Source of the DNA: Escherichia phage 132
Reading direction: 5' to 3' (one strand)
DNA: 64,000 bases
Sequence record: MZ417521
Shown here: in pieces, positions 1 to 64,000 of the stretch
How the letters are laid out: each line of letters begins with the position of its first letter
Position numbering within the stretch: position 1 is the first letter of the stretch
Program-made: the position numbers and the translations under genes
Notes under the pieces: generated by a model
Databases searched by the model: none
Told to the model about the DNA's origin: nothing
What the model saw: only the letters and a program-made list of their open reading frames with translations

Positions 1-578
1 TCTTTTTTAACATCAAGCACTTGGTTTTGTGAATTTAATTCACGTATTAGTGCTTTATTAAGCTTATCCATTTCAGCTAATGTTCCTACCTCGAGCAGGT
101 CTTCGACGAGTTTTCTTCTTGCAGGAGTGGATAGGCCCATGAAAGGGGTATATCCAGCCGTGCCGAGTACGACGATCTGTTTGAAACTGGCGTATGACAT
201 TCCGATAAGCTGTTCAAATTCTGCTTGGAAATCTTTACTGCTGGCAGATTCATTAAGACGTGTACCGTTAACGGTGATTTCGAAAACATTTGGTTTTTGT
301 CCTCTTTTGATATAGTACTTTTTCTCATCATATTCCATCCACAGTTCAACTAAAAGCTCTTTCTTATTTGTGCTGTTTATTAATTGGCCTTTCTTTACAT
401 CACGAAATGGCTTGCCAAAAAGCCCAAATGTGATGGCTTCTAACATAGTAGACTTACCACCACCATTTCGTCCAGTAATAAGAGTTTTTTGAACCTTATC
501 TAATTGAATGTCAATAGGATTTCCACCTACTGACATTATATTTTGATATCTAACTCGGTTTAGTTTAAAATTCTTCAC
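1..578 (-). CDS. 46: Recombination nuclease subunit gp46 (Rad50/SbcC-like ATPase), N-terminal ~192 codons; gene runs off the window start
   Basis: Not in the ORF track. Minus-strand translation from GTG at 576-578 (AGGAA SD upstream) reads MKNFKLNRVRYQNIMSVGGNPIDIQLDKVQKTLITGRNGGGKST (Walker A) with no stop to position 1; lies downstream of gene 47 as in T4. Confidence 0.75.
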   Translation of the reverse strand, partial: MKNFKLNRVRYQNIMSVGGNPIDIQLDKVQKTLITGRNGGGKSTMLEAITFGLFGKPFRDVKKGQLINSTNKKELLVELWMEYDEKKYYIKRGQKPNVFEITVNGTRLNESASSKDFQAEFEQLIGMSYASFKQIVVLGTAGYTPFMGLSTPARRKLVEDLLEVGTLAEMDKLNKALIRELNSQNQVLDVKK

Positions 579-838
579 AAAAGATTCCTTTTAATGTATC
601 TTTTAGACCATTCTATCATATCATCATAATCTAAAAAGTATTCATCAAATTCAGCCATGCAAACAACACCTTGTGCTGCTTTTGATGTGATATAAATTAT
701 TCCAACATATCTAGAATCTTCTTCGGTGTAATCAATATTTGCTATGAATTCATCGTTAATGTCAAATGTCGAAAACTTCACAGTATGCATCCTTAATACA
801 AGATACAGCCATATCTTGTAATGATTTAGGTGTGTCAT
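575..838 (-). CDS. Hypothetical small protein between genes 47 and 46
   Basis: 87-aa ORF; stop overlaps the gp46 GTG start; true start uncertain (alternative ATG at 790). Confidence 0.4.
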   Translation of the reverse strand: MTHLNHYKIWLYLVLRMHTVKFSTFDINDEFIANIDYTEEDSRYVGIIYITSKAAQGVVCMAEFDEYFLDYDDMIEWSKRYIKRNLL

Positions 839-1025
839 TATCTAAAATGTTGAAGTTAAAAGATACAGCCCAGTCAGTGCAGACCGTGACCTTTTTAATA
901 CAATTATCTTCAACCTCTAACGGTTCAAACCAATATTCAATAATTTCTTTATGCCCAATATCATCTTTTACTTCACATTCAAAATGCTGACTCATCATAA
1001 CATTTTTAAATTCATCAAAAGTCAT
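762..1025 (-). CDS. Hypothetical small protein between genes 47 and 46
   Basis: 87-aa ORF; ATG overlaps gene 47 stop (translational coupling). Confidence 0.5.
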   Translation of the reverse strand: MTFDEFKNVMMSQHFECEVKDDIGHKEIIEYWFEPLEVEDNCIKKVTVCTDWAVSFNFNILDNDTPKSLQDMAVSCIKDAYCEVFDI

Positions 1026-2041
1026 TGTGTTGCCTCTACATATAACTGATTTGCATATTGAATAAGTGCTTCACGGTCAGAATCAGTGATGTCTGGAATT
1101 GCATTAATGTATTCTTCCATCAATGTCTGAAGAGATTGAACTTCAACTTCTTCGCTATCATCTGACTCAACAGAGTTATCAATCTTTGACACAACTCGTA
1201 ATGAATGCACAACTTTTTCTAGTTCAGATTCGAACTTCGTTAGATTTTTGTCTACATCAGTTACTATAACACGTACTGATAGATTTGTAAAATCTTTATA
1301 GTCAATTTTTCCCTTAAATGGGTATTGAATTCGACGATGCCAGGTAGTGTTGTTTGGAATAAATTCCATTCGTTCTGTTTCTGTATCAAACATCCAGAAC
1401 CCACGAGGGTCATTCTCGTCACCTGCAGTTAATGTCCATGGTGTCCCAATATATCTGACGTTAGCAGCCTCAGAGATAGTATGGAAGTGACCAGACCACA
1501 CCTCTTTATAAGTCTTAAGGAAATCAGGTTCAAGACCGTGAGATTTCATTCCTTTATAAAAATAAAATCCATTCAGTTCCCAGTGACCAACACAAAAAGA
1601 AGCAGATGAAGTTTTGATATGTTCAAGAATTTCACCAGTATTTTCTTCACACATCCAAGGAATTAAATCAATCAAACATCCGTCAAAATCTACTGTAGTA
1701 GGCTTATCATATACTTTAACATTAGGATATTTAGCCAAAAGCTCAGTAGAAGCATTTGGAGTTAAAGTATTTTTAAAGTGCATATCATGGTTTCCTACAA
1801 CAGTATGTAGGGTAATACCAGCATCATCAAGCATTTGAACTATTTCACGGGCGAACTCCATAGTTTTATGTGTGATTGCTTTTCGCACATCAAAAATATC
1901 GCCATATTGAATCCATGTAGTAATTCCATTTTTCTTAGAATATTCTATCGCCTGCTTAATTCCATCCAACTGGATTGATTGAACCCACTCATCATCGGCT
2001 TTAACGCCTAAATGCCAATCACCTAAATTTAAAATTTTCAT
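1022..2041 (-). CDS. 47: Recombination endonuclease subunit gp47 (Mre11/SbcD-like phosphoesterase)
   Basis: 339 aa; metallophosphoesterase motifs (GDWHLG, GNHD); same length as T4 gp47. Confidence 0.9.
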   Translation of the reverse strand: MKILNLGDWHLGVKADDEWVQSIQLDGIKQAIEYSKKNGITTWIQYGDIFDVRKAITHKTMEFAREIVQMLDDAGITLHTVVGNHDMHFKNTLTPNASTELLAKYPNVKVYDKPTTVDFDGCLIDLIPWMCEENTGEILEHIKTSSASFCVGHWELNGFYFYKGMKSHGLEPDFLKTYKEVWSGHFHTISEAANVRYIGTPWTLTAGDENDPRGFWMFDTETERMEFIPNNTTWHRRIQYPFKGKIDYKDFTNLSVRVIVTDVDKNLTKFESELEKVVHSLRVVSKIDNSVESDDSEEVEVQSLQTLMEEYINAIPDITDSDREALIQYANQLYVEATQ

Positions 2042-2195
2042 ATATCAAGAACCGTCATTGAAATGCAAAATAAAATTATTGAAATAAATCCATCTGGAGT
2101 GCTAAAGAACCCAATCCAACATGCTCTAGTGAACAAATAAAATGCTAGAAAAAGTATCACATATCCAAGAAATATCATTATATCAAACTCCGTAT

Positions 2196-2218
2196 AAAGC
2201 TAAAGGGCCGAAGCCCTT
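2196..2218 (-). terminator. Intrinsic terminator after a-gt (UUCG tetraloop hairpin)
   Basis: AAGGGC-UUCG-GCCCUU hairpin on the minus strand followed by a U-rich tract; overlaps the a-gt stop. Confidence 0.5.
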
Positions 2219-3420
2219 TATTTTGTAATAATGTCAAACTGTTCTTTAAAGCAGAAGCTTGAATCTTGATGCTGATACAAAAATTCATAAGCTTTTTCAC
2301 GTTCACGGTCATAAAGAGCTCGGTCAGATGACAGTTCTTTAATACGTTCAAATGTTGATTCCATGTCATTTTCATCAAACCAAACGATACCGCTATCATG
2401 AGAAATTAATGGAGTATTATCAACACGGAATTTTAAATTTTCGCCCGTAGATTTCCAAAATACCGGAATTGTTCCACATGCACCAAGCTCGAGATGAGTG
2501 TATTCTAAAGAACGCTGTAGATATTTTTTGTCCAACTTACTCAGCTGATAACCAAATCCGGATTTACTCATGCGTTCAAGCATTTCGCTATTTACATAAC
2601 GGTCGAGAATTTGCGTTGGCAAATTAGGAGCAATTTTAATTTGGTCTACTTGATGAAGACGATAATACTCGTATGGAATTCCTTTTTCTTTAATAGGAAT
2701 GAACGCTGGAGAACGTTCCAGACCTTCCATAATAGTACTTAGTCCTGCAGGTTTAAGATGTTTTTCGTGAAAATCAAACATCTGATAAAAGCCTTTCCAT
2801 GTAGTAGTACGACCAATCCAACGGTTGATATTCATGTTAATTTCAGAAACATCTTTCCAGTAGGTTGATCGAACCTTCGCAATATCCATAGGAGGCTGGA
2901 AGTTATATACGGTCGGTGCTTCTTCAATATCATCAAACAGAGAAACTGTTTCTGGATACCATTCTTTCATTAAAACTTTATTAAAATCACCATTATCAGA
3001 ATGGCTAAAAATAACATCAGCTCGACGAACAGTTTCTTCTAATCCCAAATTTCGGCGTAAAGAAAGAGAAGAATGGTCATGCTGATAAACTACAACACGA
3101 ACCGAAGGTTTAATATTATCAATAATTTTTTTATAGTTATTAATTGTGTCTTCTTCAACTGAAGTAGCAGGAACTGAATTGATAATTAGAATATCACAAT
3201 CATTTACCAACTTAAGTGTTTTATCGTATTCTTTTGCCAATAAAACCGGAATTGAAAATGACTTATAATCATGTGCGCAATTACGAGTAAATGATTTATC
3301 TTTAGCATAAACCAAAGTTACTTCATGACCATTTTTAATAAACCAATCACGTTGCTCAAGAGAAAATTTAGTTACACCGCAACCTTCAAGACCTCGAGCC
3401 ATAAAAATACATACTTTCAT
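2218..3420 (-). CDS. a-gt: DNA alpha-glucosyltransferase (hmC-DNA glucosylation)
   Basis: 400 aa; recognised as T-even alpha-glucosyltransferase by sequence and by position after gene 47; followed by a hairpin terminator. Confidence 0.85.
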   Translation of the reverse strand: MKVCIFMARGLEGCGVTKFSLEQRDWFIKNGHEVTLVYAKDKSFTRNCAHDYKSFSIPVLLAKEYDKTLKLVNDCDILIINSVPATSVEEDTINNYKKIIDNIKPSVRVVVYQHDHSSLSLRRNLGLEETVRRADVIFSHSDNGDFNKVLMKEWYPETVSLFDDIEEAPTVYNFQPPMDIAKVRSTYWKDVSEINMNINRWIGRTTTWKGFYQMFDFHEKHLKPAGLSTIMEGLERSPAFIPIKEKGIPYEYYRLHQVDQIKIAPNLPTQILDRYVNSEMLERMSKSGFGYQLSKLDKKYLQRSLEYTHLELGACGTIPVFWKSTGENLKFRVDNTPLISHDSGIVWFDENDMESTFERIKELSSDRALYDREREKAYEFLYQHQDSSFCFKEQFDIITK

Positions 3421-3444
3421 TTAATATCCTCATTGTTTTGGTTT

Positions 3445-3470
3445 ATTTTACCAAAAATTTATAAAGCAAT
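3445..3470 (-). promoter_or_regulatory. Middle (MotA-dependent type) promoter candidate for a-gt
   Basis: Minus strand reads ATTGCTTTA (MotA-box-like), 11 nt, TAAAAT; ~25 nt upstream of the a-gt SD. Confidence 0.4.
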
Positions 3471-3471
3471 A

Positions 3472-3489
3472 TAGGAGCCGAAGCTCCTA
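3472..3489 (-). terminator. Hairpin / terminator upstream of a-gt
   Basis: UAGGAGC-UUCG-GCUCCUA hairpin followed by AU-rich sequence. Confidence 0.4.
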
Positions 3490-3660
3490 TCCGCATAATA
3501 CGCCATACAGAGGCTCATTAGAGCTTCTAAATTTTATACGCTTATATGTTATAGTTCCTTCTGCTTTAGCTTTATCATGAGACTCTTTAAAACGTCTCAT
3601 CATTTCTACTTTAGAGGAACGAATTTTATTATAATCTATTTCAGAAGTCTGGGTGTTCAT
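3487..3660 (-). CDS. Hypothetical 57-aa protein
   Basis: Not in the ORF track (below size cutoff). ATG at 3658-3660, TAG at 3487-3489, translation MNTQTSEIDYNKIRSSKVEMMRRFKESHDKAKAEGTITYKRIKFRSSNEPLYGVLCG; weak SD. Confidence 0.3.
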   Translation of the reverse strand: MNTQTSEIDYNKIRSSKVEMMRRFKESHDKAKAEGTITYKRIKFRSSNEPLYGVLCG

Positions 3661-3663
3661 CTT

Positions 3664-3870
3664 TCACAGTTGCCACCATTTTTTGACTTGATAAGAATCA
3701 ACCCACACTTTCATATTAGGGTCTGCTCTTACAATAGGAGGATTAACTTCTTTGATTGAACTATCATGGTATTCTTTTTCAGAAATTTTCACGCAAAGAT
3801 GACCATTCAAAGATTCAGTAAATCCTGCATTAATTTTAAGACGCTTGAATTTTACGTGTGTAAGCATCAA
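3664..3870 (-). CDS. Hypothetical 68-aa protein
   Basis: ORF track; overlaps upstream ORF by 35 nt, so start is uncertain. Confidence 0.3.
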   Translation of the reverse strand: MMLTHVKFKRLKINAGFTESLNGHLCVKISEKEYHDSSIKEVNPPIVRADPNMKVWVDSYQVKKWWQL

Positions 3871-4153
3871 TCATATCCTCAATCTGCGATCTAGTAGTCT
3901 TCCAAAGAATACTAATGAGTTCATCGTTATATGGCTGTTTTAGAATATCCCGACTTTTCTTGATAGCATATTCGTATTGAGCAAAATTATTGTTTTCAGC
4001 TGCAATCTGAGCGTGTTTATAAAGACGGTTCAGTTCGCGTTTATTTTTAGACAATAACTTATTTGCTTTTCTTTCTGCTTCAAGACGGTTCTTTTCTTCA
4101 ATAAAAGAAATAAGCTTTTCCACTTCATCATTAATTTCGGGTTTATCAGTCAT
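3836..4153 (-). CDS. Hypothetical 105-aa protein
   Basis: ORF track; same strand and orientation as neighbours. Confidence 0.5.
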   Translation of the reverse strand: MTDKPEINDEVEKLISFIEEKNRLEAERKANKLLSKNKRELNRLYKHAQIAAENNNFAQYEYAIKKSRDILKQPYNDELISILWKTTRSQIEDMIDAYTRKIQAS

Positions 4154-4154
4154 A

Positions 4155-4373
4155 TTATTTCTCTAATATAAAATAAAAATCATCATCTGTTAAATGATAC
4201 CGATAGTTTAATTCTACACCATTAGATTTAAAAGCGGTATCATACGGATTTTCTGGATCAATATCAATGTCAAGAGCTAAAACTTCCCTGAGATACATTT
4301 TAAGTAAATAGGGAATAGCTTCAACTTCAGGTATTTCTTCCAAGAATCCGGAGAGGTTAATCGTTAGCCTCAT
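4155..4373 (-). CDS. Hypothetical 72-aa acidic protein
   Basis: ORF track; lies immediately downstream of gene 55. Confidence 0.5.
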
Positions 4374-4914
4374 ATAAAAAATCCAAACTAGGAGAATCGT
4401 CTACAACACTTTTCTTTTCAGCCCCTGGTGTTCTATAGGTTGATTCTTCGTAATGCGTCATTTTATCGTAGATGTCTTGAATAAAAGTTTCATCTACTAA
4501 CGCAACCATATCGTCGTCACGACTGTCATAGACATTGTGAACGAAGTAACTATATTTCTTTGCAACTTCCTTACGTTCTTTTTTAATACGTTGGACGAAT
4601 GCATTAAAACAAGCTTGAGTTATATATGCATGTGGGTTTTTATATTTCGTTTCATCAAAATTATGAAGCCCCTTAATAGAAGCTTCTATACCATCTGCAA
4701 TCATTTCTTGTTTCCAAGATTGGGTGTATCCTGAAAAGTTGAAACGTTTAGATAAGCCTTCTGCAATAAGCATAATGGCTAATCCGATAGTATCATTCTG
4801 ACGAACTACTTTATTTGGGTCTTTATTATTTGCTAATTCTGTTTTCCAATCAATAATAGCTTGTAAAAGCTCTTTATTGTTTACGTAATTATATTTAGGC
4901 TTAGTTTCTGACAT
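4357..4914 (-). CDS. 55: Late-transcription sigma factor gp55
   Basis: 185 aa from the internal ATG ([18 protein letters not shown]...); GAGGTG SD; the ORF-track start at 4920 is a GTG two codons upstream. Confidence 0.9.
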
Positions 4915-4951
4915 TTTCACCTCTTAGCTCAATTCATAGATCTATTATATC

Positions 4952-4981
4952 ATAATATTTGAAGATCTATCTTAAAGCATA
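4952..4981 (-). promoter_or_regulatory. Possible middle promoter for gene 55
   Basis: Minus strand TATGCTTTA box followed by TATTAT, but spacing is 15 nt, longer than typical. Confidence 0.25.
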
Positions 4982-4992
4982 GAGGATATCAG

Positions 4993-5262
4993 TTATCTAA
5001 GTAAACAGTATGCTTGGAACACTTTCTCCATCATCTTTTTAAATTCATGAATATCTATATAATGACTAGTTAAATCAGCATGATATAAAAAGTCTAAAAA
5101 CTTTTCATGTGTGCTAACATATTCGCTTTCATTTAATTCAGAAACATGGCTTTCCCAATATCCAACACCAGTCTTATTTGGGAAAAATGAAATTTTCATA
5201 TATTGGTCAACATAGAAAATTCCATAATTTTCAATAGTAATAGAAATATTAATAAATTTCAT
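4993..5262 (-). CDS. Hypothetical 89-aa protein
   Basis: ORF track; first of three ORFs coupled by 4-nt overlaps. Confidence 0.5.
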   Translation of the reverse strand: MKFINISITIENYGIFYVDQYMKISFFPNKTGVGYWESHVSELNESEYVSTHEKFLDFLYHADLTSHYIDIHEFKKMMEKVFQAYCLLR

Positions 5263-5480
5263 ACATTCATCAACTTAGCCGCTTCAAGAGCTGCATCTAG
5301 TGAATCAAATTGGTCAACGTATTCAATCAATTCGCCATAATTAGCGTATAACCACCATTGGCTAAATTCATACTCAAGGATGAATCCGTTTCCTTCAATT
5401 TGAGTTAAACCAATGCCATTTGTATTTACTTCATATCCGGCAAGACGTAAATCGTTAATAAGAGCTTCGTTCATATTCAT
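5259..5480 (-). CDS. Hypothetical 73-aa protein
   Basis: ORF track; 4-nt overlaps with both neighbours. Confidence 0.5.
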   Translation of the reverse strand: MNMNEALINDLRLAGYEVNTNGIGLTQIEGNGFILEYEFSQWWLYANYGELIEYVDQFDSLDAALEAAKLMNV

Positions 5481-5803
5481 ACCTTAGTAATTTTCAGGTC
5501 AGCAAATTTTTTCTTGCGTTGATTTTTCATACGACGAATAGTTTTATCAGAAATTTCATGCTTTTGATAAGCTTTAGATTCTACACCAAAAGCTTTAACG
5601 TCAAATTCAGACAAGATATATTGAACCAACAATTCACGGATAGTATTTCGTCCAATTTTCTGATCATTCTGTTTCATCGTCTGATGAAGCTCTTTTTCCC
5701 ATTTATCCAAAATTTGAGGAGTTACAATATCGCCTTTTTCTAGCAAAGAAACTACTTTATCATATGCATAAGAATTGATGGCGTTTTTAATTTGAATAGT
5801 CAT
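5477..5803 (-). CDS. Hypothetical 108-aa basic protein
   Basis: ORF track; coupled to the downstream ORF. Confidence 0.55.
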   Translation of the reverse strand: MTIQIKNAINSYAYDKVVSLLEKGDIVTPQILDKWEKELHQTMKQNDQKIGRNTIRELLVQYILSEFDVKAFGVESKAYQKHEISDKTIRRMKNQRKKKFADLKITKV

Positions 5804-5831
5804 ACATTATCCTCAATTACATTAAAATTTT

Positions 5832-5857
5832 ATTATCCAAAAAGGGCCGAAGCCCTT
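5832..5857 (-). terminator. Intrinsic terminator
   Basis: AAGGGC-UUCG-GCCCUU hairpin followed by UUUUUGG on the minus strand. Confidence 0.65.
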
Positions 5858-6056
5858 AGCTAAACTGTTTGGCACCCTTCCAGCCTTCATACATCATTGC
5901 GGCTGATATTAATATTGCCCCTGAACAGCTTGAATATTTGTGATTCCAAAACCAGTTCAGAAAAACTTCGTCATCAATACCTTGGGCTATCATATTTTCA
6001 AAGAACTGACGACGAGCTTCGGCAATTCGTTGTGATAATTTAGATTCAGGATTCAT
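5856..6056 (-). CDS. Hypothetical 66-aa protein
   Basis: ORF track; stop overlaps a UUCG-loop terminator hairpin. Confidence 0.5.
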   Translation of the reverse strand: MNPESKLSQRIAEARRQFFENMIAQGIDDEVFLNWFWNHKYSSCSGAILISAAMMYEGWKGAKQFS

Positions 6057-6188
6057 TTAAATTTTCCAATTGCCATTTTCATCAATGAATTTAATCCAGT
6101 CATTTACTGACCACTTGGTCGTATCGCCTTTTGGAGCAACATTTAAAGTGTATAATCCTTGTTTAAAAAGCATACGTTTGATATTCAT
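6057..6188 (-). CDS. Hypothetical 43-aa protein
   Basis: Internal ATG of ORF 6057..6272 preceded by GAGGAAAAT SD; the longer ORF-track version overlaps the upstream gene. Confidence 0.4.
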   Translation of the reverse strand: MNIKRMLFKQGLYTLNVAPKGDTTKWSVNDWIKFIDENGNWKI

Positions 6189-6195
6189 ATTTTCC

Positions 6196-6489
6196 TCAGC
6201 TGTAACGATAGCACTCGTTTGATTTACGTTTAGCAACTCGTTGAGAAGTATTATAATCAAAATCGTCATCAATGTAAACTGATTTTTTCAACTTTCTTAC
6301 TTCACTACGCAATTGACGATTTAGCTCATCTTTAACTTCTGAATCAATGCCTTTCATTCTACGCCATTTATCAGAGCGAAAAATGTTTTCAACCATATCT
6401 TTATGACTTACACCATCAGGAGCTTTACGCTTTCCGAAATAGTCATAATCACGTACTTTTAAATCTTTACGACGATACGTTTTACCCAT
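6196..6489 (-). CDS. Hypothetical 97-aa basic protein
   Basis: Internal ATG (MGKTYRRKDL...) with AAGGA SD; the ORF-track start at 6534 lacks an SD. Confidence 0.5.
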   Translation of the reverse strand: MGKTYRRKDLKVRDYDYFGKRKAPDGVSHKDMVENIFRSDKWRRMKGIDSEVKDELNRQLRSEVRKLKKSVYIDDDFDYNTSQRVAKRKSNECYRYS

Positions 6490-6658
6490 GGAGTTTAATT
6501 TCCTTAGCAACTGAACTAAATACAGCACGGTCACAAATCATGTGTTTGTTCCATTTAAGTACAGTATAATGAACATCTAGATCATCTACTGCTGTAACAA
6601 TAACAATATGTCCGTTAACACGATAATACTGATCCTTTTTAATCTCTTTATCAACCAT
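6482..6658 (-). CDS. Hypothetical 58-aa protein
   Basis: Not in the ORF track. ATG at 6656-6658 with GAGGA SD, directly downstream of an early promoter (6689-6718); translation MVDKEIKKDQYYRVNGHIVIV... Confidence 0.45.
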   Translation of the reverse strand: MVDKEIKKDQYYRVNGHIVIVTAVDDLDVHYTVLKWNKHMICDRAVFSSVAKEIKLHG

Positions 6659-6688
6659 ATCAAATCCTCAAAGGCAATTCATATGTTA

Positions 6689-6718
6689 ATAATACCACAG
6701 TTTGAACTTCTTGTAAAC
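6689..6718 (-). promoter_or_regulatory. Early sigma70-type promoter
   Basis: Minus strand GTTTAC-N18-TGG-TATTAT; upstream of ORF 6482..6658. Confidence 0.6.
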
Positions 6719-6789
6719 AACTTTGTGAAATTATTTTAGGGAATGATAAGAAGTGAATGATAGTTAGAATGGTAATATACAGAATGTGA

Positions 6790-6811
6790 GAAAGAAAGGC
6801 CCAGAGGGCCC
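6790..6811 (-). terminator. Intrinsic terminator after nrdH
   Basis: GGGCC-UCU-GGCCC hairpin followed by UUUCUUUCUC. Confidence 0.55.
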
Positions 6812-6814
6812 GTC

Positions 6815-7123
6815 TTAGTCTTCTATGATATCTCTATCATATCCAAGTGAAATGAGAGTTTCTTTGAAGTGTTTAATGTTCTTTTGTCTAGAATCATTAA
6901 TGAAAATGACTGGATAACGAATGTTAAGAGATGTGAATCCAGCGCGTTTAGCAAGAGATACAATCAGTGGACGATCATACTCAATCTTACCATTATTTGT
7001 AAGAACTTTATAGAAAGTAAAAGGAGCATTGAGCTCCTTTAGAAGTTTTGTAACTGATTGACATCCAGGACAACGACCTACTTCATCTGGAATTCCATAG
7101 ACTTCAATCTTATTTTGTTTCAC
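6815..7123 (-). CDS. nrdH: Glutaredoxin-like protein (NrdH-type redoxin)
   Basis: 102 aa with CPGC redox motif; sits between gene 55 and nrdG; followed by a terminator hairpin. Confidence 0.6.
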   Translation of the reverse strand: MKQNKIEVYGIPDEVGRCPGCQSVTKLLKELNAPFTFYKVLTNNGKIEYDRPLIVSLAKRAGFTSLNIRYPVIFINDSRQKNIKHFKETLISLGYDRDIIED

Positions 7124-7125
7124 AA

Positions 7126-7338
7126 CTATTCCTTACTAAGAGCAGCATTCAGCTTGTTAGTAATTTTATCCAGACGCTTATTGAACTCACTAGAAGATAA
7201 GCCTTTTTCTGGAGAAATTAAGCTAATCACGAAAAATATAGCAATAAAAGGAATAAGAAAAATAGCACCAACTGCCATAAACAAAAAGAACGTTACAGTT
7301 GTAAGAAAATCAGCTAAACCTTTACGAAATTTATACAT
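7126..7338 (-). CDS. Small membrane protein (one or two TM helices)
   Basis: 70 aa, hydrophobic core FLFMAVGAIFLIPFIAIFFVISL. Confidence 0.5.
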   Translation of the reverse strand: MYKFRKGLADFLTTVTFFLFMAVGAIFLIPFIAIFFVISLISPEKGLSSSEFNKRLDKITNKLNAALSKE

Positions 7339-7453
7339 ATTTTACCCTTAATTGATTAACCAAGCATTGATAAGCACTAAACTATATTGCGAATAAAATT
7401 CTGGACCAAAATGAAAAATCATATCATTTATAGTATCCATAATATAATTCAAT

Positions 7454-7924
7454 TTAATCATGTTTCCACACCCCATCAGTATTTGACCAAAGCCGCTGAT
7501 TATCTGATCCTCGCCACAGCTTTTTAGTCGGAAGATTTTTCTTATACTTCCCATCAATAATAACATCAACATATTTAAGCATTTCTAGTTGTTTAATATC
7601 TTCAAACTTATATCCTGTCCACAACCAAATGCTTTTATTGGGATAAAGATTTTTTACTGTTTGAACGATGCAATGAATAACATCTCGGTTATCAGGATAG
7701 AGAGGGTCACCTCCGGTTATAGTCAATCCTTCTATATAATCATTATTCAAACATTCAATCAATTGTTCTAGTGTTTCACCAGTGAATGGAATACCATTTC
7801 TAGCATTCCATGTTGATTTATTATAACACCCTTCACATTTATGCAAACAACCTGTAACGAAAAGAACGACCCTGCATCCAGGACCATTAACAAAGCAGCA
7901 CGGGTATATTCTGTCATAATTCAT
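7454..7924 (-). CDS. nrdG: Anaerobic ribonucleotide reductase activating protein (radical SAM)
   Basis: Internal ATG gives MNYDRIYPCCFVNGPGCR... with a 4Fe-4S Cys cluster; ATGA overlap with the upstream homing-endonuclease ORF. Confidence 0.85.
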   Translation of the reverse strand: MNYDRIYPCCFVNGPGCRVVLFVTGCLHKCEGCYNKSTWNARNGIPFTGETLEQLIECLNNDYIEGLTITGGDPLYPDNRDVIHCIVQTVKNLYPNKSIWLWTGYKFEDIKQLEMLKYVDVIIDGKYKKNLPTKKLWRGSDNQRLWSNTDGVWKHD

Positions 7925-8751
7925 AATAATATCCAATTTTTCCAAGCTTCATCAGTAGAATTACAGCGTTTTAGTATAAGATGTCTAGAAACTTTTATGG
8001 CATTTGAGCACTTTTTAATTGAATCATATTTAATACCGTCAACTGAAACGGTTTTGCTAGTTGGAGAAATTTTTCCATACATTGGATTTTTTGAACCAAC
8101 TTGAAGTCCTTTTAAAGCTTTTGAAAGCTTTTGTCTAGATTCCAATGACATGGGAGAATTCTTTTTACCTTCAATAATTCGCTTGCGATGAAGTTCGCGT
8201 TCTTCTTCACTCAAAGAATTGTAATATTTTTTAACACCGTTTGATATAGATAATTTATCTTTCTCAGACCGCTCTCCAGCTAATTTACTTCTAACATCTT
8301 TTCGCTTCATAGCTATGCTTACGGCTTTATTTAAATTTGCTTGATGCTCTGGCGTACGTTTATATTTCTTTAAAGCACGTGAAATAGCTATTTTAGTTTC
8401 TTCTGTTCTCTTTTTACCTTTATTTGCTAAACTATTTTTGTGGCGATGTTCAAGTGTCTGTTCATAAGCAGTTCCACCTTTTCCACCGGGTTTAATATTA
8501 TATGTATTTTCTTTTAGACAATACTCTTCGGTTACAAGTTCAGCTTCTTTATCATACATTTGTTTTTCATTATCAAAAACATGTAAAATTTCTTTATTAA
8601 AATTTTTTCTACCATATTTTAATAAAGCGGCACGAATCAATGTTCCTGATCCCATATAACCGTCATTTATGTTATCGGTGCTATGCGCACCGATATATTC
8701 CTTTGAATTAATTATATTTGTTATTTTATAAATTATATAATACCTATGCAT
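7921..8751 (-). CDS. Free-standing GIY-YIG homing endonuclease
   Basis: 276 aa; N-terminal GIY-YIG module (YIIYKITN...EYIGAH), repeated basic DNA-binding motifs, C-terminal helix-turn-helix; wedged between nrdD stop and nrdG start with overlaps at both ends. Confidence 0.8.
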   Translation of the reverse strand: MHRYYIIYKITNIINSKEYIGAHSTDNINDGYMGSGTLIRAALLKYGRKNFNKEILHVFDNEKQMYDKEAELVTEEYCLKENTYNIKPGGKGGTAYEQTLEHRHKNSLANKGKKRTEETKIAISRALKKYKRTPEHQANLNKAVSIAMKRKDVRSKLAGERSEKDKLSISNGVKKYYNSLSEEERELHRKRIIEGKKNSPMSLESRQKLSKALKGLQVGSKNPMYGKISPTSKTVSVDGIKYDSIKKCSNAIKVSRHLILKRCNSTDEAWKNWILL

Positions 8752-10561
8752 GTTTTACTCGTTTTACCATTTCTTTCATTTTACCTAAATTCCATGGAAC
8801 AACGCTAGGAGTTCCAAGATATCCGCATGTTCTTCTTATGGTGTTCATCTTTTTAGGATCAGTTTCTCCACAAATAGAACAAACAAATCCGTTTTCAGTA
8901 GGAGTCATTTCATGGGTACTTCCGCATGTAAAACATTTATCTACTGGCATATTAACACCAAAATAATCTAAATGTTGTGCAGCATAATCCCATACAGCCT
9001 CAAGACCCTTTAGGTTATTTTTCATATCAGGAAGTTCAACATAAGAAATGTGACCACCTGTCGCAATGAAATGATATGGGGCTTCGCGAGAAATCTTTTC
9101 AAATGGAGTAATATTTTCTTCTACTGAAACGTGGAAACTGTTAGTGTACCAGCCTTTATCGGTAACATCTTTTACACTTCCATATTTTTCGGTATCAAGT
9201 TTACAGAAGCGATAGCACAGGTTTTCAGCAGGAGTAGAATACAAACTAAAAGCAAAACCAGTTCTTTCAGTCCATTGTTTAAGATGAGTATTCATTTTAG
9301 TTAAAATTTCTTGTCCAATATCACGACCAACAAGAATATTCAATTCGTGAATACCAATGTATCCTAGGGACACTGAACTTCTACCGTTTTTAAATAACTC
9401 AATTATGTCATCGTCAGGTTTAAGACGAACCCCGAATGCACCTTCTTGGTAAAGAATAGGAGCAACAGTCGCTTTAACTCCTTTTAAGGAACTAATTCTA
9501 CACATCAATACTTCAAAACATAAATCCATTCGTTCATTGAACAATTCAGTAAATTTCTGTTCATTGAACTGTGTTCCAATATAAGAATCTAACGCAATAC
9601 GAGGAAGATTCAGTGTTACAACACCAAGATTATTACGTCCATCAAGAATTTCATTACCAGTCGAATCTTTCCATACGCCCAAGAAACTACGGCAACCCAT
9701 TGGAGAAACAGGAATAGATGAACCTGTGATAGCTTTATTGTTCTTAGCCGAAATGATGTCAGGATACATTCTTTTGCTTGCACACTCTAGAGCAAGCTGC
9801 TTAATATCATAGTTCGGATCGTCTTTATAAAGATTAACACCTTCTTCAACGAACATAACAAGCTTAGGGAAAATAGGAGTTATCCCATCACGACCGAGAC
9901 CTTTAATGCGATTTTTCAGAATTGCTTTCTGAATCATTCGTTCAGTCCAGTCAGTTCCCGTACCAAATGTAATTGTTACAAAAGGCGTTTGTCCGTTTGA
10001 ACTAAAGAGAGTATTTACTTCATATTCATAAGCTTGGAACGCATCGTATACGTCTTTTTCTGTTTTAGACTGGGCGTAATTCAACGCGTCAGCGATTTGC
10101 CATTTTTCTGCGTCCTCAATATGTTTTGCATAGGTGCGTTTAACATAAGGAGAAAGGACTTTATCTACATTCGCAAAAGTCGTTCCACCATATTGATGGG
10201 AAGCAACCTGTGCAGTAATTTGTGCCATAATTGCAGTAGCAACGCCAATTGATTTAGGAGTTTCAATCTGTGCATTACCGAGCTTAAATCCGTTCTCAAG
10301 CATTCCTTTTAAATCTACTAAACAGCAATTAGTAAATGGAAGAGCAGGGGAATAATCAATATCGTGGAAATGGATAATTCCGCTTTCATGCGCTTTCATA
10401 ATAAAAGACGGGACCATATTTTTGGCAATGTGTTTAGACACAATACCAGCCATAAGGTCCCGTTGAGTTGGAAAAACACGAGAATCTTTATTAGCATTCT
10501 CGTTTAAAAGGTCTTTATTAGTTTTATGAATTAATCCTTCAATTTCTTTTTCAATTGTCAT
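8744..10561 (-). CDS. nrdD: Anaerobic ribonucleoside-triphosphate reductase (glycyl radical enzyme), uninterrupted
   Basis: 605 aa continuous ORF; C-terminal Zn-ribbon and glycyl radical region; no intron-sized interruption. Confidence 0.9.
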   Translation of the reverse strand: MTIEKEIEGLIHKTNKDLLNENANKDSRVFPTQRDLMAGIVSKHIAKNMVPSFIMKAHESGIIHFHDIDYSPALPFTNCCLVDLKGMLENGFKLGNAQIETPKSIGVATAIMAQITAQVASHQYGGTTFANVDKVLSPYVKRTYAKHIEDAEKWQIADALNYAQSKTEKDVYDAFQAYEYEVNTLFSSNGQTPFVTITFGTGTDWTERMIQKAILKNRIKGLGRDGITPIFPKLVMFVEEGVNLYKDDPNYDIKQLALECASKRMYPDIISAKNNKAITGSSIPVSPMGCRSFLGVWKDSTGNEILDGRNNLGVVTLNLPRIALDSYIGTQFNEQKFTELFNERMDLCFEVLMCRISSLKGVKATVAPILYQEGAFGVRLKPDDDIIELFKNGRSSVSLGYIGIHELNILVGRDIGQEILTKMNTHLKQWTERTGFAFSLYSTPAENLCYRFCKLDTEKYGSVKDVTDKGWYTNSFHVSVEENITPFEKISREAPYHFIATGGHISYVELPDMKNNLKGLEAVWDYAAQHLDYFGVNMPVDKCFTCGSTHEMTPTENGFVCSICGETDPKKMNTIRRTCGYLGTPSVVPWNLGKMKEMVKRVKHA

Positions 10562-11031
10562 TTTAAACTCTTTCTAAGCTGCTTCTTAAATGAAGCTATT
10601 AATTGTGTTTTAGTGTCAGATTCATTATATTCAAATCCTCTTTGAAGCATCTCAGCCATCATTTCCTCTTTTCCTAAACGAGAAAATTCCTTTGATTTAT
10701 CTCCAACAAAGTTAGGGTGAATATTATTTTGGGTGTAATCGGATTTTAAATAAGTAAGTAAATTTTCTAACCATTCAAGATAATCAACACCTTGTCCCTT
10801 TAAGCCAGAACGATTAAATTTGTGTTTCATTTGACCTTCTGCTGCATTACAGAGATTACAGAGCAATCCACGTACCTTTCCAGCTTTCGGTCCATTTAAT
10901 TCATGGTCATGGTCAAGGTGATTAGCTTGAACATCAGGATTTAATTCTCGTTGGCAAATTAAGCATTTACCGTTTTGTGCATTATAAAATTTTTGTTTTT
11001 CTTCTTTGTATAATTTGCCAGTCAATAACAT
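10558..11031 (-). CDS. 49: Endonuclease VII (Holliday junction resolvase) gp49
   Basis: 157 aa with Cys-rich N-terminus (CLICQ...CNLCN); start site sits inside a hairpin as in T4 gene 49. Confidence 0.9.
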   Translation of the reverse strand: MLLTGKLYKEEKQKFYNAQNGKCLICQRELNPDVQANHLDHDHELNGPKAGKVRGLLCNLCNAAEGQMKHKFNRSGLKGQGVDYLEWLENLLTYLKSDYTQNNIHPNFVGDKSKEFSRLGKEEMMAEMLQRGFEYNESDTKTQLIASFKKQLRKSLK

Positions 11032-11037
11032 AATAAA

Positions 11038-11062
11038 ACCCTTACCTTAAATAGATAAGGGT
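11038..11062 (-). terminator. Hairpin between upstream gene and gene 49; covers the gene 49 SD
   Basis: 7-bp stem ACCCTTA / TAAGGGT with 11-nt loop, followed by UUUUAUU then the gene 49 ATG; the 3' stem half is the only SD-like sequence (AAGGG). Confidence 0.5.
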
Positions 11063-11069
11063 ATTTATT
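11062..11069 (-). promoter_or_regulatory. Late-promoter-like box (AATAAATA) at the gene 49 hairpin
   Basis: One mismatch to TATAAATA; adjacent to the hairpin that covers the gene 49 SD. Confidence 0.3.
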
Positions 11070-11080
11070 ATTTTCAAGTA

Positions 11081-11527
11081 TTAAAACGCTCGGTCAGAAA
11101 AAGAAATTTGAGTTTCAAGCCATTCAATATATTCTGCCGCAGCTTGCATCAAATTTCCTTCATAACCATCGTTATTTTCTTGCGCAGCCAATTTAGCTAA
11201 TGCATATGAAATGCGTTCACCTTGAAAAGCGGCTTTAGGTTTATGAATAGCTTGATCAACTCGTTCTACAACTTCTTCAATTTCGCCATTTTCTACTGAT
11301 TCAGTATTCCACAAGCACCAATACGTAATTGGCTTATCATAGATGTTAATAATCTTTCCGTCAGAAAGTTCAATTTCAATAATTCCAGTATCAGGTTCTA
11401 TATCATCTTCGCATTCTTTTGCAAGTTCACGAACTTTAAAGACAGTACCTGCACTAAGTTCCGGCCAGTAATTACACAACCCTATATCAGCACGATTAAT
11501 TCTAAACCACTTATCTACTGTAATCAT
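11081..11527 (-). CDS. Hypothetical 148-aa acidic protein (position of T4 pin; not verified)
   Basis: ATG at 11527 with GGAG SD, downstream of an early promoter; the ORF-track start at 11545 is TTG. Confidence 0.5.
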   Translation of the reverse strand: MITVDKWFRINRADIGLCNYWPELSAGTVFKVRELAKECEDDIEPDTGIIEIELSDGKIINIYDKPITYWCLWNTESVENGEIEEVVERVDQAIHKPKAAFQGERISYALAKLAAQENNDGYEGNLMQAAAEYIEWLETQISFSDRAF

Positions 11528-11567
11528 GTCCCATCTCCATATCAATTAAGTCATTTATCGTTGGTTC

Positions 11568-11597
11568 ATTATATACTGTTTCTTCATCAGTGTAAAC
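11568..11597 (-). promoter_or_regulatory. Early sigma70-type promoter
   Basis: Minus strand GTTTAC-N18-TATAAT; upstream of gene 11081..11527. Confidence 0.6.
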
Positions 11598-11650
11598 CGG
11601 TTCTTCCGGCTCTGGCTCTACTGTTTCCCATCTAGCCGTCCACCAAGGTT

Positions 11651-11959
11651 TTATAGCGTAATCCATTCTCGTACTGTCTGAGTTACTACACGTTCTCGTA
11701 GTTCAACTAACTCAACAGTTGGAACTGCATAATACCAGTCAGAATGATAAGAACCTGAACGGCATTCATTTACGGAAACATGTACATTATGTTTTGGGCT
11801 AAAATAAACACACTGCCGATATTGGCATTTGCCATCTTGTACCCAGTCTTCTATTTCGACGGGTTTAAGATAATCCGAAAAATCGAAATCATAATTTTCT
11901 GAAAATGCATCATGGTCTTCGATTATTTCACTCAAAACTGCATCAACATCGTAAATCAT
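11651..11959 (-). CDS. Hypothetical 102-aa protein
   Basis: ORF track; coupled to the downstream ORF. Confidence 0.5.
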   Translation of the reverse strand: MIYDVDAVLSEIIEDHDAFSENYDFDFSDYLKPVEIEDWVQDGKCQYRQCVYFSPKHNVHVSVNECRSGSYHSDWYYAVPTVELVELRERVVTQTVREWITL

Positions 11960-11961
11960 AT

Positions 11962-12177
11962 TTACCCCAGTTTAACCATACAATCGCCATATTTCCATTT
12001 AGAAATAGACTTTTCACCATTAGAATAATAAACTTCGAGTTTAGCGCGGCCATTTTTAATTTGAATAACCTTTGCTGTCATCAAAGTTCCATATCCATAA
12101 TAAACTGCAACCTCATCACCCACATATACCGCGCTTCCGCGGTAGTCATGGATATAATCAGTTCCTTCAAGCATCAT
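11962..12177 (-). CDS. Hypothetical 71-aa protein
   Basis: ORF track; 4-nt overlap with nrdC. Confidence 0.5.
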   Translation of the reverse strand: MMLEGTDYIHDYRGSAVYVGDEVAVYYGYGTLMTAKVIQIKNGRAKLEVYYSNGEKSISKWKYGDCMVKLG

Positions 12178-12437
12178 TTAAAGTATTCCCGCAATTGGTC
12201 AAATCCACCAATATGACTTCCATCAGGAGCAAATACTTGTGGCATCGTCAAACCAATTTGAGTATCACGACCTAGTTTAGTCAGAAGCTCAGCGATTTTC
12301 TCATCATCAAAAACACCTTTTTCCGGCATAATGTTGATAAATTCAAACGGCTGTTTCTTCACGGTCAAAAGACGTTTTGCATTATCGCAATACACACATT
12401 TGTGGATGTTGCTATCATAACCATATACTTTAAACAT
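12174..12437 (-). CDS. nrdC: Thioredoxin/glutaredoxin (NrdC)
   Basis: 87 aa, CVYC redox motif; begins MFKVYGYDSNIHKCVYCDNAKRLL. Confidence 0.8.
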   Translation of the reverse strand: MFKVYGYDSNIHKCVYCDNAKRLLTVKKQPFEFINIMPEKGVFDDEKIAELLTKLGRDTQIGLTMPQVFAPDGSHIGGFDQLREYFK

Positions 12438-12438
12438 A

Positions 12439-12681
12439 TTATTCCTTAATTCCTAGTACTTGTTTAAAAATCTCGTCATAATCAAGACTTTGGCCCGTTT
12501 GTTCTTTATGTTTGTATATAATATCACTTACTTCTGATAGCATATTTTTATATGAACGAGTTAAAGCAGATTTAAGAACGCTATATCTATCAGGAAATTT
12601 ACCGTGTTCATTATAATAAGCTATTGCTAATTCACGGACTGCTTTTTCAGCAATCTCCATATATTCTTTACGCTTGGTCAT
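12439..12681 (-). CDS. Hypothetical 80-aa protein
   Basis: First ATG of ORF 12439..12729 (the track start is TTG); overlaps the upstream gene stop by 14 nt. Confidence 0.45.
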
Positions 12682-12985
12682 TTTCTTCTCTCTCAAATCG
12701 GTGTTTGCAATGACGACATTTATATTCAAGCTCTGGTTTACGCCAGTTAATCAATTGGACCTGTTCAGTACCACATTTTGGGCAGTTCGGAACATTCTTA
12801 GAAGCCCTTTCGCGGCGTTCAACCATAACCATAATGGCATCCCAAGCAGGAGGTTTAAAGTCTAGATCGTCACAGCCATGAATCTTTCCACGCATTTCTA
12901 AATCGTCTTCTTCACCAGCCATAATAATTTTAATTAGACTGGAATTACTTGAAGCTGCAATATCTTCTAATAAGCGCTTTTTCAT
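12668..12985 (-). CDS. Zn-ribbon protein
   Basis: 105 aa with CPKC...CRHC four-Cys motif. Confidence 0.5.
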
Positions 12986-13911
12986 TTCAATACCTCAATA
13001 GCATTACGTAAACCATTTGCTTTGGCGGTTAAAGCCTTAAGAACTTTAGTATGCTCTTCAATCTGTTTTTCAACTTCAATTAAGCGTGTATTAAGATATT
13101 CGCGTTCTTCACTCAGGTTATCAATCTTTTCTACTTTAGGTTCTTTTACAACTGGCTTATATGTATTAGGATTCTTCAGTTTAATTAGAATGCGTGAACT
13201 GTATAACATTGAACCATTATCTTCGGTTTCGTCATACATTTCTACTACGTCCATAATTTTTAACATCATGCGGAGTTTATAAGACAACGAACGAATAGTT
13301 TTGTTGTGCTTATTAATTTCTCTAGCGTTCATGGTGCCGAGATTACGTGAGTAATAATAAGGAACCTGGATATTAATTAATACTGATGAACCACCTGGCT
13401 TGTGTGTTACTTCATCAGCAATAACCCAGTCCTTAACATGAACTGTATTTGTACGGTCATCGCCCGCAGTAAATAGTTTACGAGCATGCTTAAAAAGCAT
13501 ATTCACTTGGTCATTGAATTGACAAGCGAATTTATCAGCAAATTTAGTTTCAGGAATGGTAGATAACCAATCAGCCAAATGGGTCTTTTTAACATCGTTA
13601 ACAATAGTAAATTCAACCAAATCGGTTATAGATGTCGCAGATTTAATGAAGCTCGGCTTCATAAAGTTTTTAATGTTATCGCGAGCTACGGTAGAAGATA
13701 ACATACGAGAACGTTTAAACCATTCAAGCAAATTGCCTAACGAATGAGAATAAGCGTTTTGAGTATCTTTACAGATATGATTTTCCTGGCCAACATATTG
13801 AAGGAAATCACGAAGAATATTATTGATTACTGCTCTGTGCCCGATTTGATAATTACGGTGTTTAGTAATAAGACTGTCAAAATAATCAATATAATGTTTA
13901 CGAGTTTTCAT
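12982..13911 (-). CDS. Coiled-coil protein, paralog 1 of a four-gene family
   Basis: 309 aa; N-terminus MKTRKHYIDYFDSLI resembles the next paralog; C-terminal ~50-aa heptad-like region. Confidence 0.6.
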   Translation of the reverse strand: MKTRKHYIDYFDSLITKHRNYQIGHRAVINNILRDFLQYVGQENHICKDTQNAYSHSLGNLLEWFKRSRMLSSTVARDNIKNFMKPSFIKSATSITDLVEFTIVNDVKKTHLADWLSTIPETKFADKFACQFNDQVNMLFKHARKLFTAGDDRTNTVHVKDWVIADEVTHKPGGSSVLINIQVPYYYSRNLGTMNAREINKHNKTIRSLSYKLRMMLKIMDVVEMYDETEDNGSMLYSSRILIKLKNPNTYKPVVKEPKVEKIDNLSEEREYLNTRLIEVEKQIEEHTKVLKALTAKANGLRNAIEVLK

Positions 13912-13963
13912 GTTCTTCTCACTTAGTTAATGATTTATACTCCGAGCCATCCTTGGCTTTAAA

Positions 13964-14965
13964 TTACTTAATTAACTGTAAAGCTTGTTCAAGACGATCC
14001 AGGCGATTAACAGATTCTTCCCAAATCCTTTTAGCCTGTTCATATTCTTTCTGCGCTTTATTAGAAATTTCTAGAGCTTCTTTATAAGCTTTTTCTAATG
14101 CAATAACTTCTGGACGAATTTCTACCGATTCAGGTGAATCATCAAGATTATCCATTAATTCCTCAAGGGTAGTTTCTTCTTTAGGAGTATTCACAATTTC
14201 TTCGCATTTTTGTTGGTAAATTTCTTTATCAGTTAGTGAATAAGCACACTTTACTTCACGAAGACTAACTACAATTTTGTATCCTTCCCAACCGCACACA
14301 TTCTTAAAAGGATAAGTATGAATATTTTCTACTGTTTCCATACAAAGTAGTGCAGTCTCTAATTGACGAGTTATATCACTAGCAATTGAGAAAAATTTAT
14401 TAATGTTCTTTTGATTAGCTTCTGGTGTAAAAAATCCATAATTCACAAAAATAGCTGCTTTATTTTTATCAAGTTCATATTCTTTTATGATAATCATATC
14501 AGAAGCCCAAGGATGAATTTGACGATAATCGCCATAGCATAATTTAGAAGCTGATTTTAGAATTTGCTTTTTGAAAAGTCTGAAATTACTAATCCAACGA
14601 CGAGTAAAAATATTCTCAGGGTCTTCTTTAATATTAAGATGATAAGAATTAACATCACCGAACCAATTATATCCTACTACATCTTTAGTTCGTTTAATTT
14701 CTTTCCCAAATTTACCAAGAATATCTTGATTAACTAAATATGAAAGAAGACGAGAACCTTTAAATGTTTCCTTAATGTCATCTTTATATTCGCGACTAGA
14801 AATTTTATGAACTTCATGGATAAATTTGCTGGAAGAAACAATGCTTACATCAATATTATTGAGCCATTGATTGATAATGGAAATCACGCTATTCTGACTA
14901 GACACAGGTTTAACTTTATCATCAATAACGCTGTTGAATGATTTGATATATTCATTACGAGTCAT
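13964..14965 (-). CDS. Coiled-coil protein, paralog 2
   Basis: 333 aa; N-terminus MTRNEYIKSFNSVI; central motif WISNFRLFKKQILKSASKL; C-terminal coiled coil; own early promoter. Confidence 0.6.
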   Translation of the reverse strand: MTRNEYIKSFNSVIDDKVKPVSSQNSVISIINQWLNNIDVSIVSSSKFIHEVHKISSREYKDDIKETFKGSRLLSYLVNQDILGKFGKEIKRTKDVVGYNWFGDVNSYHLNIKEDPENIFTRRWISNFRLFKKQILKSASKLCYGDYRQIHPWASDMIIIKEYELDKNKAAIFVNYGFFTPEANQKNINKFFSIASDITRQLETALLCMETVENIHTYPFKNVCGWEGYKIVVSLREVKCAYSLTDKEIYQQKCEEIVNTPKEETTLEELMDNLDDSPESVEIRPEVIALEKAYKEALEISNKAQKEYEQAKRIWEESVNRLDRLEQALQLIK

Positions 14966-14993
14966 ATTAATCTCCTCAGTAGAAAGTAAGAAT

Positions 14994-15023
14994 ATTATAC
15001 CACATCCCTGTGGTAAAGTAAAC
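14994..15023 (-). promoter_or_regulatory. Early sigma70-type promoter
   Basis: Minus strand GTTTAC-N18-TGG-TATAAT; upstream of coiled-coil paralog 2. Confidence 0.65.
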
Positions 15024-16051
15024 TAGTTCAGTGCATTTAGTGCATTGTTCAGTTTAGAACGTTGCTTCGTGAGATTTTTGACTTTTTCTTGAGCTTTTTC
15101 TAGTGCCTTTTCAACTTCTAACATTTCATTAGTTGCTTTAACGAGTTCATCATCTACTGCTTTAAGAGACTTCTCAATCGCATCTGCATGCCATTTTTCA
15201 ACAGGTTTAAGACTCGGATTTTCAATAGGAAGAAAATTCACTTTATTGAATTTCCATGCATCCTTATTACCTGAACTATACATCCAAAATTTAGGATCGT
15301 TTGATGAGTAATTGGATAAATTTAAATTTAAGTTATCTTGCACTTCTTGCTTTTTCTCTTGCGTGACTTCGTCCTTTCTCAAAAAATCGTATTTAAATGA
15401 AACGATCATATCAAGTTCATACGTTGTTGTATGTTCCCAATTTCGCTCAAAATGAGGTAAAATCTTAGACTGAACAGCGGCAACAACATCCATATACTTA
15501 AATGCTTCTGTTAACTGCGATTTAAGGCATTCGCAAATTGAAAGAGAATTTTTTGTATTAGGTTTAAAGCTAATTCGTGCAGTTCTATTATTTTCTTTTA
15601 ATGGTCTTACTTCCATCTGAAGAGTATAACCATCAAATTTCAGATTCTTTAAGTTAATATCAGAACCTTTTAATCGACTCGCAGTTGATAAAATTTGCTT
15701 TAATTGTCTACGGAACAGAGCAATAAATCTCCATTCAATACGATAATGATTTGGATTGAAAAATCCAGATGATAAATCGACCTTACTTTGACCAACGCCT
15801 TGAACAAATAGAGGATTTTTATAATCAATAGTTTTACAGAAATCGGTAAGCTGCTCACGAGCCGTCATTTGTGTAATATACCCTGCTTCGCTAAAATTAC
15901 GCACCCATTCGCTGCTGTTCAGATGCTTAAAGGCATGAATGGAACAATTAACTTTATCAGGGTCTAAATTATTTTGGCACAAAAATGTCATAACGTCACG
16001 AGTATAGCTGGCATTACGAACCATATCTTCAATTTGAGAACGAGTTTTCAT
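15023..16051 (-). CDS. Coiled-coil protein, paralog 3
   Basis: 342 aa; central motif EWRFIALFRRQLKQILSTASRL; C-terminal coiled coil. Confidence 0.6.
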   Translation of the reverse strand: MKTRSQIEDMVRNASYTRDVMTFLCQNNLDPDKVNCSIHAFKHLNSSEWVRNFSEAGYITQMTAREQLTDFCKTIDYKNPLFVQGVGQSKVDLSSGFFNPNHYRIEWRFIALFRRQLKQILSTASRLKGSDINLKNLKFDGYTLQMEVRPLKENNRTARISFKPNTKNSLSICECLKSQLTEAFKYMDVVAAVQSKILPHFERNWEHTTTYELDMIVSFKYDFLRKDEVTQEKKQEVQDNLNLNLSNYSSNDPKFWMYSSGNKDAWKFNKVNFLPIENPSLKPVEKWHADAIEKSLKAVDDELVKATNEMLEVEKALEKAQEKVKNLTKQRSKLNNALNALN

Positions 16052-16059
16052 GGTGTTCC

Positions 16060-16950
16060 TTAAGATTTAAGTAAATCAACAATTTTAATCAGCTTTTCAC
16101 GCTCAGATTTAGCTTTACTACTCAATCCAGATAGTCTGAAAATTTCATCGTCATATTGTTGAATAGAAATATTCAGCTCTTCAATCTGCTTATTAAAATA
16201 ATCAATTTGTTCAGAATGTTTTTCGTTACTACGAACTGGTACAGGTTTTGTAGGCAATTTGGTTGAACTGGATTCATCCGGGCGATAAATTAAAATACAA
16301 CTTGAACCAATAGGGCATTTTGCACCAGATGAATATTCTAATGTTCCAGCTTCTTTTAAAACTTCAAAAGCTAAACAGAGATGATGTCCCATATTAACAT
16401 AATCTGTAGAGCGAGCTCTGATGTAATAATCATCTCTGCGAATACTAAATTTAAAGCATTTAAGGTCTTCTGTATTATTGGTCTTAAAAATCATTTGTTT
16501 ATCTAGACCTTTAGCTAATCGAGCGCCTAATGCTAATAATCGTCGTTGATTTTCCCACAAATCCGCAATCATTTGATCGAATGATAATTTCGGCATTAGT
16601 CGACCATAAAGGTCATATCCTTTATTATAATTACGAAGAATTTCACTCGCATTAATACGAGACAACGCTCCAATTTTATTAAGGGCTTTCATAATGCGAT
16701 TAGATAAACTCATTCCAGACCCATTTGTTCGCTGTAGATGTTTTTCTAATCCAAACCCAATATCAACTTTAAATTTATCTAAAATTTCGGCATGAACATC
16801 TCTGTCAATAACATTCAAATCCAAAGTTGGGTTAAATTTATGAAAAAATTTATCTGGCTCTCCACGACGAAATACAGTCCATTCATTCATCATTTTTTTA
16901 TTAACTAAAGATTTAATTACTGCATTGACATTATTAATTACTACTGACAT
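16060..16950 (-). CDS. Coiled-coil protein, paralog 4 (more divergent)
   Basis: Start taken at internal ATG (MSVVINNV...) with GAGGAAAAT SD, 296 aa; central motif LWENQRRLLALGARLAKGL; C-terminal coiled coil. Confidence 0.55.
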   Translation of the reverse strand: MSVVINNVNAVIKSLVNKKMMNEWTVFRRGEPDKFFHKFNPTLDLNVIDRDVHAEILDKFKVDIGFGLEKHLQRTNGSGMSLSNRIMKALNKIGALSRINASEILRNYNKGYDLYGRLMPKLSFDQMIADLWENQRRLLALGARLAKGLDKQMIFKTNNTEDLKCFKFSIRRDDYYIRARSTDYVNMGHHLCLAFEVLKEAGTLEYSSGAKCPIGSSCILIYRPDESSSTKLPTKPVPVRSNEKHSEQIDYFNKQIEELNISIQQYDDEIFRLSGLSSKAKSEREKLIKIVDLLKS

Positions 16951-16957
16951 ATTTTCC

Positions 16958-17365
16958 TCACTCAATTTCAATTTTACTAAATACACAGAATATGATTGAA
17001 CAGACTACATAAGCGCCACACACGGATTGAACTAATACCATCCCAAAGAACCAAACAATATTATCAAACAATGTCTGTTTTACGTCGAAAGGACGTAAAC
17101 TTACAGTAATATTATCACCTTTTTCTATTGAAGAATACATCTCTGGGGAAATATATTCACTAAATCTATAACCATCTTTGAGTTCATATACGGCAATAAA
17201 CGATAAACTAGACCCTTTTCCTTGTGTTCCTGTAATGGTATTAACTACAGTAACATCATAATCTTTATAATGCATATAATCATTAATTGCGTAATAACCA
17301 TATGCAATTACTACACATAAACAACATATCAATAAATTCAATCTTTTAATTATCAACTGTTTCAT
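16958..17365 (-). CDS. Membrane protein (N- and C-terminal TM helices)
   Basis: 135 aa; hydrophobic segments LLICCLCVVIAYGYYAI and VWFFGMVLVQSVCGAYVVCSIIFCVF. Confidence 0.55.
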   Translation of the reverse strand: MKQLIIKRLNLLICCLCVVIAYGYYAINDYMHYKDYDVTVVNTITGTQGKGSSLSFIAVYELKDGYRFSEYISPEMYSSIEKGDNITVSLRPFDVKQTLFDNIVWFFGMVLVQSVCGAYVVCSIIFCVFSKIEIE

Positions 17366-17420
17366 AATAATCTCAATTAAAAGGGCTTAGAACCATTATA
17401 CCATCCTTGGTATAAAGCGG

Positions 17421-17948
17421 TTATGCGAGTACCGTCTTTAACCGTTCTTCAAACTTCCGAAGAGTATTTTGGCGTTCAGCTCTTTGCTTTTTGTAAGTTT
17501 CAATACGCTCTGAAATGAGAGTGTATCGTTCATTTACTGATTCTTTCATAAAATCAGGAATTTCACGAGAAGCTTTAATCTCGTCAAATTTATCAATAAC
17601 AGCTTGCTCTTCAGCAATTAAGTTATCATACATTAAAATATCTTTCTTGATAAACTCAATATCTTCTTGAGTTACACGAGATAATTTAGATGCTTTATCC
17701 TTTTTGTACTGTTCGTTAGTATCACGAGACCAGTGTAATGTACGATTTTTATTCGTATTTTTGTAAATTTCTACAATACCAATCTCATCAATAATAACGA
17801 TCCAATTCCAACGGGATTTGTAAATTTGTCCTCCATCAACAGTGATTTCACCTCCGATTGAGATGTCATTAAAGAACTTGCTTTGCGCTTCAGATTTAAA
17901 TTTACCATCGTTGTAATTTACTAAGTTGAAAATATCTTTAGCGTTCAT
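17421..17948 (-). CDS. Hypothetical 175-aa protein with C-terminal coiled coil
   Basis: ORF track; early promoter immediately upstream. Confidence 0.55.
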   Translation of the reverse strand: MNAKDIFNLVNYNDGKFKSEAQSKFFNDISIGGEITVDGGQIYKSRWNWIVIIDEIGIVEIYKNTNKNRTLHWSRDTNEQYKKDKASKLSRVTQEDIEFIKKDILMYDNLIAEEQAVIDKFDEIKASREIPDFMKESVNERYTLISERIETYKKQRAERQNTLRKFEERLKTVLA

Positions 17949-17976
17949 TTTCTGTTCCTCCGTAGTTGATAGTTGT

Positions 17977-18006
17977 ATAGTACCACAGAGGAACAGTCTT
18001 GTAAAC
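17977..18006 (-). promoter_or_regulatory. Early sigma70-type promoter
   Basis: Minus strand GTTTAC-N18-TGG-TACTAT; upstream of ORF 17421..17948. Confidence 0.6.
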
Positions 18007-18008
18007 CA

Positions 18009-18311
18009 CTAAAAGAAACTTCTTTCACAATTTTTTCCACTGAACCATGCGCTTACCGCTTTCTTAGTCTCAGGAGCAGTGTTATCCATAAACCATTCAA
18101 AGGCAGCCTTTTTATGATTCTGGAGGGCTTCTCGGGCTTTAATCTGCTCACGGTCTATTAACACTAACATATGAGCCTTTCTTGTCACCATGGGCTTCTT
18201 ATGATTTTTTGAATACTCCCAATCATTTGTCCATCGCATCGTTGTTGCGAACTGATGAACCGCGTCTTTAATTTTAGTTTCATAAATTTCACGAGCCTTT
18301 GAGTATAACAT
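18009..18311 (-). CDS. Hypothetical 100-aa basic protein
   Basis: ATG at 18311 with GGAGG SD; the ORF-track start is 4 codons upstream. Confidence 0.5.
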   Translation of the reverse strand: MLYSKAREIYETKIKDAVHQFATTMRWTNDWEYSKNHKKPMVTRKAHMLVLIDREQIKAREALQNHKKAAFEWFMDNTAPETKKAVSAWFSGKNCERSFF

Positions 18312-18354
18312 CATTACCTCCATTTACCAGTTTAATTCTAGTCATCTTTTTAAT

Positions 18355-18392
18355 GGCAGTCCATATAATCTATTTCTGAACTGCCTTTTTGT
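18355..18392 (+). terminator. Plus-strand-oriented intrinsic terminator inside the minus-strand early region
   Basis: GGCAGT ... ACTGCC stem (19-nt loop) followed by TTTTTGTCTT on the plus strand; no plus-strand gene upstream. Confidence 0.4.
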
Positions 18393-18393
18393 C

Positions 18394-19113
18394 TTAGGAT
18401 TCTTCTAAATGTCTTTTCTGAAAAGTTGATACCATACTACGATACGGTTCATTTGGATACCCGTGTTTTATAGCTTCCTTTGTAAATTTTCTCCATCCAT
18501 ATTTAGTTTCTTTCCAAAGCTCGAATAATTCATCTTCATATTGCCATATAGTTAAATGAGAACGCTTTGCAGCTTTAATTCCATTAATATGCTTTTCTTT
18601 TACTACAGGATTGCTTAGTTTCTTTTTAATAATATTACTAACTTTTCTAACAAAAACTGGGTCCTTATATCGTTGCGAAGTTTTTATTGAAGTGTTTAAT
18701 TTAGCTTCCGGCGTGGATGTGACCTCTTTCATCTTTTTCTTCATATGCTGTATATGATTAGGATTTTTCCATAAATTTATAGAATGCTTTTTGCATTTTA
18801 TCCTAGTTTCATCTGCAACCTTTCCTCCTTCACCCCCGTATGACAGGTTAACACAGTTTTTTCCATATTTCAATTTACCTGCCATGATATATAATATTTC
18901 AGCTTGTACCATTTTATCATAATTATCAAAAACTTCTAAAACCGTTTTTGATAATATGTGGTCATTTGACACTTTTACACGTTCTATATAATTTCCACTA
19001 CCAACATACGAATCATTGATGTTATTAGTTATATGTCGACCATAATAGTATTTCTTAATACCTGTCTTTAAATTTAATATTTCAGTTTTATAGATAGTAA
19101 AATATTTTTTCAT
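18394..19113 (-). CDS. Free-standing GIY-YIG homing endonuclease (seg-like)
   Basis: 239 aa; N-terminal GIY-YIG-like module (YFTIYK...YYYGRH...VGSG) and basic C-terminus; start overlaps the stop of the upstream ATPase gene. Confidence 0.7.
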   Translation of the reverse strand: MKKYFTIYKTEILNLKTGIKKYYYGRHITNNINDSYVGSGNYIERVKVSNDHILSKTVLEVFDNYDKMVQAEILYIMAGKLKYGKNCVNLSYGGEGGKVADETRIKCKKHSINLWKNPNHIQHMKKKMKEVTSTPEAKLNTSIKTSQRYKDPVFVRKVSNIIKKKLSNPVVKEKHINGIKAAKRSHLTIWQYEDELFELWKETKYGWRKFTKEAIKHGYPNEPYRSMVSTFQKRHLEES

Positions 19114-20078
19114 TTTAATAATACCGTTTCAGCAATTTCTTCCCAATGATTTTTGTCGGTCATAATGAAGTCAGCAAGATAAAGAGCAGTACGCAGTGAA
19201 ACATTGCGTAAACGATTAACATTGACTTTCATCCATGATAATGCTTTATAAGTTTCTTCATCAGAAAGACCGCGCTTTTGCATCATGTCAGTTGAAAGAA
19301 TAACATCTTCAACCCTGACCATAATTTCTTCATTAGTATGAACACCCAAATCTAAATAAACTGAGCGGGACACTAATGCTTGTAAATGTGGAGCAAGTTT
19401 AGTACCACGGTCTAATTCGCGGTCAATGTCAACGTTTGTGATAAAAACAATCGTTCCTTTAAATTCAAACTCACGGTCAATGCCTTTTTCTTCTAAGTAA
19501 GAAGATGCAGTGCTCCAGCAGACTTTACGGGTCTCTCCAGTGTCCAGAGCAGCTTTTAGAAGATTAAGAATGTCCATATCAGAGAAAACATCCACATCAT
19601 CAATCAAAAGGACAGAATTCTCTTCACGATTGTTCCAAAGCTGCTCATAAAGACCAATACCAGAGATTTTACCATTAATGCTTTTATATTCAATGTATCC
19701 ATTATCATTTGCTTTATTTAAAGCTTTATCTAAAGAATACGTTTTACCAATACCTGCTGCGCCAGAGATAATTAATGAACGAATATTTCCATTAATAATA
19801 CCATTCGTCATCATTCCCATAACATTAAATCTTTTATTAATGCGGGTTTTCATATCTTCATATGATTCTTTAACTTCTTCAACTTTTACACCATCATATG
19901 AAATATCTGATTTGTAAACCCAAACACCGCGACGTTTACCGTCAATTTCAACAAAAACTTTACCATCTCCTTGTGCATCTACCGGAGCATTATCTGGGAA
20001 CCATTCGCCTAAGAGCTCAAAAGTTCCAGAGATTTCTTTACCGAAGTAGATACCCTTATTGATAGTTACAGTTTTCAT
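19110..20078 (-). CDS. AAA+ family ATPase
   Basis: Start at internal ATG (MKTVTINKG...) with GGAGAA SD; Walker A GAAGIGKTYS and Walker B LLIDDVD; the ORF-track N-terminal extension is a read-through of the promoter/terminator sequence. Confidence 0.7.
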   Translation of the reverse strand: MKTVTINKGIYFGKEISGTFELLGEWFPDNAPVDAQGDGKVFVEIDGKRRGVWVYKSDISYDGVKVEEVKESYEDMKTRINKRFNVMGMMTNGIINGNIRSLIISGAAGIGKTYSLDKALNKANDNGYIEYKSINGKISGIGLYEQLWNNREENSVLLIDDVDVFSDMDILNLLKAALDTGETRKVCWSTASSYLEEKGIDREFEFKGTIVFITNVDIDRELDRGTKLAPHLQALVSRSVYLDLGVHTNEEIMVRVEDVILSTDMMQKRGLSDEETYKALSWMKVNVNRLRNVSLRTALYLADFIMTDKNHWEEIAETVLLK

Positions 20079-20112
20079 TTTATTCTCCAAATCTGTATCA
20101 GTTGATAGTTGT

Positions 20113-20142
20113 ATAGTACCATAAAGCTTTATGCTTGTAAAC
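20113..20142 (-). promoter_or_regulatory. Early sigma70-type promoter
   Basis: Minus strand GTTTAC-N18-TGG-TACTAT; upstream of the AAA+ ATPase gene, just after a terminator. Confidence 0.6.
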
Positions 20143-20164
20143 CGTTTTGTGAAAAAATTTCTGA

Positions 20165-20192
20165 AATAAAAAAAGGGAGCCCGAAGGCTCCC
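20165..20192 (-). terminator. Intrinsic terminator after the nucleotidyltransferase gene
   Basis: GGGAGCC-UUCG-GGCUCCC hairpin followed by UUUUUUUAUUU. Confidence 0.7.
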
Positions 20193-20194
20193 TA

Positions 20195-21208
20195 TCATTT
20201 ATAATAACTTCGGTGGTTTTCAAGATAAACCCTCTCAAGGAAGTCATCCCAGAAACCCATGTCTACTTTTTGCTGCATACCGTTCTTAGAAGCTTCAATG
20301 GATGCTGCTTCTACTTGATCGACCACATCTTCCAAAAACTCTTGAACAGTTTTAAATGGATGTTTACCCAACTTCACGTCGAGAATAAATGGAGCATCTT
20401 GGAGTGGATAAACCAAGTCGCCAGTTTTGTAAATTTCCAATAGTTGGAGTCCACCACGACAAGCATGACTCAAAGCTTTCCAGTCAATACCCTCATTCGC
20501 TTCAGCTTTACGAGCACGTTCGCCGTATTCAGCATCAAGTTTATTCAAAGACTGCTTAAGCTCAATAAGAGAAAGAGTTGTCTGATATTTACGACCCAAC
20601 ACAGTATAGAACGTTTGTGGGCCTGTTTTCTCATGATTGTGGAACACCCATTCACAGAACTCGTTTTCTGGAAGACGATGCTTAATATCTTCAACTTTAG
20701 TTCGACGCTGCTTAATGGAACCGTCTTCTTGGTAATCAACCCATTGCTCGGGGATTTGATTAACTACTTTCAATACATCACGTAATGCAGCCAAACGAGA
20801 ACCCTTGACACCGTATTTAGAAGCTTGCTTGCGGACATATCCTAAATATGATTTCATGTTAGTCGTATAAAAACGAGAACGGTTGTCTTGAATAAACTTC
20901 CACACATCAGGCAAATCAGATTTAACCACTAGTTCAGGTGGAGTGTGAAGCATATCTAATGCTACAGTTTCACCATCTGCTGCTAATTTAAAGAAATATT
21001 TAAGACTGTATAGTTCATGGTCAATATCATCTTTAGTGTTTTTAGATGATGTGTTGTTAGTATTTTTACTCATGTGCTCTTTAACATTTCCAATAAGAAT
21101 ATCGCGAGCAGGAGGAACAAAGATTTCTTTAAAATCTACATCAGATTCTGGAGTAGAAGTTCCATAAAGATGACTACCAAAATAGCTTTTCATTACTGTT
21201 TTCATCAT
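20195..21208 (-). CDS. Nucleotidyltransferase-fold protein (MNT-like N-terminus, helical C-terminus)
   Basis: 337 aa; GSHLYGTSTPESDVDF matches the GS...D.D signature of Pol-beta-type nucleotidyltransferases; C-terminal R-x5-H; followed by a strong terminator. Confidence 0.65.
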   Translation of the reverse strand: MMKTVMKSYFGSHLYGTSTPESDVDFKEIFVPPARDILIGNVKEHMSKNTNNTSSKNTKDDIDHELYSLKYFFKLAADGETVALDMLHTPPELVVKSDLPDVWKFIQDNRSRFYTTNMKSYLGYVRKQASKYGVKGSRLAALRDVLKVVNQIPEQWVDYQEDGSIKQRRTKVEDIKHRLPENEFCEWVFHNHEKTGPQTFYTVLGRKYQTTLSLIELKQSLNKLDAEYGERARKAEANEGIDWKALSHACRGGLQLLEIYKTGDLVYPLQDAPFILDVKLGKHPFKTVQEFLEDVVDQVEAASIEASKNGMQQKVDMGFWDDFLERVYLENHRSYYK

Positions 21209-21666
21209 TCAGCCTTATATTCAATAACAGGACATACTTTAGCTTTACGAGCTTTTAAAAATTCAACGATAACCGATTTCTTGGGTTGAATAGGAGGTAA
21301 ACCTTTATACGCCCTATCAATATTTTCTACGTGTAAAGCATAATCCTTTTTCCATTTATAATCTTTATATTTTTCACGCAAATGTACAGGAATAACAAAT
21401 GAACCGATAATAAGTAAAACGAGCAAAATGGCAAGTATAAATGCTGATGGAAGAAGAGTCCATAAACTACCGAAAATAAGCCAACGTTGTAGGCTTTCTG
21501 CACAAATAATTGTTAGCCCTACGAGTATAGCACATCCAAAAATAGAAACGAAAAATGTAGGAATGGCAATAGACCAAAAATATGCGCATAGTGTCTTAGG
21601 TCGTTGCCATTCATCGTTAAACAATTTGAATAATTTATAGTGCCAAGAGTTTTCATTAATAATCAT
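21205..21666 (-). CDS. Membrane protein (2-3 TM helices)
   Basis: 153 aa; 4-nt overlap with the nucleotidyltransferase gene. Confidence 0.55.
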   Translation of the reverse strand: MIINENSWHYKLFKLFNDEWQRPKTLCAYFWSIAIPTFFVSIFGCAILVGLTIICAESLQRWLIFGSLWTLLPSAFILAILLVLLIIGSFVIPVHLREKYKDYKWKKDYALHVENIDRAYKGLPPIQPKKSVIVEFLKARKAKVCPVIEYKAE

Positions 21667-21668
21667 AA

Positions 21669-22190
21669 TTATCCTTTCATTGAAGGCGTAACAGTTGTTA
21701 AATACCTAATCATAGCCTCAGCTTCTGATTTTGATAGTGAAATTTCTTCACCGTTTTGACGAATAGAAATAAAATCTGGATGACGGTCACCACCAGCTTT
21801 TAAAACACACATATAAGTATCAGTTTCATCTTCAATATCTGAAATAATTGAAGCAGTTCCGCATGAATGTGGTTTTTGATAAATCAATGCAGCTTTTCTT
21901 CCACCGTTTGACTGTTCATAAACTTTTAATACATCAAACAAATCACTTCTTTTATCAATAGCTAAAATGTTATTTTCATCTTCAATGTTAAATCCTTCGG
22001 ATACTTCATAAAGTGTTACCCATAAATCACCGATGTCAATAACAGCATTTACTTTTCCACGGCTTTCAAGAGTATGACAAATTTTCTTGATTTCGTCATA
22101 ACTCATTTTAATAATATCATCTCCTTGACTAAGAAAGATGTCATTTTTAAATTCAACACGAATTAAACCGCTTTCACTTGAAATAAACAT
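21669..22190 (-). CDS. Hypothetical protein, paralog A (shares C-terminus with 22197..22754)
   Basis: 173 aa; C-terminus ...SEAEAMIRYLTTVTPSM resembles ...KDEAIALKTYLDSVIPTM of its neighbour. Confidence 0.55.
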   Translation of the reverse strand: MFISSESGLIRVEFKNDIFLSQGDDIIKMSYDEIKKICHTLESRGKVNAVIDIGDLWVTLYEVSEGFNIEDENNILAIDKRSDLFDVLKVYEQSNGGRKAALIYQKPHSCGTASIISDIEDETDTYMCVLKAGGDRHPDFISIRQNGEEISLSKSEAEAMIRYLTTVTPSMKG

Positions 22191-22196
22191 ATTTCC

Positions 22197-22754
22197 TCAC
22201 TTTGAAATCATAGTTGGAATAACAGAATCAAGATAAGTCTTTAGTGCAATAGCTTCGTCTTTGGTAAATGTGACAATATGCGATCGAAAATCATCAATTT
22301 GACGAATAGTTAAGACATCTCCATCTTCATAACATTTTGATACGTTTAAAACAGTTTCATCATTCTGATTGCAAGCGTTAGTAATAATAGCATTGCAATT
22401 TTTAAACCATTTTAAACTATGTTTTCTTTCATTAGAATCATAAAAATATTTAATGTAAGTTATAAAATTATCCCAATTATTAATTGATAAGCACATTGAC
22501 TCGCTTTTAATATTAAATCCTGGGCATGAAGAATAAAAATGAATTTTATGCTCATCATTAATGCTTACAATTTTATCAGTATAAGGATATTCAATTTGGG
22601 TTAAATGAATGATTTCACTAGGTGTAAAATACAGCATATCGTCTTCTTGTGTCAAACGATACATATTATTTACTTTTTCTATAGCCAATTCACCAAAAAG
22701 CGGACTAACTTCTAATACTAATCGTTTCATATTGATTCTCTTTGACTCACTCAC
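22197..22754 (-). CDS. Hypothetical protein, paralog B
   Basis: 185 aa; GTG start with AAGGAG SD 9 nt upstream. Confidence 0.55.
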   Translation of the reverse strand: MSESKRINMKRLVLEVSPLFGELAIEKVNNMYRLTQEDDMLYFTPSEIIHLTQIEYPYTDKIVSINDEHKIHFYSSCPGFNIKSESMCLSINNWDNFITYIKYFYDSNERKHSLKWFKNCNAIITNACNQNDETVLNVSKCYEDGDVLTIRQIDDFRSHIVTFTKDEAIALKTYLDSVIPTMISK

Positions 22755-22889
22755 AATTACATACTCCTTTGAATAATATCAATAATGTTGTTCACCAGAT
22801 TATAAGTAAACATTGGGTAATTATATTGAATCATCACATACACAACAAACAAAATTTTCATTCTCTTCTCCTTGACAGTTGACAAGATT

Positions 22890-22919
22890 ACTATACCATA
22901 ACCTTGCCAACTTGTAAAC
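22890..22919 (-). promoter_or_regulatory. Early sigma70-type promoter
   Basis: Minus strand GTTTAC-N18-TGG-TATAGT; upstream of the 34-codon uORF and gene 22197..22754. Confidence 0.6.
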
Positions 22920-22921
22920 CA

Positions 22922-23095
22922 TTAAATGACGTTTTCAATAAAATTCTGAAGCTTTGTGTGAGCATCAACCATGATTTTCATTTCTTCTTTGGCGAAAGCT
23001 GTACCTCTTTCCCGAGCAGAATACTCATAGTCAGAAACTGCATTAGCATATTCTTCAATTAGCTTCATTAAAAACATCTGCTTTTCAGTTTTCAT
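22922..23095 (-). CDS. Hypothetical 57-aa protein
   Basis: Not in the ORF track; ATG at 23093-23095 with AGGTGG SD; translation MKTEKQMFLMKLIEEYANAVSDYEYSARERGTAFAKEEMKIMVDAHTKLQNFIENVI. Confidence 0.35.
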   Translation of the reverse strand: MKTEKQMFLMKLIEEYANAVSDYEYSARERGTAFAKEEMKIMVDAHTKLQNFIENVI

Positions 23096-23279
23096 TATTC
23101 CACCTAATCATTTCAAGATATTGAACTAACTTAGCTTTGGATTTATCCAAATCCTTTTTAGCTGCTTCTATACCGTCGTATGAATATCCTTCACAATGCT
23201 CAACTGCCAATTGATATGAATCTATTTCAATATCACGTGCTAATTTAATGATTTTTTCAAACTGTTCGCGTGTTAGCAT
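23085..23279 (-). CDS. Hypothetical 64-aa protein
   Basis: ORF track; part of a chain of coupled small ORFs. Confidence 0.45.
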   Translation of the reverse strand: MLTREQFEKIIKLARDIEIDSYQLAVEHCEGYSYDGIEAAKKDLDKSKAKLVQYLEMIRWNNEN

Positions 23280-23281
23280 AA

Positions 23282-23485
23282 TTAAACTCTCGTATTATGA
23301 TCGATAATTTCATCAAGAAACATATCTAACGCTTCTAAAGCATTATCAACTTTAGCTTCAAGTTCATCAATACCTTTATTTGCAATGCCTGACGAAAACC
23401 AAGCAAAGTCACTAAGTTCCTCATCTGCTTTACGAATTGAAGCCACTAATTCCTTAATTTTATCCGCTTGTTCGATACTAATCAT
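23282..23485 (-). CDS. Hypothetical 67-aa acidic protein
   Basis: Internal ATG with GGTGG SD; ATGA overlap with the upstream ORF. Confidence 0.45.
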   Translation of the reverse strand: MISIEQADKIKELVASIRKADEELSDFAWFSSGIANKGIDELEAKVDNALEALDMFLDEIIDHNTRV

Positions 23486-23673
23486 TATTCCACCACATAT
23501 GAAAGAGAGAATATTGCACATGCCATGTGAGTTGCAACTTCATCACACATATTATAACGTTTCTTAAGAAGTTCTACAAGTTCTTCACTAGTAACTTCAT
23601 CCATGTCGACGAAAAAATCACCATTAATGATGACGTAGATATTTCCTTCTTGATTGAGTGCTTCAATTTTCAT
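23485..23673 (-). CDS. Hypothetical 62-aa protein
   Basis: Internal ATG ([10 protein letters not shown]...) with AGGAG SD downstream of an early promoter; the ORF-track N-terminus reads through the promoter. Confidence 0.45.
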
Positions 23674-23701
23674 GATGTTCTCCTCTTTATCCGATAGTTG
23701 T

Positions 23702-23731
23702 ATAGTACCACGGCTCAAACGAAAAGTAAAC
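23702..23731 (-). promoter_or_regulatory. Early sigma70-type promoter
   Basis: Minus strand GTTTAC-N18-TGG-TACTAT; upstream of ORF 23485..23673. Confidence 0.6.
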
Positions 23732-23739
23732 CGGTAAAA

Positions 23740-23764
23740 TGAAAAAAGTCTCCCGAAGGAGACT
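23740..23764 (-). terminator. Intrinsic terminator after ORF 23769..24155
   Basis: AGUCUCC-UUCG-GGAGACU hairpin followed by UUUUUUC. Confidence 0.65.
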
Positions 23765-23768
23765 AATG

Positions 23769-24155
23769 TTATTCGAGGGAAAGAAGATATTTACTCTGGT
23801 AAAACATTCCAGTAATATCATCTATCGTGCTTTGGATGGCTGGAGGCATTTCTTTATAAATGCTGTTAGATTGGTCTAGTATGCGATCAATCATTTTAAT
23901 TGTGTCGGTAGGAAGTTTACTAGCATCTGGAATTGAAGGTGTGTATTTTCTACCAGAATACCCCAAATACTGCTCACCAAATTTGTCAATCAAATCTGGT
24001 AACTCAGAAAAAATAAAATCGTATGCTTTGTGCCTAGCATAACTTTTAGTTTCAAAATGTGCAGAATGAAAATAAGCTTGCGCAGCCATTAATAAACCTA
24101 AGTATTCATCTGCCTTTGAAGGTTTTCCACTTTGTGAAAAGTCGCTGAATTTCAT
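23769..24155 (-). CDS. Hypothetical 128-aa protein (position of T4 rI.-1)
   Basis: ORF track; 4-nt overlap with rI; followed by a UUCG-loop terminator. Confidence 0.55.
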
Positions 24156-24445
24156 TCAGTCTCCAATTTAATGTTCATAATTCTAGCGTATGATTGTGCC
24201 ATCTCCGCGCCTCGTTCTATACATTCAAAATCAGAAGAGCACGGGTCATTTTTATAGGTCGTTCTCATAAAACTATAGAACTGTTCAGATGATTCTACGC
24301 TTTTATTTTCAAAAAGCATATAAACGTGCCTAATACCAGATTCCATAAATTTATCAAAATGAGGATCGACATTCGCTTCAATCGATGGAGATAAAACAAA
24401 TGACAATCCTAGCATGGCAAAAAGTGCCGTTGCTTTTAAGGCCAT
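24152..24445 (-). CDS. rI: Lysis-inhibition regulator RI (periplasmic antiholin, signal-anchor N-terminus)
   Basis: 97 aa, MALKATALFAMLGLSFVLSPSIEA signal-anchor; length and sequence match my recollection of T4 RI; GGAGG SD. Confidence 0.7.
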   Translation of the reverse strand: MALKATALFAMLGLSFVLSPSIEANVDPHFDKFMESGIRHVYMLFENKSVESSEQFYSFMRTTYKNDPCSSDFECIERGAEMAQSYARIMNIKLETE

Positions 24446-24457
24446 AAAGGCCTCCTA

Positions 24458-24670
24458 TCATTTTTGTCCTGTATTTACTTTATGCCGATGCACGGCCTTA
24501 ACTTTATCAAGGTATTTTTCAAAATTTCGCAATCTAGTATAGTCTGCCGGAGATTGGTTGAGTGATACTTCTCGACGCAAAGCTGAAATGATATTTCCAA
24601 CTTCCCTACGAATTTCATCTAATTGAAGAACAGTAAGATTGCGAAGTTGCTTTTCAGTTAATTGTAGCAT
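24458..24670 (-). CDS. Hypothetical 70-aa basic protein (position of T4 rI.1)
   Basis: ORF track; AAGGGG SD; TATAAATA late-promoter box 25 nt upstream. Confidence 0.5.
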
Positions 24671-24695
24671 ATATACCCCTTTAGTTAGATAAACC

Positions 24696-24703
24696 TATTT
24701 ATA
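24696..24703 (-). promoter_or_regulatory. Late promoter (TATAAATA) upstream of ORF 24458..24670 and rI
   Basis: Exact TATAAATA on the minus strand 25 nt upstream of the ATG, with AAGGGG SD between. Confidence 0.4.
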
Positions 24704-24712
24704 ACTTTTGCA

Positions 24713-25294
24713 CTAACCGAGTTTTTTAGTTAATTCATTCCAATGTTTTCTACACAAAGAAACATAAATTTCATCACCAATACAGATTTGATTACCTTCT
24801 TTAACTGGTGTTCCATCTTCCATTAATCGAGCTGTCATAATCGCTTTTTTGCCGCAATGACAAACTGCCTTTAGTTCAATAAGTTTATCTGCAATCGCTA
24901 AAAGTTCTTTAGAACCTTCAAACAATTTTCCAGCGAAATCAGTCCTTAATCCATAAGCCATAACAGGAACATTATATGTATCAACAATTCGACTCAATTG
25001 ATGCACCTGTTCAGTTTTTAAAAACTGAGCTTCATCTACAAATACGCAATGAATATCTTTTTGTGCTTCAGCCCATTTATAGAACTCGAAAATATCCATA
25101 TCATCTGTAATAATATTCGCTTCCTGTTTAATTCCAATGCGAGAAACAACTTCACAGACAGAATCGCGAGTATCAATAGCGGGTTTAAGAACTAATACAC
25201 TCATTCCACGTTCTTTATAATTATGTGCGGCAGTCAAAAGAGAAGCAGATTTTCCAGCATTCATTGCTGCATAAGTAAAAATTAAACTCGCCAT
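24713..25294 (-). CDS. tk: Thymidine kinase
   Basis: 193 aa; P-loop NAGKSASLL; C-terminal Zn-binding Cys pairs. Confidence 0.9.
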   Translation of the reverse strand: MASLIFTYAAMNAGKSASLLTAAHNYKERGMSVLVLKPAIDTRDSVCEVVSRIGIKQEANIITDDMDIFEFYKWAEAQKDIHCVFVDEAQFLKTEQVHQLSRIVDTYNVPVMAYGLRTDFAGKLFEGSKELLAIADKLIELKAVCHCGKKAIMTARLMEDGTPVKEGNQICIGDEIYVSLCRKHWNELTKKLG

Positions 25295-25303
25295 ATCACC
25301 TTC

Positions 25304-25489
25304 TTAAAGCGTATTCACATAAGCTATTAATTCATTTTCTTTCTTATCAAACCGATCAGCAAATTCTTCCTGCTGTTCGGGAGATAACGGGCCGTATTCA
25401 TCATAAAAGGTGTTTGCTTCTGTATGCTCATCTAGAAGTTCATGGATAAGCTCAAATAATTTATCTTTTTGTTCTTTACTCAGACTCAT
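25304..25489 (-). CDS. Hypothetical 61-aa acidic protein
   Basis: ORF track. Confidence 0.5.
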   Translation of the reverse strand: MSLSKEQKDKLFELIHELLDEHTEANTFYDEYGPLSPEQQEEFADRFDKKENELIAYVNTL

Positions 25490-25659
25490 ATATTAATTTC
25501 CAGGAGTTTTAAAATAATTCGCTTTTGCTTAAATATTTCCATAGTTAAATGACCAGTATCTTTTTGACCGATTCCAATGGCAAAACCTTTATTAACAGCG
25601 AGTTCAATTAAATTATCAAGCTCACGTAACACTTCGTATTGTAACTCAAAACTATTCAT
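25486..25659 (-). CDS. Hypothetical 57-aa protein
   Basis: Not in the ORF track; ATGA overlaps at both ends; translation MNSFELQYEVLRELDNLIELAVNKGFAIGIGQKDTGHLTMEIFKQKRIILKLLEINI. Confidence 0.35.
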   Translation of the reverse strand: MNSFELQYEVLRELDNLIELAVNKGFAIGIGQKDTGHLTMEIFKQKRIILKLLEINI

Positions 25660-25862
25660 TTTGGTTTACCTTCTTTAACGAAATCTGGATAAGGATAAAA
25701 TCCCGAATAAAATCCTTCACCTTTATGATTGATACATCCTTTATTAGAACAATAGCACCAATAATCGAAATCACAAGCCATTTCATCGTTGCATAAAGCA
25801 AAAACAACCGGCCACTTACACTTTTCACAATAGGCATTTTTAAGAATACTAGTTTGGCTCAT
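25656..25862 (-). CDS. Cys-rich small protein (possible Zn-binding)
   Basis: Start at third ATG with AAGGTGA SD; Cys-rich CEKCKW...CND...CDFDYWCYCSNKGCINH. Confidence 0.45.
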   Translation of the reverse strand: MSQTSILKNAYCEKCKWPVVFALCNDEMACDFDYWCYCSNKGCINHKGEGFYSGFYPYPDFVKEGKPK

Positions 25863-26071
25863 AACCATGTCACCTTCAAGCAATATTCTTCTACATGCTG
25901 TTTACGACCTTTCTTATCAATAAAGGTATATTCAACGAATGTTCCAATGTAGTCTTTATCTACATCATGTAGGCTATTAATTGGGCATTTAGTACGGCAA
26001 ATGCGTTCCCATTGACGAATAATTTCTGCTTTGTTTTTAGGATCAAACGGATGCGGGTAATGCACTTTCAT
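25859..26071 (-). CDS. Hypothetical 70-aa protein
   Basis: ORF track; overlaps the macro-domain gene stop by 29 nt. Confidence 0.45.
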   Translation of the reverse strand: MKVHYPHPFDPKNKAEIIRQWERICRTKCPINSLHDVDKDYIGTFVEYTFIDKKGRKQHVEEYCLKVTWL

Positions 26072-26522
26072 AATCCACCACTATTAAATCAATATCAGGA
26101 GTAAACATGTCGATTAATTTAGAAACCTTATCCCAATCACCGCCAGCAATACCACAACCTATGCGTGGAATGTAAATTACTGGTTTAAACAAAAGGGTTT
26201 CTGCCTGTAGATTTAATTCTATCATGCAGTTTACTAAAGCACCATAATCAAGATTAGGACCTGGTTCGTATTGCGTATACAGGTTATAGCATATACCAAA
26301 ACCATTAGGTTTATGTTTAAAAACAATAGACATATCGCCTAATTTATCACGCGAACCATATTCAGTTGTGGTCTTATCTATTTCTAAAATTTTGGGATAG
26401 GCTCTTGCTAATTGACCCGCTACACCTGAACCCATAGTATGAAAACAGTTACACCCATGCGCAATAATATTACCTTGAAGAAATAGGGCGACAATATCGC
26501 CCTTGATATATTTTACAATCAT
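26043..26522 (-). CDS. Macro-domain-like protein (putative ADP-ribose binding/hydrolase)
   Basis: 159 aa; motifs GDIV...NIIAHGCNC, GSGVAGQL, IYIPRIGCGIAGG line up with macro-domain signatures. Confidence 0.5.
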   Translation of the reverse strand: MIVKYIKGDIVALFLQGNIIAHGCNCFHTMGSGVAGQLARAYPKILEIDKTTTEYGSRDKLGDMSIVFKHKPNGFGICYNLYTQYEPGPNLDYGALVNCMIELNLQAETLLFKPVIYIPRIGCGIAGGDWDKVSKLIDMFTPDIDLIVVDYESALPASV

Positions 26523-26866
26523 CTAGTACTCAATCCTCGATTATAAGAATCTACCAAACGGTCAACCATTGAATGACAAGCGGCTTTATCTTTCTCCTCC
26601 GCAACTGAACATTCTAAGGTATTCCACTTTTTAGCATATCGTTTTAATAATGTATCGTTTTTGTATCTGCTTGATTTATCTCTTTCTCCGTCTTTATATG
26701 CATATATTAATTTCTGTGCAAATTCAGCTTGGCATGCTTTATTTTTCCCACAATAATCTGCCGCAGTGCGGTTTACATATTCTCTAATTTCAGTATATGA
26801 TGTATCTGCTGACGCAGAAGCAGAAAATGAAATTAATCCTATACATAAAACCAAAATTTTAGTCAT
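26519..26866 (-). CDS. Secreted/periplasmic small protein with signal peptide (position of T4 vs)
   Basis: 115 aa; N-terminus MTKILVLCIGLISFSASASA; several Cys. Confidence 0.5.
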   Translation of the reverse strand: MTKILVLCIGLISFSASASADTSYTEIREYVNRTAADYCGKNKACQAEFAQKLIYAYKDGERDKSSRYKNDTLLKRYAKKWNTLECSVAEEKDKAACHSMVDRLVDSYNRGLSTR

Positions 26867-27404
26867 TTACTATTTCCAAAAGTTTATTATTTTTAAGGTA
26901 ATTAGCCTTTTCTAGGACTTCAGAAGCATATTTAGAACCTGCTTTAACATTCCATCCCGAATTATAAGAGGATATTGCTTTTCTTATATCGCCCTTATGT
27001 ATATTTAACCAATAAGAAAGTTCAATGTACGCCCAGGAAGCTGAATTGGACCGTTTATTCAACATTCTTTTTATTTCAGCATCAGTCATATTATAACCAA
27101 GTTCCTTAACTCTTGCTCGCATAGTAGGCAAATAATTTTGGAACATTCCATAAGCGTGATGCTTTGGTTTAGATTTTAAATTAACTCCGCCAGAGCTTTC
27201 TTGCCATAAAATGGCTGCCATTATATGACCCAATCCACTCTTGTGGATATTTTTGTGTGTTTTATATTTTCCATCCTTAGAAAATTGTTCCCCGAATTGA
27301 TACGCGTAACGCATGTTATCGAGTTGGACATTACTGAAAGTATGCTCGGAGCTATGTGCCATCATTGAAATGGCCAATAGACCAGCGAGTAGTGCTTTTC
27401 TCAT
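26859..27404 (-). CDS. Periplasmic lytic transglycosylase-like protein (lysozyme-like fold) with signal peptide
   Basis: 181 aa; signal peptide MRKALLAGLLAISMMAHS; transglycosylase-like motifs ILWQESSGG and SYNSGW. Confidence 0.55.
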   Translation of the reverse strand: MRKALLAGLLAISMMAHSSEHTFSNVQLDNMRYAYQFGEQFSKDGKYKTHKNIHKSGLGHIMAAILWQESSGGVNLKSKPKHHAYGMFQNYLPTMRARVKELGYNMTDAEIKRMLNKRSNSASWAYIELSYWLNIHKGDIRKAISSYNSGWNVKAGSKYASEVLEKANYLKNNKLLEIVND

Positions 27405-27411
27405 GCTTACC

Positions 27412-27873
27412 TCATTGAGTTTTAATTACTGCTTTAGAAGCCTTTCCTGGTAAACGACGACTGTTGATAATTGCCATCCTGCATTGAAGTGACGGGTTTT
27501 TGAACTTCTCATTAGGCTTACAAACTGTAAATCCAAGCCAAAGATTTCCATCTGTGATTTCTAAACGCCCAGGACGATATTCAACACCATCAATAAAATC
27601 CTCGTCAATGTCAGGACGCGGAGGCATACTCAGGAATTCATTAACTTCTAAAACATGGTCTTTTATTTTATGGAATAATTCAAAAACATATGTCTCATCA
27701 ATCTCCCGTTGAATTGCGCGATCAAGAAGATGCTGAGAATATTTTAGATGAAACGATGAGACCCCTGCTGCTTTTGATGCCTCACGAATCTCATTGTTAA
27801 TTTGACGAAACTCCGACTCAAAGTGACGACGAAGCTTATTTCGACGGATAAAAACTTCTGTATTGATAGTCAT
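27412..27873 (-). CDS. regB: RegB site-specific endoribonuclease
   Basis: 153 aa; matches my recollection of T4 RegB; early promoter immediately upstream. Confidence 0.75.
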   Translation of the reverse strand: MTINTEVFIRRNKLRRHFESEFRQINNEIREASKAAGVSSFHLKYSQHLLDRAIQREIDETYVFELFHKIKDHVLEVNEFLSMPPRPDIDEDFIDGVEYRPGRLEITDGNLWLGFTVCKPNEKFKNPSLQCRMAIINSRRLPGKASKAVIKTQ

Positions 27874-27900
27874 GTTATTCTCCTCTTAACTGATAGAAAA

Positions 27901-27930
27901 ATTATACCACAGTCAAGAGGAAAAGTAAAC
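27901..27930 (-). promoter_or_regulatory. Early sigma70-type promoter
   Basis: Minus strand GTTTAC-N18-TGG-TATAAT; upstream of regB. Confidence 0.65.
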
Positions 27931-27932
27931 AG

Positions 27933-28211
27933 TTATTCTTTAAATCTAATCAATTTATTCATAGACTTTGAAACTTCTGCACGAACCTCATGCAGATTTT
28001 TGAGCTGTTCAAGACGCTGCGTATAGTAAGCAATTTCATCTTCTTCGAGACAGTCCTGTGAATCTTCTTTAAGATAACGTGCATAGTCCTGAAAAGCGTT
28101 ACGAACTACTTCCTGGAAATCATCAAGACTTTGAATTTTCTTAGGAGCAGCAGATACACGACGAGGGGCAGTATAATACTCATAACCAAACCCTGCGCTT
28201 AATTGAGCCAT
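27933..28211 (-). CDS. Hypothetical 92-aa protein (first gene after regB)
   Basis: Internal ATG ([13 protein letters not shown]...) with ATGA overlap to the upstream gene. Confidence 0.5.
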
Positions 28212-28477
28212 TAGTATTTTTCCTCTGGTTGGAACACTGCACGACAAGCCCACATACTGGCTTCTTTGAGTTTCGCTTTAGCAATAGTTAACTGATCGAG
28301 GCTTTCAGCATAATTCTTCGCGAATTCACAGTCTTCGCAATTATCTAGTGCTTCCCAAAATTCATCATATAAAGCGTCAAAGATAAGTCCTAAACGAACT
28401 TCAGCGTCTTTAATAGCATTTACTTTACCGATTTTTTCGTCGGTATGTGGCTTATAACCTTTAATATCTTCAATCAT
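28211..28477 (-). CDS. Hypothetical 88-aa protein at the T4 vs.4 (Acb2) position
   Basis: Internal ATG with GAGGAAG SD; second gene after regB; identity as a cyclic-oligonucleotide sponge is positional only. Confidence 0.45.
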
Positions 28478-28691
28478 ATTTGACTTCCTCACCAGTGCAT
28501 AAATCATATTCAACTAAACGAATAGGTTCATGAATGCCATATCCTTGAACAGAAATTTCTGTAGTAGGATAAATTCCATTAATATCACCCATGTTCCATG
28601 CTTCGTTAAATTGCTGTTCGCCTGAATTACTAAACCATTCGGCGAAAGCATTTAGCACATCTTCAGAACCTTCAATAATTATCTTTGCCAT
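28470..28691 (-). CDS. Hypothetical 73-aa acidic protein
   Basis: ORF track; TAATG overlap with the upstream gene. Confidence 0.5.
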   Translation of the reverse strand: MAKIIIEGSEDVLNAFAEWFSNSGEQQFNEAWNMGDINGIYPTTEISVQGYGIHEPIRLVEYDLCTGEEVKYD

Positions 28692-29053
28692 TACAAACTC
28701 TCGGTAAAGGTACGAGCGATAACGTCGCGCTGCTGTTCCGGAGTCAGAGAGTTAAAGCGAACTGCATAACCGGATACACGGATGGTCAGCTGCGGATATT
28801 TTTCCGGATGCTTAACTGCATCTTCCAGAGTTTCACGACGCAGAACGTTAACGTTCAGGTGTTGACCACCTTCAATTTTAACTGTAGGCTGTGGCTCAAT
28901 TTCAATTTCACGGGCATGCAAACCATAGAAAATTTCTGGGTCTACAAAAGAGTCCTCTTTAAAGGTTTTAGAAACGATAATTCGTGCTTGAATACCATCT
29001 TCAAAATAAATAGTACCTTTATGTGTGCCTTCAAGAATTTGATATGCTTTCAT
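28691..29053 (-). CDS. Autonomous glycyl-radical cofactor (GrcA/YfiD-like)
   Basis: 120 aa; C-terminal half ...[60 protein letters not shown] carries the RVSGY glycyl-radical motif and matches E. coli GrcA as I recall it; 3' part of the gene is visibly more GC-rich than its surroundings. Confidence 0.75.
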
Positions 29054-29060
29054 ATAAACC

Positions 29061-29390
29061 TCAATTAGAAAATAAATTTATCCAAGATTGTTCTTTAATT
29101 AAAAACGGCTCAGAATCATATGCCATTAAACTTTGGGTAATTAATCCTTTAAAAGGTCCATCAATAAATTCCATGGTAAAATATGGAATTTTATTCATTA
29201 ATCTTGCATTAGGAGCAGTGCACAAAACTCTGCATCCTTTGAATACGCCTTTTTGTAATTTGTATTGCTTAGGATAAAATTCGCTCAAGACGTTGTTATT
29301 TGCCAAAATTTCAAAATGATTCACCAATTTATTTTTAATAGTTTTTGGCGAAAAATAAAGATATTCGAAAAGTTGCGTATCTGTCATCAT
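29061..29390 (-). CDS. Hypothetical 109-aa protein
   Basis: Start at ATGATGA overlap with the upstream gene; the ORF-track start is further upstream. Confidence 0.45.
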
Positions 29391-29926
29391 TGCATCCCAA
29401 TTACGAAAAACTGTGGACGAGTAATACCACCAATGCAACATTTACTATTGCAGCAGTAATGTACAGTGTCAATATGGACACTATAAATTTTATCCATATC
29501 AGGAGCTTTAACAGGCTCATCAATTATATACAAAATTCGCGAAAGCAATAAACCCCTGAACTTGCTTCCTTTATTGCCAATAAAACTACGGACAGAATCA
29601 GTAAATAAGCGGAATCGAATATCATCGCTAGAATAACGAGAAAATTCTTTTTTAATGTGGCCTGCAGAAATTTTAGCATAAGCTGAAGTATTAGAAAGAA
29701 CAATAACTGTTCCACCGTCATACAGCCAATTAACAGCAAAATTAGTTACTGCGGTCGATTTACCTGATTGTCTGCCACCGTCTAAACGAAGTGTACAATA
29801 CTGCTTGAGTACGTCTTCAAATGGTGGGGCATAACCGTTCTTACAAATTTCTTCTACTCTAGCATCAGAATGGTGTGTAAAAGCATTCATCAGGGATAGA
29901 TAAGGACCAGTTAAAAATGTTCTCAT
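29387..29926 (-). CDS. P-loop NTPase-like protein
   Basis: Walker A GGRQSGKST and Walker B-like ILYIIDEP; start chosen at the ATG with the best (weak) SD; early-type promoter upstream. Confidence 0.45.
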   Translation of the reverse strand: MRTFLTGPYLSLMNAFTHHSDARVEEICKNGYAPPFEDVLKQYCTLRLDGGRQSGKSTAVTNFAVNWLYDGGTVIVLSNTSAYAKISAGHIKKEFSRYSSDDIRFRLFTDSVRSFIGNKGSKFRGLLLSRILYIIDEPVKAPDMDKIYSVHIDTVHYCCNSKCCIGGITRPQFFVIGMQ

Positions 29927-30006
29927 TTTATTCTCTCTAAGTTTGGGCCATTCCATGGCGCATGAATTGTCCATTTCTGTATTTACCACTCCAAGTAATT
30001 ATGAAT

Positions 30007-30036
30007 ATACTATCACAATTCTAGGAGAAAGTAAAC
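30007..30036 (-). promoter_or_regulatory. Early-type promoter (weaker -10)
   Basis: Minus strand GTTTAC-N18-TAGTAT; upstream of the P-loop gene 29387..29926. Confidence 0.4.
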
Positions 30037-30038
30037 TG

Positions 30039-30341
30039 TTATTTACCTTTAATTACTTTAGCTGCTTCGATAGCCGCTTGCTGAAGGTCATCCATAGACA
30101 TACCGAATTTAGAAGCAAAGTTATCAATTTTCTTTTCGACAGCATTCAAAGGCTTGGCCTGTTTACCTTCATTAGCGCCAGGAAGAGCGAGAATACGCTC
30201 TTTGTCAATATAAAGGCTTACAAGTTTCTTACGGTCTTTATCGGACAAATCGTGAAATGAATGAGCCTTTTTATTTATAGCGGCTTCTAATTTACCTGCA
30301 CTCACTCGCGCTTCAGTAATAAATTCTTGATATGTTTTCAT
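30039..30341 (-). CDS. ipII: Internal protein II-like (capsid-targeted, injected with DNA)
   Basis: 100 aa; N-terminal capsid-targeting sequence MKTYQEFITEA; same size and position as T4 IPII. Confidence 0.6.
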   Translation of the reverse strand: MKTYQEFITEARVSAGKLEAAINKKAHSFHDLSDKDRKKLVSLYIDKERILALPGANEGKQAKPLNAVEKKIDNFASKFGMSMDDLQQAAIEAAKVIKGK

Positions 30342-30354
30342 ATGTTTCCTTTAA

Positions 30355-30378
30355 ATGTAAATAGGCCGTATAGGCCTT
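30355..30378 (-). terminator. Possible terminator after ipIII-like gene
   Basis: AGGCC-UAUAC-GGCCU hairpin with a moderately U-rich tail. Confidence 0.3.
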
Positions 30379-30379
30379 A

Positions 30380-30958
30380 TTAATTACCACGGGCTGCATT
30401 AGCAACGGCGTAAGCGTACTGAACATTAGCGTCTTTAAACGTACCTTTAGAGGTGTCTATTTCTGCCTTAAAGCCGCCTTTAGCCATAACATCGGCAAAT
30501 TCTTTACGGAAAGCCATTGCATCAAGACCTTTCCATGATGATTTATGCTTGGCAAATTCAAGACCAGCGTAGTTGACAGCTTTAGCCAATTTATTATCAA
30601 TGACCCATTTACCAGCTTTAGGCACAAACACCGGGCCTTTCTGTTTAGAGAATAGTTTTAAATTCCAGCGACGAAGGTCACCGTCGGCTTTAACAAAAGC
30701 TGCGTCTAAGTTACTAGCAACAACATCTTCAATATGAGCAAATTTAAGCCCATCAACTTCAATATTTAGATCGTTACGCCAGCGTAGTCCTTCCCAAGCG
30801 AAGGCTTTAAAATCAGAAGCTTTTGTGGCTAGATATCGTTCAAGTGGAGCAGTTTTAGGATCAAAGCCGTTTCCGCCACGATAATTCCACTCGTCCTTAT
30901 TAATGCCTTGGACTTTTCCTGCAAAGGCCTCGGCGATAAATTCTTTATATGTTTTCAT
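30380..30958 (-). CDS. ipIII: Internal protein III-like (capsid-targeted)
   Basis: 192 aa; N-terminus MKTYKEFIAEA; basic Ala/Lys-rich; early promoter upstream. Confidence 0.6.
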   Translation of the reverse strand: MKTYKEFIAEAFAGKVQGINKDEWNYRGGNGFDPKTAPLERYLATKASDFKAFAWEGLRWRNDLNIEVDGLKFAHIEDVVASNLDAAFVKADGDLRRWNLKLFSKQKGPVFVPKAGKWVIDNKLAKAVNYAGLEFAKHKSSWKGLDAMAFRKEFADVMAKGGFKAEIDTSKGTFKDANVQYAYAVANAARGN

Positions 30959-30989
30959 TTTTTGTTTCCTTGTTTGTTTTGATAGAGTA

Positions 30990-31019
30990 ATTATACCATA
31001 TTAATACTTAAGCGTAAAC
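30990..31019 (-). promoter_or_regulatory. Early sigma70-type promoter
   Basis: Minus strand GTTTAC-N18-TGG-TATAAT; upstream of ipIII-like gene. Confidence 0.65.
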
Positions 31020-31022
31020 AAT

Positions 31023-31283
31023 TTAAGCTTTACCGCCAGAAATAATTCCGAAGTTGTTAAAATCGTATTCAATATCGTCAACATCTACTTTAGGACTTGC
31101 TACGACATAAGCAATTTCACTACGTTTTGCATAGGTGTTGATTTCTTTACCATCGCCACCTAAGAAAGAATACCCATTACGTTTTAATGAGCCAAAGTCT
31201 TCCGCATCACCAATGAAAGCTTTAACTTTAAATTTTGGACCTTTGGCATCTGCTTCAATGATAAATTCTTGGTACATTTTCAT
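31023..31283 (-). CDS. Additional capsid-targeted internal protein candidate
   Basis: 86 aa; N-terminus MKMYQEFIIEA; starts directly after the denV stop. Confidence 0.55.
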   Translation of the reverse strand: MKMYQEFIIEADAKGPKFKVKAFIGDAEDFGSLKRNGYSFLGGDGKEINTYAKRSEIAYVVASPKVDVDDIEYDFNNFGIISGGKA

Positions 31284-31289
31284 TTTTCC

Positions 31290-31703
31290 TTAGTAAATTG
31301 ATTTACCATAGTATTTGTACCAAGTCGGGCGCTGAGCAATTTTTTCATCTAAGCGAGCTTGACTTATCGCAATGGACGCTTCGGACGGGACATAATTATT
31401 ACGAAATTCGACAGGGATGTCGGAAATATCCTGGACAGTCGTGTCCTTGATTTTGAAACCACGTTTCAAGCATTCAGCGATTAGCTCGATTTGACGTAAA
31501 CGTAAAAATTCGAGTTTGTCGTAAAAGAATGTTACGTGACCTGTGCCTAAGATAAATGTTGGAGAGATTTTAAAATCCTTTACACGTTTACCGTTTTGAA
31601 CATGTTTACGGACTGCACCAAATACGCGTGGTAATTCACGATACTCAGCCATAAGATGTTGGTCGGTCAGTTCAGAAACAAGTGTTAAATTGATACGAGT
31701 CAT
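31290..31703 (-). CDS. denV: Endonuclease V (pyrimidine-dimer DNA glycosylase/AP lyase)
   Basis: Start at [12 protein letters not shown]... (GGAGGAAATT SD); matches T4 DenV; early promoter upstream. Confidence 0.9.
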
Positions 31704-31730
31704 AATTTCCTCCAAGTAGTTGATGAATGT

Positions 31731-31760
31731 ATAGTATCAAAGTCCTTGGAGGAAGTAAAC
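31731..31760 (-). promoter_or_regulatory. Early sigma70-type promoter
   Basis: Minus strand GTTTAC-N18-TGA-TACTAT; upstream of denV. Confidence 0.6.
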
Positions 31761-31761
31761 A

Positions 31762-33002
<1,241 letters not shown>

Positions 33003-33006
<4 letters not shown>

Positions 33007-33491
33007 TTTAATTTCCTGCATTCAGTGATAAAGTTATTTAAATTTTGAGCATATTTCTTTTCATCAAAAATCTTTTGTTGTCTGCGTAGCCGCCATGGCA
33101 TTTCAATGAACGTGTACCATATCCCAGATAATATTGCTGCTGTAAAAATATTAACAAGTATGGTTAAAAGAATCCAATCTCCTATTCTGTCCATTGGATT
33201 TTTTATAAAAAAGTAAAATACGAATGATGTCACAGGAAGACTAATAATATACCACAGAATCATAATTTTATCTGTGAACCAATCAGCGTTCGTTAACTTA
33301 GCGCGACTATTATAAATACACACGAATTTATCATCTGTTGCAGTAGATGGCTTAACTGGTTGATATCCCATTCTAAACTCCCTAATCAGCAAATTTTTCA
33401 TATCTTCGGAACAGCCATTCCAGTCAACTCTATCAACTGAAATGCCATCATCCCCATCATCTAAATCATACCAGCGAGTTTTTAAAATCAT
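33003..33491 (-). CDS. Two-TM membrane protein (member of a tandem family)
   Basis: 162 aa; two hydrophobic helices then basic segment; C-terminus ...ITECRKLK. Confidence 0.55.
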
Positions 33492-33850
33492 TTAATTTTC
33501 CTACAATCACTCACAAACTCTTCCATTGATTCTTTTTCAATATAAGACATGTAGCTATTATATTCTTTTAATTGTATTTTGTAATCTTTTTTTCTTTGCC
33601 AATTTATTTTAAAATTATCATAATGAAAATATAACATGGTACCAAAGAATGAAAACAATGAAATAATTTTGGTATAGTGAAGTTCACTCCAAACTTCTAT
33701 TATATTTACTGTGCCGTCAATGTTTAAAATAAGACAGTCAATTAACAATCCAAAAAGACTACCCGCAAGAGCTGCAGCCAACGCCACAGCAAAAATTAAA
33801 AATAACTCAGGAAGCGAATATTTGACTTTATTTAGTTTTGGCTTTTGCAT
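33488..33850 (-). CDS. Two-TM membrane protein (tandem family)
   Basis: 120 aa; C-terminus ...VSDCRKIK; ATGA coupling. Confidence 0.55.
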   Translation of the reverse strand: MQKPKLNKVKYSLPELFLIFAVALAAALAGSLFGLLIDCLILNIDGTVNIIEVWSELHYTKIISLFSFFGTMLYFHYDNFKINWQRKKDYKIQLKEYNSYMSYIEKESMEEFVSDCRKIK

Positions 33851-34224
33851 CGTGATTCCTTAACAAATTTCATAATTTCGTTAAATTCATGCATATCAAG
33901 TTTAAGCTGGTGTTCCTTTTTAATCTTTTTACACTGAGCTTTCCATTCACGTACGCGTTTACGATAATGTCTTCCTTGATACCAGTATCCTACCCAATTT
34001 ACAGGTACTAATAAAAGCGGAATTATTAATGGAAGAATTAGCGTTGCTCCAAATATTACACCGGATTCAATATCAGTCATAAAGTCTATAACCATTCCAA
34101 CAATCAATAGAATTACAAATGATATAGCTGTCACAGGACCTATTAATACATCAGTAGGAATTAGCTGACGCTTTAGTTCATACTTCACAGGTTCACTTGG
34201 AAGGTATAGTGATGGCTTTGACAT
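33832..34224 (-). CDS. Two-TM membrane protein (tandem family)
   Basis: Start at internal ATG (MSKPSLYL...); C-terminus ...KESRCKSQN. Confidence 0.5.
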   Translation of the reverse strand: MSKPSLYLPSEPVKYELKRQLIPTDVLIGPVTAISFVILLIVGMVIDFMTDIESGVIFGATLILPLIIPLLLVPVNWVGYWYQGRHYRKRVREWKAQCKKIKKEHQLKLDMHEFNEIMKFVKESRCKSQN

Positions 34225-34801
34225 ATTCTCTACATTCCTTAACAAATTTTTCTAATAATAAATCGCTTTCAAAATTAGGATTTTCTACGAATTTATCAAA
34301 AAGATCATCAACAATAGTTAAGATATTCTTTTTACTAAGAATACGTTTATTTTCATGCTTTGTTTCAGAATCAACTATAAGAGTAAAGAAATATTTCTTT
34401 CCCTGAAATTTTACCGTAGTATCAATATAAAATAAATTTGACTTTTGTAAATTACGTTTAAACCATGCGTCACTTAAACTATAAACGCCAAGATAATCAT
34501 AATCGTCGTTTAAATAACAAACCGTCCATTCAGGAGAAATGAAATCAGTAAATTCAACATCAAAATCACATGTCAATGAATGAATTGATTCAATACTGTT
34601 AATAAGTATTCCAGGACGTATTAAGGACTTTTTACCTCTATAAAATCTTCCAGAAAGACTTTCGTCAGTTTCATACGAAGACCCCCAATAGTAATTACGC
34701 CCTTCTGCCATACGTTTAAGAGCATTTAGTAATTGGTCTGGAACATCAACATGTCTTTGGAACTCTTCAAACATTGAATTGAAATCATTTTGCATTCTCA
34801 T
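34193..34801 (-). CDS. Hypothetical 202-aa protein
   Basis: ORF track; C-terminus ...FVKECREYV encodes the SD for the next gene. Confidence 0.55.
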   Translation of the reverse strand: MRMQNDFNSMFEEFQRHVDVPDQLLNALKRMAEGRNYYWGSSYETDESLSGRFYRGKKSLIRPGILINSIESIHSLTCDFDVEFTDFISPEWTVCYLNDDYDYLGVYSLSDAWFKRNLQKSNLFYIDTTVKFQGKKYFFTLIVDSETKHENKRILSKKNILTIVDDLFDKFVENPNFESDLLLEKFVKECREYVKAITIPSK

Positions 34802-34819
34802 TCCTATTTACTCCAGTAA

Positions 34820-34837
34820 TAGGGGCCGAAGCCCCCT
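34820..34837 (-). terminator. Stable hairpin (weak terminator) after gene 34842..35435
   Basis: GGGGC-UUCG-GCCCC hairpin; downstream tract only moderately U-rich. Confidence 0.3.
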
Positions 34838-34841
34838 ATCA

Positions 34842-35435
34842 TTATTTCAGAGAATTAATGTATTCCTGAACATCGGCAGAGGTGGTTTCAACCCCAGAAA
34901 TATTGCCATTAAAGGTTTCAACTCGAGCAAGAGTATCTTCAATATCAACCTTAGTCAGTGCTGCAATTTCAACTACATCATCAGCAGTACTAATTCCAAG
35001 GGCATTCGCGGCGCGAGTTTCACGGATATATTCCAATTTAACTGCAAGTTCTTGGCGAGCATCATCTAACTCAACTACTTTCTTGGCGATTTCAATTCGC
35101 ATTTCAGCATAACCATCAGCTTTAGTAGTCAACTGCTCAGCTGTTCGACGATATAGTAAACCAAGTTTAGCATGCATTGTTACATCTTGACCTTCCGAAA
35201 GGAGCTTGCGAATTTCACGCTCTTTTGATTCGGCCTGCTTATTCTTTTCGACAATAAGTTCACGAATACGCTTTTCTTCATTAATAGATTTAACAGAAGC
35301 AGTTTTTAGATCTTTAATTTTATCAAGCAATTTTGCTGCTGCGGCAGTATACTGCTCTTCAACAGATAGATTTTTAGCCATAGCAGAACCAAGTTTAGTG
35401 CGAATAAACTCAACAATTTTCTTCAGTGTGTTCAT
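34842..35435 (-). CDS. Coiled-coil protein (Ala/Lys/Glu-rich)
   Basis: 197 aa; long heptad-like helical sequence; early promoter upstream. Confidence 0.55.
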
Positions 35436-35477
35436 AGTATTTCCTTAGGTTGATTAGAAATTAAAATCTGCAGAAGA

Positions 35478-35507
35478 ATTATATCATGCTACTTAAGAGA
35501 TGTAAAC
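35478..35507 (-). promoter_or_regulatory. Early sigma70-type promoter
   Basis: Minus strand GTTTAC-N18-TGA-TATAAT; upstream of gene 34842..35435. Confidence 0.6.
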
Positions 35508-35997
35508 TATTTTTAATTTTACAAATTCGTTCAGCTTCTTCAACAGCGGCAGTGATAATGCTTTTAGCTATAGGAGTACTAATACTAGTAGCTTTTACAC
35601 TTAACACGATTTCTTTATCTTTACCAGGCCAACCCCACGATTTTTCACCATGGGTGCCTTTAATTACAGCAGACACCTCAAGTGAGCATCCATTATCGCA
35701 TGTTTTTACATTAACAACCCAAGTGTCACTTTTCTCAACCGGTTTATCCCAGTAAATATTAAGAATACGTGGAACATCAAATTTAGCAGGGCAAATCTTA
35801 ACCGTAAGACCTTCGCTTTCTAGCCAATTAATAAGAGGGCGTTCATACATGCGGCGATGTGGGCTTTGAACTCGACAAGCTTTGTACCCATTGCTTGCGG
35901 CTTCACTAAGCTCTTCTAATACCTGCTTTTGCATTATTGATAAGATACCATCAAAAGATTTTTCGGAAGTTTCATTCAGTTCGGTATAAAGAGACAT
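35479..35997 (-). CDS. Hypothetical 172-aa protein
   Basis: Start at ATG with GAGGAAAA SD (the track start is TTG); early promoter upstream. Confidence 0.5.
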   Translation of the reverse strand: MSLYTELNETSEKSFDGILSIMQKQVLEELSEAASNGYKACRVQSPHRRMYERPLINWLESEGLTVKICPAKFDVPRILNIYWDKPVEKSDTWVVNVKTCDNGCSLEVSAVIKGTHGEKSWGWPGKDKEIVLSVKATSISTPIAKSIITAAVEEAERICKIKNSLHLLSSMI

Positions 35998-36023
35998 AAC
36001 AGTTTTCCTCAAATTATAGGCTC

Positions 36024-36053
36024 ATAATATCTCAATCATGAGCCTATGTAAAC
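36024..36053 (-). promoter_or_regulatory. Early sigma70-type promoter overlapping a 9-bp-stem inverted repeat
   Basis: Minus strand GTTTAC-N18-TATTAT; inverted repeat TAGGCTCAT / ATGAGCCTA (about 36017-36046) spans the -10; upstream of gene 35479..35997. Confidence 0.5.
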
Positions 36054-36317
36054 TTATTTCATATTATTGAAATATTCTTCTGCGATTTCGTCGTTATCAT
36101 GGTAAACTTTAGAAGACAGTTTAACATAACCTTCAGCAGTGAACATGTTAATCACAACCTTTACAGTATACCACTGACCATCTTCATTACCCATTACTGC
36201 GTAAGTTTCAAACATCGGATGGTCAGGACCGATAACTTTAATATCATTCACCGTACGACCGAAATCTTCTGAAACACATTTCATAAAGAAGTTGAACAGT
36301 TCGCCGTAATTATCCAT
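36054..36317 (-). CDS. Hypothetical 87-aa protein
   Basis: Start at internal ATG (MDNYGELFNFF...); the ORF-track 43-aa N-terminal extension is a read-through of the early promoter. Confidence 0.5.
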   Translation of the reverse strand: MDNYGELFNFFMKCVSEDFGRTVNDIKVIGPDHPMFETYAVMGNEDGQWYTVKVVINMFTAEGYVKLSSKVYHDNDEIAEEYFNNMK

Positions 36318-36360
36318 TTTATTCTCCAAGTTGTTTTCTGTATCAGTAGTTGATATTGAT

Positions 36361-36390
36361 ATAGTACCATGGAAGAACAGGGATGTAAAC
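36361..36390 (-). promoter_or_regulatory. Early sigma70-type promoter
   Basis: Minus strand GTTTAC-N18-TGG-TACTAT; upstream of gene 36054..36317. Confidence 0.6.
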
Positions 36391-36521
36391 CATTTTGTGA
36401 AAAATTTTTTTAAAGTTTTAGGGAATTCTAGGGCAGGGAGGGGCAATTAAAGGATAGGATAATATATTATAAAGGGTAGAAACTAAATGATGCCTAGAGA
36501 GGTCCAAAAAGGCCTAGATAC

Positions 36522-36550
36522 TAAAAAGCCCCAACCTTTCGGCTGGGGCT
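36522..36550 (-). terminator. Intrinsic terminator at the distal end of the tRNA / small-RNA region
   Basis: AGCCCCA ... UGGGGCU hairpin followed by UUUUUA on the minus strand. Confidence 0.5.
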
Positions 36551-36856
36551 AAGCCTTGCGGCAACCTTGTCGGGGTTCCACCTGCTAAGGCAAGTGTTTG
36601 TACGAAACGCCGGGATTCGAACCCGGTTATTGAGCAGTTGACGCTACTCAATATTTTTAAAAGGCCATATCTCGACCATATCCGAACGTTCCGTCAAAAA
36701 CGCTACTCGGCTTACGGCAAAGATATTTCCTCGAATCGATAATTCGGTGCGCCGTTTCTGCTGTGATAGTAAAGAATCAGAACACAGTAAAACTGTGGGA
36801 GAAACTATACTCCAGGGAACATCAGTCCGACGACTTACCGGTAGCGACCCGGTTTC

Positions 36857-37207
36857 TTAGTATTCTTTTAAAGCATCAACCTGTCCACGACGTTTACGCC
36901 ATAAATCAATTACTTCATACGCAGATTCAGCATTTCGAATTGGACGGCATTTATATAAAGACTTGTGATTTTGATATTGTGTAGATAATGGAATTTTATC
37001 TAAAAGGTCTTTACGTTCAAAGTATTCGTAACCATCTAAACCAAATGAACGATTTTTGAGAAATTGCCAATGACCGTATTCGTTTTCGACATAAACATAA
37101 TCTGCATGCTGATAAAGTAAATTAATTACACGTTCAGAAATAACAGTGTCATTATGATTAAAATAGAATGTTAAATCATGAACTACTAAATAAACATTAC
37201 CTTTCAT
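36857..37207 (-). CDS. Hypothetical 116-aa protein directly downstream of tRNA-Arg
   Basis: ATG at 37205-37207 with GAGGAAAAT SD, 17 nt after the tRNA-Arg 3' end. Confidence 0.55.
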   Translation of the reverse strand: MKGNVYLVVHDLTFYFNHNDTVISERVINLLYQHADYVYVENEYGHWQFLKNRSFGLDGYEYFERKDLLDKIPLSTQYQNHKSLYKCRPIRNAESAYEVIDLWRKRRGQVDALKEY

Positions 37208-37223
37208 ATTTTCCTCACTTAAT

Positions 37224-37299
37224 TGGTCGAGGCAGTAGGGATCGAACCTACGACCTAGGACTTAGAAGGTCCTTGCTCTTCCTTCTGAGCTATGCCTCG
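37224..37299 (-). tRNA. tRNA-Arg (anticodon TCT)
   Basis: Cloverleaf folded by hand: D stem GCTC/GAGC, anticodon loop CTTCTAA, T arm GTAGG-TTCGATC-CCTAC, 3' CCA encoded. Confidence 0.8.
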
Positions 37300-37303
37300 G
37301 ATT

Positions 37304-37378
37304 TGGCGGACGTGATAGGATTCGAACCTATAACCAATCGCTTAACAGGCGATCGCTCTGCCATTGAGCTACACATCC
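37304..37378 (-). tRNA. tRNA-Asn (anticodon GTT)
   Basis: Acceptor GGATGTG/CACGTCC, anticodon stem ATCGC/GCGAT with loop CTGTTAA, T loop TTCGAAT, CCA encoded. Confidence 0.75.
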
Positions 37379-37382
37379 AAAT

Positions 37383-37469
37383 TGGTGGGGAGTGATGGAG
37401 TCGAACCACCCGAGTCGCAATGACAATGGATTTACAGTCCACACCGCTACCTCTACGGGATAACTCCCC
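37383..37469 (-). tRNA. tRNA-Tyr (anticodon GTA), long variable arm
   Basis: Acceptor GGGGAGT/ACTCCCC, anticodon loop CTGTAAA, long variable arm, T loop TTCGACT, CCA encoded. Confidence 0.7.
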
Positions 37470-37478
37470 AAATTAATT

Positions 37479-37553
37479 TGGTGGCCCTGGGTGGAATTGA
37501 ACCACCATCTGGCGATTATGAGTCGCTTGCTTGAACCTTCCAGCTACAGGGCC
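37479..37553 (-). tRNA. tRNA-Ile/Met (anticodon CAT; likely the lysidine-modified AUA-reading Ile as in T4)
   Basis: Acceptor GGCCCTG/CAGGGCC, anticodon loop CTCATAA, CCA encoded; 1 nt from tRNA-Thr. Confidence 0.75.
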
Positions 37554-37554
37554 T

Positions 37555-37630
37555 TGGTGCTGATTGACGGAATCGAACCGCCGACGTCCTCATTACAAGT
37601 GAGGTGCTCTACCTACTGAGCTAAATCAGC
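37555..37630 (-). tRNA. tRNA-Thr (anticodon TGT)
   Basis: Acceptor GCTGATT/AATCAGC, anticodon stem-loop CCTCA-CTTGTAA-TGAGG, CCA encoded. Confidence 0.8.
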
Positions 37631-37635
37631 AAAAC

Positions 37636-37725
37636 TGGCGGAGGCGATAGGATTTGAACCTATGAGTCGCCGGAGCGACTGCCGGTTTTCAAGACCGGTG
37701 CATTAAACCACTCTGCCACGCCTCC
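37636..37725 (-). tRNA. tRNA-Ser (anticodon TGA), long variable arm
   Basis: Acceptor GGAGGCG/CGCCTCC, anticodon loop CTTGAAA, long variable arm, CCA encoded. Confidence 0.8.
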
Positions 37726-37727
37726 AG

Positions 37728-37801
37728 TCTCCGCGGCAGGATTTGAACCTGCGACATTCTGCTCCCAAAGCAGACGCTCTACCAAACTGAGCTACACGGA
37801 G
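37728..37801 (-). tRNA. tRNA-Pro (anticodon TGG)
   Basis: Anticodon stem TCTGC/GCAGA with loop TTTGGGA, T loop TTCAAAT; CCA not encoded; 2 nt from tRNA-Ser. Confidence 0.75.
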
Positions 37802-37811
37802 TAAATTAAAT

Positions 37812-37885
<74 letters not shown>

Positions 37886-37890
37886 AAATT

Positions 37891-37977
37891 TGGTGCGAGA
37901 AGTGGGACTCGAACCCACAAGGAAATCATTCCGCAGCATTTTAAGTGCTGTGCCTTTACCAATTTGACCATTCTCGC
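37891..37977 (-). tRNA. tRNA-Leu (anticodon TAA), long variable arm
   Basis: Acceptor GCGAGAA/TTCTCGC, anticodon loop CTTAAAA, long variable arm, CCA encoded. Confidence 0.8.
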
Positions 37978-37978
37978 G

Positions 37979-38051
37979 CTGGGAATAAAGGACTCGAACC
38001 TTTGCATCCTGGAATCAAAATCCAGTGCCTTACCAACTTGGCTAATTCCCA
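37979..38051 (-). tRNA. tRNA-Gln (anticodon TTG)
   Basis: Acceptor TGGGAAT/ATTCCCA, anticodon stem-loop CTGGA-TTTTGAT-TCCAG; CCA not encoded; 1 nt from tRNA-Leu. Confidence 0.8.
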
Positions 38052-38120
38052 ATTATTAACAAAGGCTCTCAAGCAAGAACCCTTGATGATAGAGGGTATT
38101 AATCAGTGCGATATGAGTTA

Positions 38121-38146
38121 ATAATAACAAATAATTCTTAAAGCAT
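38121..38146 (-). promoter_or_regulatory. Middle-promoter-like element upstream of the tRNA cluster
   Basis: Minus strand ATGCTTTA box, 12 nt, TATTAT; located about 70 nt upstream of tRNA-Gln. Confidence 0.35.
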
Positions 38147-38148
38147 AT

Positions 38149-38436
38149 TTACCATTTATGATAATACATGTTTACGATGCATTCAAGACCCAAAGGATTC
38201 TTGAAAATATCATATTCAAGAGGACCTTTTTCTGTTTCAATAAAGAAATCAAAATTTACTGTATTAAATTTACGGTCTTCCTTCACTAATTTAACTTGAG
38301 AAGATGAACGGTCAATGTAAACCTTTTCAACTTCAAAACACGTTAAAATGCCATAATCATCAATCAAGGCTTTAGCTGCTTCTTGATCATATTTATATCC
38401 ATTTTCAATGGACGATACTTTCGCATAAAGAATCAT
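38149..38436 (-). CDS. Hypothetical 95-aa protein
   Basis: ORF track. Confidence 0.5.
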   Translation of the reverse strand: MILYAKVSSIENGYKYDQEAAKALIDDYGILTCFEVEKVYIDRSSSQVKLVKEDRKFNTVNFDFFIETEKGPLEYDIFKNPLGLECIVNMYYHKW

Positions 38437-38438
38437 TA

Positions 38439-38846
38439 TTAACCTTTATCAACAATAGTATGTGTATGGGCATTTACGATTTGCCACCAGTCAAAACTAT
38501 CGCCAAATCGTTTTGATTTATTGTCTTCAATAATTTGGCGTAATTCATCTTCTGTTTCAGCATACGCAATCAAATCATCATATCCACCGCAAGGATAGTA
38601 ATTATCGCCTGCGAACAAAAGAAAATTTACTTTAGATGGGTCTACATAATAATGCTCTTTAGGATATTTAGTTCCTTTCCAATCAGTTACTTCAACATAA
38701 CGATAAGAAATTCCGTCTTTATTACTTTCAACCCAGCTCCATGCTTCAAAAGGAGTATTAAAAACTTTATCAGGTATTAAATTACCTTCAAAATGAGAAG
38801 GATTTGCATAATACCCAGCATAAACATAATATTCGTTAATACTCAT
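38439..38846 (-). CDS. Hypothetical 135-aa protein
   Basis: ORF track. Confidence 0.5.
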   Translation of the reverse strand: MSINEYYVYAGYYANPSHFEGNLIPDKVFNTPFEAWSWVESNKDGISYRYVEVTDWKGTKYPKEHYYVDPSKVNFLLFAGDNYYPCGGYDDLIAYAETEDELRQIIEDNKSKRFGDSFDWWQIVNAHTHTIVDKG

Positions 38847-39032
38847 TTATTCACCTTTAGAAATTTTATCCATAACAATAGCAATTAAACCAATTAAAAA
38901 TGCTACTACAAGTGAAAACACATTTTCTGCTGTAGTTAATAATCCGCATATAAATCCAACAAACATTGAAAAACTAAAAGCGGAAGCAGAAATTGCAATA
39001 GCAACATTTCGAATTAATTCACAACGTTTCAT
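38847..39032 (-). CDS. Small membrane protein (2 TM)
   Basis: 61 aa, hydrophobic; early promoter upstream. Confidence 0.45.
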   Translation of the reverse strand: MKRCELIRNVAIAISASAFSFSMFVGFICGLLTTAENVFSLVVAFLIGLIAIVMDKISKGE

Positions 39033-39060
39033 TTTATTCTCCTCAGTAGTTGATAGGGTA

Positions 39061-39090
39061 ATAGTATCACTACCCTATCTAAAAGTAAAC
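39061..39090 (-). promoter_or_regulatory. Early sigma70-type promoter
   Basis: Minus strand GTTTAC-N18-TGA-TACTAT; upstream of gene 38847..39032. Confidence 0.6.
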
Positions 39091-39102
39091 TGTTTTTATA
39101 AA

Positions 39103-39411
39103 CTATTTTATTCCGCGTGATGCAATTGTATTCTGTCGTTTAGCACCAGTTTGTTTAAAGTCATGATTATCGATTTGATCGGTACGAGCAACACCGAATG
39201 ATGATTTAATCTTAGCTTTAGATCCTTTAGTTATAGAAATAAACATCTCGGAAGCCCCTTTCTTAAAGTCCGAAGCAATTACTTCAACACCGTTCTTAGC
39301 AAGTGACTTCAGAATTGCCTCCGCGTATTCATCGTCAAGACTCGCCTGAGTATTAATAACGAATGTCTTTGGTGCAGCCGCTTCATTGATAAATTCTTTA
39401 AATGTTTTCAT
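39103..39411 (-). CDS. Capsid-targeted internal protein candidate (ipI locus position)
   Basis: 102 aa; N-terminus MKTFKEFINEA; own early promoter. Confidence 0.6.
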   Translation of the reverse strand: MKTFKEFINEAAAPKTFVINTQASLDDEYAEAILKSLAKNGVEVIASDFKKGASEMFISITKGSKAKIKSSFGVARTDQIDNHDFKQTGAKRQNTIASRGIK

Positions 39412-39441
39412 TTTATTTTCCTAATTAATTTTGATGAGATA

Positions 39442-39471
39442 ATAGTACCACAACCCTATTTAAAAGTAAAC
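39442..39471 (-). promoter_or_regulatory. Early sigma70-type promoter
   Basis: Minus strand GTTTAC-N18-TGG-TACTAT; upstream of the internal-protein gene 39103..39411. Confidence 0.6.
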
Positions 39472-39744
39472 TCATTTTAAATAAATTGCATATTTTTTAT
39501 AACCCGCTGACTCATGACGAAGACCCTTATCATTAGCAAAACGCTCAATGTTGTTAATTTGATTCTGGTCAAGTTCAGAGATGTCAAACACGAAAAAGTT
39601 ACGTTTGTTACCAACTGTTACATAGTCAGTTAAATCAATATCATATAGGTAATTGATGTCAGCAATCAAAGTCTTGACAGCTTTGCTAATTTTTACTTTT
39701 TCGTTAAAAGTAGCTTCATTGATAAATTCTTTAAATGTTTTCAT
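39472..39744 (-). CDS. Capsid-targeted internal protein candidate (second gene at the ipI locus)
   Basis: 90 aa from internal ATG, N-terminus MKTFKEFINEA; GGAGAA SD; own early-type promoter. Confidence 0.55.
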   Translation of the reverse strand: MKTFKEFINEATFNEKVKISKAVKTLIADINYLYDIDLTDYVTVGNKRNFFVFDISELDQNQINNIERFANDKGLRHESAGYKKYAIYLK

Positions 39745-39780
39745 TTTATTCTCCAATCACTCATTTGTTTTGATAGGGTA

Positions 39781-39810
39781 ATAGTATCACAACTAAAACC
39801 CCGTGTAAAT
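39781..39810 (-). promoter_or_regulatory. Early-type promoter (-35 variant ATTTAC)
   Basis: Minus strand ATTTAC-N18-TGA-TACTAT; upstream of the internal-protein gene 39472..39744. Confidence 0.5.
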
Positions 39811-39822
39811 AACTTTGTGAAA

Positions 39823-40507
<685 letters not shown>

Positions 40508-40508
<1 letters not shown>

Positions 40509-41233
40509 TATAGTACCTTTAGTGTATTTTTAATTTTAGAAAAAAGTTCTTCAAGAGAACCATCGTTTGTAATTACTAAATCGCCATCACGAATTGGCAA
40601 TCCAGCTTCTGTAATATGAGTATCATTGGATTTTTGACCAGGACGAACTACATGAATTACTGTAGCACCCATCGCCCTAGCCGCATCCATTTCATGATCT
40701 TGACGAGTATCAGGAACGATATAATAATCATAACCTGAGTTAAATTTATCAAGATAATCTAAAGCAAATAATTTTACCCAATACATGCGGTCGAAGTTAT
40801 TAACAATCAAATCCGTACCTAGGGCTTGCATCAGACGACGGACTGACCATTGATCTTCAATATTATTTATAACGTCAGCAATCTTGTTGAATGCTACGAA
40901 ATTAACTGATTCTTTTCCTTCGTCATCAAAAACGAATACACCTTTAATTGGGCTTTTACTATTAAGATAGCAAAATGCTTGTTCCATAATAGTAATTACT
41001 TCTAATTTAGTCAGATTTAAATTAGTCTCACGATCATAGTCAATTCCTTCAAACTCTTTACGAGTTAAGCAAGGATAGTCAGTGTTTGCCGCAAATACGC
41101 CCCATGCATAAGCCAATGCATCCTTAATAGGACCAGCAAGTTGATATTTAACTGCAGAATAATTATTCATGATAAAATCTGCAGTAGTATCTTTTCCACT
41201 ACGCTTTACACCACTTAAAAAGATTAGTTTCAT
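40508..41233 (-). CDS. 1: Deoxynucleoside monophosphate kinase gp1
   Basis: 241 aa; P-loop GVKRSGKDT; T4 gp1 length. Confidence 0.9.
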
Positions 41234-41258
41234 ATGTTTCTCCTCAAATTTAGTTAAG

Positions 41259-41284
41259 ATTATAACACATGAAACTGAAGCATT
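41259..41284 (-). promoter_or_regulatory. Middle (MotA-dependent type) promoter candidate for gene 1
   Basis: Minus strand AATGCTTCA box, 11 nt, TATAAT; overlaps the gene 3 stop codon. Confidence 0.45.
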
Positions 41285-41813
41285 AAACTTCTGCTATAAT
41301 TTTACCATCTTTTTCTACTTGAAAATACGTATAAGGAATCGTTGCTGTACATACTAAAGCTGGGTCTGAATCTTCAGTGTAGCTAAATTCTACTTCAGAC
41401 AAGTCAGAAACCCAAGGCTTATAAAAATTTATTGACATTACAATTTCAGTTTTACTATTATCTAAAATGTAAAGCGTAATGTATTCGGGACCTGTTTTTT
41501 GGGCAGTATTTTCGCCTGTAAGATAGTTACTAGTTCCTAGCATCCATTCATACATTCCTATCCACGACTTAAGCTCTTCATCAACTATAAATCTCACAAT
41601 GAGTGGGTCGTACTCAAATGTAACACCTGGACGTTGTGCTCGGCCTAGTCCAAACGGCCCAGTCACGGTATCAGTAACAGGTATTCTAATTCCTGGAATA
41701 GGAACTGACTGAGCATTTAAAGTAAAAGCAGATGTAGTATTACTATGTGGTATTGATACTACAAAGTTAGTTGTATTTGCTTGGTTAAAAATTTGTTGTA
41801 GTGCTTGCGACAT
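41283..41813 (-). CDS. 3: Tail completion / sheath stabiliser gp3
   Basis: 176 aa from internal ATG with GAGGAAT SD (T4 gp3 is 176 aa); the ORF-track N-terminal extension lacks an SD. Confidence 0.75.
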   Translation of the reverse strand: MSQALQQIFNQANTTNFVVSIPHSNTTSAFTLNAQSVPIPGIRIPVTDTVTGPFGLGRAQRPGVTFEYDPLIVRFIVDEELKSWIGMYEWMLGTSNYLTGENTAQKTGPEYITLYILDNSKTEIVMSINFYKPWVSDLSEVEFSYTEDSDPALVCTATIPYTYFQVEKDGKIIAEV

Positions 41814-41919
41814 ATATTCCTCATAATGCTTCATAAATGTTGGTGGTATAATGGGTCTAAGTCCCTTCCATTCAATTCCAATTAGAACAAACAATAGAAA
41901 AGAATGGAAGATAATAGAA

Positions 41920-42744
41920 TTAGATATTTGACCAGACTTTGTTCGCAGAGAAACGTTTTCCTTTTGAAACGAACTGCTGAAGTGGCATTAACACAACGTT
42001 CGCCCAGTCTTTCGGGGCGATTTCAACAAGGCTACCCATAATATTACCAGGTATATATGCCTTAATCATTTGGTCTGCACCCCTAAATCCTTTCACTTGA
42101 CTCCAATCAATTTTTAATTTCGTTTTATTAGTAATAGTAGGTGTATTTGAATATTGCTTTAAAAGCTCTTCTAGAAATTGCTGACGAGCTTTAGGTGGAA
42201 TATAGTGCAAGTTCAATCCGTACATTAAATTATGTTTACCTAAACCAAGGTAAATTATCAAAGGAAATTTATCCCAATAAGGAAGAGTTTCTTTGTGTTT
42301 AGCATCGTAAGCAAAAGCATATATTCGTCCCGGCTGCGGGCGAACAACTTTATGTCCTTTTACTTGCTTAATAGTTTCAGCAAACCACTTTCTGGTTTTA
42401 TTATTAATTGCTGCACCTTCATTACGAATTTTATCACGTAATGTTTGTCTGAACGAATTTATCATAAGCAGTTGTCTTTCTTGCTTATTGAGTTTATTCA
42501 TTGGTTTTGATTCAAGCTTTTGAATCTTTTCAGCCGTTTTAATTCCTGAAGCATATTTTGACATTGCCGAAGTAAACGTAGAATATTTAATTCCTCTTTC
42601 TTCAGCAAATTGCTTTCCTGTCATTCCTTTTGCTTTGGCCTTTTTGTATTCAAGACCTATTTGAATCCATTTCTTTTCGTTTAATGATTGCTTAACCTTT
42701 GGAACTTGGGGAGTGCTTTCATTAATTATTTGAAAAATAGCCAT
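41920..42744 (-). CDS. 2: DNA end-protector protein gp2
   Basis: 274 aa; basic; order 1-3-2-4 as in T4. Confidence 0.75.
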
Positions 42745-43196
42745 TATGCCCCCTTAAAGCCAAGAGCTCGTAATCCATCTTCTGTTAAAATTCTAAATTT
42801 TATTCCACGCTTTTCAGCTAAAGCTTGCGCTGCTTTCCATTTGTCAGTATTAACGGAATATGTATAAATTTCATTCATAAATCTTTTCTTCGCTGCGGTT
42901 GTTAGATGTGCTGGTTTAACTGGTGGTTGTGTTTCTTTTTTAGGCTTTATTTCAATAAAAAATTCTTGTCCAGAAGAATCTTTCATCCAAATATCCATGA
43001 AGTATCTACGTTTTTTCCCTTCTGCATTACAAAAATAAGGAATTACTGCTGTTTCACTACCCCATGCAATAATTTCTGGATTTTTATCTAACCATTCAAA
43101 AAAGAATTTTTCCCAATTTGATCTATACGTAATTTTTTTAGGGTCACCTCTATATTTTGATATATTTTTAGGAACCCATTTTCCAGAATATGCCAT
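42744..43196 (-). CDS. 4: Head completion protein gp4
   Basis: 150 aa; AAGGAG SD; TATAAATA late box on the minus strand upstream. Confidence 0.75.
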
Positions 43197-43207
43197 TGGA
43201 TTCTCCT

Positions 43208-43215
43208 TATAAATA
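43208..43215 (+). promoter_or_regulatory. Late promoter (TATAAATA) for gene 53
   Basis: Exact TATAAATA on the plus strand 28 nt upstream of the gene 53 ATG; back-to-back with the gene 4 late promoter. Confidence 0.6.
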
Positions 43216-43222
43216 GATAATA

Positions 43223-43230
43223 TATTTATA
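43223..43230 (-). promoter_or_regulatory. Late promoter (TATAAATA) for gene 4
   Basis: Exact TATAAATA on the minus strand 26 nt upstream of the gene 4 ATG. Confidence 0.55.
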
Positions 43231-43243
43231 AACAGGAGGGCCC

Positions 43244-43834
43244 ATGCTCTTTACATTTTTTGATCCGATTGAATATGCGGCCAAAACGGTGAATAAAAAC
43301 GCGCCGACTATTCCTATGACAGATATTTTTAGAAACTATAAAGACTATTTTAAACGCGCTCTTGCGGGATACCGCTTACGTACTTATTATATTAAAGGTT
43401 CACCACGCCCGGAAGAATTAGCAAATGCTATATATGGAAATCCGCAGTTGTATTGGGTTTTATTGATGTGTAATGATAATTACGATCCGTATTATGGATG
43501 GATTACTTCGCAGGAAGCTGCTTATCAAGCATCTATACAAAAATACAAAAATGTAGGTGGAGACCAAATAGTATATCACGTGAATGAGAATGGTGAAAAA
43601 TTTTATAATTTAATATCATACGATGATAATCCGTATGTTTGGTATGACAAAGGTGATAAAGCTAGAAAATATCCTCAATATGAAGGAGCTCTTGCTGCGG
43701 TCGATACGTATGAAGCTGCTGTTCTTGAAAATGAAAAACTTCGTCAAATAAAAATAATAGCAAAATCAGACATCAATTCATTTATGAACGACCTTATACG
43801 TATAATGGAGAAATCTTATGGAAATGATAAGTAA
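43244..43834 (+). CDS. 53: Baseplate wedge protein gp53
   Basis: 196 aa (T4 gp53 length); AGGAGGG SD; TATAAATA late promoter 29 nt upstream. Confidence 0.85.
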   Translation: MLFTFFDPIEYAAKTVNKNAPTIPMTDIFRNYKDYFKRALAGYRLRTYYIKGSPRPEELANAIYGNPQLYWVLLMCNDNYDPYYGWITSQEAAYQASIQKYKNVGGDQIVYHVNENGEKFYNLISYDDNPYVWYDKGDKARKYPQYEGALAAVDTYEAAVLENEKLRQIKIIAKSDINSFMNDLIRIMEKSYGNDK

Positions 43835-45545
43835 TAACCTTAATTGGTTTGTTGGTGTTGTTGAAGATAGAATGGACCCATTAAAATTAGGTCGCGTTCG
43901 TGTTCGTGTGGTTGGTCTGCATCCACCCCAAAGAGCGCAAGGCGATGTAATGGGTATTCCAACCGATAAATTGCCATGGATGTCAGTTATTCAACCGATA
44001 ACTTCTGCAGCAATGTCTGGAATTGGAGGCTCCGTTACTGGTCCGGTAGAAGGAACTAGAGTATATGGTCATTTTTTAGACAAATGGAAAACTAACGGAA
44101 TTGTCCTTGGCACATATGGTGGAATAGTTCGCGAAAAACCTAATAGACTTGAAGGATTTTCTGACCCAACTGGGCAGTATCCTAGACGTCTAGGAAATGA
44201 TACTAACGTATTAAACCAAGGCGGAGAAGTAGGATATGATTCGTCTTCTAACGTTATCCAAGACAGTAATTTAGACACTGCGATAAATCCCGATGATAGA
44301 CCGCTATCAGAGATTCCAACTGATGATAATCCAAATATGTCAATGGCTGAAATGCTTCGCCGTGATGAAGGATTAAGACTAAAAGTTTATTGGGATACAG
44401 AAGGATATCCGACAATTGGTATTGGTCATCTTATCATGAAGCAGCCAGTTCGTGATATGACCCAAATTAATAAAGTTTTATCAAAACAAGTTGGTCGTGA
44501 AATTACCGGAAATCCAGGTTCTATTACAATGGAAGAAGCGGTAACTTTATTTGAACGCGATTTGGCTGATATGCAACGTGACATTAAATCACATTCTAAA
44601 GTTGGCCCAGTTTGGCAAGCAGTTAATCGTTCTCGTCAAATGGCGTTAGAAAATATGGCATTCCAAATGGGCGTTGGTGGCGTAGCTAAATTTAACACAA
44701 TGTTAACTGCTATGTTAGCCGGAGATTGGGAAAAAGCATACAAAGCCGGTCGTGATTCATTATGGTATCAACAAACAAAAGGCCGTGCATCCCGTGTTAC
44801 CATGATTATTCTTACAGGTAATTTGGAATCATACGGTATTGAAGTTAAAACACCAGCTAGGTCTTTGTCAGCAATGGCTGCTACTGTAGCAAAGTCTTCT
44901 GACCCGGCTGACCCTCCTATTCCGAATGATTCGAGAATTTTATTCAAAGAACCTGTTTCTTCATATAAAGGTGAATATCCGTATGTTCACACAATGGAAA
45001 CTGAAAGCGGTCATATTCAGGAATTTGATGATACCCCTGGGCAAGAACGATACAGATTAGTTCATCCGACTGGAACGTATGAGGAAGTATCACCATCAGG
45101 AAGAAGAACAAGAAAAACTGTTGATAATTTGTATGATATAACAAATGCTGATGGTAATTTTTTAGTAGCCGGCGATAAAAAGACTAACGTCGGTGGATCA
45201 GAAATTTATTACAACATGGATAATCGTCTTCACCAAATAGATGGAAGCAACACAATATTTGTGCGTGGCGATGAAACTAAGACAGTTGAAGGTAATGGAA
45301 CTATCCTAGTCAAAGGTAATGTTACTATTGTAGTTGAAGGTAATGCTGACATTACAGTTAAAGGGGATGCTACCACTTTAGTTGAAGGAAATCAGACTAA
45401 TACAGTAAATGGAAATCTTTCTTGGAAAGTTGCTGGGACAGTTGATTGGGACGTTGGTGGTGATTGGACAGAAAAAATGGCATCTATGAGTTCTATTTCA
45501 TCTGGTCAATACACAATTGATGGATCGAGGATTGACATTGGCTAA
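43818..45545 (+). CDS. 5: Baseplate hub / tail-associated lysozyme gp5
   Basis: 575 aa; central lysozyme domain paralogous to gene e; C-terminal beta-helix VEGN repeats. Confidence 0.9.
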   Translation: MEMISNNLNWFVGVVEDRMDPLKLGRVRVRVVGLHPPQRAQGDVMGIPTDKLPWMSVIQPITSAAMSGIGGSVTGPVEGTRVYGHFLDKWKTNGIVLGTYGGIVREKPNRLEGFSDPTGQYPRRLGNDTNVLNQGGEVGYDSSSNVIQDSNLDTAINPDDRPLSEIPTDDNPNMSMAEMLRRDEGLRLKVYWDTEGYPTIGIGHLIMKQPVRDMTQINKVLSKQVGREITGNPGSITMEEAVTLFERDLADMQRDIKSHSKVGPVWQAVNRSRQMALENMAFQMGVGGVAKFNTMLTAMLAGDWEKAYKAGRDSLWYQQTKGRASRVTMIILTGNLESYGIEVKTPARSLSAMAATVAKSSDPADPPIPNDSRILFKEPVSSYKGEYPYVHTMETESGHIQEFDDTPGQERYRLVHPTGTYEEVSPSGRRTRKTVDNLYDITNADGNFLVAGDKKTNVGGSEIYYNMDNRLHQIDGSNTIFVRGDETKTVEGNGTILVKGNVTIVVEGNADITVKGDATTLVEGNQTNTVNGNLSWKVAGTVDWDVGGDWTEKMASMSSISSGQYTIDGSRIDIG

Positions 45546-45579
45546 TATACTTCCAATGAGCGCTGATTTAGGAGAATCC

Positions 45580-46074
45580 ATGGAAGGTTCTTCTATCGAC
45601 GTCACCTTTACCGCTCAATTAGAAACAGGTGAAACGTTAGTATCTATAAATATAAATAGTTACGAAGAAACTCCTGGGGTTTTAGTAGAAGAAAATCGTT
45701 TATATGGAACGTATGAATCTGTATTTGGATTTGGAAATGACGCATTGAAATATCGTTTAGATAATGAATTTAAAACTGCTGCTTCATGGGAAGACCTTCC
45801 AACTGATTCTAATACTCAGTTATATCTATGGAAAGCTCCTCAAAACCTCCAGAAGACATTCACTTATGAAGTAACATTAATATATGACTATCAAGAACAA
45901 AGTGAATCTGGAGGTTCTGGCAGTAATTCTAGGTCATCTTCTGATACTACTGAACCAACGGATCCTCCTGCTCCAATAAGAAAAACTCTTGTTAAAAATT
46001 ACACAAAAACTATAGTTGGAAATTGGAGTCGTTGGGCTAATAAATTGAGAAGCTACGTATATGAGAGGCAATAA
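45580..46074 (+). CDS. Hypothetical protein at the T4 5.1 position
   Basis: Start chosen at the ATG with GGAGAA SD; the longer ORF-track version overlaps gene 5; Ser/Gly-rich linker. Confidence 0.45.
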
Positions 46075-46368
46075 ATGTCAGGATTAAGTTATGATAAGTG
46101 TGTTACTGCTGGCCATGAAGCGTGGCCTCCAACAGTTGTGAATGCCACACAAAGTAAAGTATTCACTGGAGGAATTGCTGTTCTCGTAGCAGGTGATCCA
46201 ATTACAGAACATACAGAAATTAAAAAGCCATATGAAACACATGGCGGAGTGACACAACCTAGAACTTCTAAGGTATATGTCACTGGAAAGAAAGCTGTTC
46301 AAATGGCTGATCCAATATCATGCGGTGATACTGTGGCTCAGGCATCATCTAAAGTATTCATTAAATAG
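46075..46368 (+). CDS. 5.4: PAAR-repeat spike-tip protein gp5.4
   Basis: 97 aa, small Gly-rich protein in the 5.4 position. Confidence 0.7.
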
Positions 46369-46376
46369 GATTCAAA

Positions 46377-48359
46377 ATGGCAAATACCCCTGTAAATTAT
46401 CAATTAACAAGAACAGCAAATGCTATTCCCGAGATATTCGTCGGGGGTACATTTGCTGAAATAAAACAAAACCTCATTGAATGGCTTAATGGTCAAAATG
46501 AATTTTTGGATTATGATTTTGAAGGCTCAAGATTAAACGTTCTGTGCGACCTTTTGGCTTATAACACATTATACATTCAGCAGTTTGGTAATGCTGCTGT
46601 GTATGAAAGCTTTATGCGTACTGCTAACTTACGTAGTTCAGTAGTTCAAGCTGCACAAGATAATGGATATTTACCTACTTCAAAATCAGCTGCTCAAACT
46701 GAAATTATGCTAACTTGTACAGATGCATTGAATAGAAATTACATTACTATTCCTCGCGGTACTCGCTTTTTAGCATATGCAAAGGATACTTCTGTTAATC
46801 CTTATAACTTTGTATCTACTGAAGATGTTATTGCTATTCGTGATAAAAATAACCAATATTTTCCACGTTTAAAATTGGCCCAAGGACGTATAGTAAGAAC
46901 TGAAATCATTTATGATAAATTAACACCTATTATCATTTATGACAAAAATATAGATAGAAACCAAGTTAAACTATACGTTGATGGAGCAGAATGGATTAAC
47001 TGGACAAGAAAGTCAATGGTTCATGCTGGTTCTACATCAACAATTTACTACATGCGTGAAACTATTGATGGAAATACTGAGTTTTATTTTGGTGAAGGCG
47101 AGATTTCTGTTAATGCGGCAGAAGGAGCATTGACTGCTAATTATATTGGAGGTCTTAAACCTACTCAGAACTCTACGATTGTTATTGAGTATATCAGTAC
47201 TAACGGTGCAGATGCGAATGGTGCAGTCGGATTTTCATACGCAGATACATTAACAAATATAACTGTCATCAATATTAACGAAAACCCAAACGATGACCCA
47301 GATTTTGTTGGGGCAGATGGCGGCGGCGATCCAGAAGATATTGAGCGTATTCGCGAATTGGGCACTATTAAACGCGAAACCCAGCAACGCTGCGTAACTG
47401 CAACCGACTATGATACATTCGTTTCAGAAAGATTCGGTTCTATTATTCAAGCGGTTCAGACTTTCACTGATTCTACTAAACCTGGTTATGCATTTATTGC
47501 TGCTAAACCTAAATCAGGACTATATTTAACTACTGTACAACGTGAAGATATTAAAAATTATCTCAAAGATTATAATTTAGCTCCTATTACACCATCAATT
47601 ATTTCTCCTAATTATCTTTTTGTTAAGACTAATTTAAAAGTCACATATGCTTTAAATAAGCTGCAAGAATCAGAACAGTGGCTAGAAGGTCAAATAATTG
47701 ATAAAATTGATCGTTATTATACCGAAGATGTAGAAATTTTTAACTCATCTTTTGCTAAATCTAAGATGTTGACATACGTAGATGATGCAGATCATTCTAT
47801 CATTGGCTCATCCGCGACAATTCAAATGGTTCGTGAAGTACAAAACTTCTATAAAACGCCTGAAGCAGGTATTAAATACAATAATCAAATAAAAGATCGT
47901 TCTATGGAATCTAATACGTTTTCATTTAATTCCGGACGAAAGGTTGTAAATCCTGATACTGGCTTAGAAGAAGATGTATTATATGACGTTCGTATAGTAT
48001 CAACAGACCGAGATTCTAAAGGAATTGGTAAAGTTATTATTGGTCCATTTGCTTCGGGTGATGTTACAGAAAATGAAAACATTCAGCCATATACAGGCAA
48101 TGATTTTAATAAATTAGCAAGTTCCGATGGACGCGACAAATACTACGTTATCGGTGAAATAAATTATCCAGCTGACATGATTTATTGGAATATCGCTAAA
48201 ATTAATTTAACATCCGATAAATTTGAGGTTCAGACTATTGAGCTATATTCTGATCCAATAGACGATGTTATTTTCACACGCGATGGTTCACTGATTGTAT
48301 TTGAAAATGATTTACGTCCACAATACTTAACTATCGATTTGGAGCCTATATCACAATGA
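46377..48359 (+). CDS. 6: Baseplate wedge protein gp6
   Basis: 660 aa (T4 gp6 length), syntenic. Confidence 0.9.
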   Translation: MANTPVNYQLTRTANAIPEIFVGGTFAEIKQNLIEWLNGQNEFLDYDFEGSRLNVLCDLLAYNTLYIQQFGNAAVYESFMRTANLRSSVVQAAQDNGYLPTSKSAAQTEIMLTCTDALNRNYITIPRGTRFLAYAKDTSVNPYNFVSTEDVIAIRDKNNQYFPRLKLAQGRIVRTEIIYDKLTPIIIYDKNIDRNQVKLYVDGAEWINWTRKSMVHAGSTSTIYYMRETIDGNTEFYFGEGEISVNAAEGALTANYIGGLKPTQNSTIVIEYISTNGADANGAVGFSYADTLTNITVININENPNDDPDFVGADGGGDPEDIERIRELGTIKRETQQRCVTATDYDTFVSERFGSIIQAVQTFTDSTKPGYAFIAAKPKSGLYLTTVQREDIKNYLKDYNLAPITPSIISPNYLFVKTNLKVTYALNKLQESEQWLEGQIIDKIDRYYTEDVEIFNSSFAKSKMLTYVDDADHSIIGSSATIQMVREVQNFYKTPEAGIKYNNQIKDRSMESNTFSFNSGRKVVNPDTGLEEDVLYDVRIVSTDRDSKGIGKVIIGPFASGDVTENENIQPYTGNDFNKLASSDGRDKYYVIGEINYPADMIYWNIAKINLTSDKFEVQTIELYSDPIDDVIFTRDGSLIVFENDLRPQYLTIDLEPISQ

Positions 48360-51300
48360 CAGTAAAAGCACCTTCAGTCACTAGTCTCAGAATTTCCAAG
48401 TTATCCGCAAATCAGGTGCAAGTACGCTGGGATGACGTTGGTGCTAATTTCTACTATTTTGTAGAAATCGCTGAGACAAAAACAAACTCGGGGGAAAATC
48501 TCCCGAGTAATCAATACAGATGGATTAACTTAGGATATACTGCAAATAACAGCTTCTTTTTTGATAATGCTAATCCATTGACATCGTACATTATTAGAGT
48601 AGCTACAGCTGCGCAGGATTTTGAGCAGTCTGATTGGATTTATACTGAAGAGTTTGAAACTTTTGCTACAAACGCTTATACATTTCAAAACATGATTGAA
48701 ATGCAATTAGCTAATAAATTCATTCAGGAAAAATTTACTCTTAATAATTCTGACTATGTCAATTTTAACAATGACACTATAATGGCTGCATTGATGAATG
48801 AATCGTTTCAATTCAGCCCATCATATGTTGATGTTTCATCAATAAGTAATTTTATTATTGGTGAAAATGAGTATCATGAAATACAAGGTTCTATTCAGCA
48901 AGTATGTAAGGATATTAACCGAGTTTATTTGATGGAATCAGAAGGGATTCTATATCTTTTTGAGCGTTATCAACCTGTAGTTAAAGTATCTAATGATAAA
49001 GGACAAACCTGGAAAGCTGTAAAGCTCTTCAATGACCGTGTAGGATATCCTTTATCTAAGACTGTATATTACCAATCTGCAAACACAACATACGTTCTAG
49101 GATACGACAAGATTTTCTATGGCCGCAAATCTACTGATGTTAGATGGTCAGCTGATGATGTCAGATTTAGTTCGCAGGATATAACATTTGCTAAACTTGG
49201 CGACCAATTACATCTAGGATTTGATGTAGAAATTTTTGCCACTTACGCGACTTTGCCAGCTAATGTATATCGCATTGCAGAAGCTATTACTTGCACTGAT
49301 GATTACATTTACGTTGTCGCCAGAGACAAAGTTAGATACATAAAAACGAGTAATGCACCTATAGATTCTGACCCATTATCTCCAACATATTCGGAACGGC
49401 TATTTGAACCTGATACGATGACTATAACCGGAAATCCTAAAGCAGTATGTTATAAAATGGATTCTATTGGTGATAAAGTTTTTGCTCTTATTATCGGAGA
49501 AGTTGAAACATTAAATGCTAATCCTAGAACATCAAAAATAATTGATTCTGCTGATAAAGGAATATATGTTTTAAATCATGCCACGAAAACATGGAAAAGA
49601 GTTTTTGGCAACACTGAAGAAGAAAGAAGACGTATTCAACCTGGATATGCGAATATGTCAACTGACGGTAAATTAGTTTCTCTATCTTCGAGTAATTTTA
49701 AATTTTTAAGTGATAACATTGTTAATGACCCTGAAACTGCGGTGAAGTATCAGTTAATCGGTGCTGTTAAATATGAATTTCCTCGTGAATGGCTAGCTGA
49801 TAAGCACTATCATATGATGGCATTTATAGCAGATGAAAAGTCTGATTGGGAAACTTTTACTCCTCAGCCGATGAAATACTATGCAGAACCATTCTTTAAC
49901 TGGTCTAAAAAATCTAACACACGTTGTTGGATAAACAACTCTGACAGAGCTGTAGTAGTTTATGCTGATTTAAAATACACTAAAGTTATAGAAAATATTC
50001 CTGAAACATCACCAGATAGATTAGTTCATGAATACTGGGATGATGGCGATTGTACTATAGTAATGCCAAATGTTAAATTCACGGGATTTAAAAAATACGC
50101 ATCTGGGATGCTTTTTTATAAGTCTTCTGGTGAAATAATTTCTTACTATGATTTTAACTATCGTGTTAGAGACACGGTTGAAATAATTTGGAAGCCAACT
50201 GAAATATTTTTAAAAGCATTTTTACAAAACCAAGAGCATGAAACTCCTTGGTCGCCTGAAGAAGAGCATGGATTAGCTGACCCTGATTTAAGACCATTGA
50301 TTGGCACAATGATGCCTGATTCTTATTTGCTACAGGATTCGAATTTTGAGGCATTTTGCGAAGCATATATTCAGTATCTTTCTGATGGATATGGAACTCA
50401 GTATAACAATTTACGAAATTTAATTCGTAACAAATATCCACGAGAAGAGCATGCATGGGAATATTTGTGGTCAGAGATATATAAAAGAAACATTTATTTA
50501 AATGCTGACAAACGCGATGCTGTTGCAAGATTTTTCGAATCACGTAGCTATGATTTTTATTCTACTAAAGGAATTGAAGCATCATACAAATTTCTTTTTA
50601 AAGTTCTTTATAATGAAGAGGTTGAAATTGAAATTGAGTCTGGGGCTGGTACTGAATATGATATAATCGTTCAATCTGATTCTTTGACTGAAGATTTAGT
50701 AGGACAAACGATTTATACAGCTACAGGAAGATGTAATGTTACTTATATAGAAAGAAGCTATTCTAATGGTAAATTGCAATGGACCGTAACTATTCATAAT
50801 CTTTTGGGAAGATTAATTGCCGGTCAAGAAGTTAAAGCAGAAAGACTCCCTAGTTTCGAAGGCGAAATTATTCGCGGGGTTAAAGGAAAGGATTTGCTTC
50901 AAAATAATATAGACTATATTAATAGAAGTAGATCATATTATGTAATGAAAATTAAATCCAATTTACCTTCTTCCCGCTGGAAATCTGACGTTATTCGTTT
51001 TGTTCATCCAGTAGGATTTGGATTTATAGCAATTACTCTTTTAACAATGTTTATTAATGTCGGTTTAACTCTTAAACATACAGAGACTATAATTAATAAA
51101 TACAAAAACTATAAATGGGATTCTGGATTGCCTACTGAATATGCTGATAGAGTAGCTAAATTAACTCCAACCGGCGAAATTGAGCATGACTCAGTAACAG
51201 GCGAAGCAATTTATGAACCTGGCCCAATGGCTGGTGTAGAATATCCTCTTCCTGATGACTATAATGCTGAAAATAATAATTCAATATTTCAAGGTCGATT

Positions 51301-51454
51301 GCCTTCTGAACGACGCAAGTTAATGAGTCCTCTATTTGATGCATCTGGAACAACATTTGCGCAATTTAGGGATTTAGTTAATAAACGTCTAAAAGATAAT
51401 ATAGGAAATCCAAGAGACCCTGAAAATCCAACACAGGTTAAAATAGATGAATGA
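48356..51454 (+). CDS. 7: Baseplate wedge initiator gp7
   Basis: 1032 aa (T4 gp7 length), ATGA overlap with gene 6. Confidence 0.9.
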   Translation: MTVKAPSVTSLRISKLSANQVQVRWDDVGANFYYFVEIAETKTNSGENLPSNQYRWINLGYTANNSFFFDNANPLTSYIIRVATAAQDFEQSDWIYTEEFETFATNAYTFQNMIEMQLANKFIQEKFTLNNSDYVNFNNDTIMAALMNESFQFSPSYVDVSSISNFIIGENEYHEIQGSIQQVCKDINRVYLMESEGILYLFERYQPVVKVSNDKGQTWKAVKLFNDRVGYPLSKTVYYQSANTTYVLGYDKIFYGRKSTDVRWSADDVRFSSQDITFAKLGDQLHLGFDVEIFATYATLPANVYRIAEAITCTDDYIYVVARDKVRYIKTSNAPIDSDPLSPTYSERLFEPDTMTITGNPKAVCYKMDSIGDKVFALIIGEVETLNANPRTSKIIDSADKGIYVLNHATKTWKRVFGNTEEERRRIQPGYANMSTDGKLVSLSSSNFKFLSDNIVNDPETAVKYQLIGAVKYEFPREWLADKHYHMMAFIADEKSDWETFTPQPMKYYAEPFFNWSKKSNTRCWINNSDRAVVVYADLKYTKVIENIPETSPDRLVHEYWDDGDCTIVMPNVKFTGFKKYASGMLFYKSSGEIISYYDFNYRVRDTVEIIWKPTEIFLKAFLQNQEHETPWSPEEEHGLADPDLRPLIGTMMPDSYLLQDSNFEAFCEAYIQYLSDGYGTQYNNLRNLIRNKYPREEHAWEYLWSEIYKRNIYLNADKRDAVARFFESRSYDFYSTKGIEASYKFLFKVLYNEEVEIEIESGAGTEYDIIVQSDSLTEDLVGQTIYTATGRCNVTYIERSYSNGKLQWTVTIHNLLGRLIAGQEVKAERLPSFEGEIIRGVKGKDLLQNNIDYINRSRSYYVMKIKSNLPSSRWKSDVIRFVHPVGFGFIAITLLTMFINVGLTLKHTETIINKYKNYKWDSGLPTEYADRVAKLTPTGEIEHDSVTGEAIYEPGPMAGVEYPLPDDYNAENNNSIFQGRLPSERRKLMSPLFDASGTTFAQFRDLVNKRLKDNIGNPRDPENPTQVKIDE

Positions 51455-52451
51455 TTCAAGTGTTATCTATCGTGCGATAGTTACTTCAAAATTTAGAACA
51501 GAAAAAATGTTGAATTTTTATAATTCAATTGGAAGTGGTCCGGATAAAAACACTATCTTTATTACATTTGGAAGATCAGAACCGTGGTCATCAAACGAAA
51601 ATGAGGTGGGATTTGCCCCACCTTATCCCACCGATTCTGTGTTAGGTGTAACTGACATGTGGACTCATATGATGGGAACCGTGAAGGTTCTTCCATCTAT
51701 GCTTGATGCAGTTATTCCTCGTCGAGATTGGGGAGATACTAGATATCCGGATCCATACACATTTAGAATTAACGATATTGTAGTGTGTAACTCAGCTCCT
51801 TACAACGCTACCGAATCAGGCGCAGGCTGGTTAGTATATCGTTGTTTAGATGTTCCTGATACTGGAATGTGCTCAATTGAGTCTTTAACTAATAAGGATG
51901 AATGCCTTAAGCTAGGTGGAAAATGGACTCCTTCTGTTAGGTCAATGACTCCTCCTGAAGGTCGAGGAGACGCGGAAGGAACAATCGAACCTGGAGACGG
52001 GTATGTATGGGAATATCTTTTTGAGATTCCGCCTGATGTATCTATAAACAGATGCACGAATGAATATATCGTGGTTCCTTGGCCCGAGGAATTAAAAGAA
52101 GACCCGACTAGATGGGGGTATGAAGATAACCTCACTTGGCAGCAAGATGATTTTGGATTAATTTACCGGGTTAAGGCAAATACTATTCGTTTTAAAGCAT
52201 ACTTAGATTCAGTTTATTTTCCTGAAGCTGCATTGCCAGGAAATAAAGGATTTAGACAAATATCGATAATCACGAATCCTCTTGAAGCTAAAGTTCATCC
52301 AAATGACCCAAACGTTAAAGCTGAAAAGGATTACTATGATCCGGAAGATTTAATGAGGCATTCGGGCGAAATGATTTATATGGAAAATAGGCCACCTATT
52401 ATTATGGCAATGGATCAAACAGAAGAAATCAATATTCTGTTTACATTTTAA
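51447..52451 (+). CDS. 8: Baseplate wedge protein gp8
   Basis: 334 aa; followed by a strong terminator. Confidence 0.9.
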   Translation: MNDSSVIYRAIVTSKFRTEKMLNFYNSIGSGPDKNTIFITFGRSEPWSSNENEVGFAPPYPTDSVLGVTDMWTHMMGTVKVLPSMLDAVIPRRDWGDTRYPDPYTFRINDIVVCNSAPYNATESGAGWLVYRCLDVPDTGMCSIESLTNKDECLKLGGKWTPSVRSMTPPEGRGDAEGTIEPGDGYVWEYLFEIPPDVSINRCTNEYIVVPWPEELKEDPTRWGYEDNLTWQQDDFGLIYRVKANTIRFKAYLDSVYFPEAALPGNKGFRQISIITNPLEAKVHPNDPNVKAEKDYYDPEDLMRHSGEMIYMENRPPIIMAMDQTEEINILFTF

Positions 52452-52456
52452 ATTAA

Positions 52457-52483
52457 GGGAGCCCATGGGCTCCCTTTTTCTTT
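52457..52483 (+). terminator. Intrinsic terminator after gene 8
   Basis: Perfect 18-nt palindrome GGGAGCCCA|TGGGCTCCC followed by TTTTTCTTT. Confidence 0.75.
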
Positions 52484-52490
52484 ATAAATA
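52483..52490 (+). promoter_or_regulatory. Late promoter (TATAAATA) for gene 9
   Basis: Exact TATAAATA directly after the gene 8 terminator, 24 nt upstream of the gene 9 ATG. Confidence 0.65.
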
Positions 52491-52514
52491 CTATAAACTC
52501 ATAAGGAAACCGCT

Positions 52515-53381
52515 ATGTTCATTCAAGAACCAAAGAAATTGATTGATACCGGCGAAATTGGTAACGCTTCTACTGGTGATATCTTATTCGACGGTGGTAA
52601 TAAAATTAATAGTGATTTTAATGCAATTTATAACGCGTTTGGCGATCAGCGTAAAATGGCAGTAGCAAATGGTACTGGTGCTGACGGCCAAATTATCCAT
52701 GCTACTGGATATTATCAAAAGCATTCTATCACAGAGTACGCAACTCCAGTAAAAGTTGGCACTAGACATGATATTGATACCTCTGCTGTTGGTGTTAAAG
52801 TTATCATTGAAAGAGGAGAACTCGGCGACTGTGTTGAATTCATTAATTCTAATGGATCGATATCAGTTACTAATCCTTTAACAATTCAAGCCATTGATTC
52901 AATTAAAGGTGTTTCGGGTAATTTGGTAGTAACTAGCCCATATAGTAAAGTAACTTTGCGCTGTATTTCATCTGATAATTCTACGTCAGTTTGGAATTAT
53001 TCTATTGAAAGTATGTTTGGCCAAAAGGAATCACCTGCCGAAGGTACATGGAATATTTCTACATCTGGATCAGTTGACATTCCATTATTTCATCGTACTG
53101 AATACAATATGGCTAAATTGCTAGTTACTTGTCAATCGGTAGATGGAAGAAAAATTAAAACGGCAGAAATAAATATTCTTGTAGATACTGTTAATTCAAC
53201 GGTCATTTCTTCTGAATATGCTGTCATGCGGGTTGGGAATGAAACCGAAGAAGACGAAATCGCTAATATTGCATTTAGTATTAAAGAAAATTATGTAACG
53301 GCGACTATAAGTTCTTCAACTGTCGGTATGAGAGCAGCAGTTAAAGTTATCGCTACGCAGAAAATCGGGGTGGCTCAATAA
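52515..53381 (+). CDS. 9: Baseplate wedge / long tail fiber attachment protein gp9
   Basis: 288 aa; TATAAATA late promoter and AAGGAAA SD upstream. Confidence 0.9.
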   Translation: MFIQEPKKLIDTGEIGNASTGDILFDGGNKINSDFNAIYNAFGDQRKMAVANGTGADGQIIHATGYYQKHSITEYATPVKVGTRHDIDTSAVGVKVIIERGELGDCVEFINSNGSISVTNPLTIQAIDSIKGVSGNLVVTSPYSKVTLRCISSDNSTSVWNYSIESMFGQKESPAEGTWNISTSGSVDIPLFHRTEYNMAKLLVTCQSVDGRKIKTAEINILVDTVNSTVISSEYAVMRVGNETEEDEIANIAFSIKENYVTATISSSTVGMRAAVKVIATQKIGVAQ

Positions 53382-55186
53382 TGAAACAAAATATTAATAT
53401 CGGTAATGTTGTTGATGATGGTACCGGTGACTACCTGCGTAAAGGTGGTATAAAAATAAATGAAAACTTTGATGAACTTTATTATGAACTTGGTGATGGA
53501 GATGTTCCATATTCAGCCGGTGCCTGGAAAACTTATGATGCTTCATCTGGACAAACACTAACGGCAGAATGGGGAAAATCATATGCCATTAATACTTCGT
53601 CTGGAAGAGTAACTCTACAACTTCCTAAAGGAACTGTTAATGATTACAACAAGGTAATTAGAGCTAGAGACGTATTCGCTACATGGAACATCAATCCAGT
53701 TACTTTAGTAGCTGCTTCCGGAGATACAATTAAAGGGTCGTCATCGTCAGTTGAAATTAATATTCAATTTAGCGATTTAGAGCTCGTTTATTGCGCTCCA
53801 GGACGTTGGGAATATGTCAAAAACAAACAAATTGACAAAATTGTTAGTTCAGATATTAGTAATGTAGCTCGCAAAGAATTTTTAGTTGAAGTTCAAGGAC
53901 AAACTGACTTTTTAGATGTTTTCAATGGAACTAGTTATAATGTCAATAACATCAGAGTAAAACATCGTGGTAACGAATTGTATTACGGTGATGTATTTAG
54001 CGAAAACAGTGACTTTGGCTCTCCGGGCGAAAATGAAGGCGAATTAGTTCCTCTTGATGGATTTAATATTAGGCTAAGACAGCCATGTAATATTGGTGAC
54101 ACCGTTCAAATTGAAACATTTATGGATGGTGTATCACAATGGAGAAGTTCATATACAAGACGCCAAATAAAAGTACTAGATTCAAAACTAACATCAAAGA
54201 CTTCTTTAGAAGGAAGCATTTATGTTACTGATTTATCGGCGATGAAATCAATTCCATTTTCTGCATTTGGATTAATTTCTGGTGAACCTATTAATCCTAA
54301 CTCTCTTGAGGTTCGTTTTAATGGAATTTTACAGCAGCAGGCTGGAACAGCTGGATATCCTCTGTTTTTGTGTGAAGGCGCTAATTCAGATACGCAAGAA
54401 GGATGTATATCTCTTGGTGGCGAATGGAAAGAATCAAACACGGATTATTCTATAGAATATGAAGACGGAAAACCTATCAGTCTTTTATTTGATAGAAAAT
54501 TTGAATCCGGCGACATTATCGTTATAACATGGTTCAATAATGATTTAGGAACTCTTTTAGAAAAAGATGACATTATTGAATTAACGGATGACCGTTATGT
54601 TAGCAAAGGATCATCTACCGAAGTTACTGGTGATGTAGCCTTAACCGATTTTGATAAAATCGGTTGGCCAAATGTTGAAAAAGTTGATTCTTATACTAGA
54701 ACGTATAATTCAATATCATCTATTTTCGATAGCATTTATCCTGTAGGTTCAATTTATGAAAATGCTATAAATCCAAATAATCCGGTGACTTATATGGGAT
54801 TTGGTTCATGGAAATTATTTGGTAAAGGACAAGTTTTAGTAGGATGGAATGATGATGTTACGGATCCAAACTTTGCTTTAAACAATAATGATTTAGATTC
54901 TAGCGGAAATCCTTCACATACTGCCGGTGGAACGGTTGGAACAACAACGGTGACACTTGAAAACGCAAATCTTCCTGCGACTAAAACCGACGAAAGAGTT
55001 TTAATTGAAGACGAAAATGGATCGGTTATTATTGGGGGTTGCCAATATGACCCAGATGAAACTGGTCCTATATATACAAAATATCGTGAAGATTACGCAA
55101 CAACAAACTCTTCACATACTCCTCCTGCTAATATTAGTAATATTCAACCGTCTATTACTGTATACCGTTGGATAAGGATTGCATAA
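53381..55186 (+). CDS. 10: Baseplate wedge / short tail fiber attachment protein gp10
   Basis: 601 aa; TAATG overlap with gene 9. Confidence 0.9.
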
Positions 55187-55845
55187 TGAGTTTACTTAAT
55201 AATAAAGCGGGAGTTATTTCCCGCTTAGCAGATTTTCTTGGTTTTAGAACTAAGAAAAATGATATTTCGGTTATGAATAATCAGCCAGTAGGTGCTGTAA
55301 CAATTTCACAAATAGCAAAAGGTTTTTATGACCCAAATGTAGAATCTGCTATCAATGATGTTAGAAATATGGCAGAGCAACAGGTTGGAGCTGTATTAGT
55401 TAATATAAGTGGCGTATCTCCTACTGGCGTGCAGCAAACAGACTATTGGTCATTTGAAGGAACTGTCAATGATACTTCAGCCAAACCAGGTGACCCAGTT
55501 ATTGTTAACATGTTTGGCATTCCTGTTAAAGCTACTAATGGAATGACTTCAATCGAATTTACCAGTGCCGTTAGAACAGCTCTGCAGGAAATGGTTGCAA
55601 AATTTATTGCAATTGATTCATTTGAAGACCATCCTACCATAGGAAATAAAATACAAGTTAAGTATTTAGATAACCAAGAACATATCTTAGAACAATACTC
55701 TGATAAAGGAATTACTTTCAAACAAGAAATAATTTCTCCTTCTAAACCTGGATACGGAACTTGGCAATTATTAGGTGCGCAAACTGTCACGCTAGATAGT
55801 CACACACAACCTACGGTATTTTATTATTTTGAGAGAATAGCATGA
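55186..55845 (+). CDS. 11: Baseplate wedge protein gp11
   Basis: 219 aa from [20 protein letters not shown] (T4 gp11 length); TAATG overlap with gene 10. Confidence 0.9.
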
Positions 55846-57392
55846 GTAACAATACATATCAGCACGTATCAAATGAATCAAAATATGTTAAATTCGATCC
55901 AGTAGGATCGAATTTTCCTGACACTGTCACGACAGTGCAGTCTGCATTATCAAAAATAAGTAATATCGGTGTAAATGGTATTCCTGATGCAACTATGGAA
56001 GTTAAAGGAATAGCAATGATTGCGTCAGAGCAAGAGGTTTTAGATGGAACTAATAATTCTAAAATCGTTACACCAGCTACATTAGCAACAAGATTATTGT
56101 ATCCAAATGCTACTGAAACTAAGTATGGTTTAACGCGCTATTCAACAAATGAAGAAACATTAGAAGGCTCAGATAATAATTCATCAATAACGCCGCAAAA
56201 ACTGAAATACCATACTGACGATGTGTTCCAAAATAGATATTCGTCTGAGTCATCAAACGGGGTTATTAAAATATCATCAACACCTGCAGCTTTAGCTGGA
56301 GTTGATGATACTACGGCAATGACTCCATTAAAAACGCAAAAACTTGCAATAAAATTAATTTCACAAATAGCTCCTTCCGAAGATACTGCATCAGAATCTG
56401 TGAGAGGTGTAGTTCAATTATCTACTGTTGCGCAAACTCGTCAAGGAACTCTCCGCGAAGGATATGCAATTTCTCCGTATACCTTTATGAATTCTGTTGC
56501 AACACAAGAATATAAGGGTGTTATACGTTTAGGAACACAATCGGAAATTAACAGTAATTTAGGAGATGTTGCAGTAACAGGTGAAACACTAAATGGTCGA
56601 GGAGCTACTGGTTCTATGCGTGGGGTGGTAAAATTAACGACGCAAGCCGGTATTGCCCCCGAGGGTGATAGCTCTGGAGCATTAGCATGGAACGCAGATG
56701 TAATTAATACTCGTGGTGGACAAACTATTAATGGTTCTTTAAATTTAGACCATCTTACAGCAAACGGAATTTGGTCACGCGGCGGTATGTGGAAAAATGG
56801 CGATCAACCTGTTGCCACTGAAAGATATGCGTCCGAAAGAGTTCCAGTTGGAACTATTATGATGTTTGCGGGTGATTCAGCACCTCCGGGTTGGATTATG
56901 TGCCACGGCGGAACCGTGTCAGGAGATCAATATCCTGATTATAGAAACACAGTTGGAACAAGATTTGGTGGTGATTGGAATAACCCTGGCATTCCTGATA
57001 TGCGAGGTCTTTTCGTCAGAGGAGCTGGCACGGGCGGTCATATTTTAAATCAACGAGGACAAGATGGCTATGGGAAGGATAGACTTGGTGTAGGATGTGA
57101 CGGAATGCATGTTGGTGGTGTTCAGGCACAACAAATGTCATACCATAAACATGCTGGTGGTTGGGGTGAATATAACAGAAGTGAAGGCCCATTTGGCGCG
57201 TCAGTTTATCAAGGATATCTTGGAACTAGAAAATATTCCGACTGGGATAATGCTTCATACTTCACTAATGATGGATTTGAATTAGGTGGACCGAGAGATG
57301 CTCATGGTACACTTAATCGTGAAGGATTAATTGGTTATGAAACTAGACCATGGAATATATCATTAAACTATATTATTAAAGTTCATTACTAA
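55842..57392 (+). CDS. 12: Short tail fiber gp12
   Basis: 516 aa; syntenic between 11 and wac. Confidence 0.9.
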
Positions 57393-57401
57393 GGATTACA
57401 A

Positions 57402-58859
57402 ATGATTGAATTAAAAGAGTTACCTTTTGTTGATAGCGTTCCTGGCGAAGGTCAGGAACGTATTTCATGGATTAAAAATGGTGAAGAAATATTAGGAGCT
57501 AGTACTAAGTATGGAAACGATGGGTCAATGAATAGACCAACTGTTTCCGTGTTTAAAAATGTCGAGGTTCTCGACGAAAATGTAGGAATTCTTAAAACTG
57601 CCATTGAAACATCTCAGGAAGATATTAAAACCATTCAAGGCATTTTAGATGTATCAGGAGATATAGAAGCGCTATCACAGATCAGCATTAATAAAAATGA
57701 TATATCAAATTTAAAGACACTCACGAATGAACACACTGATATATTAAATGGCACAAATACTACGGTTGATAATATTCTTTCTGATATTGGTCCATTTAAT
57801 TCGCAAGCAAATTCAGTTTATAGAACGATTAGAAATGATTTGTTATGGATTAAAAGAGAATTAGGACAATATGCTGGGCAAGACATTAATGGTCTTCCTG
57901 TTGTAGGAAATAGCAGCACGGGTATGAAGCACCGCATCATTAATAATACAGATGCTATAACTTCCCAAGGAATACGTCTAAGTGATTTGGAAGAAAAATT
58001 TATTGAATCTGATGTAGGTTCACTGACAATTGAAGTCGGAAATCTTAGACAAGAACTTGGACAAAGACCATCTTCATTCAGTGAAAGCATATATTCACGT
58101 GTTCATAATTTAGATCAATCGCAGATTAATCTTAGTTCCGAAATTAAATCTATCAAAACTTCTATTGGATATCCAGGAAATACTTCAATAATCACAGATG
58201 TTAACACTAATACACGAGAAGTTTCAGCTTTAAATGATGAACTAAATAAAAGCGGAGGTATTAAACAACGATTGACTGTCATTGAAACGTCAATTGGCTC
58301 AGATGATATTCCTTCTAGTATTAAAGGTAGAATTAAAGATAATACCACATCAATTGAGTTTTTAAATGGAATTGTTGGTGAAAACACTTCATCTGGACTA
58401 CGAGCAAACGTTTCATGGCTAAACCAAATCGTTGGAACTGATTCTAGTGGAGGTCAGCCTTCTCCTCCTGGGTCTCTTTTAAATAGGGTTTCAACTGTTG
58501 AAACTTCAGTTAATAGACTGAACAATGATGTTCAAAACTTACAAGTTGAAATTGGTAATAACACTACTGGAATTAAAGGCCAAGTTGTTGCACTAAATAA
58601 ACTAGTAAGCGGCACAAATCCAAATGGTTCAACAGTAGAAGAGCGCGGATTAACTAATTCAATAAAAGCTAATGAAACTAACATTTCTTCTATTAATCAA
58701 GAAATGCGTAGTATTAAAAGTAATGTATCTTCATTACAGGGGGATGTTCAGACTTTACAGGAAGCAGGTTATATTCCTGAAGCTCCAAAAGATGGCCAAG
58801 CTTACGTTCGTAAAGACGGCGAATGGGTACTACTTTCTACCTTTTTATCACCAGCATAA
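57402..58859 (+). CDS. wac: Fibritin (whisker antigen control), trimeric coiled coil with C-terminal foldon
   Basis: 485 aa; heptad repeats; C-terminus [27 protein letters not shown] is the foldon motif. Confidence 0.9.
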
Positions 58860-58862
58860 CAT

Positions 58863-58890
58863 GGGGCCGCAAGGCCCCAAAGGATTTTTA
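58863..58890 (+). terminator. Intrinsic terminator after wac
   Basis: GGGGCC-GCAA-GGCCCC hairpin followed by AAAGGATTTTT. Confidence 0.45.
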
Positions 58891-58891
58891 A

Positions 58892-60591
<1,700 letters not shown>

Positions 60592-60593
<2 letters not shown>

Positions 60594-60606
60594 TAAATAT
60601 TATAAA
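60592..60606 (+). promoter_or_regulatory. Late-promoter-like sequence upstream of gene 15
   Basis: AATAAATA / TATAAAC, near-matches to TATAAATA, about 30 nt upstream of the gene 15 ATG. Confidence 0.25.
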
Positions 60607-60634
60607 CTAATTAAAGCCCAGATTAGGAGAAATC

Positions 60635-63775
<3,141 letters not shown>

Positions 63776-63804
63776 TATTAAAGCATATTAAAGAGGATTA
63801 AAAA

Positions 63805-64000
63805 TGACTTTATTATCTCCGGGCATTGAGCTCAAAGAAACTACGGTTCAAAGCACCGTGGTTAATAACTCTACTGGTACAGCAGCTTTGGCCGGTAAAT
63901 TCCAGTGGGGTCCTGCTTTTCAGATCAAACAGGTTACAAATGAAGTAGATTTAGTTAATACTTTTGGTCAACCTACAGCTGAAACTGCTGACTATTTTAT
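63805..64000 (+). CDS. 18: Tail sheath protein gp18, N-terminal fragment (continues past window end)
   Basis: ATG at 63805 after AAGAGGA SD; MTLLSPGIELKETTVQSTVVNNSTG...; TATAAATA late promoter at 63768. Confidence 0.85.

Follow-up and report, generated by a model that had tools for sequence, protein, structure and literature searches.

Analyses of a 64,000-nucleotide stretch of DNA from Escherichia phage 132 (record MZ417521), referred to here as the window, indicated that it very probably carries two adjacent, translationally coupled counter-defence genes, acb2 (vs.4) and tadIV-1 (vs.3), each coding for a small helical protein predicted to sequester an immune messenger. Both genes are already known, as they are near-identical orthologues of experimentally characterised proteins of phage T4, and neither is new. 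The gene structure, the orthology, the conservation of functional residues, the purifying selection and the fold predicted for the TadIV-1 monomer were established from the window itself.

The 92-aa open reading frame, tadIV-1, extends over positions 27933-28211 and the 88-aa open reading frame, acb2, over positions 28211-28477, both on the minus strand and both with an ATG start and a TAA stop. The two genes are adjacent and translationally coupled; the end of acb2 and the start of tadIV-1 have base 28211 in common in a TAATG stop/start overlap, and the acb2 start lies inside the 3' end of vs.5, with an overlap of 8 nt. A GAGGAA Shine-Dalgarno sequence is found 6-9 nt before each ATG, that of acb2 (GAGGAAG, 28484..28490, minus strand, read from the upstream sequence) within the 3' end of vs.5 and that of tadIV-1 (GAGGAA, 28220..28225, minus strand) within the 3' end of acb2. 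Longer variants of both frames, starting from GTG or TTG, are 106 and 100 aa in length; the ATG starts are considered preferable since they agree with those annotated in T4 and with the crystallised Vs.4 (residues 1-88). On the downstream side in the direction of transcription, and across a gap of 59 nt, tadIV-1 is adjoined by regB (27412-27873, minus strand), the endoribonuclease gene, whose product matched Pfam REGB_T4 with E=5.9e-69 and is 99.3% identical to T4 RegB. The 59-nt gap contains a promoter-like TTTACT-17-TATAAT sequence (27929-27901, minus strand). The promoter scan gave 11 sites versus 9.3 +/- 3.3 in the shuffled controls and the terminator scan gave 3 sites versus 1.8 +/- 1.2, with no excess in either case. 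In T4 the vs.3/vs.4 region is placed among the early genes. A plus-strand open reading frame (27802-28026, 74 aa, TTG start) and the nested minus-strand open reading frames at the locus were rejected as spurious, since conservation was confined to the annotated frame.

The original prediction had assigned the 92- and 88-aa genes to vs.3 and vs.4 from their position after regB, and this positional guess is confirmed by sequence, given that the two proteins are 98-99% identical to T4 Vs.3 and Vs.4 (91/92 and 86/88 residues, respectively) and that the region is collinear with T4. The fourth gene from regB (28691-29053), from which the positions had been reckoned, is indeed the vs.6 orthologue, with a Pfam Gly_radical match and 100% identity to T4 Vs.6. 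The local gene order is that of T4, regB-vs.3-vs.4-vs.5-vs.6; in the T4T record the genes follow the order vs - vs.1 - regB - vs.3 - vs.4 - vs.5 - vs.6 - vs.7 - vs.8, and their lengths and overlaps in the vs/regB region equal those of the window. Searches of the window with the T4 proteins (tblastn) revealed collinear matches with 94-100% identity, and between tk and vs.8 the gene order shows no shift relative to T4. Megablast of positions 27400-29500 matched 802 phage records, with a query coverage of at least 80% in 489 of them; nearly all of these matches belong to Tequatrovirus or to related T-even phages, and the identity to T4 itself is 97.2%. The source of the window is a T4-like Tequatrovirus.

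Comparison of the nucleotide sequences of vs.3 with those of T4 revealed seven differences, which correspond to six synonymous codons and one non-synonymous codon, while the nine differences found in vs.4 correspond to seven synonymous and two non-synonymous codons. For both genes together 13 synonymous and 3 non-synonymous codons were counted, and as the changes are mostly synonymous both genes appear to be under purifying selection. Small size and an AT-rich sequence, and nothing else, would favour the reading that these open reading frames are chance frames; together with the related possibility that a shift in synteny makes them genes other than vs.3 and vs.4, this reading has next to no likelihood. 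Both versions are refuted by the identity to the T4 counterparts, by the mainly synonymous pattern of substitution and by the strong Pfam, PHROG and PDB matches described below for the vs.3 and vs.4 products.

The 88-aa protein is identified by orthology as Acb2, the T4 Vs.4 orthologue and a cyclic-dinucleotide sponge. It matched Vs.4 of PDB 7UQ2 at 86 of the 88 positions (98% identity, E=2.8e-56) and Vs.4 of the T4T record at 98% identity. It also matched the full profile (1-58) of Pfam Acb2_Tad1_hairpin (PF24729) with 66.5 bits (E=2.4e-18), the curated gathering cut-off being 27 bits, and fell in PHROG 717 (E=1.7e-31), which is the family used by Jenson et al. for the Vs.4 homologues (PMC10097602); NCBIfam has no model for Vs.4. 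Since acb2 and vs.4 have been explicitly equated (PMC12657218), the statement in the original prediction that vs.4 is Acb2 proved correct, and the similarity to Acb2 is clear both in the sequence and in the Pfam match.

The T4 protein (PDB 7UQ2; Jenson et al. 2023, PMC10097602) has the same 88-aa length, start and stop, is coded at the same position between vs.5 and vs.3, and is identical to the window protein in all cGAMP-contact and hexamer-interface residues. The Vs.4 hexamer binds three molecules of 3',3'-cGAMP with a Kd of about 30 nM; Y8 and F82 stack on the cGAMP bases, Y8, H11, K23 and R79 make polar contacts, and L29, F33, A66, A73 and A77 constitute the hexamer interface (PMC10097602). 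In the same work T12I and S74N were loss-of-function mutations, and Y8, F82, L29, A66, A73 and A77 were also mutated (PMC10097602). Alignment of the window Acb2 revealed that the contact residues Y8, H11, K23, S74, R79 and F82 and the five interface residues are all present, as are T12 and L60. The contact and interface residues and T12 were also invariant in six aligned relatives belonging to four T-even lineages, namely Tequatrovirus, Mosigvirus, Gaprivervirus and one genus-less Tevenvirinae record. The only differences between the window protein and T4 Acb2 are E13D and T68A.

The Acb2 of phage PaMx33 (PDB 8H2J, 8IXZ and related entries; Huiting et al. 2023; Cao et al., PMC10312549) carries the same Pfam Acb2_Tad1_hairpin domain and is, like T4 Acb2, a hexameric cyclic-dinucleotide sponge. 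The T4 and PaMx33 proteins are about 24% identical (PMC10312549), and the phmmer match of the window protein to 8IXZ and 8H2J was weak (E about 0.26) and in the correct register, with Y8 aligned to the tyrosine of the PaMx33 'KIKGYR'. A second pocket of PaMx33 Acb2 (R67, T74) binds cyclic trinucleotides, and T74 is required for the binding of cA3, whereas T4 Acb2 binds cyclic dinucleotides and not cA3 (PMC10312549). The window Acb2 does not have the PaMx33 pocket residues, showing D61 and A68 at the positions of R67 and T74; T4 T68 is the residue that aligns with T74. Since cyclic-trinucleotide binding is missing in T4 Acb2, the window Acb2 is predicted to be, like it, a dinucleotide-only sponge.

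From its sequence, the 92-aa protein is TadIV-1, the T4 Vs.3 orthologue and an N7-cADPR sponge, in its long (active) form; this known function of vs.3 is the only omission of the original prediction. T4 Vs.3 was renamed TadIV-1 in a paper published in April 2026 (Chen et al., Nat Commun 2026; PMC13243611), according to which T4 has no other inhibitor of type IV Thoeris. According to that paper TadIV-1 sequesters the TIR product N7-cADPR without degradation, with a Kd of about 216 nM, and the ligand comes off intact upon denaturation; the protein is a homodimer of two-helix hairpins in which a disordered N-terminal loop makes the binding pocket, and mutagenesis shows R17, R18 and K24 (T4 numbering) to be important (PMC13243611). 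Only long homologues (about 90 aa or more) are active and the short forms of ~70 aa are inactive, all the long homologues assayed, with identities down to about 70%, having been active (PMC13243611). The structure 9WIW is that of apo UPEC07 TadIV-1, and the published ligand-binding mode is a model backed by mutagenesis, not a solved complex (PMC13243611).

The window Vs.3 differs from Vs.3 of the T4T record solely at V21A, and has in common with T4 TadIV-1 the long form and R17, R18 and K24/K25; it is predicted to fold as a two-helix hairpin. Search of the PDB sequences retrieved 9WIW (E=1.3e-37), and the protein fell in PHROG 2037 (E=1.7e-40); NCBIfam has no model for Vs.3. The 9WIW chain is 100% identical to the product of an Escherichia phage UPEC07 gene (tblastn), which is located between an acb2 homologue and regB. 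The UPEC07 protein (9WIW; PMC13243611) is about 75% identical to the window protein over the aligned positions and has a 9-residue loop insertion that the window protein does not have. The N-terminal residues 1-25 of the window protein align with those of T4 and UPEC07, and residues R17, R18, K24, K25, K48, E49 and H74 are all kept. R17, R18 and K25 were invariant across the Vs.3 family alignments; UPEC07 K34 was paired with K25 and not with K24, and the window protein has a lysine at both positions.

The AF2 monomer model of the window Vs.3, made from 16 homologues, has helices at residues 29-53 and 57-91 with a mean pLDDT of only 60, while residues 1-22 are disordered with a pLDDT below 50. 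This predicted monomer hairpin with a disordered N-terminus is consistent with the published description of 9WIW. A Foldseek search of the PDB (releases up to 2026-04-08) with the model, a two-helix hairpin being a poor query, gave no significant match; the top one was a type 3 secretion needle/rod protein (E=1.6), and 9WIW was absent from the matches. A Pfam Tex_N match to Vs.3 was sub-threshold (17.6 bits versus a cut-off of 32) and was dismissed as chance. Descent of Vs.3 from a duplication of the adjacent Acb2 followed by divergence, considered in view of the two-helix build of both proteins, was also rejected, as hhalign gave a probability of 0.6% and hence no homology; TadIV-1 is stated by its authors to be a separate family (PMC13243611).

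The molecule name of 9WIW is 'Endoribonuclease', and several GenBank records, including those for the Vs.3 homologues of UPEC07, mogra and BYEP02, carry the same annotation, from which it might be concluded that the 92-aa protein is an endoribonuclease. The likelihood of this is exceedingly small. The 92-aa protein does not match Pfam REGB_T4, which is matched only by the true regB, and the mogra homologues of vs.7 and vs.8 bear the very same note, 'Endoribonuclease RegB T4-bacteriophage encoded'. Moreover, the paper of the 9WIW depositors describes the protein as the sponge TadIV-1, from which the ligand is released intact after denaturation (PMC13243611). The 'endoribonuclease' label is an annotation error that has spread from the neighbouring regB and has now reached the PDB molecule name. 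The mislabelled records, with positions counted within the stretch compared, are MW250787 (2501-2806), MN850579 (29-328, 1177-2021), OR757454 (567-845) and PDB 9WIW; flagging this widespread mislabelling of the Vs.3/TadIV-1 homologues is of value for annotation.

Protein P0042 (83 aa) is a natural frameshifted vs.3 allele, whose first 35 residues are identical to T4 Vs.3 while the rest matches an alternative-frame open reading frame at window positions 27959-28084. The allele exemplifies the loss of tadIV-1 in nature.

The window genes could also be acb2 and tadIV-1 orthologues whose alleles have lost or changed function, for instance if T68A or E13D shifted the ligands of Acb2 enough for escape from Panoptes or if V21A weakened the binding of N7-cADPR. 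Selection against functional Acb2 does occur in nature, as illustrated by a binding-site mutation in T2 and a stop codon in PaMx41 (PMC12657218), and frameshifted natural vs.3 alleles such as P0042 occur as well. The window Acb2 allele, with E13D and T68A together, is not matched at 100% by any record of the phage collection, the best being 98.9% identical, and V21A sits in the flexible TadIV-1 loop implicated in N7-cADPR binding. However, such a loss or change is very improbable. Every residue important by mutagenesis is intact in both window proteins. D13 is the usual state in the Acb2 relatives, in which T, Q or D occurs at the naturally variable position 68, while A21 of Vs.3 is a common natural allele, since at least 63 phage records match the window Vs.3 at 99% identity or more, with 100% identity in all twelve of the matches listed. 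The activity of all assayed long TadIV-1 homologues down to about 70% identity (PMC13243611) and the synonymous bias, which points to continuing purifying selection, likewise speak against such a change.

For the two sponges the oligomeric state, ligands, affinities and phenotypes are drawn from the literature on the 98-99% identical T4 proteins. The window Acb2 would form a hexamer with three cyclic dinucleotides bound at the dimer interfaces, the ligand probably being held by pi-stacking of Y8 and F82 and by polar contacts of H11, K23 and R79. For Acb2, affinities of about 30-84 nM towards 3',3'-cGAMP and of about 62 nM towards 2',3'-c-di-AMP have been published. Sequestration by Acb2, with high affinity and no cleavage of the cyclic dinucleotide, would deny the signal to CBASS effectors such as CapV. 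Acb2 is also known to trigger the Panoptes guard system via the sequestration of 2',3'-c-di-AMP, with a Kd of about 62 nM (PMC12657218), and should render the phage sensitive to this system (OptSE). The window TadIV-1 would form a homodimer of two-helix hairpins, in which the flexible N-terminal loops, with R17, R18 and K24, and helix alpha-1 of the other protomer may jointly bind two molecules of N7-cADPR; upon this capture the caspase-like effector of type IV Thoeris would stay inactive. The same strategy is found in Tad1, Tad2, Acb4, Sequestin (T4 Y16Q) and Lockin, which are small homo-oligomeric nucleotide-signal sponges of families unrelated to the window proteins. Some Tad2 homologues bind N7-cADPR too (PMC12393519).

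Directly upstream of acb2 lies the vs.5 orthologue (28470..28691, minus strand), coding for a 73-aa protein with 98.6% identity to T4 Vs.5. The product belongs to PHROG 1986, a family without known function, and no match to it was found in Pfam, NCBIfam or the PDB. As vs.5, acb2 and tadIV-1 are overlapping and coupled, and two of the three products are now known sponges, it may be considered, albeit as an unlikely possibility, that vs.5-acb2-tadIV-1 is a small anti-signalling island with a further counter-defence protein (Vs.5, Vs.7 or Vs.8), or that the rare T68A allele alters the specificity of Acb2. None of the other genes in the 'Part I' fragment of the TadIV-1 paper is an inhibitor of type IV Thoeris (PMC13243611).

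Several other features were observed in the window outside the acb2 and tadIV-1 locus. The tk.4 macrodomain gene (26043-26522, minus strand) has only 57% identity to T4 Tk.4, against 100% for tk, vs and vs.1 on its flanks, and it looks like a local allele replacement inside a T4-identical stretch. At 29387-29989 (minus strand), compared with T4 Vs.8 (216 aa), the N-terminal portion in the window lies out of frame and is interrupted by a stop, the corresponding HSP at 29987-29931 lying in another frame and reading 'MAQT*RE'. The window Vs.8 probably begins at MRTF (ATG near 29926), which gives a short form of about 179 aa and not the 200-aa open reading frame with a GTG start; the annotation of phage mogra has that short form.

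Between vs.8 and denV (31290-31715, minus strand) three genes whose products have N-termini of the internal-head-protein type (MKTYQEFI...) were found at 30039-31283 (minus strand). These comprise a 100-aa gene resembling ipII (93% identity to T4), a 192-aa one resembling ipIII (91%) and an additional 86-aa gene of internal-head type for which tblastn gave no T4 counterpart; T4 ipI had no match in the window by tblastn. The order in T4 is vs.8-denV-ipII-ipIII-e, whereas in the window the ip-type genes stand ahead of denV. This ip/denV arrangement is common to 64 phage records at a coverage of at least 80%, for example Mosigvirus mogra and AV114.

A cluster of ten tRNA genes was located at 37224-38051 (minus strand), specific for Arg, Asn, Tyr, Met(CAT), Thr, Ser, Pro, Gly, Leu and Gln. 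T4 has 8 tRNA genes, of which the T4T stretch compared shows only seven; the window tRNA-Asn and tRNA-Tyr appear to be additional relative to T4, and the tRNA with the CAT anticodon occupies the position of the T4-annotated tRNA-Ile. A second lysozyme-like region at 44337-44834 (plus strand) matched T4 lysozyme e by tblastn with 43% identity over 166 aa, and from the gene order of T4 it is probably the lysozyme domain of the baseplate protein gp5.

A search with T4 gp57B (tblastn) located the acb1 (gene 57B) orthologue at 39826..40281 (minus strand), with 99.3% identity over 152 aa; it adjoins 57A (40284-40508). Acb1 is an anti-CBASS cyclic-oligonucleotide phosphodiesterase (PMC12657218), and with both acb1 and acb2 present the phage has the two anti-CBASS genes of T4. 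The value of the identification of acb2 and tadIV-1 is mainly one of annotation, and no open question is advanced by it. With Acb1, Acb2 and TadIV-1, inhibitors of nucleotide immune signalling number at least three in this phage, which is accordingly predicted to resist many CBASS systems as well as type IV Thoeris and to be sensitive to Panoptes.

Follow-up and report, generated by a model that had tools for sequence, protein, structure and literature searches.

How does a virulent phage that destroys the DNA of its host, and whose own DNA contains hmC, come to carry 172 nucleotides identical to a gene of the host chromosome, a stretch without parallel elsewhere in the 64 kb? This question is raised by a small gene of Escherichia phage 132 (MZ417521), of which a stretch of 64,000 nucleotides (hereafter, the window) was analyzed. 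The window as a whole is Tequatrovirus-like and shares about 95% identity with many T4-like coliphages. The gene is an ortholog of T4 vs.6 and encodes a small protein with a glycyl-radical domain. We consider it very probable that the DNA encoding the C-terminal domain of this protein (28704-28875) was copied, as a patch, from grcA on the E. coli chromosome by homologous recombination or gene conversion, and that such copying is recurrent and tracks the host.

Identity and genomic context of the vs.6 gene

The gene and its characteristic motif occupy the following positions in the window:

28691..29053, minus strand: ortholog of vs.6 (Y06I), encoding a GrcA/YfiD-type spare-part protein of 120 amino acids (open reading frame; Pfam, T4, PDB, and PHROG matches)
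28766..28780, minus strand: RVSGY motif, residues 92-96 of the product (translation; alignment to PFL residues 697-759)

The open reading frame has ATG as its start codon and TAA as its stop codon. The sole domain found in its product is Gly_radical (Pfam PF01228; residues 61-101, E = 2.8e-18, 66.8 bits against a cutoff of 22.2). Among solved structures, the top match is E. coli YfiD/GrcA (PDB 6owr; residues 22-120, E = 8.6e-42), followed by the C-terminus of PFL (residues 58-120 aligned with PFL 697-759, E = 5e-26). Based on the latter alignment, Gly95 within RVSGY is predicted to be the radical glycine, the counterpart of PFL Gly734. The profile of PHROG 1209 matches the product over its full length (residues 1-120, E = 1.2e-62), and this full-length similarity, along with the conserved position of the gene, places it in the orthologous group of T4 vs.6. 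The T4 protein (NP_049730), labeled 'autonomous glycyl radical cofactor GrcA' in RefSeq, has the same length and is identical to the window protein at 119 of 120 positions, the only difference being His73 in T4 and Arg73 in the window. The initial annotation of a GrcA/YfiD-like spare-part gene at this locus was therefore correct. We take T4 vs.6 to be the protein named Y06I.

As in other members of the GrcA/YfiD family, the product is a small stand-alone protein with a C-terminal glycyl-radical domain that contains the RVSGY motif and is homologous to PFL residues ~693-759. The best-scoring NCBIfam family is TIGR04365 (spare_glycyl), but the score of 153.3 bits is below the equivalog cutoff of 170 bits because the N-terminal half is divergent and of phage type; hence, the window protein belongs to a phage subfamily rather than being a strict equivalog of bacterial GrcA. 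The gene, its family, and its function were already known from T4 vs.6 (Y06I), and the gene is a long-standing, syntenic component of Tevenvirinae genomes.

The neighborhood of the gene comprises the following elements:

29444..29472, minus strand: sigma-70-like promoter match TTGACA-17-AATAGT, with TG, upstream of vs.7 (consensus match)
29061..29441, minus strand: vs.7-like open reading frame, 126 amino acids, upstream of vs.6 (PHROG 2049; T4 synteny)
28470..28691, minus strand: vs.5-like open reading frame, 73 amino acids, downstream of vs.6 (PHROG 1986; T4 synteny)
27412-27873: RegB gene, also within the window

The gene order vs.7-vs.6-vs.5 is the same in the window and in T4, where the locus lies between regB and denV. 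The ATG of the vs.5-like gene overlaps the stop codon of vs.6 (TAATG), an arrangement that suggests that the two genes are probably translationally coupled, and the promoter match upstream of vs.7 is a candidate early promoter for vs.7-vs.6-vs.5.

A tract within vs.6 is identical to E. coli grcA

Comparison with E. coli grcA divides the gene into three segments:

28876..29053, minus strand: phage-type 5' half, encoding residues 1-59 and most of codon 60 (GC 34.3%, GC3 0.20, triplet test)
28704..28875, minus strand: 172 nt identical to E. coli grcA, the very probably host-derived tract (alignment, BLASTN, GC, triplet test, NJ tree)
28691..28703, minus strand: phage-type 3' end, the last four codons and the stop (four synonymous differences from grcA)

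The C-terminal ~60 residues, including RVSGY, had been noted initially as matching E. coli GrcA, and the match is in fact complete: residues 61-120 of the vs.6 product are identical to GrcA residues 68-127 (60/60). The 172-nt tract covers the codons for residues 61-116 and a portion of codon 117, which is essentially the structured glycyl-radical domain. In a BLASTN search, nucleotides 179-363 of vs.6 (28691-28875 of the window, 185 nt) matched grcA in all 5426 of the 5426 complete E. coli genomes, with 97.8% identity in the best-matching ones. Pairwise alignment shows that the four mismatches are all synonymous and all fall within the last four codons, which read ACC GAG AGT TTG in the window and ACT GAA AGC CTG in grcA. 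This 3' end differs among phages: T4 has ACT GAA AGT TTG, and phage ST2 has three differences of its own from grcA in these codons.

Over the 174 nt of the C-terminal domain (C-domain), the window is 98.9% identical to E. coli grcA. The corresponding values for bacterial grcA genes compared with that of E. coli are 98.9% for Escherichia sp., 92.5% for Citrobacter, 87.9% for K. pneumoniae, and 83.3% for Salmonella; that is, the phage sequence is nearer to E. coli grcA than the genes of Citrobacter, K. pneumoniae, or Salmonella are. When the whole 64 kb was compared with the 5426 E. coli genomes using megablast, no other host-like stretch common to the genomes was found; the remaining matches were tRNA matches on plasmid records and a single match of 55 nt in one genome.

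The match is accompanied by a shift in nucleotide composition. The higher GC content of the 3' ~190 nt, which had been judged by eye, was confirmed by computation: 28691-28875 has 48.6% GC, and the tract proper (28704-28875) has 49.4%, compared with 34.3% in the 5' half (28876-29053) and a mean of 35.1% for the whole window. The shift corresponds to z = 2.95 (185-nt windows, sd 4.6%), and only 1% of the 185-nt windows across the 64 kb are as GC-rich. Third codon positions follow the same pattern, with GC3 rising from 0.20 in the 5' half of vs.6 to 0.44-0.45 in the 3' half. In E. coli grcA, GC3 is alike in both halves (0.42 and 0.43), and the value for the 3' half of vs.6 equals that of the bacterial gene.

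Identity by itself gives no direction, and E. coli and, separately, Klebsiella might have obtained the C-domain from phages. However, the bacterial C-domains track bacterial relationships, from 98.9% in Escherichia sp. to 83.3% in Salmonella; GC3 is uniform along grcA but jumps from 0.20 to 0.45 within the phage gene; and the allele is present in every one of the E. coli genomes searched (5426/5426). Transfer from phage to host is, accordingly, highly improbable.

Protein conservation does not account for the nucleotide identity

Another explanation involves no DNA transfer at all: extreme purifying selection on the glycyl-radical domain, combined with codon or mRNA constraints, would keep the phage and host sequences alike. 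The protein is clearly under very strong selection, since the C-domain is 100% conserved even in the Pseudotevenvirus phages EkoM5VN, L098, and L100, which we used as the baseline set and in which the C-terminal 58 residues are identical to those of E. coli GrcA. This conservation is not matched by nucleotide identity, however: the DNA of the three phages is only 83-85% identical to grcA, with the longest exact runs of 17-29 nt, as opposed to the run of 172 nt in the window. At a per-site identity of 0.85, an exact run of 172 nt is expected with a probability of 0.85^172, or about 1e-12. Given this baseline for an identical protein, protein conservation cannot explain the match to grcA. The host-like GC3 of the patch inside an AT-rich genome is a further argument against selection alone, which we regard as exceedingly unlikely. 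The initial annotation had proposed a BLASTN comparison of 28691-28880 with grcA as a check, and the identity in this region is far above the level that protein conservation would give.

Boundaries of the host-identical tract

The N-terminal half of the vs.6 product shows only weak similarity to GrcA: the BLASTP alignment begins at residue 22, the identity to the N-terminal half of E. coli GrcA is about 35% where the sequences can be aligned, and the phage half is 7 residues shorter. Judging from this alignment, the N-terminal half is a diverged homolog of the corresponding half of GrcA and not an unrelated sequence. Its earlier description as phage-specific thus holds in the sense that the sequence is of phage type, but not in the sense that it lacks a counterpart in GrcA. 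At the nucleotide level, this half is 73-76% identical to the N-terminal halves of the orthologs in Klebsiella and Enterobacter phages, which share the vs.7-vs.6-vs.5/vs.4 context with the window.

The switch between the two sequence types was located with a triplet breakpoint test, in which the window was compared with E. coli grcA and one unconverted phage ortholog (that of PG7, L093, or L094). Upstream of the EGGQ codons, the window is phage-type at 60-65 of the 68-73 informative sites; downstream of them, it is E. coli-type at 34-40 of 36-41 (permutation p <= 5e-4 for the switch). In a neighbor-joining (NJ) tree of the C-domain, Escherichia and the Tequatrovirus-type phages form a clade with 98% bootstrap support, whereas the grouping of all phage sequences in one clade receives 0%; the N-terminal half, by contrast, groups with the phage orthologs. 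Identity above the baseline, internal breakpoints, a step in composition, and phylogenetic incongruence, which are marks of intragenic gene conversion, are present. Because phage-type sequence surrounds the patch, in the 5' half, in the last 13 nt, and in both flanks, the patch is an internal gene-conversion tract in a homolog that the phage already possessed rather than the result of a recent whole-gene capture. Of the two possibilities raised by the initial annotation, recent acquisition or conversion from the host, it is conversion that is retained; recent acquisition of the gene does not fit the old, phage-type 5' half, 3' end, and flanks.

According to PMC8683613, residues 1-60 of YfiD are disordered and help in binding to cleaved PFL and in activation, whereas residues 61-127 share the fold of PFL 693-759. 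A scenario in which the whole gene was taken recently from E. coli, with the 5' half then diverging fast, could draw on the weak homology of the two N-terminal halves and on this disorder, which would permit rapid evolution. Yet the N-terminal half has a GC3 of 0.20, is 73-76% identical to syntenic orthologs from Klebsiella and Enterobacter phages, and is phage-type at 60-65 of the 68-73 informative sites; the last 13 nt are likewise phage-type. Moreover, zero changes in 172 nt are incompatible with the divergence of ~50% in the adjoining sequence over an equal time. We therefore consider a whole-gene capture very unlikely.

Whenever a phage contig contains a stretch identical to the host, an assembly chimera or contamination with host reads has to be considered, although nothing specific points to it here. 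The reference genome of T4 has the same mosaic with the same junction, the gene is at least 95% identical in 491 independent phage records, the reading frame is unbroken, and phage-type sequence resumes after the patch in the last 13 nt. The probability of such an artifact is practically negligible.

The gene-conversion tract coincides with the domain that is structured in YfiD. Only in the conserved domain would the ancestral sequences of phage and host have had the similarity needed for pairing. That the 3' end remained phage-type may reflect its role as the translation-initiation region of the downstream gene, a suggestion weakened by T4, in which the E. coli-type stretch reaches about 6 nt farther in the 3' direction (ACT GAA, compared with ACC GAG in the window).

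Host-matched patches in other phages

Klebsiella phages of the genus Jiaodavirus encode vs.6 orthologs with the same architecture, with a GC3 of 0.18 in the N-terminal half and 0.60 in the C-domain. The following comparisons were made, with chromosome-like records from a plasmid collection as the source of the K. pneumoniae grcA reference:

KP185, 3' half: 94.8% identical to K. pneumoniae grcA and 85.7% to E. coli grcA; 18 of 21 Klebsiella-diagnostic states
Roth01, C-domain: 95.4% identical to K. pneumoniae grcA, with an exact run of 101 nt; 19 of 21 Klebsiella states

The Roth01 product also contains LLDAVEH, residues specific to Klebsiella. The 21 diagnostic sites, which tell the grcA genes of E. 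coli and K. pneumoniae apart, show the E. coli state 20 times in the window and 21 times in T4. The 5' edge of the patch is at the same position in the phages of both hosts. The Jiaodavirus orthologs thus represent an independent recurrence with a different host donor, and it follows that the exchange occurred at least twice and was host-matched each time. The Klebsiella synonymous states at 18-19 of the 21 diagnostic sites also run counter to the explanation by selection alone. Because the specific Klebsiella groupings tested in the NJ analysis received low bootstrap values (15-19%), the case for the Klebsiella donor is based on the counts of diagnostic sites.

As a donor of the patch, pflB was considered and rejected: it is only about 81% identical to the KP185 C-domain query at the nucleotide level, and the protein differs at many positions.

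Among E. coli phages, the history of the E. coli-type patch can be followed in the comparison of the window with phage ST2, segment by segment:

Flanks: 67-68% identity
vs.6, N-terminal half: 88% identity
vs.6, C-domain: 98.8% identity
vs.6, last 13 nt: 77% identity

Synonymous codon differences between the two phages amount to 26% in the N-terminal half and 5% in the C-domain. The C-domain is, therefore, an island that was homogenized to the E. coli sequence after these lineages diverged.

The correspondence between patch and host has its limits. With the alleles tested, no phage patch at least 95% identical to Salmonella or Enterobacter grcA was found, and Tequatroviruses isolated on Yersinia, Salmonella, or Hafnia are still close to E. 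coli-type grcA. The exchange has thus been occasional, with the patch inherited afterwards, rather than continuous. For Boboto and Roth17, two phages of Klebsiella, the identity to any of the grcA genes compared is only about 90-91%.

Predicted function of the vs.6 protein and a possible route of exchange

As described by Wagner et al. 2001 (cited in PMC8683613), both YfiD and T4 Y06I restore the activity of O2-cleaved PFL once PFL-AE (PflA) installs the glycyl radical. Nolan et al. 2006 noted that vs.6 matches Gly_radical in 6 of 6 T4-like genomes. By analogy with YfiD and T4 Y06I, the window protein would be a PFL spare part as well. When O2 cleaves the host pyruvate formate-lyase at Gly734, the vs.6 protein would dock on the cleaved enzyme, host PflA would generate the radical at Gly95 in the RVSGY loop of the docked protein, and the C-terminal domain of the latter would substitute for the lost C-terminus of PFL, so that fermentative production of acetyl-CoA and formate would be restored in the infected cell.

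Two other genes of the window are connected with glycyl-radical enzymes:

8744..10561, minus strand: nrdD, anaerobic ribonucleotide reductase (Pfam NRDD, E = 9.6e-171, and Gly_radical)
7454..7945, minus strand: nrdG, radical-SAM activase of NrdD (Pfam Fer4_12, E = 4.2e-48, and Radical_SAM)

The nrdD product is the second glycyl-radical protein of the window. Together with vs.6, these genes had been thought to form a full anaerobic glycyl-radical toolkit. Both nrdD and nrdG are present, but the word 'full' overstates the case: NrdG activates NrdD, whereas the activase of the vs.6 protein is presumably host PflA. T4 is not known to encode a PflA.

The sequence patterns suggest that the patch would have originated during infection, with fragments of the host chromosome exchanging sequence with the phage gene by homologous recombination or gene conversion. 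The exchange would be limited to the block from EGGQ to near the stop codon, with the rest of vs.6 and the flanks staying phage-type, and a first patch would ease later exchange. The recombination system of T4 is very active. T4 also degrades the host DNA, and its own DNA contains hmC; these two properties should make exchange with the host rare. The likely benefit of the exchange would be a C-terminal domain exactly matched to the PFL/PflA system of the current host. A counterpoint is that RB43-type phages retain the identical protein although their DNA lacks this identity.

A stronger proposition is that, in T4-like phages with a strictly lytic life cycle, vs.6 is a standing hotspot at which host DNA replaces phage DNA by gene conversion, with the domain-encoding DNA repeatedly overwritten by the grcA of the current host. 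The N-terminal half, disordered in YfiD, would meanwhile evolve as phage sequence, perhaps with a role specific to the phage. We see about equal chances that this proposition is right or wrong.

Relation to known systems

T4 vs.6 has the same E. coli-identical 3' patch and the same vs.7-vs.6-vs.5 neighborhood as the window; the two genes differ by a few synonymous changes, and the longest exact run is 138 nt in T4 compared with 172 nt in the window. E. coli GrcA (YfiD, 6owr) is likewise a stand-alone protein of ~14 kDa, with the identical C-terminal 60 residues encoded in part by the 172 identical nucleotides; the difference lies in the N-terminal half, which in the window has phage codon usage, shows ~35% amino acid identity, and is shorter by 7 residues. 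The C-terminus of PflB (697-759) has the same fold and motif and is the part that is replaced by the spare protein.

Intragenic recombination between host and phage has reportedly been described for the cyanophage photosynthesis genes psbA and psbD (Zeidner et al. 2005; Sullivan et al. 2006). By analogy, vs.6 would resemble these mosaics as an auxiliary metabolic gene of a lytic T4-like phage in which patches with the sequence and composition of the host arise by homologous exchange with the host copy, recurrently and host-specifically. Unlike in cyanophage psbA, the gene is very small, and the vs.6 tract corresponds to a single structural domain of its product and is 100% identical to the host sequence over 172 nt in an hmC-containing coliphage that destroys host DNA, and the gene product repairs the host enzyme instead of replacing it.

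In the searchable literature, we found no report of nucleotide-level identity of vs.6 to the host gene or of a host-tracking mosaic, although an earlier mention is possible. Where Nolan 2006, Petrov 2010, and the GRE papers of 2021 and 2026 deal with the gene or its product, they mention only the function and the Pfam match. What is new here are the internal boundaries of the host-identical tract and its Klebsiella counterpart.

Implications

The vs.6 mosaic is not a system of a new kind but a neat example that lends itself to testing. Its patch offers a compact and tractable case of homologous exchange between the host chromosome and a virulent phage, which could be used to measure such exchange and to examine how precise the match between a spare-part domain and its client enzyme needs to be. 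The patch is possibly also a marker of the recent host of a phage lineage. If vs.6 is indeed a standing hotspot of gene conversion, the spare part would be kept exactly matched to the PFL/PflA of the host, and the nucleotides of the patch would preserve a record of the genus of the recent host, being E. coli-type in Tequatrovirus-like phages and Klebsiella-type in Jiaodavirus.

Putative mobile element, tRNA genes and GC-rich stretches of the window

The anaerobic ribonucleotide reductase genes nrdD and nrdG of phage 132 are separated by an additional ORF that looks like a mobile endonuclease inserted into the operon:

7921-8751, minus strand: homing-endonuclease-like ORF of 276 aa, with NUMOD3 and I-TevI-type DNA-binding motifs

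The GC peak at 37204-37899 is explained by a group of tRNA genes:

37224-38051, minus strand: tRNA gene cluster with 10 members (Arg, Asn, Tyr, Met, Thr, Ser, Pro, Gly, Leu, Gln)

Phage T4 encodes 8 tRNAs. For some of the 10 tRNA genes of phage 132, counterparts with 82-90% identity occur among the tRNA genes of E. coli plasmid records. The stretch adjoining the cluster (36428-36755) is GC-rich as well, reaching 52% in 185-nt windows, contains no ORF of at least 50 aa and has no match in Rfam. This region might be a counterpart of the small stable RNAs of T4 (species 1/2, rnaC/rnaD).

Two more local peaks in the AT-rich window, at 43869-44074 and 56739-57205, have a GC content of 48-49%; megablast detected no match to either of them in any of the E. 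coli genomes searched. A short segment of 55 nt (20124-20178) is 94.5% identical to an unannotated site in a single E. coli genome, that of strain BE104; the matching site may belong to a prophage or a phage remnant.

Comparison records

Several records labeled as plasmids in the plasmid collection are chromosome-sized or chromosome fragments, namely, L168 (K. aerogenes NCTC10006 'plasmid 2'), PLSDB CP125156.1 and NZ_OL790696.1. On L168, an additional A within a run of A residues shifts the reading frame of the K. aerogenes grcA gene, which probably reflects a mistake in the assembly. In Salmonella phage Lv5cm (MZ150757.1; H24 in our set), vs.6, the GrcA-like glycyl-radical gene of phage 132, has matches at two sites, and two features are annotated as 'autonomous glycyl radical cofactor'; this may reflect either a duplication or terminal redundancy.

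GrcA-like genes in other phages

A stand-alone GrcA-like gene encoding a protein of 122-154 aa is also present in T5-like (Tequintavirus-type) phages (L122, L126, L128-L154 and L166; contigs of about 104-122 kb), where its GenBank labels vary among pyruvate formate-lyase, 2-ketobutyrate formate-lyase and acetyltransferase. Compared with enterobacterial grcA, the C-terminal glycyl-radical domains of these T5-like phage genes show about 78-86% amino acid and 68-77% nucleotide identity, and none contains a host-type patch, that is, a tract near-identical to host grcA.

The vs.6 orthologs of Pseudotevenvirus (L006 and the IMG/VR contigs L098-L102, of 143,983-180,500 bp) encode C-domains that are 98-100% identical to E. 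coli GrcA at the protein level, compared with 82-85% at the DNA level. In the same genes, GC3 is higher in the C-domain (0.43-0.47) than in the N-terminal half (0.25-0.33). The contrast between protein and DNA conservation, together with the GC3 values, fits either very strong selection at the protein level or an old conversion that has since decayed.

Another GrcA-like gene was identified in a metagenomic phage, L107 (IMG/VR UViG_3300008607_000007):

592-993 of L107: GrcA-like gene

In the neighbor-joining tree, this gene clusters with grcA of Haemophilus parainfluenzae (L067), with which it shares an exact run of 53 nt and 85.6% identity across the C-domain. Next to the E. coli-type patch of phage 132 and the Klebsiella-type patch of Jiaodavirus, the L107 C-domain could represent a third case of a patch derived from the host, older than the other two and carried by a phage of Pasteurellaceae.

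Follow-up and report, generated by a model that had tools for sequence, protein, structure and literature searches.

Why do four consecutive genes of a T-even phage end in nearly the same short peptide, and is this peptide a protein feature in its own right or a by-product of the ribosome-binding site (RBS) of the gene that follows? The question arises in a stretch of 64,000 nucleotides from Escherichia phage 132 (MZ417521; hereafter the window), a Tequatrovirus that shares about 96% identity with RB51/FT. The window carries the T4 accessory run e.5-e.4-e.3-e.2, followed by nudE, with all five genes on the minus strand and overlapping head to tail (Table 1).

Table 1. Genes, tail motifs, and other features of the e.6-nudE region, in window positions
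Feature	Positions	Strand	Description
e.6 (msp3)	34842-35435	-	197 aa, conserved, helical
GC-rich stem-loop GGGGGCTTCGGCCCC	34819-34839	.	Between e.6 and e.5; fold -17.5 kcal/mol
e.5 (T4 msp4)	34193-34801	-	202 aa, soluble; ORF and annotation from RB51 and T4
e.5 tail motif FVKECR (TTTGTTAAGGAATGTAGA)	34229-34246	-	Contains AAGGA; e.4 ATG (34224-34222) 4 nt beyond
e.4 (msp5)	33832-34224	-	130 aa, two-TM hairpin; begins at the ATG used in RB51 and T4
10-mer TCCTGTGACA (..PVT..)	34129-34138	-	In TM1 of e.4
e.4 tail motif FVKESRC (TTTGTTAAGGAATCACGATGC)	33847-33867	-	AAGGA is the SD for e.3
e.3 (msp6)	33488-33850	-	120 aa, two-TM hairpin
e.3 tail motif FVSDCR (TTTGTGAGTGATTGTAGG)	33500-33517	-	Arg AGG plus next AAA is the SD (AGGAAA) for e.2, ATG 33491-33489
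e.2 (msp7)	33003-33491	-	162 aa; 77-aa N-terminal domain, two-TM hairpin, and tail
10-mer TCCTGTGACA (..PVT..)	33228-33237	-	In TM1 of e.2; the window's only other copy
e.2 tail motif FITECR (TTTATCACTGAATGCAGG)	33015-33032	-	AGGAAA is the SD for nudE, ATG 33006-33004
nudE (e.1)	32566-33006	-	Nudix hydrolase; last gene in the overlapping run; without the tail motif

The products of the run belong to recognizable families of T4-type proteins. e.5 matched phrog_2607 (2.6e-109) and e.2 matched phrog_2203 (2.7e-78), while e.4 and e.3 gave full-length family matches to phrog_2604 (1.5e-69) and phrog_2330 (8.9e-60), respectively. The 99 homologues of e.4 and the 51 of e.2 are labelled PF26873 (a precomputed Pfam family label) and PF26896. 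For e.2-e.6, no family in Pfam, NCBIfam, or PADLOC scored significantly, PHROGs returned only the genes' own 'unknown function' entries, and the literature on the function of e.2-e.6 yielded only genome-wide tables. The profile of e.6, the gene on which the comparative loci were anchored, found no match in PDB sequences better than E 0.14; we would liken this protein to PspA/ESCRT-III, by impression. Members of the e.5 family from different genera are homologous (hhalign, 78-95% probability); hydropathy revealed no TM segment in e.5, and its single-sequence AF2 model was unusable (pLDDT 38.5). In T4, whose own e.2 is broken by a frameshift, e.2-e.6 and nudE scored 'Not Fit' upon knock-down (PMC11879866 supplement), and these genes are dispensable in laboratory screens.

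The upstream boundary of the overlapping run is marked by the stem-loop between e.6 and e.5, which the T4 record L13089 annotates as 'stem_loop, putative'. The sole strong promoter-like site (11/12, with TG) lies at 35506-35478, immediately upstream of e.6, and L13089 annotates promoters before msp1-3 only, from which we infer early expression of e.2-e.4. No strong promoter or terminator was detected between the genes of the e.5-nudE run. Promoter-like matches from e.5 to nudE avoided the gene junctions, with the best of them (10/12) inside gene bodies, and their total of 26 was barely above the shuffled expectation (18 ± 4).

The products of e.2, e.3, and e.5 end in F-[IV]-x-x-C-[RK], and e.4 ends in the variant FVKESRC; the tails read EFVSDCRKIK in e.3, KFVKESRCKSQN in e.4, and KFVKECREYVKAITIPSK in e.5. 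Among the 107 ORFs of the window (19,917 aa), the pattern F[IV]..C[RK] matched three times, in each case in one of the tails of e.2, e.3, and e.5, against 0.17 matches expected overall and 0.023 in C-terminal windows (Poisson P about 2e-6). The DNA pattern TTYRTNNNNGANTGYAGR likewise matched three times, with 0.11 expected. Three strict matches plus the e.4 variant bear out the sequence-only reading, which had claimed a C-terminal motif common to four consecutive genes. When the 3' ends of all 107 ORFs were aligned locally, the e.2/e.3 and e.5/e.4 pairs came within the best 0.2% of 5,671 pairs, the latter with an identity of 16 nt (16/16; AAATTTGTTAAGGAAT). The remaining four pairs of the quartet were individually unremarkable (2.5-28%); the mean of the quartet exceeded that of 20,000 of 20,000 random quartets and was the best of any consecutive quartet. 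The same reading had named junctions no more alike than random sequence as the outcome that would count against it; the e.2-e.5 junctions are more alike than the window's other gene ends, so it stands on this point.

How the motif is joined to the next gene differs along the run. The last 32 nt of e.5 (tail ...EKFVKECREYVKAITIPSK) overlap e.4 at the junction AAATTTGTTAAGGAATGTAGAGAATATG, and the last 19 nt of e.4 (tail ...MKFVKESRCKSQN) overlap e.3 at AAATTTGTTAAGGAATCACGATG, with AAGGA upstream of each start; the ATG of e.3 (33850-33848) is made from the Arg and Cys codons of e.4 (CGA-TGC). The e.3-e.2 junction (TGTAGGAAAATTAAATGA; e.3 tail ...MEEFVSDCRKIK) and the e.2-nudE junction (TGCAGGAAATTAAAATGA) are ATGA overlaps, with AGGAAA 6-7 nt upstream. 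At every junction the downstream gene thus has its SD and start codon in or directly after the motif, as had been proposed, whereas the accompanying consensus GAATGYAGGAAA...ATGA fits only two of the four, because the junction sequences and overlaps differ. With a stop/start overlap and an SD inside the upstream ORF, the e.5-nudE junctions resemble those of translationally coupled overlapping genes with ATGA-type overlaps, which are common in T4 and other phages. Ordinary coupling predicts neither that one peptide should end successive, partly unrelated proteins nor that it should persist once the SD has moved out of it, and folding does not hide the SDs here.

The last point comes from RNA folding, which found no significant structure at any of the four junctions (z-scores +1.6, -0.1, -1.1, and +1.4). 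The junction RNAs being unstructured, the SDs are not masked, which argues against coupling of the unmasking type and not against termination-reinitiation; coupling itself is putative. The folding also bears on the idea that the conserved string is an RNA-level site, either a structure that gates coupling or a repressor operator. RegA, for example, is a phage translational repressor that binds AU-rich sequences around start codons, and each ATG here has AU-rich surroundings (e.g., AGGAAAAUUAAAUGA) that may resemble known RegA targets. Two junctions were even less structured than their shuffles (194/200 and 190/200 shuffles fold at least as well), as would suit open, single-stranded sites. A gating structure finds no counterpart in the four z-scores, however, and between lineages it is the peptide that is conserved and not the nucleotide sequence of the motif, which leaves an RNA-level site highly improbable.

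Beyond the window, the motif recurs in 48 collapsed sequence groups from about 40 loci, spanning at least seven T-even-like lineages (Tequatrovirus, Mosigvirus, Jiaodavirus, Gaprivervirus, the JS10/VR5 group, CC31-like Enterobacter phages, and EcS1). Of the 13 two-TM clusters, 11 carry it in every member; the e.5 family and at least two other soluble families have it too. The two exceptional two-TM clusters are e.4, whose FVKESRC falls outside the counting pattern, and one ending AFLKEIRK, just outside it.

This wider set addresses the claim that the peptide is at least partly a by-product of a coupling cassette. In its full form, that explanation holds that the motif is mainly a translated RBS (AU-rich stretch, SD, spacer, and ATGA) and that the protein likeness is incidental. 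Some of the sequence does follow the SD: in 32 of 47 groups the SD overlaps the motif, in two registers; in 33 of 47, the next ATG falls -1 to +10 nt past the motif; and AAGGA or GAGGA underlies K-E, K-G, and E-E at motif positions 3-4. The otherwise rarer Arg codons AGG and AGA are used when the start is close (AGR in 20/29 cases with the start ≤12 nt away and in 3/12 with the start farther; Fisher p = 0.016), and terminal copies of the e.4 lineage have kept AAGGAG or AAGGAA though the Cys was lost or shifted (FIKEVR, FVKEIR, and FVKESR). Such tracking is limited to the middle codons (K-E or K-G, as AAGGA) and to the use of AGR instead of CGN at the Arg, and an SD accounts for 4-6 nt, not for a conserved protein pattern of 18-30 nt.

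The codons of the conserved residues also speak against a translated RBS, since F, I/V, C, and R persist through TTT/TTC, ATT/ATC/ATA, TGT/TGC, and six Arg codons. Across the 48 groups, F is encoded by TTT in 28 and TTC in 16, I by ATT in 23, ATC in 8, and ATA in 5, C by TGT in 22 and TGC in 12, and R by AGA in 17.5, CGT in 9, AGG in 5.7, and CGA in 4. Third positions of the motif columns hold 0.31-0.72 bits of information, compared with 0.84-2.0 at positions 1 and 2; since the search pattern itself picked out the F/I/C/R columns, it is the codon counts that inform and not the bits. Because the groups are, in addition, not phylogenetically independent, the argument rests on synonymous diversity rather than on a formal dN/dS. 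Distance from the start codon leads to the same place. Tails of the e.5 families in Gapriver/Dhaka-like, CC31-like, EcS1, and L022-, L027-, and L031-type loci keep the motif with the downstream SD 20-31 nt beyond it, and their motif codons (e.g., TTCATTAACTACTGCCGT) contain no SD and no purine run. The motif is also kept before gaps of 28 and 186 nt, as LFIAKCRAK at the C-terminus in a Klebsiella phage and GFIRMCRKNRLQHQTSVL in CC31-like loci. We therefore regard the translated RBS as an unlikely source of the motif, and the by-product claim is not borne out: as far as sequence comparison reaches, the synonymous variation shows the motif to be a protein-level element found in several unrelated protein families of one region.

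Are the proteins that carry the motif related beyond it? With motif and tail trimmed, e.3 and e.4 still aligned over 91 colinear columns (hhalign, Prob 80%, E 1.4e-5; 95.6% and E 1.3e-8 at full length), while control two-TM clusters gave E ≥ 0.1. A MAFFT alignment of the two was colinear, with 14 invariant columns and a common M.KP..L..KY, NW, F, and C. Judged by these alignments, e.3 and e.4 are true paralogues beyond the motif. For e.2 the trimmed profiles gave no significant match (E 0.048 to e.3 and 0.091 to e.4), and its 18 tail columns alone aligned significantly (88.8%, E 2.5e-6); it shares the topology of e.3/e.4, the motif, and one in-frame 10-mer in TM1. At the profile level, the paralogy of e.2 with e.3/e.4 is not demonstrable, and the proposed family of three comprises the e.3/e.4 pair, with e.2 as a candidate member. 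A HMMER profile of e.3 plus e.4 run against 1.84 billion representatives returned eight matches, all of them e.3 or e.4 variants, and no distant relatives. A BLASTP hint that e.4 holds two motif copies from an old fusion (internal REWKAQCKKIK and terminal FVKESRC) was dropped, because in both the profile and the MAFFT alignments the e.4 tail runs colinear with that of e.3 over its whole length, apart from short insertions. The internal W-x-x-x-C is conserved in the e.4 lineage.

Paralogy opens a further explanation, namely that the shared tails are a functionless residue of descent, in which tandem duplication and gene conversion carried the tail along with its RBS. Besides the e.3/e.4 relationship, this would suit the 16-nt identity of the e.4 and e.5 tails, whose overlapping N-termini are also alike (MSKPSL and MQKPKL), as a junction-spanning duplication would leave them, and the tail exchange seen in hybrid junctions (below). 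Yet the motif is kept where the neighboring e.6 is only 54-65% identical and where the surrounding tail and the synonymous sites have diverged, and the e.5 family keeps it in all genera despite a body that is only distantly alignable. Mere descent is on these grounds quite unlikely.

The membrane layout of the three hairpin proteins had been described as two TM helices, a basic stretch, and an amphipathic tail. Hydropathy placed TM segments at residues 78-96 and 106-129 in e.2, at about 15-41 and, more weakly, 60-77 in e.3, and at 25-46 and 55-78 in e.4, each pair followed by a K/R-rich stretch. e.2 departs from the plain hairpin by its extra N-terminal domain. K+R counts in e.3 and e.4 (N-terminus 4, loop 0, C-terminus 10-15) fit an N-in/C-in hairpin. 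The AF2 model of e.3 has helices at 13-44 and 50-119, with the highest pLDDT (84-87) in the tail. The common layout of two TM segments, basic stretch, and helical tail therefore holds, and only 'amphipathic' needs softening: in a helical-moment shuffle test p was 0.02 for e.2 and 0.18-0.26 for e.3, e.4, and e.5, so that tail amphipathicity is weakly supported.

We consider the following account probable as a whole. In it, e.3 and e.4 are duplicated two-TM hairpins with both ends in the cytoplasm, e.2 has a similar hairpin and tail preceded by an extra N-terminal domain, e.5 is an unrelated soluble protein, and all four tails are helical with the consensus [ED]-hydrophobic-E-x-F-[I/V]-x-x-C-[R/K]. 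We favor, from these features, a role for the motif as a common cytoplasmic docking or oligomerization helix, which could join e.5 to the membrane hairpins or all four proteins to one common partner. As the genes are packed without spacers, codon choice has worked the downstream SD into the motif, in one of two registers (K-E/K-G as AAGGA, or Arg AGG/AGA followed by G/A). Successive junctions are thereby left with near-identical strings of 9-16 nt that would provide microhomology for unequal recombination, and since the RBS of the next gene lies in or beside the motif, they could double as breakpoints of gene loss. Genes would be removed whole, from start codon to start codon, leaving the frame, the tail motif, and the RBS intact, and the 16-nt identity of the e.4 and e.5 tails hints at the reciprocal duplication. 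A bolder extension, which we hold to be rather doubtful, is that e.5 and changeable two-TM hairpins zip together through their C-terminal helices around a Cys core, with the motif-RBS homology driving in-frame turnover of subunits; if true, the run would encode self-shuffling, plug-compatible membrane subunits for host interaction (exclusion or counter-defence).

Natural variants bear out the suggestion that the junctions serve as recombination points, through hybrid junctions in Tequatroviruses that lack e.2 and in Dhaka/Gapriver-like phages that lack e.4. One e.2-less locus (L008) has the hybrid junction GAGTTTGTGATTGATTG/CAGGAAATTAAAATGAAAACA, the left part of which is that of e.3-e.2 and the right part that of e.2-nudE, consistent with a crossover within TGCAGGAAA. 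The contiguous e.3-nudE junction is present in at least 43 records (43 of the 60 best matches listed), including RB32, RB33, PP01, and PST. Matches of ≥60% identity were found in 447 records for e.2 and in 498 each for e.3 and e.4, and e.2 is absent from about 50 Tequatrovirus records, or ~10% of genomes; the e.2-less junction may go back to one inherited event and need not have arisen repeatedly. The region is carried by ~500 Tequatrovirus genomes, and ~300 T-even-like genomes at a greater distance have an e.4 homologue. In three loci that lack the e.4-like gene (L016, L018, and L020), the e.5 tail is joined to an e.3-like start within GGTTCnnAATG, which suggests a crossover in the SD-spacer-ATG segment. 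We infer that the polarity was one of deletion rather than insertion, because e.2 homologues occur elsewhere, near nudE in JS10/VR5-like loci and at another position in a Mosigvirus (L012). No recent tandem duplicate was seen among the compared loci.

The nearest known system is the PeSL (promoter-early stem-loop) cassette, which underlies modular shuffling in the hyperplastic regions of T4-type phages (Arbiol et al. 2010, PMC2839356; Comeau et al. 2014, PMC4122927). In both cases, short conserved cassettes are repeated between small nonessential genes of a T4-type hyperplastic region, the downstream SD and start codon sit at the 3' end of the cassette, and crossovers between neighboring copies delete or exchange the intervening genes, here the e.2 and e.4-like genes of the four loci above. 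In contrast to PeSLs, the e.5-nudE junctions have neither promoter nor stem-loop, and the repeat lies within coding sequence, where it takes up the final 6-10 codons of the upstream gene and is conserved at the peptide level. Homology here spans only 9-16 nt, and the products are in frame, with the upstream tail hybrid but intact; one mapped PeSL crossover fell between the SD and the -10 box (PMC2839356, PMC4122927). The PeSL papers make no mention of e.2 or e.3, though their phage PST has the e.2-less junction. Our account would extend the PeSL idea, in that a coding tail plus RBS of 9-16 nt can act as an in-frame recombination joint in T-even phages, and such a joint would explain the presence/absence polymorphism of e.2. 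A peptide motif common to unrelated proteins also offers a testable handle on e.2-e.6, genes that have gone decades without an assigned function, and an SD embedded in a protein motif by codon choice is useful to know for the annotation and for the recoding or refactoring of phage genomes.

Two other groups of small T-even proteins invite comparison. Imm, Sp, RI, and RIII are small early T4 inner-membrane proteins of exclusion or lysis control, and e.2-e.4 resemble them as small, accessory, laboratory-dispensable, and isolate-variable membrane proteins; to our knowledge, none of the four carries an F-[IV]-x-x-C-[RK] tail. In the e.6-to-e region of related phages, and absent from the window, is a second tandem family of small paralogues, soluble proteins of 65-110 aa with a conserved, Cys-containing C-terminal end, G-W-V-S-S-S-x-x-C. 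It differs in its motif and in that its genes are mostly separated by spacers of 8-9 nt or overlap by 1 nt, so that their tail cannot contain the next SD.

Changes within gene bodies were found as well. The loss of e.3 in the Mosigvirus L012 was considered as a junction event and rejected, being an internal out-of-frame deletion. The 10-mer TCCTGTGACA, which occurs twice in the window against 0.06 matches expected, is the crossover point of an e.4::e.2 chimera in UFV05 and UFV09; by its breakpoint, this chimera is a separate event, in which the exchange would have run through the TM1 10-mer and not through a junction.

The 3-kb stretch around e.5, e.4, e.3, and e.2 shares 96-97% identity with Escherichia phages FT, RB51, and RB68, and matches to it occur in 641 phage records, nearly all T4-like. 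The genes themselves are already known (msp4-msp8 in the old T4 record), and the C-terminal motif that they share is real. Across ~107 window ORFs (19,917 aa), F[IV]..C[RK] has three matches, every one in the tails of these genes (0.023 expected in C-terminal windows; P ~2e-6), and a degenerate DNA version has three matches versus 0.11 expected. The sequence-only reading that four consecutive genes close on a similar motif therefore stands; one of their tails reads KFVKECREYVKAITIPSK*. Its three membrane proteins were borne out by hydropathy, with two TM segments apiece in e.2, e.3, and e.4 and zero in e.5, and the charge distribution is consistent with N-in/C-in hairpins. The common layout held for the TM segments; the tails are only weakly amphipathic (hydrophobic-moment shuffle test), and e.2 has an additional 77-aa N-terminal domain. 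An AF2 model of e.3 built from a 14-sequence alignment (mean pLDDT 73) predicts helices at 13-44 and 50-119, with TM2 continuous with the long tail helix as its most confident part.

Coordinates of the e.6-nudE block and associated features in the window and in comparative loci (L names) from related phages
Feature	Location	Strand	Remark
e.6	34842-35435	minus	upstream of e.5
GC-rich hairpin	34819-34839		between e.6 and e.5; perfect, GGGGGC-TTCG-GCCCC
e.5	34193-34801	minus	RB51 and T4 annotations
e.4	33832-34224	minus	RB51 and T4 annotations
Internal E-W-[KE]-x-x-C motif	33919-33954; L004:2495-2854; L005:2495-2854	minus (window)	e.4 residues 91-102
e.3	33488-33850	minus	RB51 and T4 annotations
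A7 run in ...CAAAGAAAAAAAGATTAC... of e.3	33583-33597	minus	site of one-base slip in short homologues
e.2	33003-33491	minus	RB51 and T4 annotations
nudE	32566-33006	minus	downstream of e.2
e.4::e.2 chimera	L043:1201-1521
Second tandem family	L003:3231-4025; L005:3191-4459; L013:7862-9112		also most Mosig/Dhaka/Gapriver/Karam-like loci

Using conserved e.6 as an anchor, we fetched 34 viral loci (e.6 identity 54-99%) and added the annotated regions of mogra (Mosigvirus), Klebsiella phage 15882-6 (Jiaodavirus), P896 (Gaprivervirus), Yersinia P8, and T4, with further loci from CC31-like Enterobacter phages and EcS1. Nearly every two-TM gene of the region ends in the motif, whose occurrence extends far beyond the four genes first noted. 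In a clustering of every plus-strand ORF beyond e.6 in ~40 loci, 11 of the 13 two-TM clusters had the motif in all members; the remaining two, e.4 (FVKESRC) and one ending AFLKEIRK, fall narrowly outside the counting pattern. The e.5 family, whose bodies are homologous to one another (78-95%, hhalign), closes with the motif in every lineage (FVKECREY, FIMECREY, FIAECREY, FIKHCRE, FIKYCRE, FINLCRD, FVKMCRT, FVDQCRA, and FINYCRG), as do at least two other soluble families (e.g., ...AFIKQCRRNQNVS and ...LFIAKCRAK). Some neighboring families, among them nudE, lysozyme, and the G-W-V-S-S-S-x-x-C* family, do not carry it. Extended, the consensus reads [ED]-hydrophobic-E-x-F-[IV]-K-E-C-R-K. Members of the e.4 lineage have lost or shifted the terminal Cys (FVKESRC, FVKEIRC, FIKEVRNGTA, FIKEVRRK) and retain an internal motif (EWKAQCKK, EWKVQCAK, EWEQKCVS, EWKEQCKN) in which the W...C spacing equals the canonical F...C spacing.

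The motif had been proposed to be at least partly a by-product of a conserved coupling cassette holding the next gene's ribosome-binding site. For 32 of 47 groups, that SD and the motif do overlap, in two registers: either codons 3-4 read AAGGA(G), with the ATG 1-5 nt past the motif, or the SD consists of the Arg codon and the base after it (AGG-A or AGA-GG), with the ATG 7-10 nt past the motif. The remaining groups have the SD 14-31 nt or more downstream, and there the motif codons are SD-free and F-[IV]-x-x-C-R is still intact. With instances collapsed to 48 groups, codons varied for F (TTT 28, TTC 16), I (ATT 23, ATC 8, ATA 5), C (TGT 22, TGC 12), and Arg (AGA 17.5, CGT 9, AGG 5.7, CGA 4); AGR encoded Arg in 20/29 with a near start versus 3/12 with a far start (Fisher p=0.016). 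Because codons vary freely and the SD shifts relative to the motif, the cassette accounts for K-E/K-G and for which Arg codon is used, but leaves the motif itself unexplained. No structure was seen in the junction RNAs (z +1.6, -0.1, -1.1, and +1.4), whose SDs are thus unmasked; translational coupling is suggested by the overlap of the genes.

At the DNA level, the junctions form two pairs, e.5>e.4 with e.4>e.3 and e.3>e.2 with e.2>nudE. Both rank within the top 0.2% of 5,671 pairs of ORF 3' ends, and the quartet outscores 20,000/20,000 random quartets, a similarity above the level of random AT-rich sequence that would have refuted the sequence-only reading. The further suggestion that such junctions could be recombination points is supported by hybrid junctions in natural variants. 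Locus L008 is missing e.2, and its e.3 tail runs from GAGTTTGTGATTGATTG (e.3>e.2 sequence) directly into CAGGAAATTAAAATGAAAACA (e.2>nudE sequence), with the switch point inside TGCAGGAAA and a hybrid tail, FVIDCRKLK. This e.2-less contiguous junction occurs in 43 of the best 60 listed phage records, including RB32, RB33, PP01, PST, and UFV-AREG1; at ≥60% identity, e.2 was matched in 447 records and e.3 and e.4 in 498 each. Similarly, an e.4-like gene is present in L013, L019, and L021 and absent in L016, L018, and L020, where the e.5 tail passes to e.4-tail/e.3-start sequence inside GGTTCnnAATG. As this is the SD-spacer-ATG, the gene appears to have been removed exactly from start codon to start codon. 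The window e.4 tail has 16/16 nt identity with the e.5 tail, not with that of its paralogue e.3, and there is also a likeness between the overlapping N-termini, ATGTCAAAGCC and ATGCAAAAGCC. Both traces are what a gene duplication by unequal crossover at the tail motifs would leave, and we infer such a duplication; no recent duplicate was seen among the comparative loci.

The kinship of the membrane proteins themselves is partial. Pairwise BLASTP among e.2, e.3, and e.4 was weak (E 0.006-0.1). With the motif and everything beyond it trimmed, the e.3 and e.4 cluster profiles matched over 91 colinear columns (Prob 80%, E 1.4e-5), versus E ≥ 0.1 for two unrelated two-TM control clusters, and MAFFT aligned the two end to end (common M-x-K-P, K-Y, N-W, F, C), which establishes them as paralogues. 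The proposed family of three did not extend demonstrably to e.2, for which trimmed profiles gave E 0.048 and 0.091 and significant alignment was limited to 18 tail columns. An in-frame 10-mer, TCCTGTGACA (PVT in TM1), is common to e.2 (33228-33237) and e.4 (34129-34138) on the minus strand, with no further copy in the 64-kb window (two found, 0.06 expected). A HMMER profile of e.3 plus e.4 retrieved only 8 cluster representatives from 1.84 billion proteins, and the family is confined to T-even-like phages.

The block is plastic, and several of its rearrangements are not junction events. In UFV05 and UFV09, a single 106-aa protein, the in-frame chimera e.4(1-32)::e.2(86-162) with its joint at the TM1 10-mer, takes the place of e.4, e.3, and e.2. 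The e.4 variant P0195 (69 aa) lost both TM helices in frame (…DVLIG/VREWKAQCKK…) and retains the N-terminus and entire cytoplasmic tail. Frameshifted e.3 and e.2 occur, T4 itself among them: its e.2 (L041, NC_000866 67652-67960; e.2a and e.2b in the T4T annotation) is truncated to 102 aa, with a 161-nt gap before nudE, so the reference phage has no intact e.2 hairpin. Several e.3 homologues (P0037; P0041 of phage LH2; P0045) are ≤97 aa, ending ...NWQRKKGLQNTIKRI; the one-base slip in the A7 run eliminates the whole tail and motif, and could be a real polymorphism or a sequencing error. A Mosigvirus-like contig (L012:7541-7761) has an internal out-of-frame e.3 deletion leaving the first codons, the last ~30 codons, and the next gene's RBS. 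P0144 (97 aa), from a metagenome contig of 703 bp, joins a 31-aa e.4 N-terminus to an HTH-type domain (PF08279) and is probably a chimera of the assembly.

The region's single strong sigma-70-like site precedes e.6 in our window scan, in agreement with the old T4 record, which annotates promoters upstream of msp1-3 only and a stem-loop after msp3 (e.6). Promoter-like sites at the e.5-to-nudE junctions were not above chance in the same scan. Because the genes overlap and no strong promoter or terminator lies between them, e.5 and the membrane-protein genes are probably co-transcribed. The hairpin between e.6 and e.5 has no T-run on the coding strand, and so may serve in attenuation or RNA stability and not as a terminator.

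Library and structure searches gave no functional lead, and the supplement to a genome-wide T4 knock-down screen gives e.2-e.8 and nudE no known function and the score "Not Fit," i.e., no fitness effect (PMC11879866). Public annotations of e.3/e.4 homologues ("sulfurtransferase," "DNA primase," "host specificity protein," "head outer capsid protein") are evidently propagated misannotations of small membrane proteins. From the anatomy, the tails are all cytoplasmic and helical, and each has an F/I/C hydrophobic stripe that holds the conserved Cys. Since one soluble protein bears the same tail as several membrane proteins that are probably co-transcribed with it, we favor, by inference, a role as a common docking or oligomerization helix. 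Among described mechanisms, the nearest is the modular shuffling that PeSLs mediate in hyperplastic regions of T4-type phages (PMC2839356, PMC4122927), in which a repeated expression cassette ending in SD and ATG likewise recombines with neighboring copies. However, the e.5-nudE junctions lack the promoter and stem-loop of PeSLs, and their repeat lies inside coding sequence, is conserved as peptide, and yields in-frame products. We found no description of the motif or the junction events in the searched literature.

The e.6 product (197 aa) is strongly conserved (54-99% identity across all loci), had no match in Pfam, NCBIfam, or PDB sequences, and has an all-helical, coiled-coil-like appearance, a pattern that we take to be reminiscent of PspA/ESCRT-III-type proteins. 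Additionally, the region holds a second tandem family, absent from the window and T4, of 3-5 consecutive soluble genes (65-110 aa), all with the C-terminus G-(G)-W-V-S-S-S-x-x-C* or its variants F-W-F-N-S-S-M-S-C* and I-W-Y-P-S-S-C*; neighbors mostly lie 8-9 nt apart or overlap by 1 nt.

Follow-up and report, generated by a model that had tools for sequence, protein, structure and literature searches.

Downstream of the tRNA genes of Escherichia phage 132 lies a stretch of DNA with no evident protein-coding gene, and the question that it raises is what it encodes. We addressed it within a window of 64,000 nucleotides (sequence record MZ417521), assigned to Tequatrovirus on the basis of its 98% identity to phage SP1. 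A preliminary description, made from the sequence alone, had taken 36447-36856 for a 410-bp non-coding stretch with tRNA-like elements, several hairpins and an intrinsic terminator at its end, and had suggested that it might be the equivalent of the T4 locus for two small stable RNAs. The T4 RNAs in question, rnaC (species 1) and rnaD (species 2), have been known since the 1970s. Direct alignment with the T4 genome (NC_000866) and the layout of the phage T2L record (AJ880101) bear this suggestion out: the locus is the distal end of the phage tRNA operon and consists of the orthologues of T4 rnaD and rnaC, a structured trailer and an intrinsic terminator [Table 1]. The absence of a credible ORF across 36447-36856 also held, those of at least 20 aa on either strand being short (21-45 aa) and mostly starting with TTG or GTG. 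The non-coding extent, on the other hand, had been drawn too short: given that the e.8 homologue starts at ATG 36317, and not at the TTG 36446 of the mechanical ORF list, the intergenic region is 36318-36856. The terminator was found as well, at 36550..36527 (minus strand), but the left part of the interval, 36447-36526, lies beyond it, outside the RNAs, and forms the upstream region of the gene that follows. The sigma-70/T4 early-type promoter-like site likewise belongs to the e.8 homologue and not to the RNAs. Protein-family searches with the flanking ORFs returned only PHROGs without assigned function.

Table 1. Features of the rnaD-rnaC locus and of its surroundings, in window positions.
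Feature	Positions	Strand	Description	Basis or context
MotA-type middle promoter match	38121..38147	-	TATGCTTTA, 12 nt, TATTAT; 70 nt upstream of tRNA-Gln	Pattern match only
tRNA array	37224..38051	-	10 genes (Gln, Leu, Gly, Pro, Ser, Thr, Met, Tyr, Asn, Arg)	ARAGORN, Rfam
116-aa ORF	36857..37207	-	phrog_3355 ('trna.2' in the T2L record)	Between tRNA-Arg and rnaD; absent in T4
rnaD homologue	36746..36860	-	T4 species 2 RNA, ~115 nt	Alignment to T4 and T2L rnaD
rnaD 5' hairpin	36837..36853	-	ACCGG-GUCGCUA-CCGGU, 5-bp stem, 7-nt loop	Fold, comparison
rnaD variable apical domain	36761..36820	-	T2L/SP1-type cassette (GGAG..CUCC and CACAG..CUGUG hairpins)	Comparison
rnaC homologue	36601..36739	-	T4 species 1 RNA, 139 nt by the T4 RefSeq convention	T4 alignment, covariance model
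rnaC acceptor-like stem, 5' strand	36732..36738	-	nt 2-8, CGAUUCG	Pairs with nt 131-137, CGUUUCG (36603-36609)
rnaC long hairpin P2	36662..36731	-	nt 9-78	Covariation; MFE in six divergent sequences
rnaC hairpin P3	36628..36653	-	nt 87-112, 10-bp stem, 6-nt loop	Covariation
rnaC T-arm	36610..36626	-	nt 114-130, CCGGG-UUCGAAU-CCCGG	Sequence, covariation
Operon 3' trailer	36551..36600	-	Three small hairpins including a GCC-GCAA-GGC tetraloop hairpin	Conserved in T4
Predicted intrinsic terminator	36521..36550	-	AGCCCCAGCC-GAAA-GGUUGGGGCU, then UUUUU	Consensus scan; conserved in T4
Promoter-like site (sigma-70/T4 early type)	36361..36389	-	TTTACA, 17 nt, TG-n-TACTAT; A/T tract before	Upstream of the e.8 homologue
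e.8 homologue	36054-36317	-	phrog_2678	ATG start 36317

The minus strand aligns base for base to T4 rnaD, rnaC, trailer and terminator, downstream of the 10-tRNA array. Window rnaC (36601-36739) differs from T4 rnaC (70908-71046 of NC_000866) at 3 positions in 139 nt, while window rnaD (~36746-36860) matches T4 rnaD (71053-71171) in its 5' ~45 nt and 3' ~25 nt and has a divergent centre. The order and strand of the two RNAs (T4s001 and T4s002 of NC_000866), their flanks (tRNA-Arg upstream, e.8 downstream), the trailer and the terminator are those of T4; the window differs in carrying another cassette in the rnaD centre (~55 nt), in the ORF that separates rnaD from tRNA-Arg, which rnaD directly follows in T4, in the absence of segB, and in having tRNAs Met, Tyr and Asn in place of T4 Ile. 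In T2L the layout is, as in the window, tRNA-Arg, 116-aa ORF, rnaD, rnaC and e.8, and the rnaD central cassette is shared; differences are limited to a few positions in the RNAs (134/138 identical for rnaC and 111/114 for rnaD) and to a tRNA-Thr found where T2L has the trna.1 ORF. The RB33 record has rnaD and rnaC annotated at the same place. The locus is therefore already known, being annotated in the T4, T2L and RB-series records, and the curators of T4, T2L and RB33 label it as RNAs. It is kept in ~800 phage records, in most of which rnaC and rnaD are unannotated or lie under spurious 'hypothetical proteins'. The covariance search against Rfam that the preliminary description had recommended passed the 10 tRNAs and nothing else at the gathering score across the whole window, and gave no credible match at E values up to 10 in 36200-37300; with no family above the gathering score at the locus, rnaC and rnaD seem to have no entry in Rfam 15.

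The tRNA-like elements of the preliminary description are real, but they are parts of one coherent tRNA-like molecule, rnaC, rather than scattered fragments; the T-arm-like element reported on the minus strand is present at 36626..36610 and not at 36612-36626. The hairpins seen there were equally recovered, rnaC folding far better than shuffled sequences (MFE -52.4 kcal/mol, z = -4.4; 0/200 shuffles as good) and the trailer giving z = -3.8. By the T2L convention rnaC is 36599-36738 (140 nt, from the first paired base), and covariance model R1 scores the window copy at 162 bits. In the rnaC architecture the two ends of the molecule pair with each other in a 7-bp acceptor-like stem, which is stacked beside the 5-bp T-arm, and the body consists of P2 (~26 bp, bent) and P3 (10 bp), whose 6-nt loops are mutually complementary. 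P2 is made of five sub-helices with internal loops between them and a conserved 3-nt GUA bulge, and ends in the apical loop UUGACG (U43-G48, 36692-36697); the P3 loop, CGUCAA (C97-A102, 36638-36643), is its exact reverse complement. A K-turn at the GUA bulge was considered and rejected, there being no tandem G-A pairs after the bulge.

This architecture was evaluated on an alignment of 28 distinct rnaC sequences from at least eight Tevenvirinae genera; compensatory changes, which the preliminary description had proposed to look for across T4-like genomes, were found at 20 base pairs. Overall, 95.4% of the 1512 cells are paired, as opposed to 36-45% when the partners are slid, and the 20 pairs with both-side changes compare with a shuffle mean of 8.8, the observed count being reached in none of 500 shuffles. 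In the acceptor-like stem, pair 4:135 changes from A-U to G-C in 12 of the 28 sequences, and the two U-U mismatches of T4-type sequences give way to seven standard pairs in Tegunavirus, where 5:134 and 6:133 are U-A and C-G. P2 has 97-100% of cells paired with both-side changes at 7 pairs, and P3 shows compensatory changes at 8 of its 10 pairs. The T-arm stem is 100% paired and covaries (CCGGG/CCCGG, CCUGG/CCAGG, CUUGG/CCAAG, CUGGG/CCCAG), its loop being non-canonical in some lineages (UGCAUGC, UGCAUC). The two loops are complementary at 6/6 positions in 28/28 sequences, and the Tegunavirus-type sequences carry a single compensatory change in this pairing, C47-G98 to U-A; perfect complementarity together with this one event supports a predicted 6-bp kissing interaction, which may lock the body into two side-by-side helical stacks of ~22 bp each. 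The same architecture is the MFE structure in six divergent homologues, and indels are confined to the P2/P3 linker and one basal internal loop. We note that P2c and P2d are subject to ascertainment bias, because the most conserved helices sat in the search pattern with which some of the homologues were collected.

The likeness of rnaC to tRNA has definite limits. A complete canonical tRNA, which the preliminary description had been unable to fold, is indeed absent: ARAGORN found the 10 tRNAs of the array and none in the rnaC/rnaD stretch, the Rfam tRNA model (RF00005) gave no match at rnaC, and the only Rfam match at the locus was a tRNA-Sec hit whose 18.2 bits (E = 1.3) fall short of the gathering score of 47. 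With canonical tRNA (RF00005), and with tRNA-Sec or class II tRNAs, rnaC has in common a 5-bp T-stem that directly continues a 7-bp acceptor-like stem, the UUCGAAU T-loop, a gene-like placement within tRNA arrays, where only a few nt separate neighbours, and a presumed maturation by RNase P. Unlike a canonical tRNA, it has neither a D-arm nor a 7-nt anticodon loop nor an above-threshold score, is 139 nt long and does not encode CCA (..GUACAAA). The non-canonical T-loops of some lineages weaken a strict tRNA-mimic reading, and the U-U acceptor mismatches of T4-type sequences are a point against our explanation of rnaC. The weak Rfam match uses a tRNA-Sec-like fold whose acceptor strand is internal (ACGGAACG/CGUUUCGU), which we rejected as the conserved structure: 92% of its cells are paired, it shows no compensatory change, it is broken in Tegunavirus and it is 8-29 kcal/mol worse than the conserved rnaC fold. 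It could nonetheless form as a transient alternative. A 95-nt 'tRNA-Met' called by ARAGORN in one homologue (L018) has the same start and seems to use this tRNA-Sec-like fold.

For rnaD, which the T2L depositors annotated 'by 5'- and 3'-end homology' (36745-36860 in that style), the fold of all 15-17 variants consists of a 5' hairpin and a long rod-like hairpin, and the apical hairpin of the rod is swapped between phages as discrete cassettes. Three further discrete sequence types occupy the apical site in other phages, each with a 9-14 bp apical hairpin. The 5' hairpin is invariant across all collected copies, the collecting pattern itself having been built on that hairpin; since it is palindromic, it also produced a spurious plus-strand 'terminator' call at 36837-36853. 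Taken alone, the rnaD segment folds unexceptionally relative to shuffles (z = -1.0). Its 5' end overlaps the TAA stop (36857-36859) of the 351-bp ORF that splits it from tRNA-Arg in the window, and likewise in T2L, a difference in context and not in the RNA. Given that rnaD here follows an ORF and not a tRNA, its 5' end cannot come from 3' processing of tRNA-Arg as in T4.

The distribution of the two RNAs shows them to be separable modules. In Moon-, Karam-, Winkler- and Tegunavirus rnaD is absent and rnaC lies between two tRNAs with only a few nt on either side, sitting in the tRNA arrays of these genera like a tRNA gene. In Dhakavirus IME08 and five IMG/VR contigs (L092-L096) rnaC is precisely missing and rnaD is joined directly to the trailer; the trailer is kept in this position in phages without rnaC, except in IMG/VR contig L091, where rnaD is followed by neither rnaC nor trailer sequence. 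Pattern scans of viral contigs, metagenomes and genomes, which included one rnaC pattern with the kissing-loop region left free and one pattern aimed at rnaD, together with covariance-model searches, found wider homologues in T-even relatives only; the loosest pattern gave ~60 chance loci, none of them confirmed by the covariance model. The single bacterial match, in a Pirellula MAG, is a 29-nt chance hairpin. Taken as a whole, the identity of the locus together with the secondary structure of rnaC leaves us in little doubt, and we consider the combination of four-way junction, kissing loop and rnaC/rnaD modularity to be likely.

The tRNA array, upstream on the same strand, is probably co-transcribed with rnaD and rnaC. 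In T4, a primary transcript of ~1.75 kb starts from a middle promoter and ends after the species I RNA gene, and the MotA-type match in the window agrees with the middle promoter described there (PMC2330249). Just upstream of rnaD, inside the ORF, a search for MotA or late promoters returned only a 7/8 TATAAATG at 36955-36948, and there is no convincing internal promoter for rnaD within the ORF. The terminator hairpin (10-bp stem with 7 G-C pairs, GAAA loop, then TTTTT) is predicted to act independently of Rho: it is GC-rich, precedes a U-run and closes the transcription unit. According to the T4 literature of the 1970s-80s on the species 1 and 2 RNAs, the 5' end of rnaC is made by RNase P, and processing also involves RNase III and 3' trimming; modified T/pseudouridine is described as well. 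By analogy with this established T4 biology, and with somewhat less certainty than for identity and structure, a single long transcript would begin at the middle promoter that precedes tRNA-Gln, cover the tRNAs, the 116-aa ORF, rnaD and rnaC, and end at the terminator. RNase P would recognise the acceptor/T-arm minihelix of rnaC and cut at its 5' end, a cut that would also free the 3' end of rnaD; for the 3' ends, endonucleases would cut within the trailer and exonucleases would then trim the RNAs as far as the stems, and the compact folds may account for the metabolic stability of both products. T4 RNAC has been seen by northern blot, and RNAC and RNAD are both classed as late-accumulating (PMC9697503).

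The locus itself is minor, being the expected rnaD-rnaC pair of a T2/T4-like phage; rnaC and rnaD are, however, among the oldest sequenced RNAs still without a function, which reviews report as unknown. The comparative model offers handles on them, namely the covariation-backed tRNA-like four-way junction with its loop-loop lock, rnaC as a unit of tRNA arrays elsewhere, the independent occurrence of rnaD and rnaC, and the exchange of rnaD cassettes; these enable loop and compensatory mutants, precise deletions on natural hosts and defences, and a covariance model for annotation. Our best inference is that rnaC mimics the acceptor/T-arm 'top half' of a tRNA and is processed by RNase P. Several non-tRNA substrates of this enzyme, among them tmRNA, phi80 M3 RNA, the P1/P7 C4 antisense precursor and plant-virus 3' tRNA-like structures (PMC11143913), similarly place an acceptor/T-arm-like minihelix on a non-tRNA body and share the concept of a host tRNA-maturation machinery that sets the ends of a viral or regulatory RNA. 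They have no sequence or covariance-model similarity to rnaC and no Rfam match there, the rnaC body being a four-way junction with an internal kissing loop, and tmRNA and C4, unlike rnaC, have a known function. A role of rnaC in decoding or mRNA pairing is unlikely. YrlA RNAs, which are bacterial Y-RNA-like RNAs with tRNA-mimicking modules bound by Ro/Rsr, resemble rnaC in being stable non-coding RNAs that combine a tRNA-like acceptor/T-arm domain with a long helix, the latter serving in YrlA as a protein-binding platform. They may be the nearest analogy for a scaffold or decoy, by analogy only: rnaC has no Rfam match to YrlA and no evident Ro-binding helix and, to our knowledge, E. coli K-12 lacks Rsr.

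Along these lines, we tentatively propose that rnaC may bind a protein recognising tRNA acceptor/T-arm domains and act as a decoy or scaffold in the contest between phage and host over tRNAs. T4 deletions that remove the rnaC/rnaD genes are viable. A further, speculative proposal is that rnaC, and perhaps rnaD, could act as RNA in counter-defence or in setting host range. As a self-contained tRNA-like module that the tRNA machinery of the host processes and stabilises and that its kissing loop locks, rnaC would move among T-even tRNA arrays as a tRNA gene does and would titrate or misdirect a host protein with affinity for tRNA acceptor/T-arm domains, such as a tRNA-targeting immune nuclease or a tRNA-end-modifying toxin; the exchange of apical-hairpin cassettes in rnaD would result from diversifying selection in that conflict. 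Phage tRNA arrays are reported to counter tRNA-cleaving defences such as Septu (PMC13096335), and every line of a T4-like phage convergently acquired an rnaD SNP during adaptation to a semi-permissive E. coli host (PMC12685909); both are leads for a counter-defence role, not proof of it.

Alternatively, rnaC and rnaD might be functionless, decayed tRNA genes or by-products of tRNA-operon processing that are kept by a conserved operon. It is true that rnaC retains only an acceptor-like stem and a T-arm, that the centre of rnaD is highly variable, that rnaC is cleanly missing in Dhakavirus and rnaD in Moon-, Karam-, Winkler- and Tegunavirus, and that function is reported as unknown, but decay is improbable in view of the strong purifying selection on rnaC structure (20 compensatory pairs, 95% pairing), the constraint on its length and indel positions over at least eight genera, the persistence of loop complementarity through a double change, and the retention of rnaC as a separate unit at differing positions in differing tRNA arrays. 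The maintenance of the rnaD apical hairpin in four unrelated sequence versions and the convergent SNP in adapting phage lines (PMC12685909) argue in the same direction for rnaD. No more probable is a role in cis, whereby the structures would punctuate the tRNA/ORF transcript and cap its 3' end, providing entry points for RNase P or other nucleases and a block to 3' exonucleases, the released fragments being by-products. Such a role would fit the operon 3'-end position in Tequatrovirus beside the conserved structured trailer and terminator, the retention of these two elements where rnaC is missing, and the mRNA segment (116-aa ORF) immediately upstream in the window phage; a 3' cap would, however, be pointless in the four other genera in which rnaC is internal to the tRNA array, a simple hairpin would be enough for protection and leaves the covarying four-way junction and loop-loop pairing unexplained, and the T4 RNA accumulates as a discrete stable species.

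Less probable still is that rnaC and/or rnaD act in trans as sRNAs that base-pair with host or phage mRNAs through conserved single-stranded segments. Candidate segments exist in the invariant unpaired stretches of rnaD (loop GUCGCUA and 5' AAGAAA) and of rnaC (linker UUUUAAAAAUA and the GUA bulge), and the RNAs are loosely referred to as 'small regulatory RNAs' in the literature (PMC9697503), but the two most conserved loops of rnaC are accounted for by their mutual pairing, there is no known target, and T4 has, according to a review, no characterised trans-acting sRNA. Blastn moreover found no similarity in E. coli genomes, a search that short seeds would escape, and the processed RNAs have no Hfq-type 3' end and no terminator U-tail. 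Finally, that the locus encodes a small protein instead of RNAs is hardly credible: mechanical ORFs of 29-45 aa are present, several GenBank records put 'hypothetical proteins' over the homologous stretch and a 34-aa antisense TTG ORF recurs in T4-type sequences, but this last ORF owes its recurrence solely to the near-invariance of the sequence in close relatives, has a different start and length in Moon- and Karamvirus and does not occur in Tegunavirus, no small ORF is conserved across genera in the alignment, 1-2-nt indels occur, T4, T2L and RB33 are annotated with RNAs, and substitutions track base-pair compensation and not codon wobble.

The locus is the T4-type rnaD/rnaC region, which is real and was previously known. 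In the T4 RefSeq record, rnaD (species 2 RNA, 119 nt) and rnaC (species 1 RNA, 139 nt) lie directly after tRNA-Arg and are followed by about 280 bp and e.8; alignment shows the window to be near-identical to T4 from the start of rnaD to the region upstream of e.8, including rnaC, the trailer (the operon 3' segment between rnaC and the terminator) and the terminator; only about 55 central nt of rnaD diverge. T2L (AJ880101; SegB study, PMC2330249) shares the layout of the window, namely tRNA-Arg, a 351-bp ORF, rnaD lying over the ORF stop codon, rnaC and e.8, with identities of 111/114 for rnaD, 134/138 for rnaC and 334/351 for the ORF, and the RB33 record annotates both RNAs. The suggestion in the preliminary description that this was the equivalent of the T4 locus for two small stable RNAs is therefore correct, and the locus already known. 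The T-arm-like element that it reported was recovered as CCGGGTTCGAATCCCGG (36626..36610, minus strand), as was the intrinsic terminator, and no canonical tRNA was called at the locus, where the only Rfam match was to tRNA-Sec, below threshold (18.2 bits vs 47). The non-coding interval placed at 36447-36856 is genuine, its ORFs of at least 20 aa on both strands being short (21-45 aa) and mostly with TTG or GTG starts; its limits are wider than proposed, since the e.8 homologue begins further downstream.

Features of the locus in the window (rnaC elements in rnaC numbering, nt 1 being window position 36739)
Feature	Position	Strand	Basis or remark
tRNA array, ten genes (Gln, Leu, Gly, Pro, Ser, Thr, Met, Tyr, Asn, Arg)	37224-38051	minus	ARAGORN and Rfam
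116-aa ORF (phrog_3355), between tRNA-Arg and rnaD	36857-37207	minus	
rnaD	about 36860..36746	minus	transferred from T4 alignment
rnaC	36739..36601	minus	transferred from T4 alignment
rnaC acceptor-like stem	nt 2-8 with 131-137		consensus fold
rnaC long hairpin P2 (five sub-helices and GUA bulge)	nt 9-78		consensus fold
rnaC linker	nt 79-86		consensus fold
rnaC hairpin P3	nt 87-112		consensus fold
rnaC T-arm	nt 114-130		consensus fold
Trailer	36600..36551	minus	transferred from T4 alignment
Terminator	36550..36527	minus	transferred from T4 alignment; 10-bp GC-rich hairpin, then TTTTT
e.8 homologue (phrog_2678)	start ATG 36317	minus	start as in T4, not TTG 36446

Every relevant feature of the locus is on the minus strand. 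Many Tequatrovirus (T4-like) genomes share 96-98% identity with the surrounding 1 kb, Escherichia phage vB_EcoM_SP1 being the closest; 776 phage records match. Across the full 64 kb, Rfam returned the ten tRNAs above thresholds and no further family; neither rnaC nor rnaD has an Rfam family. Most of the approximately 800 genomes carrying the locus lack rnaC/rnaD annotation, and many GenBank phage records place "hypothetical protein" CDSs over the two RNAs (e.g. NHEP10, L089 780-908). The ORF upstream of rnaD, without a Pfam match, is missing from T4 and is named "trna.2" in T2L. The initial bases of rnaD run over the TAA stop of this ORF, which places a stretch of mRNA inside the stable-RNA precursor. 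The interval between the rnaC terminator and e.8 is an insertion/deletion hotspot: SP1 carries there an extra 187-aa ORF (phrog_2280; L002 2258-2821) and RB33 an extra 474-bp ORF (L111 988-1461), whereas neither the window (about 36450-36520) nor T4 has one.

Homologues of rnaC were collected by low-stringency BLAST, pattern scans of viral, metagenomic and genomic collections, and a covariance model (R1), yielding 39 copies (28 distinct) from Tequatro-, Mosig-, Gapriver-, Moon-, Karam-, Winkler- and Tegunavirus and further unclassified contigs. Their consensus fold forms standard pairs in 95.4% of 1512 cells, a share that falls to 36-45% on shifting the 3' partners 1-3 columns, and both sides change at 20 pairs (shuffle mean 8.8; 0/500 shuffles reach 20); an independent MAFFT alignment gave the same picture. 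The cross-genus alignment called for in the preliminary description thus revealed compensatory changes in rnaC. Two U-U mismatches interrupt the acceptor stem of T4-type sequences, and in Tegunavirus all seven of its pairs are standard (CAGUCCG/CGGACUG in phiR1-RT); in 12 sequences G-C replaces A-U at pair 4:135, and the T-stem occurs as CCGGG/CCCGG, CCUGG/CCAGG, CUUGG/CCAAG and CUGGG/CCCAG. When six divergent sequences were folded separately, the consensus architecture was the minimum-free-energy structure in all six. That rnaC is a decaying pseudogene is disfavoured because its structure is strongly constrained across at least eight genera.

The loop of P2 (U43-G48, UUGACG, 36697-36692) is the exact reverse complement of that of P3 (C97-A102, CGUCAA, 36643-36638). 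These loops, both of 6 nt, are mutually complementary in 28/28 distinct sequences, a set gathered in part with patterns that included the distal P2 helix, and they co-change to UUGAUG and CAUCAA in Tegunavirus-type rnaC, the one compensatory event in favor of the pairing. The P3 stem covaries at 8 of its 10 pairs beneath a sequence-invariant loop, an invariance explained by the loops pairing with each other. Judged from helix lengths, P3, the kiss and the distal P2 helix would form about 22 stacked pairs and the other P2 helices about 20 pairs plus internal loops; with the GUA bulge acting as a turn, the rnaC body would comprise two stacks lying side by side, with both ends closed. Indels between genera fall only in the linker and in one basal internal loop, consistent with the geometric constraint of such a body. 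The 9-mer GAGUAGCGU occurs twice in rnaC (nt 32-40, 36708-36700; nt 91-99, 36649-36641), each copy being the 5' side of the helix leading to one kissing loop; an internal duplication or a common recognition motif could account for the repeat.

A tRNA-Sec-type fold, in which the internal strand nt 46-53 (ACGGAACG) pairs with the 3' end of rnaC, was rejected as a conserved structure. This alternative helix is 92% paired with no compensatory change, in 11 sequences gains an A-C mismatch at the very position of compensation in the conserved fold, is disrupted in Tegunavirus and costs 8-29 kcal/mol. A 95-nt "tRNA-Met (CAT)" called by ARAGORN in an IMG/VR contig (2700989062; L018 8491-8585) is the 3' two-thirds of an rnaC homologue; the call begins where the tRNA-Sec match does and seems to use the internal acceptor strand too. 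Such calls may raise tRNA counts in some T4-like genomes.

All rnaD variants share a 5' hairpin (ACCGG-GUCGCUA-CCGGU, 36853-36837) and a long rod closed by GUCGUCG/CGGCG-AC, the apex of which falls into four discrete, unrelated sequence types, each a 9-14-bp hairpin; that of the window is of the T2L/SP1 type. Compensatory changes at 4 pairs lend the rod some support; the window rnaD alone folds no better than shuffles (z = -1.0). Columns 41 and 111 of the rnaD alignment (window about 36821 and 36754) covary, with U-A in 8 sequences and A-U in 5. In phage BW1, a convergent adaptive rnaD SNP was located "at approximately position 41" (PMC12685909), which may correspond to column 41. The rnaD loop region CGCUAC (within 36837-36853) is a perfect complement of rnaC G34-G39 (GUAGCG, 36701-36706), made up of the GUA bulge and three bases. 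This complementarity makes an intermolecular contact possible, probably not an essential one, because each RNA lacks the other in some genera.

The tRNA arrays of Moon-, Karam-, Winkler- and Tegunavirus include rnaC without rnaD, placed 4-6 nt past the CCA of the preceding tRNA and about 6 nt ahead of the next. Conversely, Dhakavirus IME08 (L090 1495-1700) and five IMG/VR contigs precisely lack rnaC (about 146 nt) and have rnaD, preceded by tRNA-Arg or another sequence, joined straight to the trailer and terminator (..GCGCACCGAA|CACTTGCC); in a sixth contig, rnaD is followed by neither rnaC nor trailer sequence. The two RNAs are thus independent modules, and rnaC behaves as a tRNA gene unit. 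Its internal position in the arrays of the first four genera also argues against rnaC being a simple 3' protective hairpin.

The 5' end of T4 species 1 RNA is an RNase P product, the trailer is cut by RNase III and other nucleases, and 3' ends are trimmed by exonucleases. In T2L, rnaC is annotated from its first paired base (C2) to ..GUACA, ends compatible with an RNase P cut at the acceptor-stem base. No CCA is encoded (..GUACAAA; ..GUUCAAA in Tegunavirus). With an ORF, not a tRNA, adjoining rnaD on its 5' side in the window, 5' processing of rnaD must differ from that in T4; a pattern search for an internal rnaD promoter found none convincing. By pattern match only, a MotA-type middle promoter lies 70 nt upstream of tRNA-Gln (38147-38121, minus strand), and an exact T4 late-promoter consensus, TATAAATA, within the ORF upstream of the array (38397-38390, minus strand). 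In T4, a primary transcript of about 1.75 kb runs from such a middle promoter to beyond the species I gene (PMC2330249); RNAC was seen by northern blot, and both RNAs are classed as late-accumulating (PMC9697503).

No ORF, small ones included, is conserved across genera over the rnaC/rnaD stretch; a recurrent 34-aa antisense TTG ORF is confined to near-identical T4-type sequences and is altered or lost in other genera. No similarity to the locus was found in 5,426 complete E. coli genomes, and the sole bacterial pattern match, a 29-nt chance hairpin, was discarded. Reviews and recent papers report the function of both RNAs as unknown (PMC3014915, PMC9697503, PMC12685909); what makes the locus of interest is less its presence in phage 132 than the question of function and the structural and comparative leads gained here. 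In our preferred reading, rnaC would imitate the tRNA top half, formed by acceptor and T-arm. Its minihelix would recruit the tRNA-maturation machinery, which would set the rnaC ends and confer stability, while the locked two-stack body may offer a specific protein-binding surface as a decoy or scaffold. A role in host range or counter-defence is speculative and rather unlikely; leads are the convergent rnaD SNP, which every line of a T4-like phage acquired during adaptation to a semi-permissive host (PMC12685909), and the countering of tRNA-cleaving defences by phage tRNA arrays (PMC13096335).

The tRNA-Tyr (GUA) of the window (37383-37469, minus strand) scores 30.2 bits in Rfam against a threshold of 29, the other nine tRNAs scoring 59-74, and its counterpart in the near-identical SP1 genome is labeled "tRNA-Pseudo-GTA". 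Since tRNA-Tyr is cleaved in its variable loop by the Septu defence, which T6 evades by amplifying the tRNA-Tyr that it encodes (PMC13096335, 2026), this atypical phage tRNA may merit attention.
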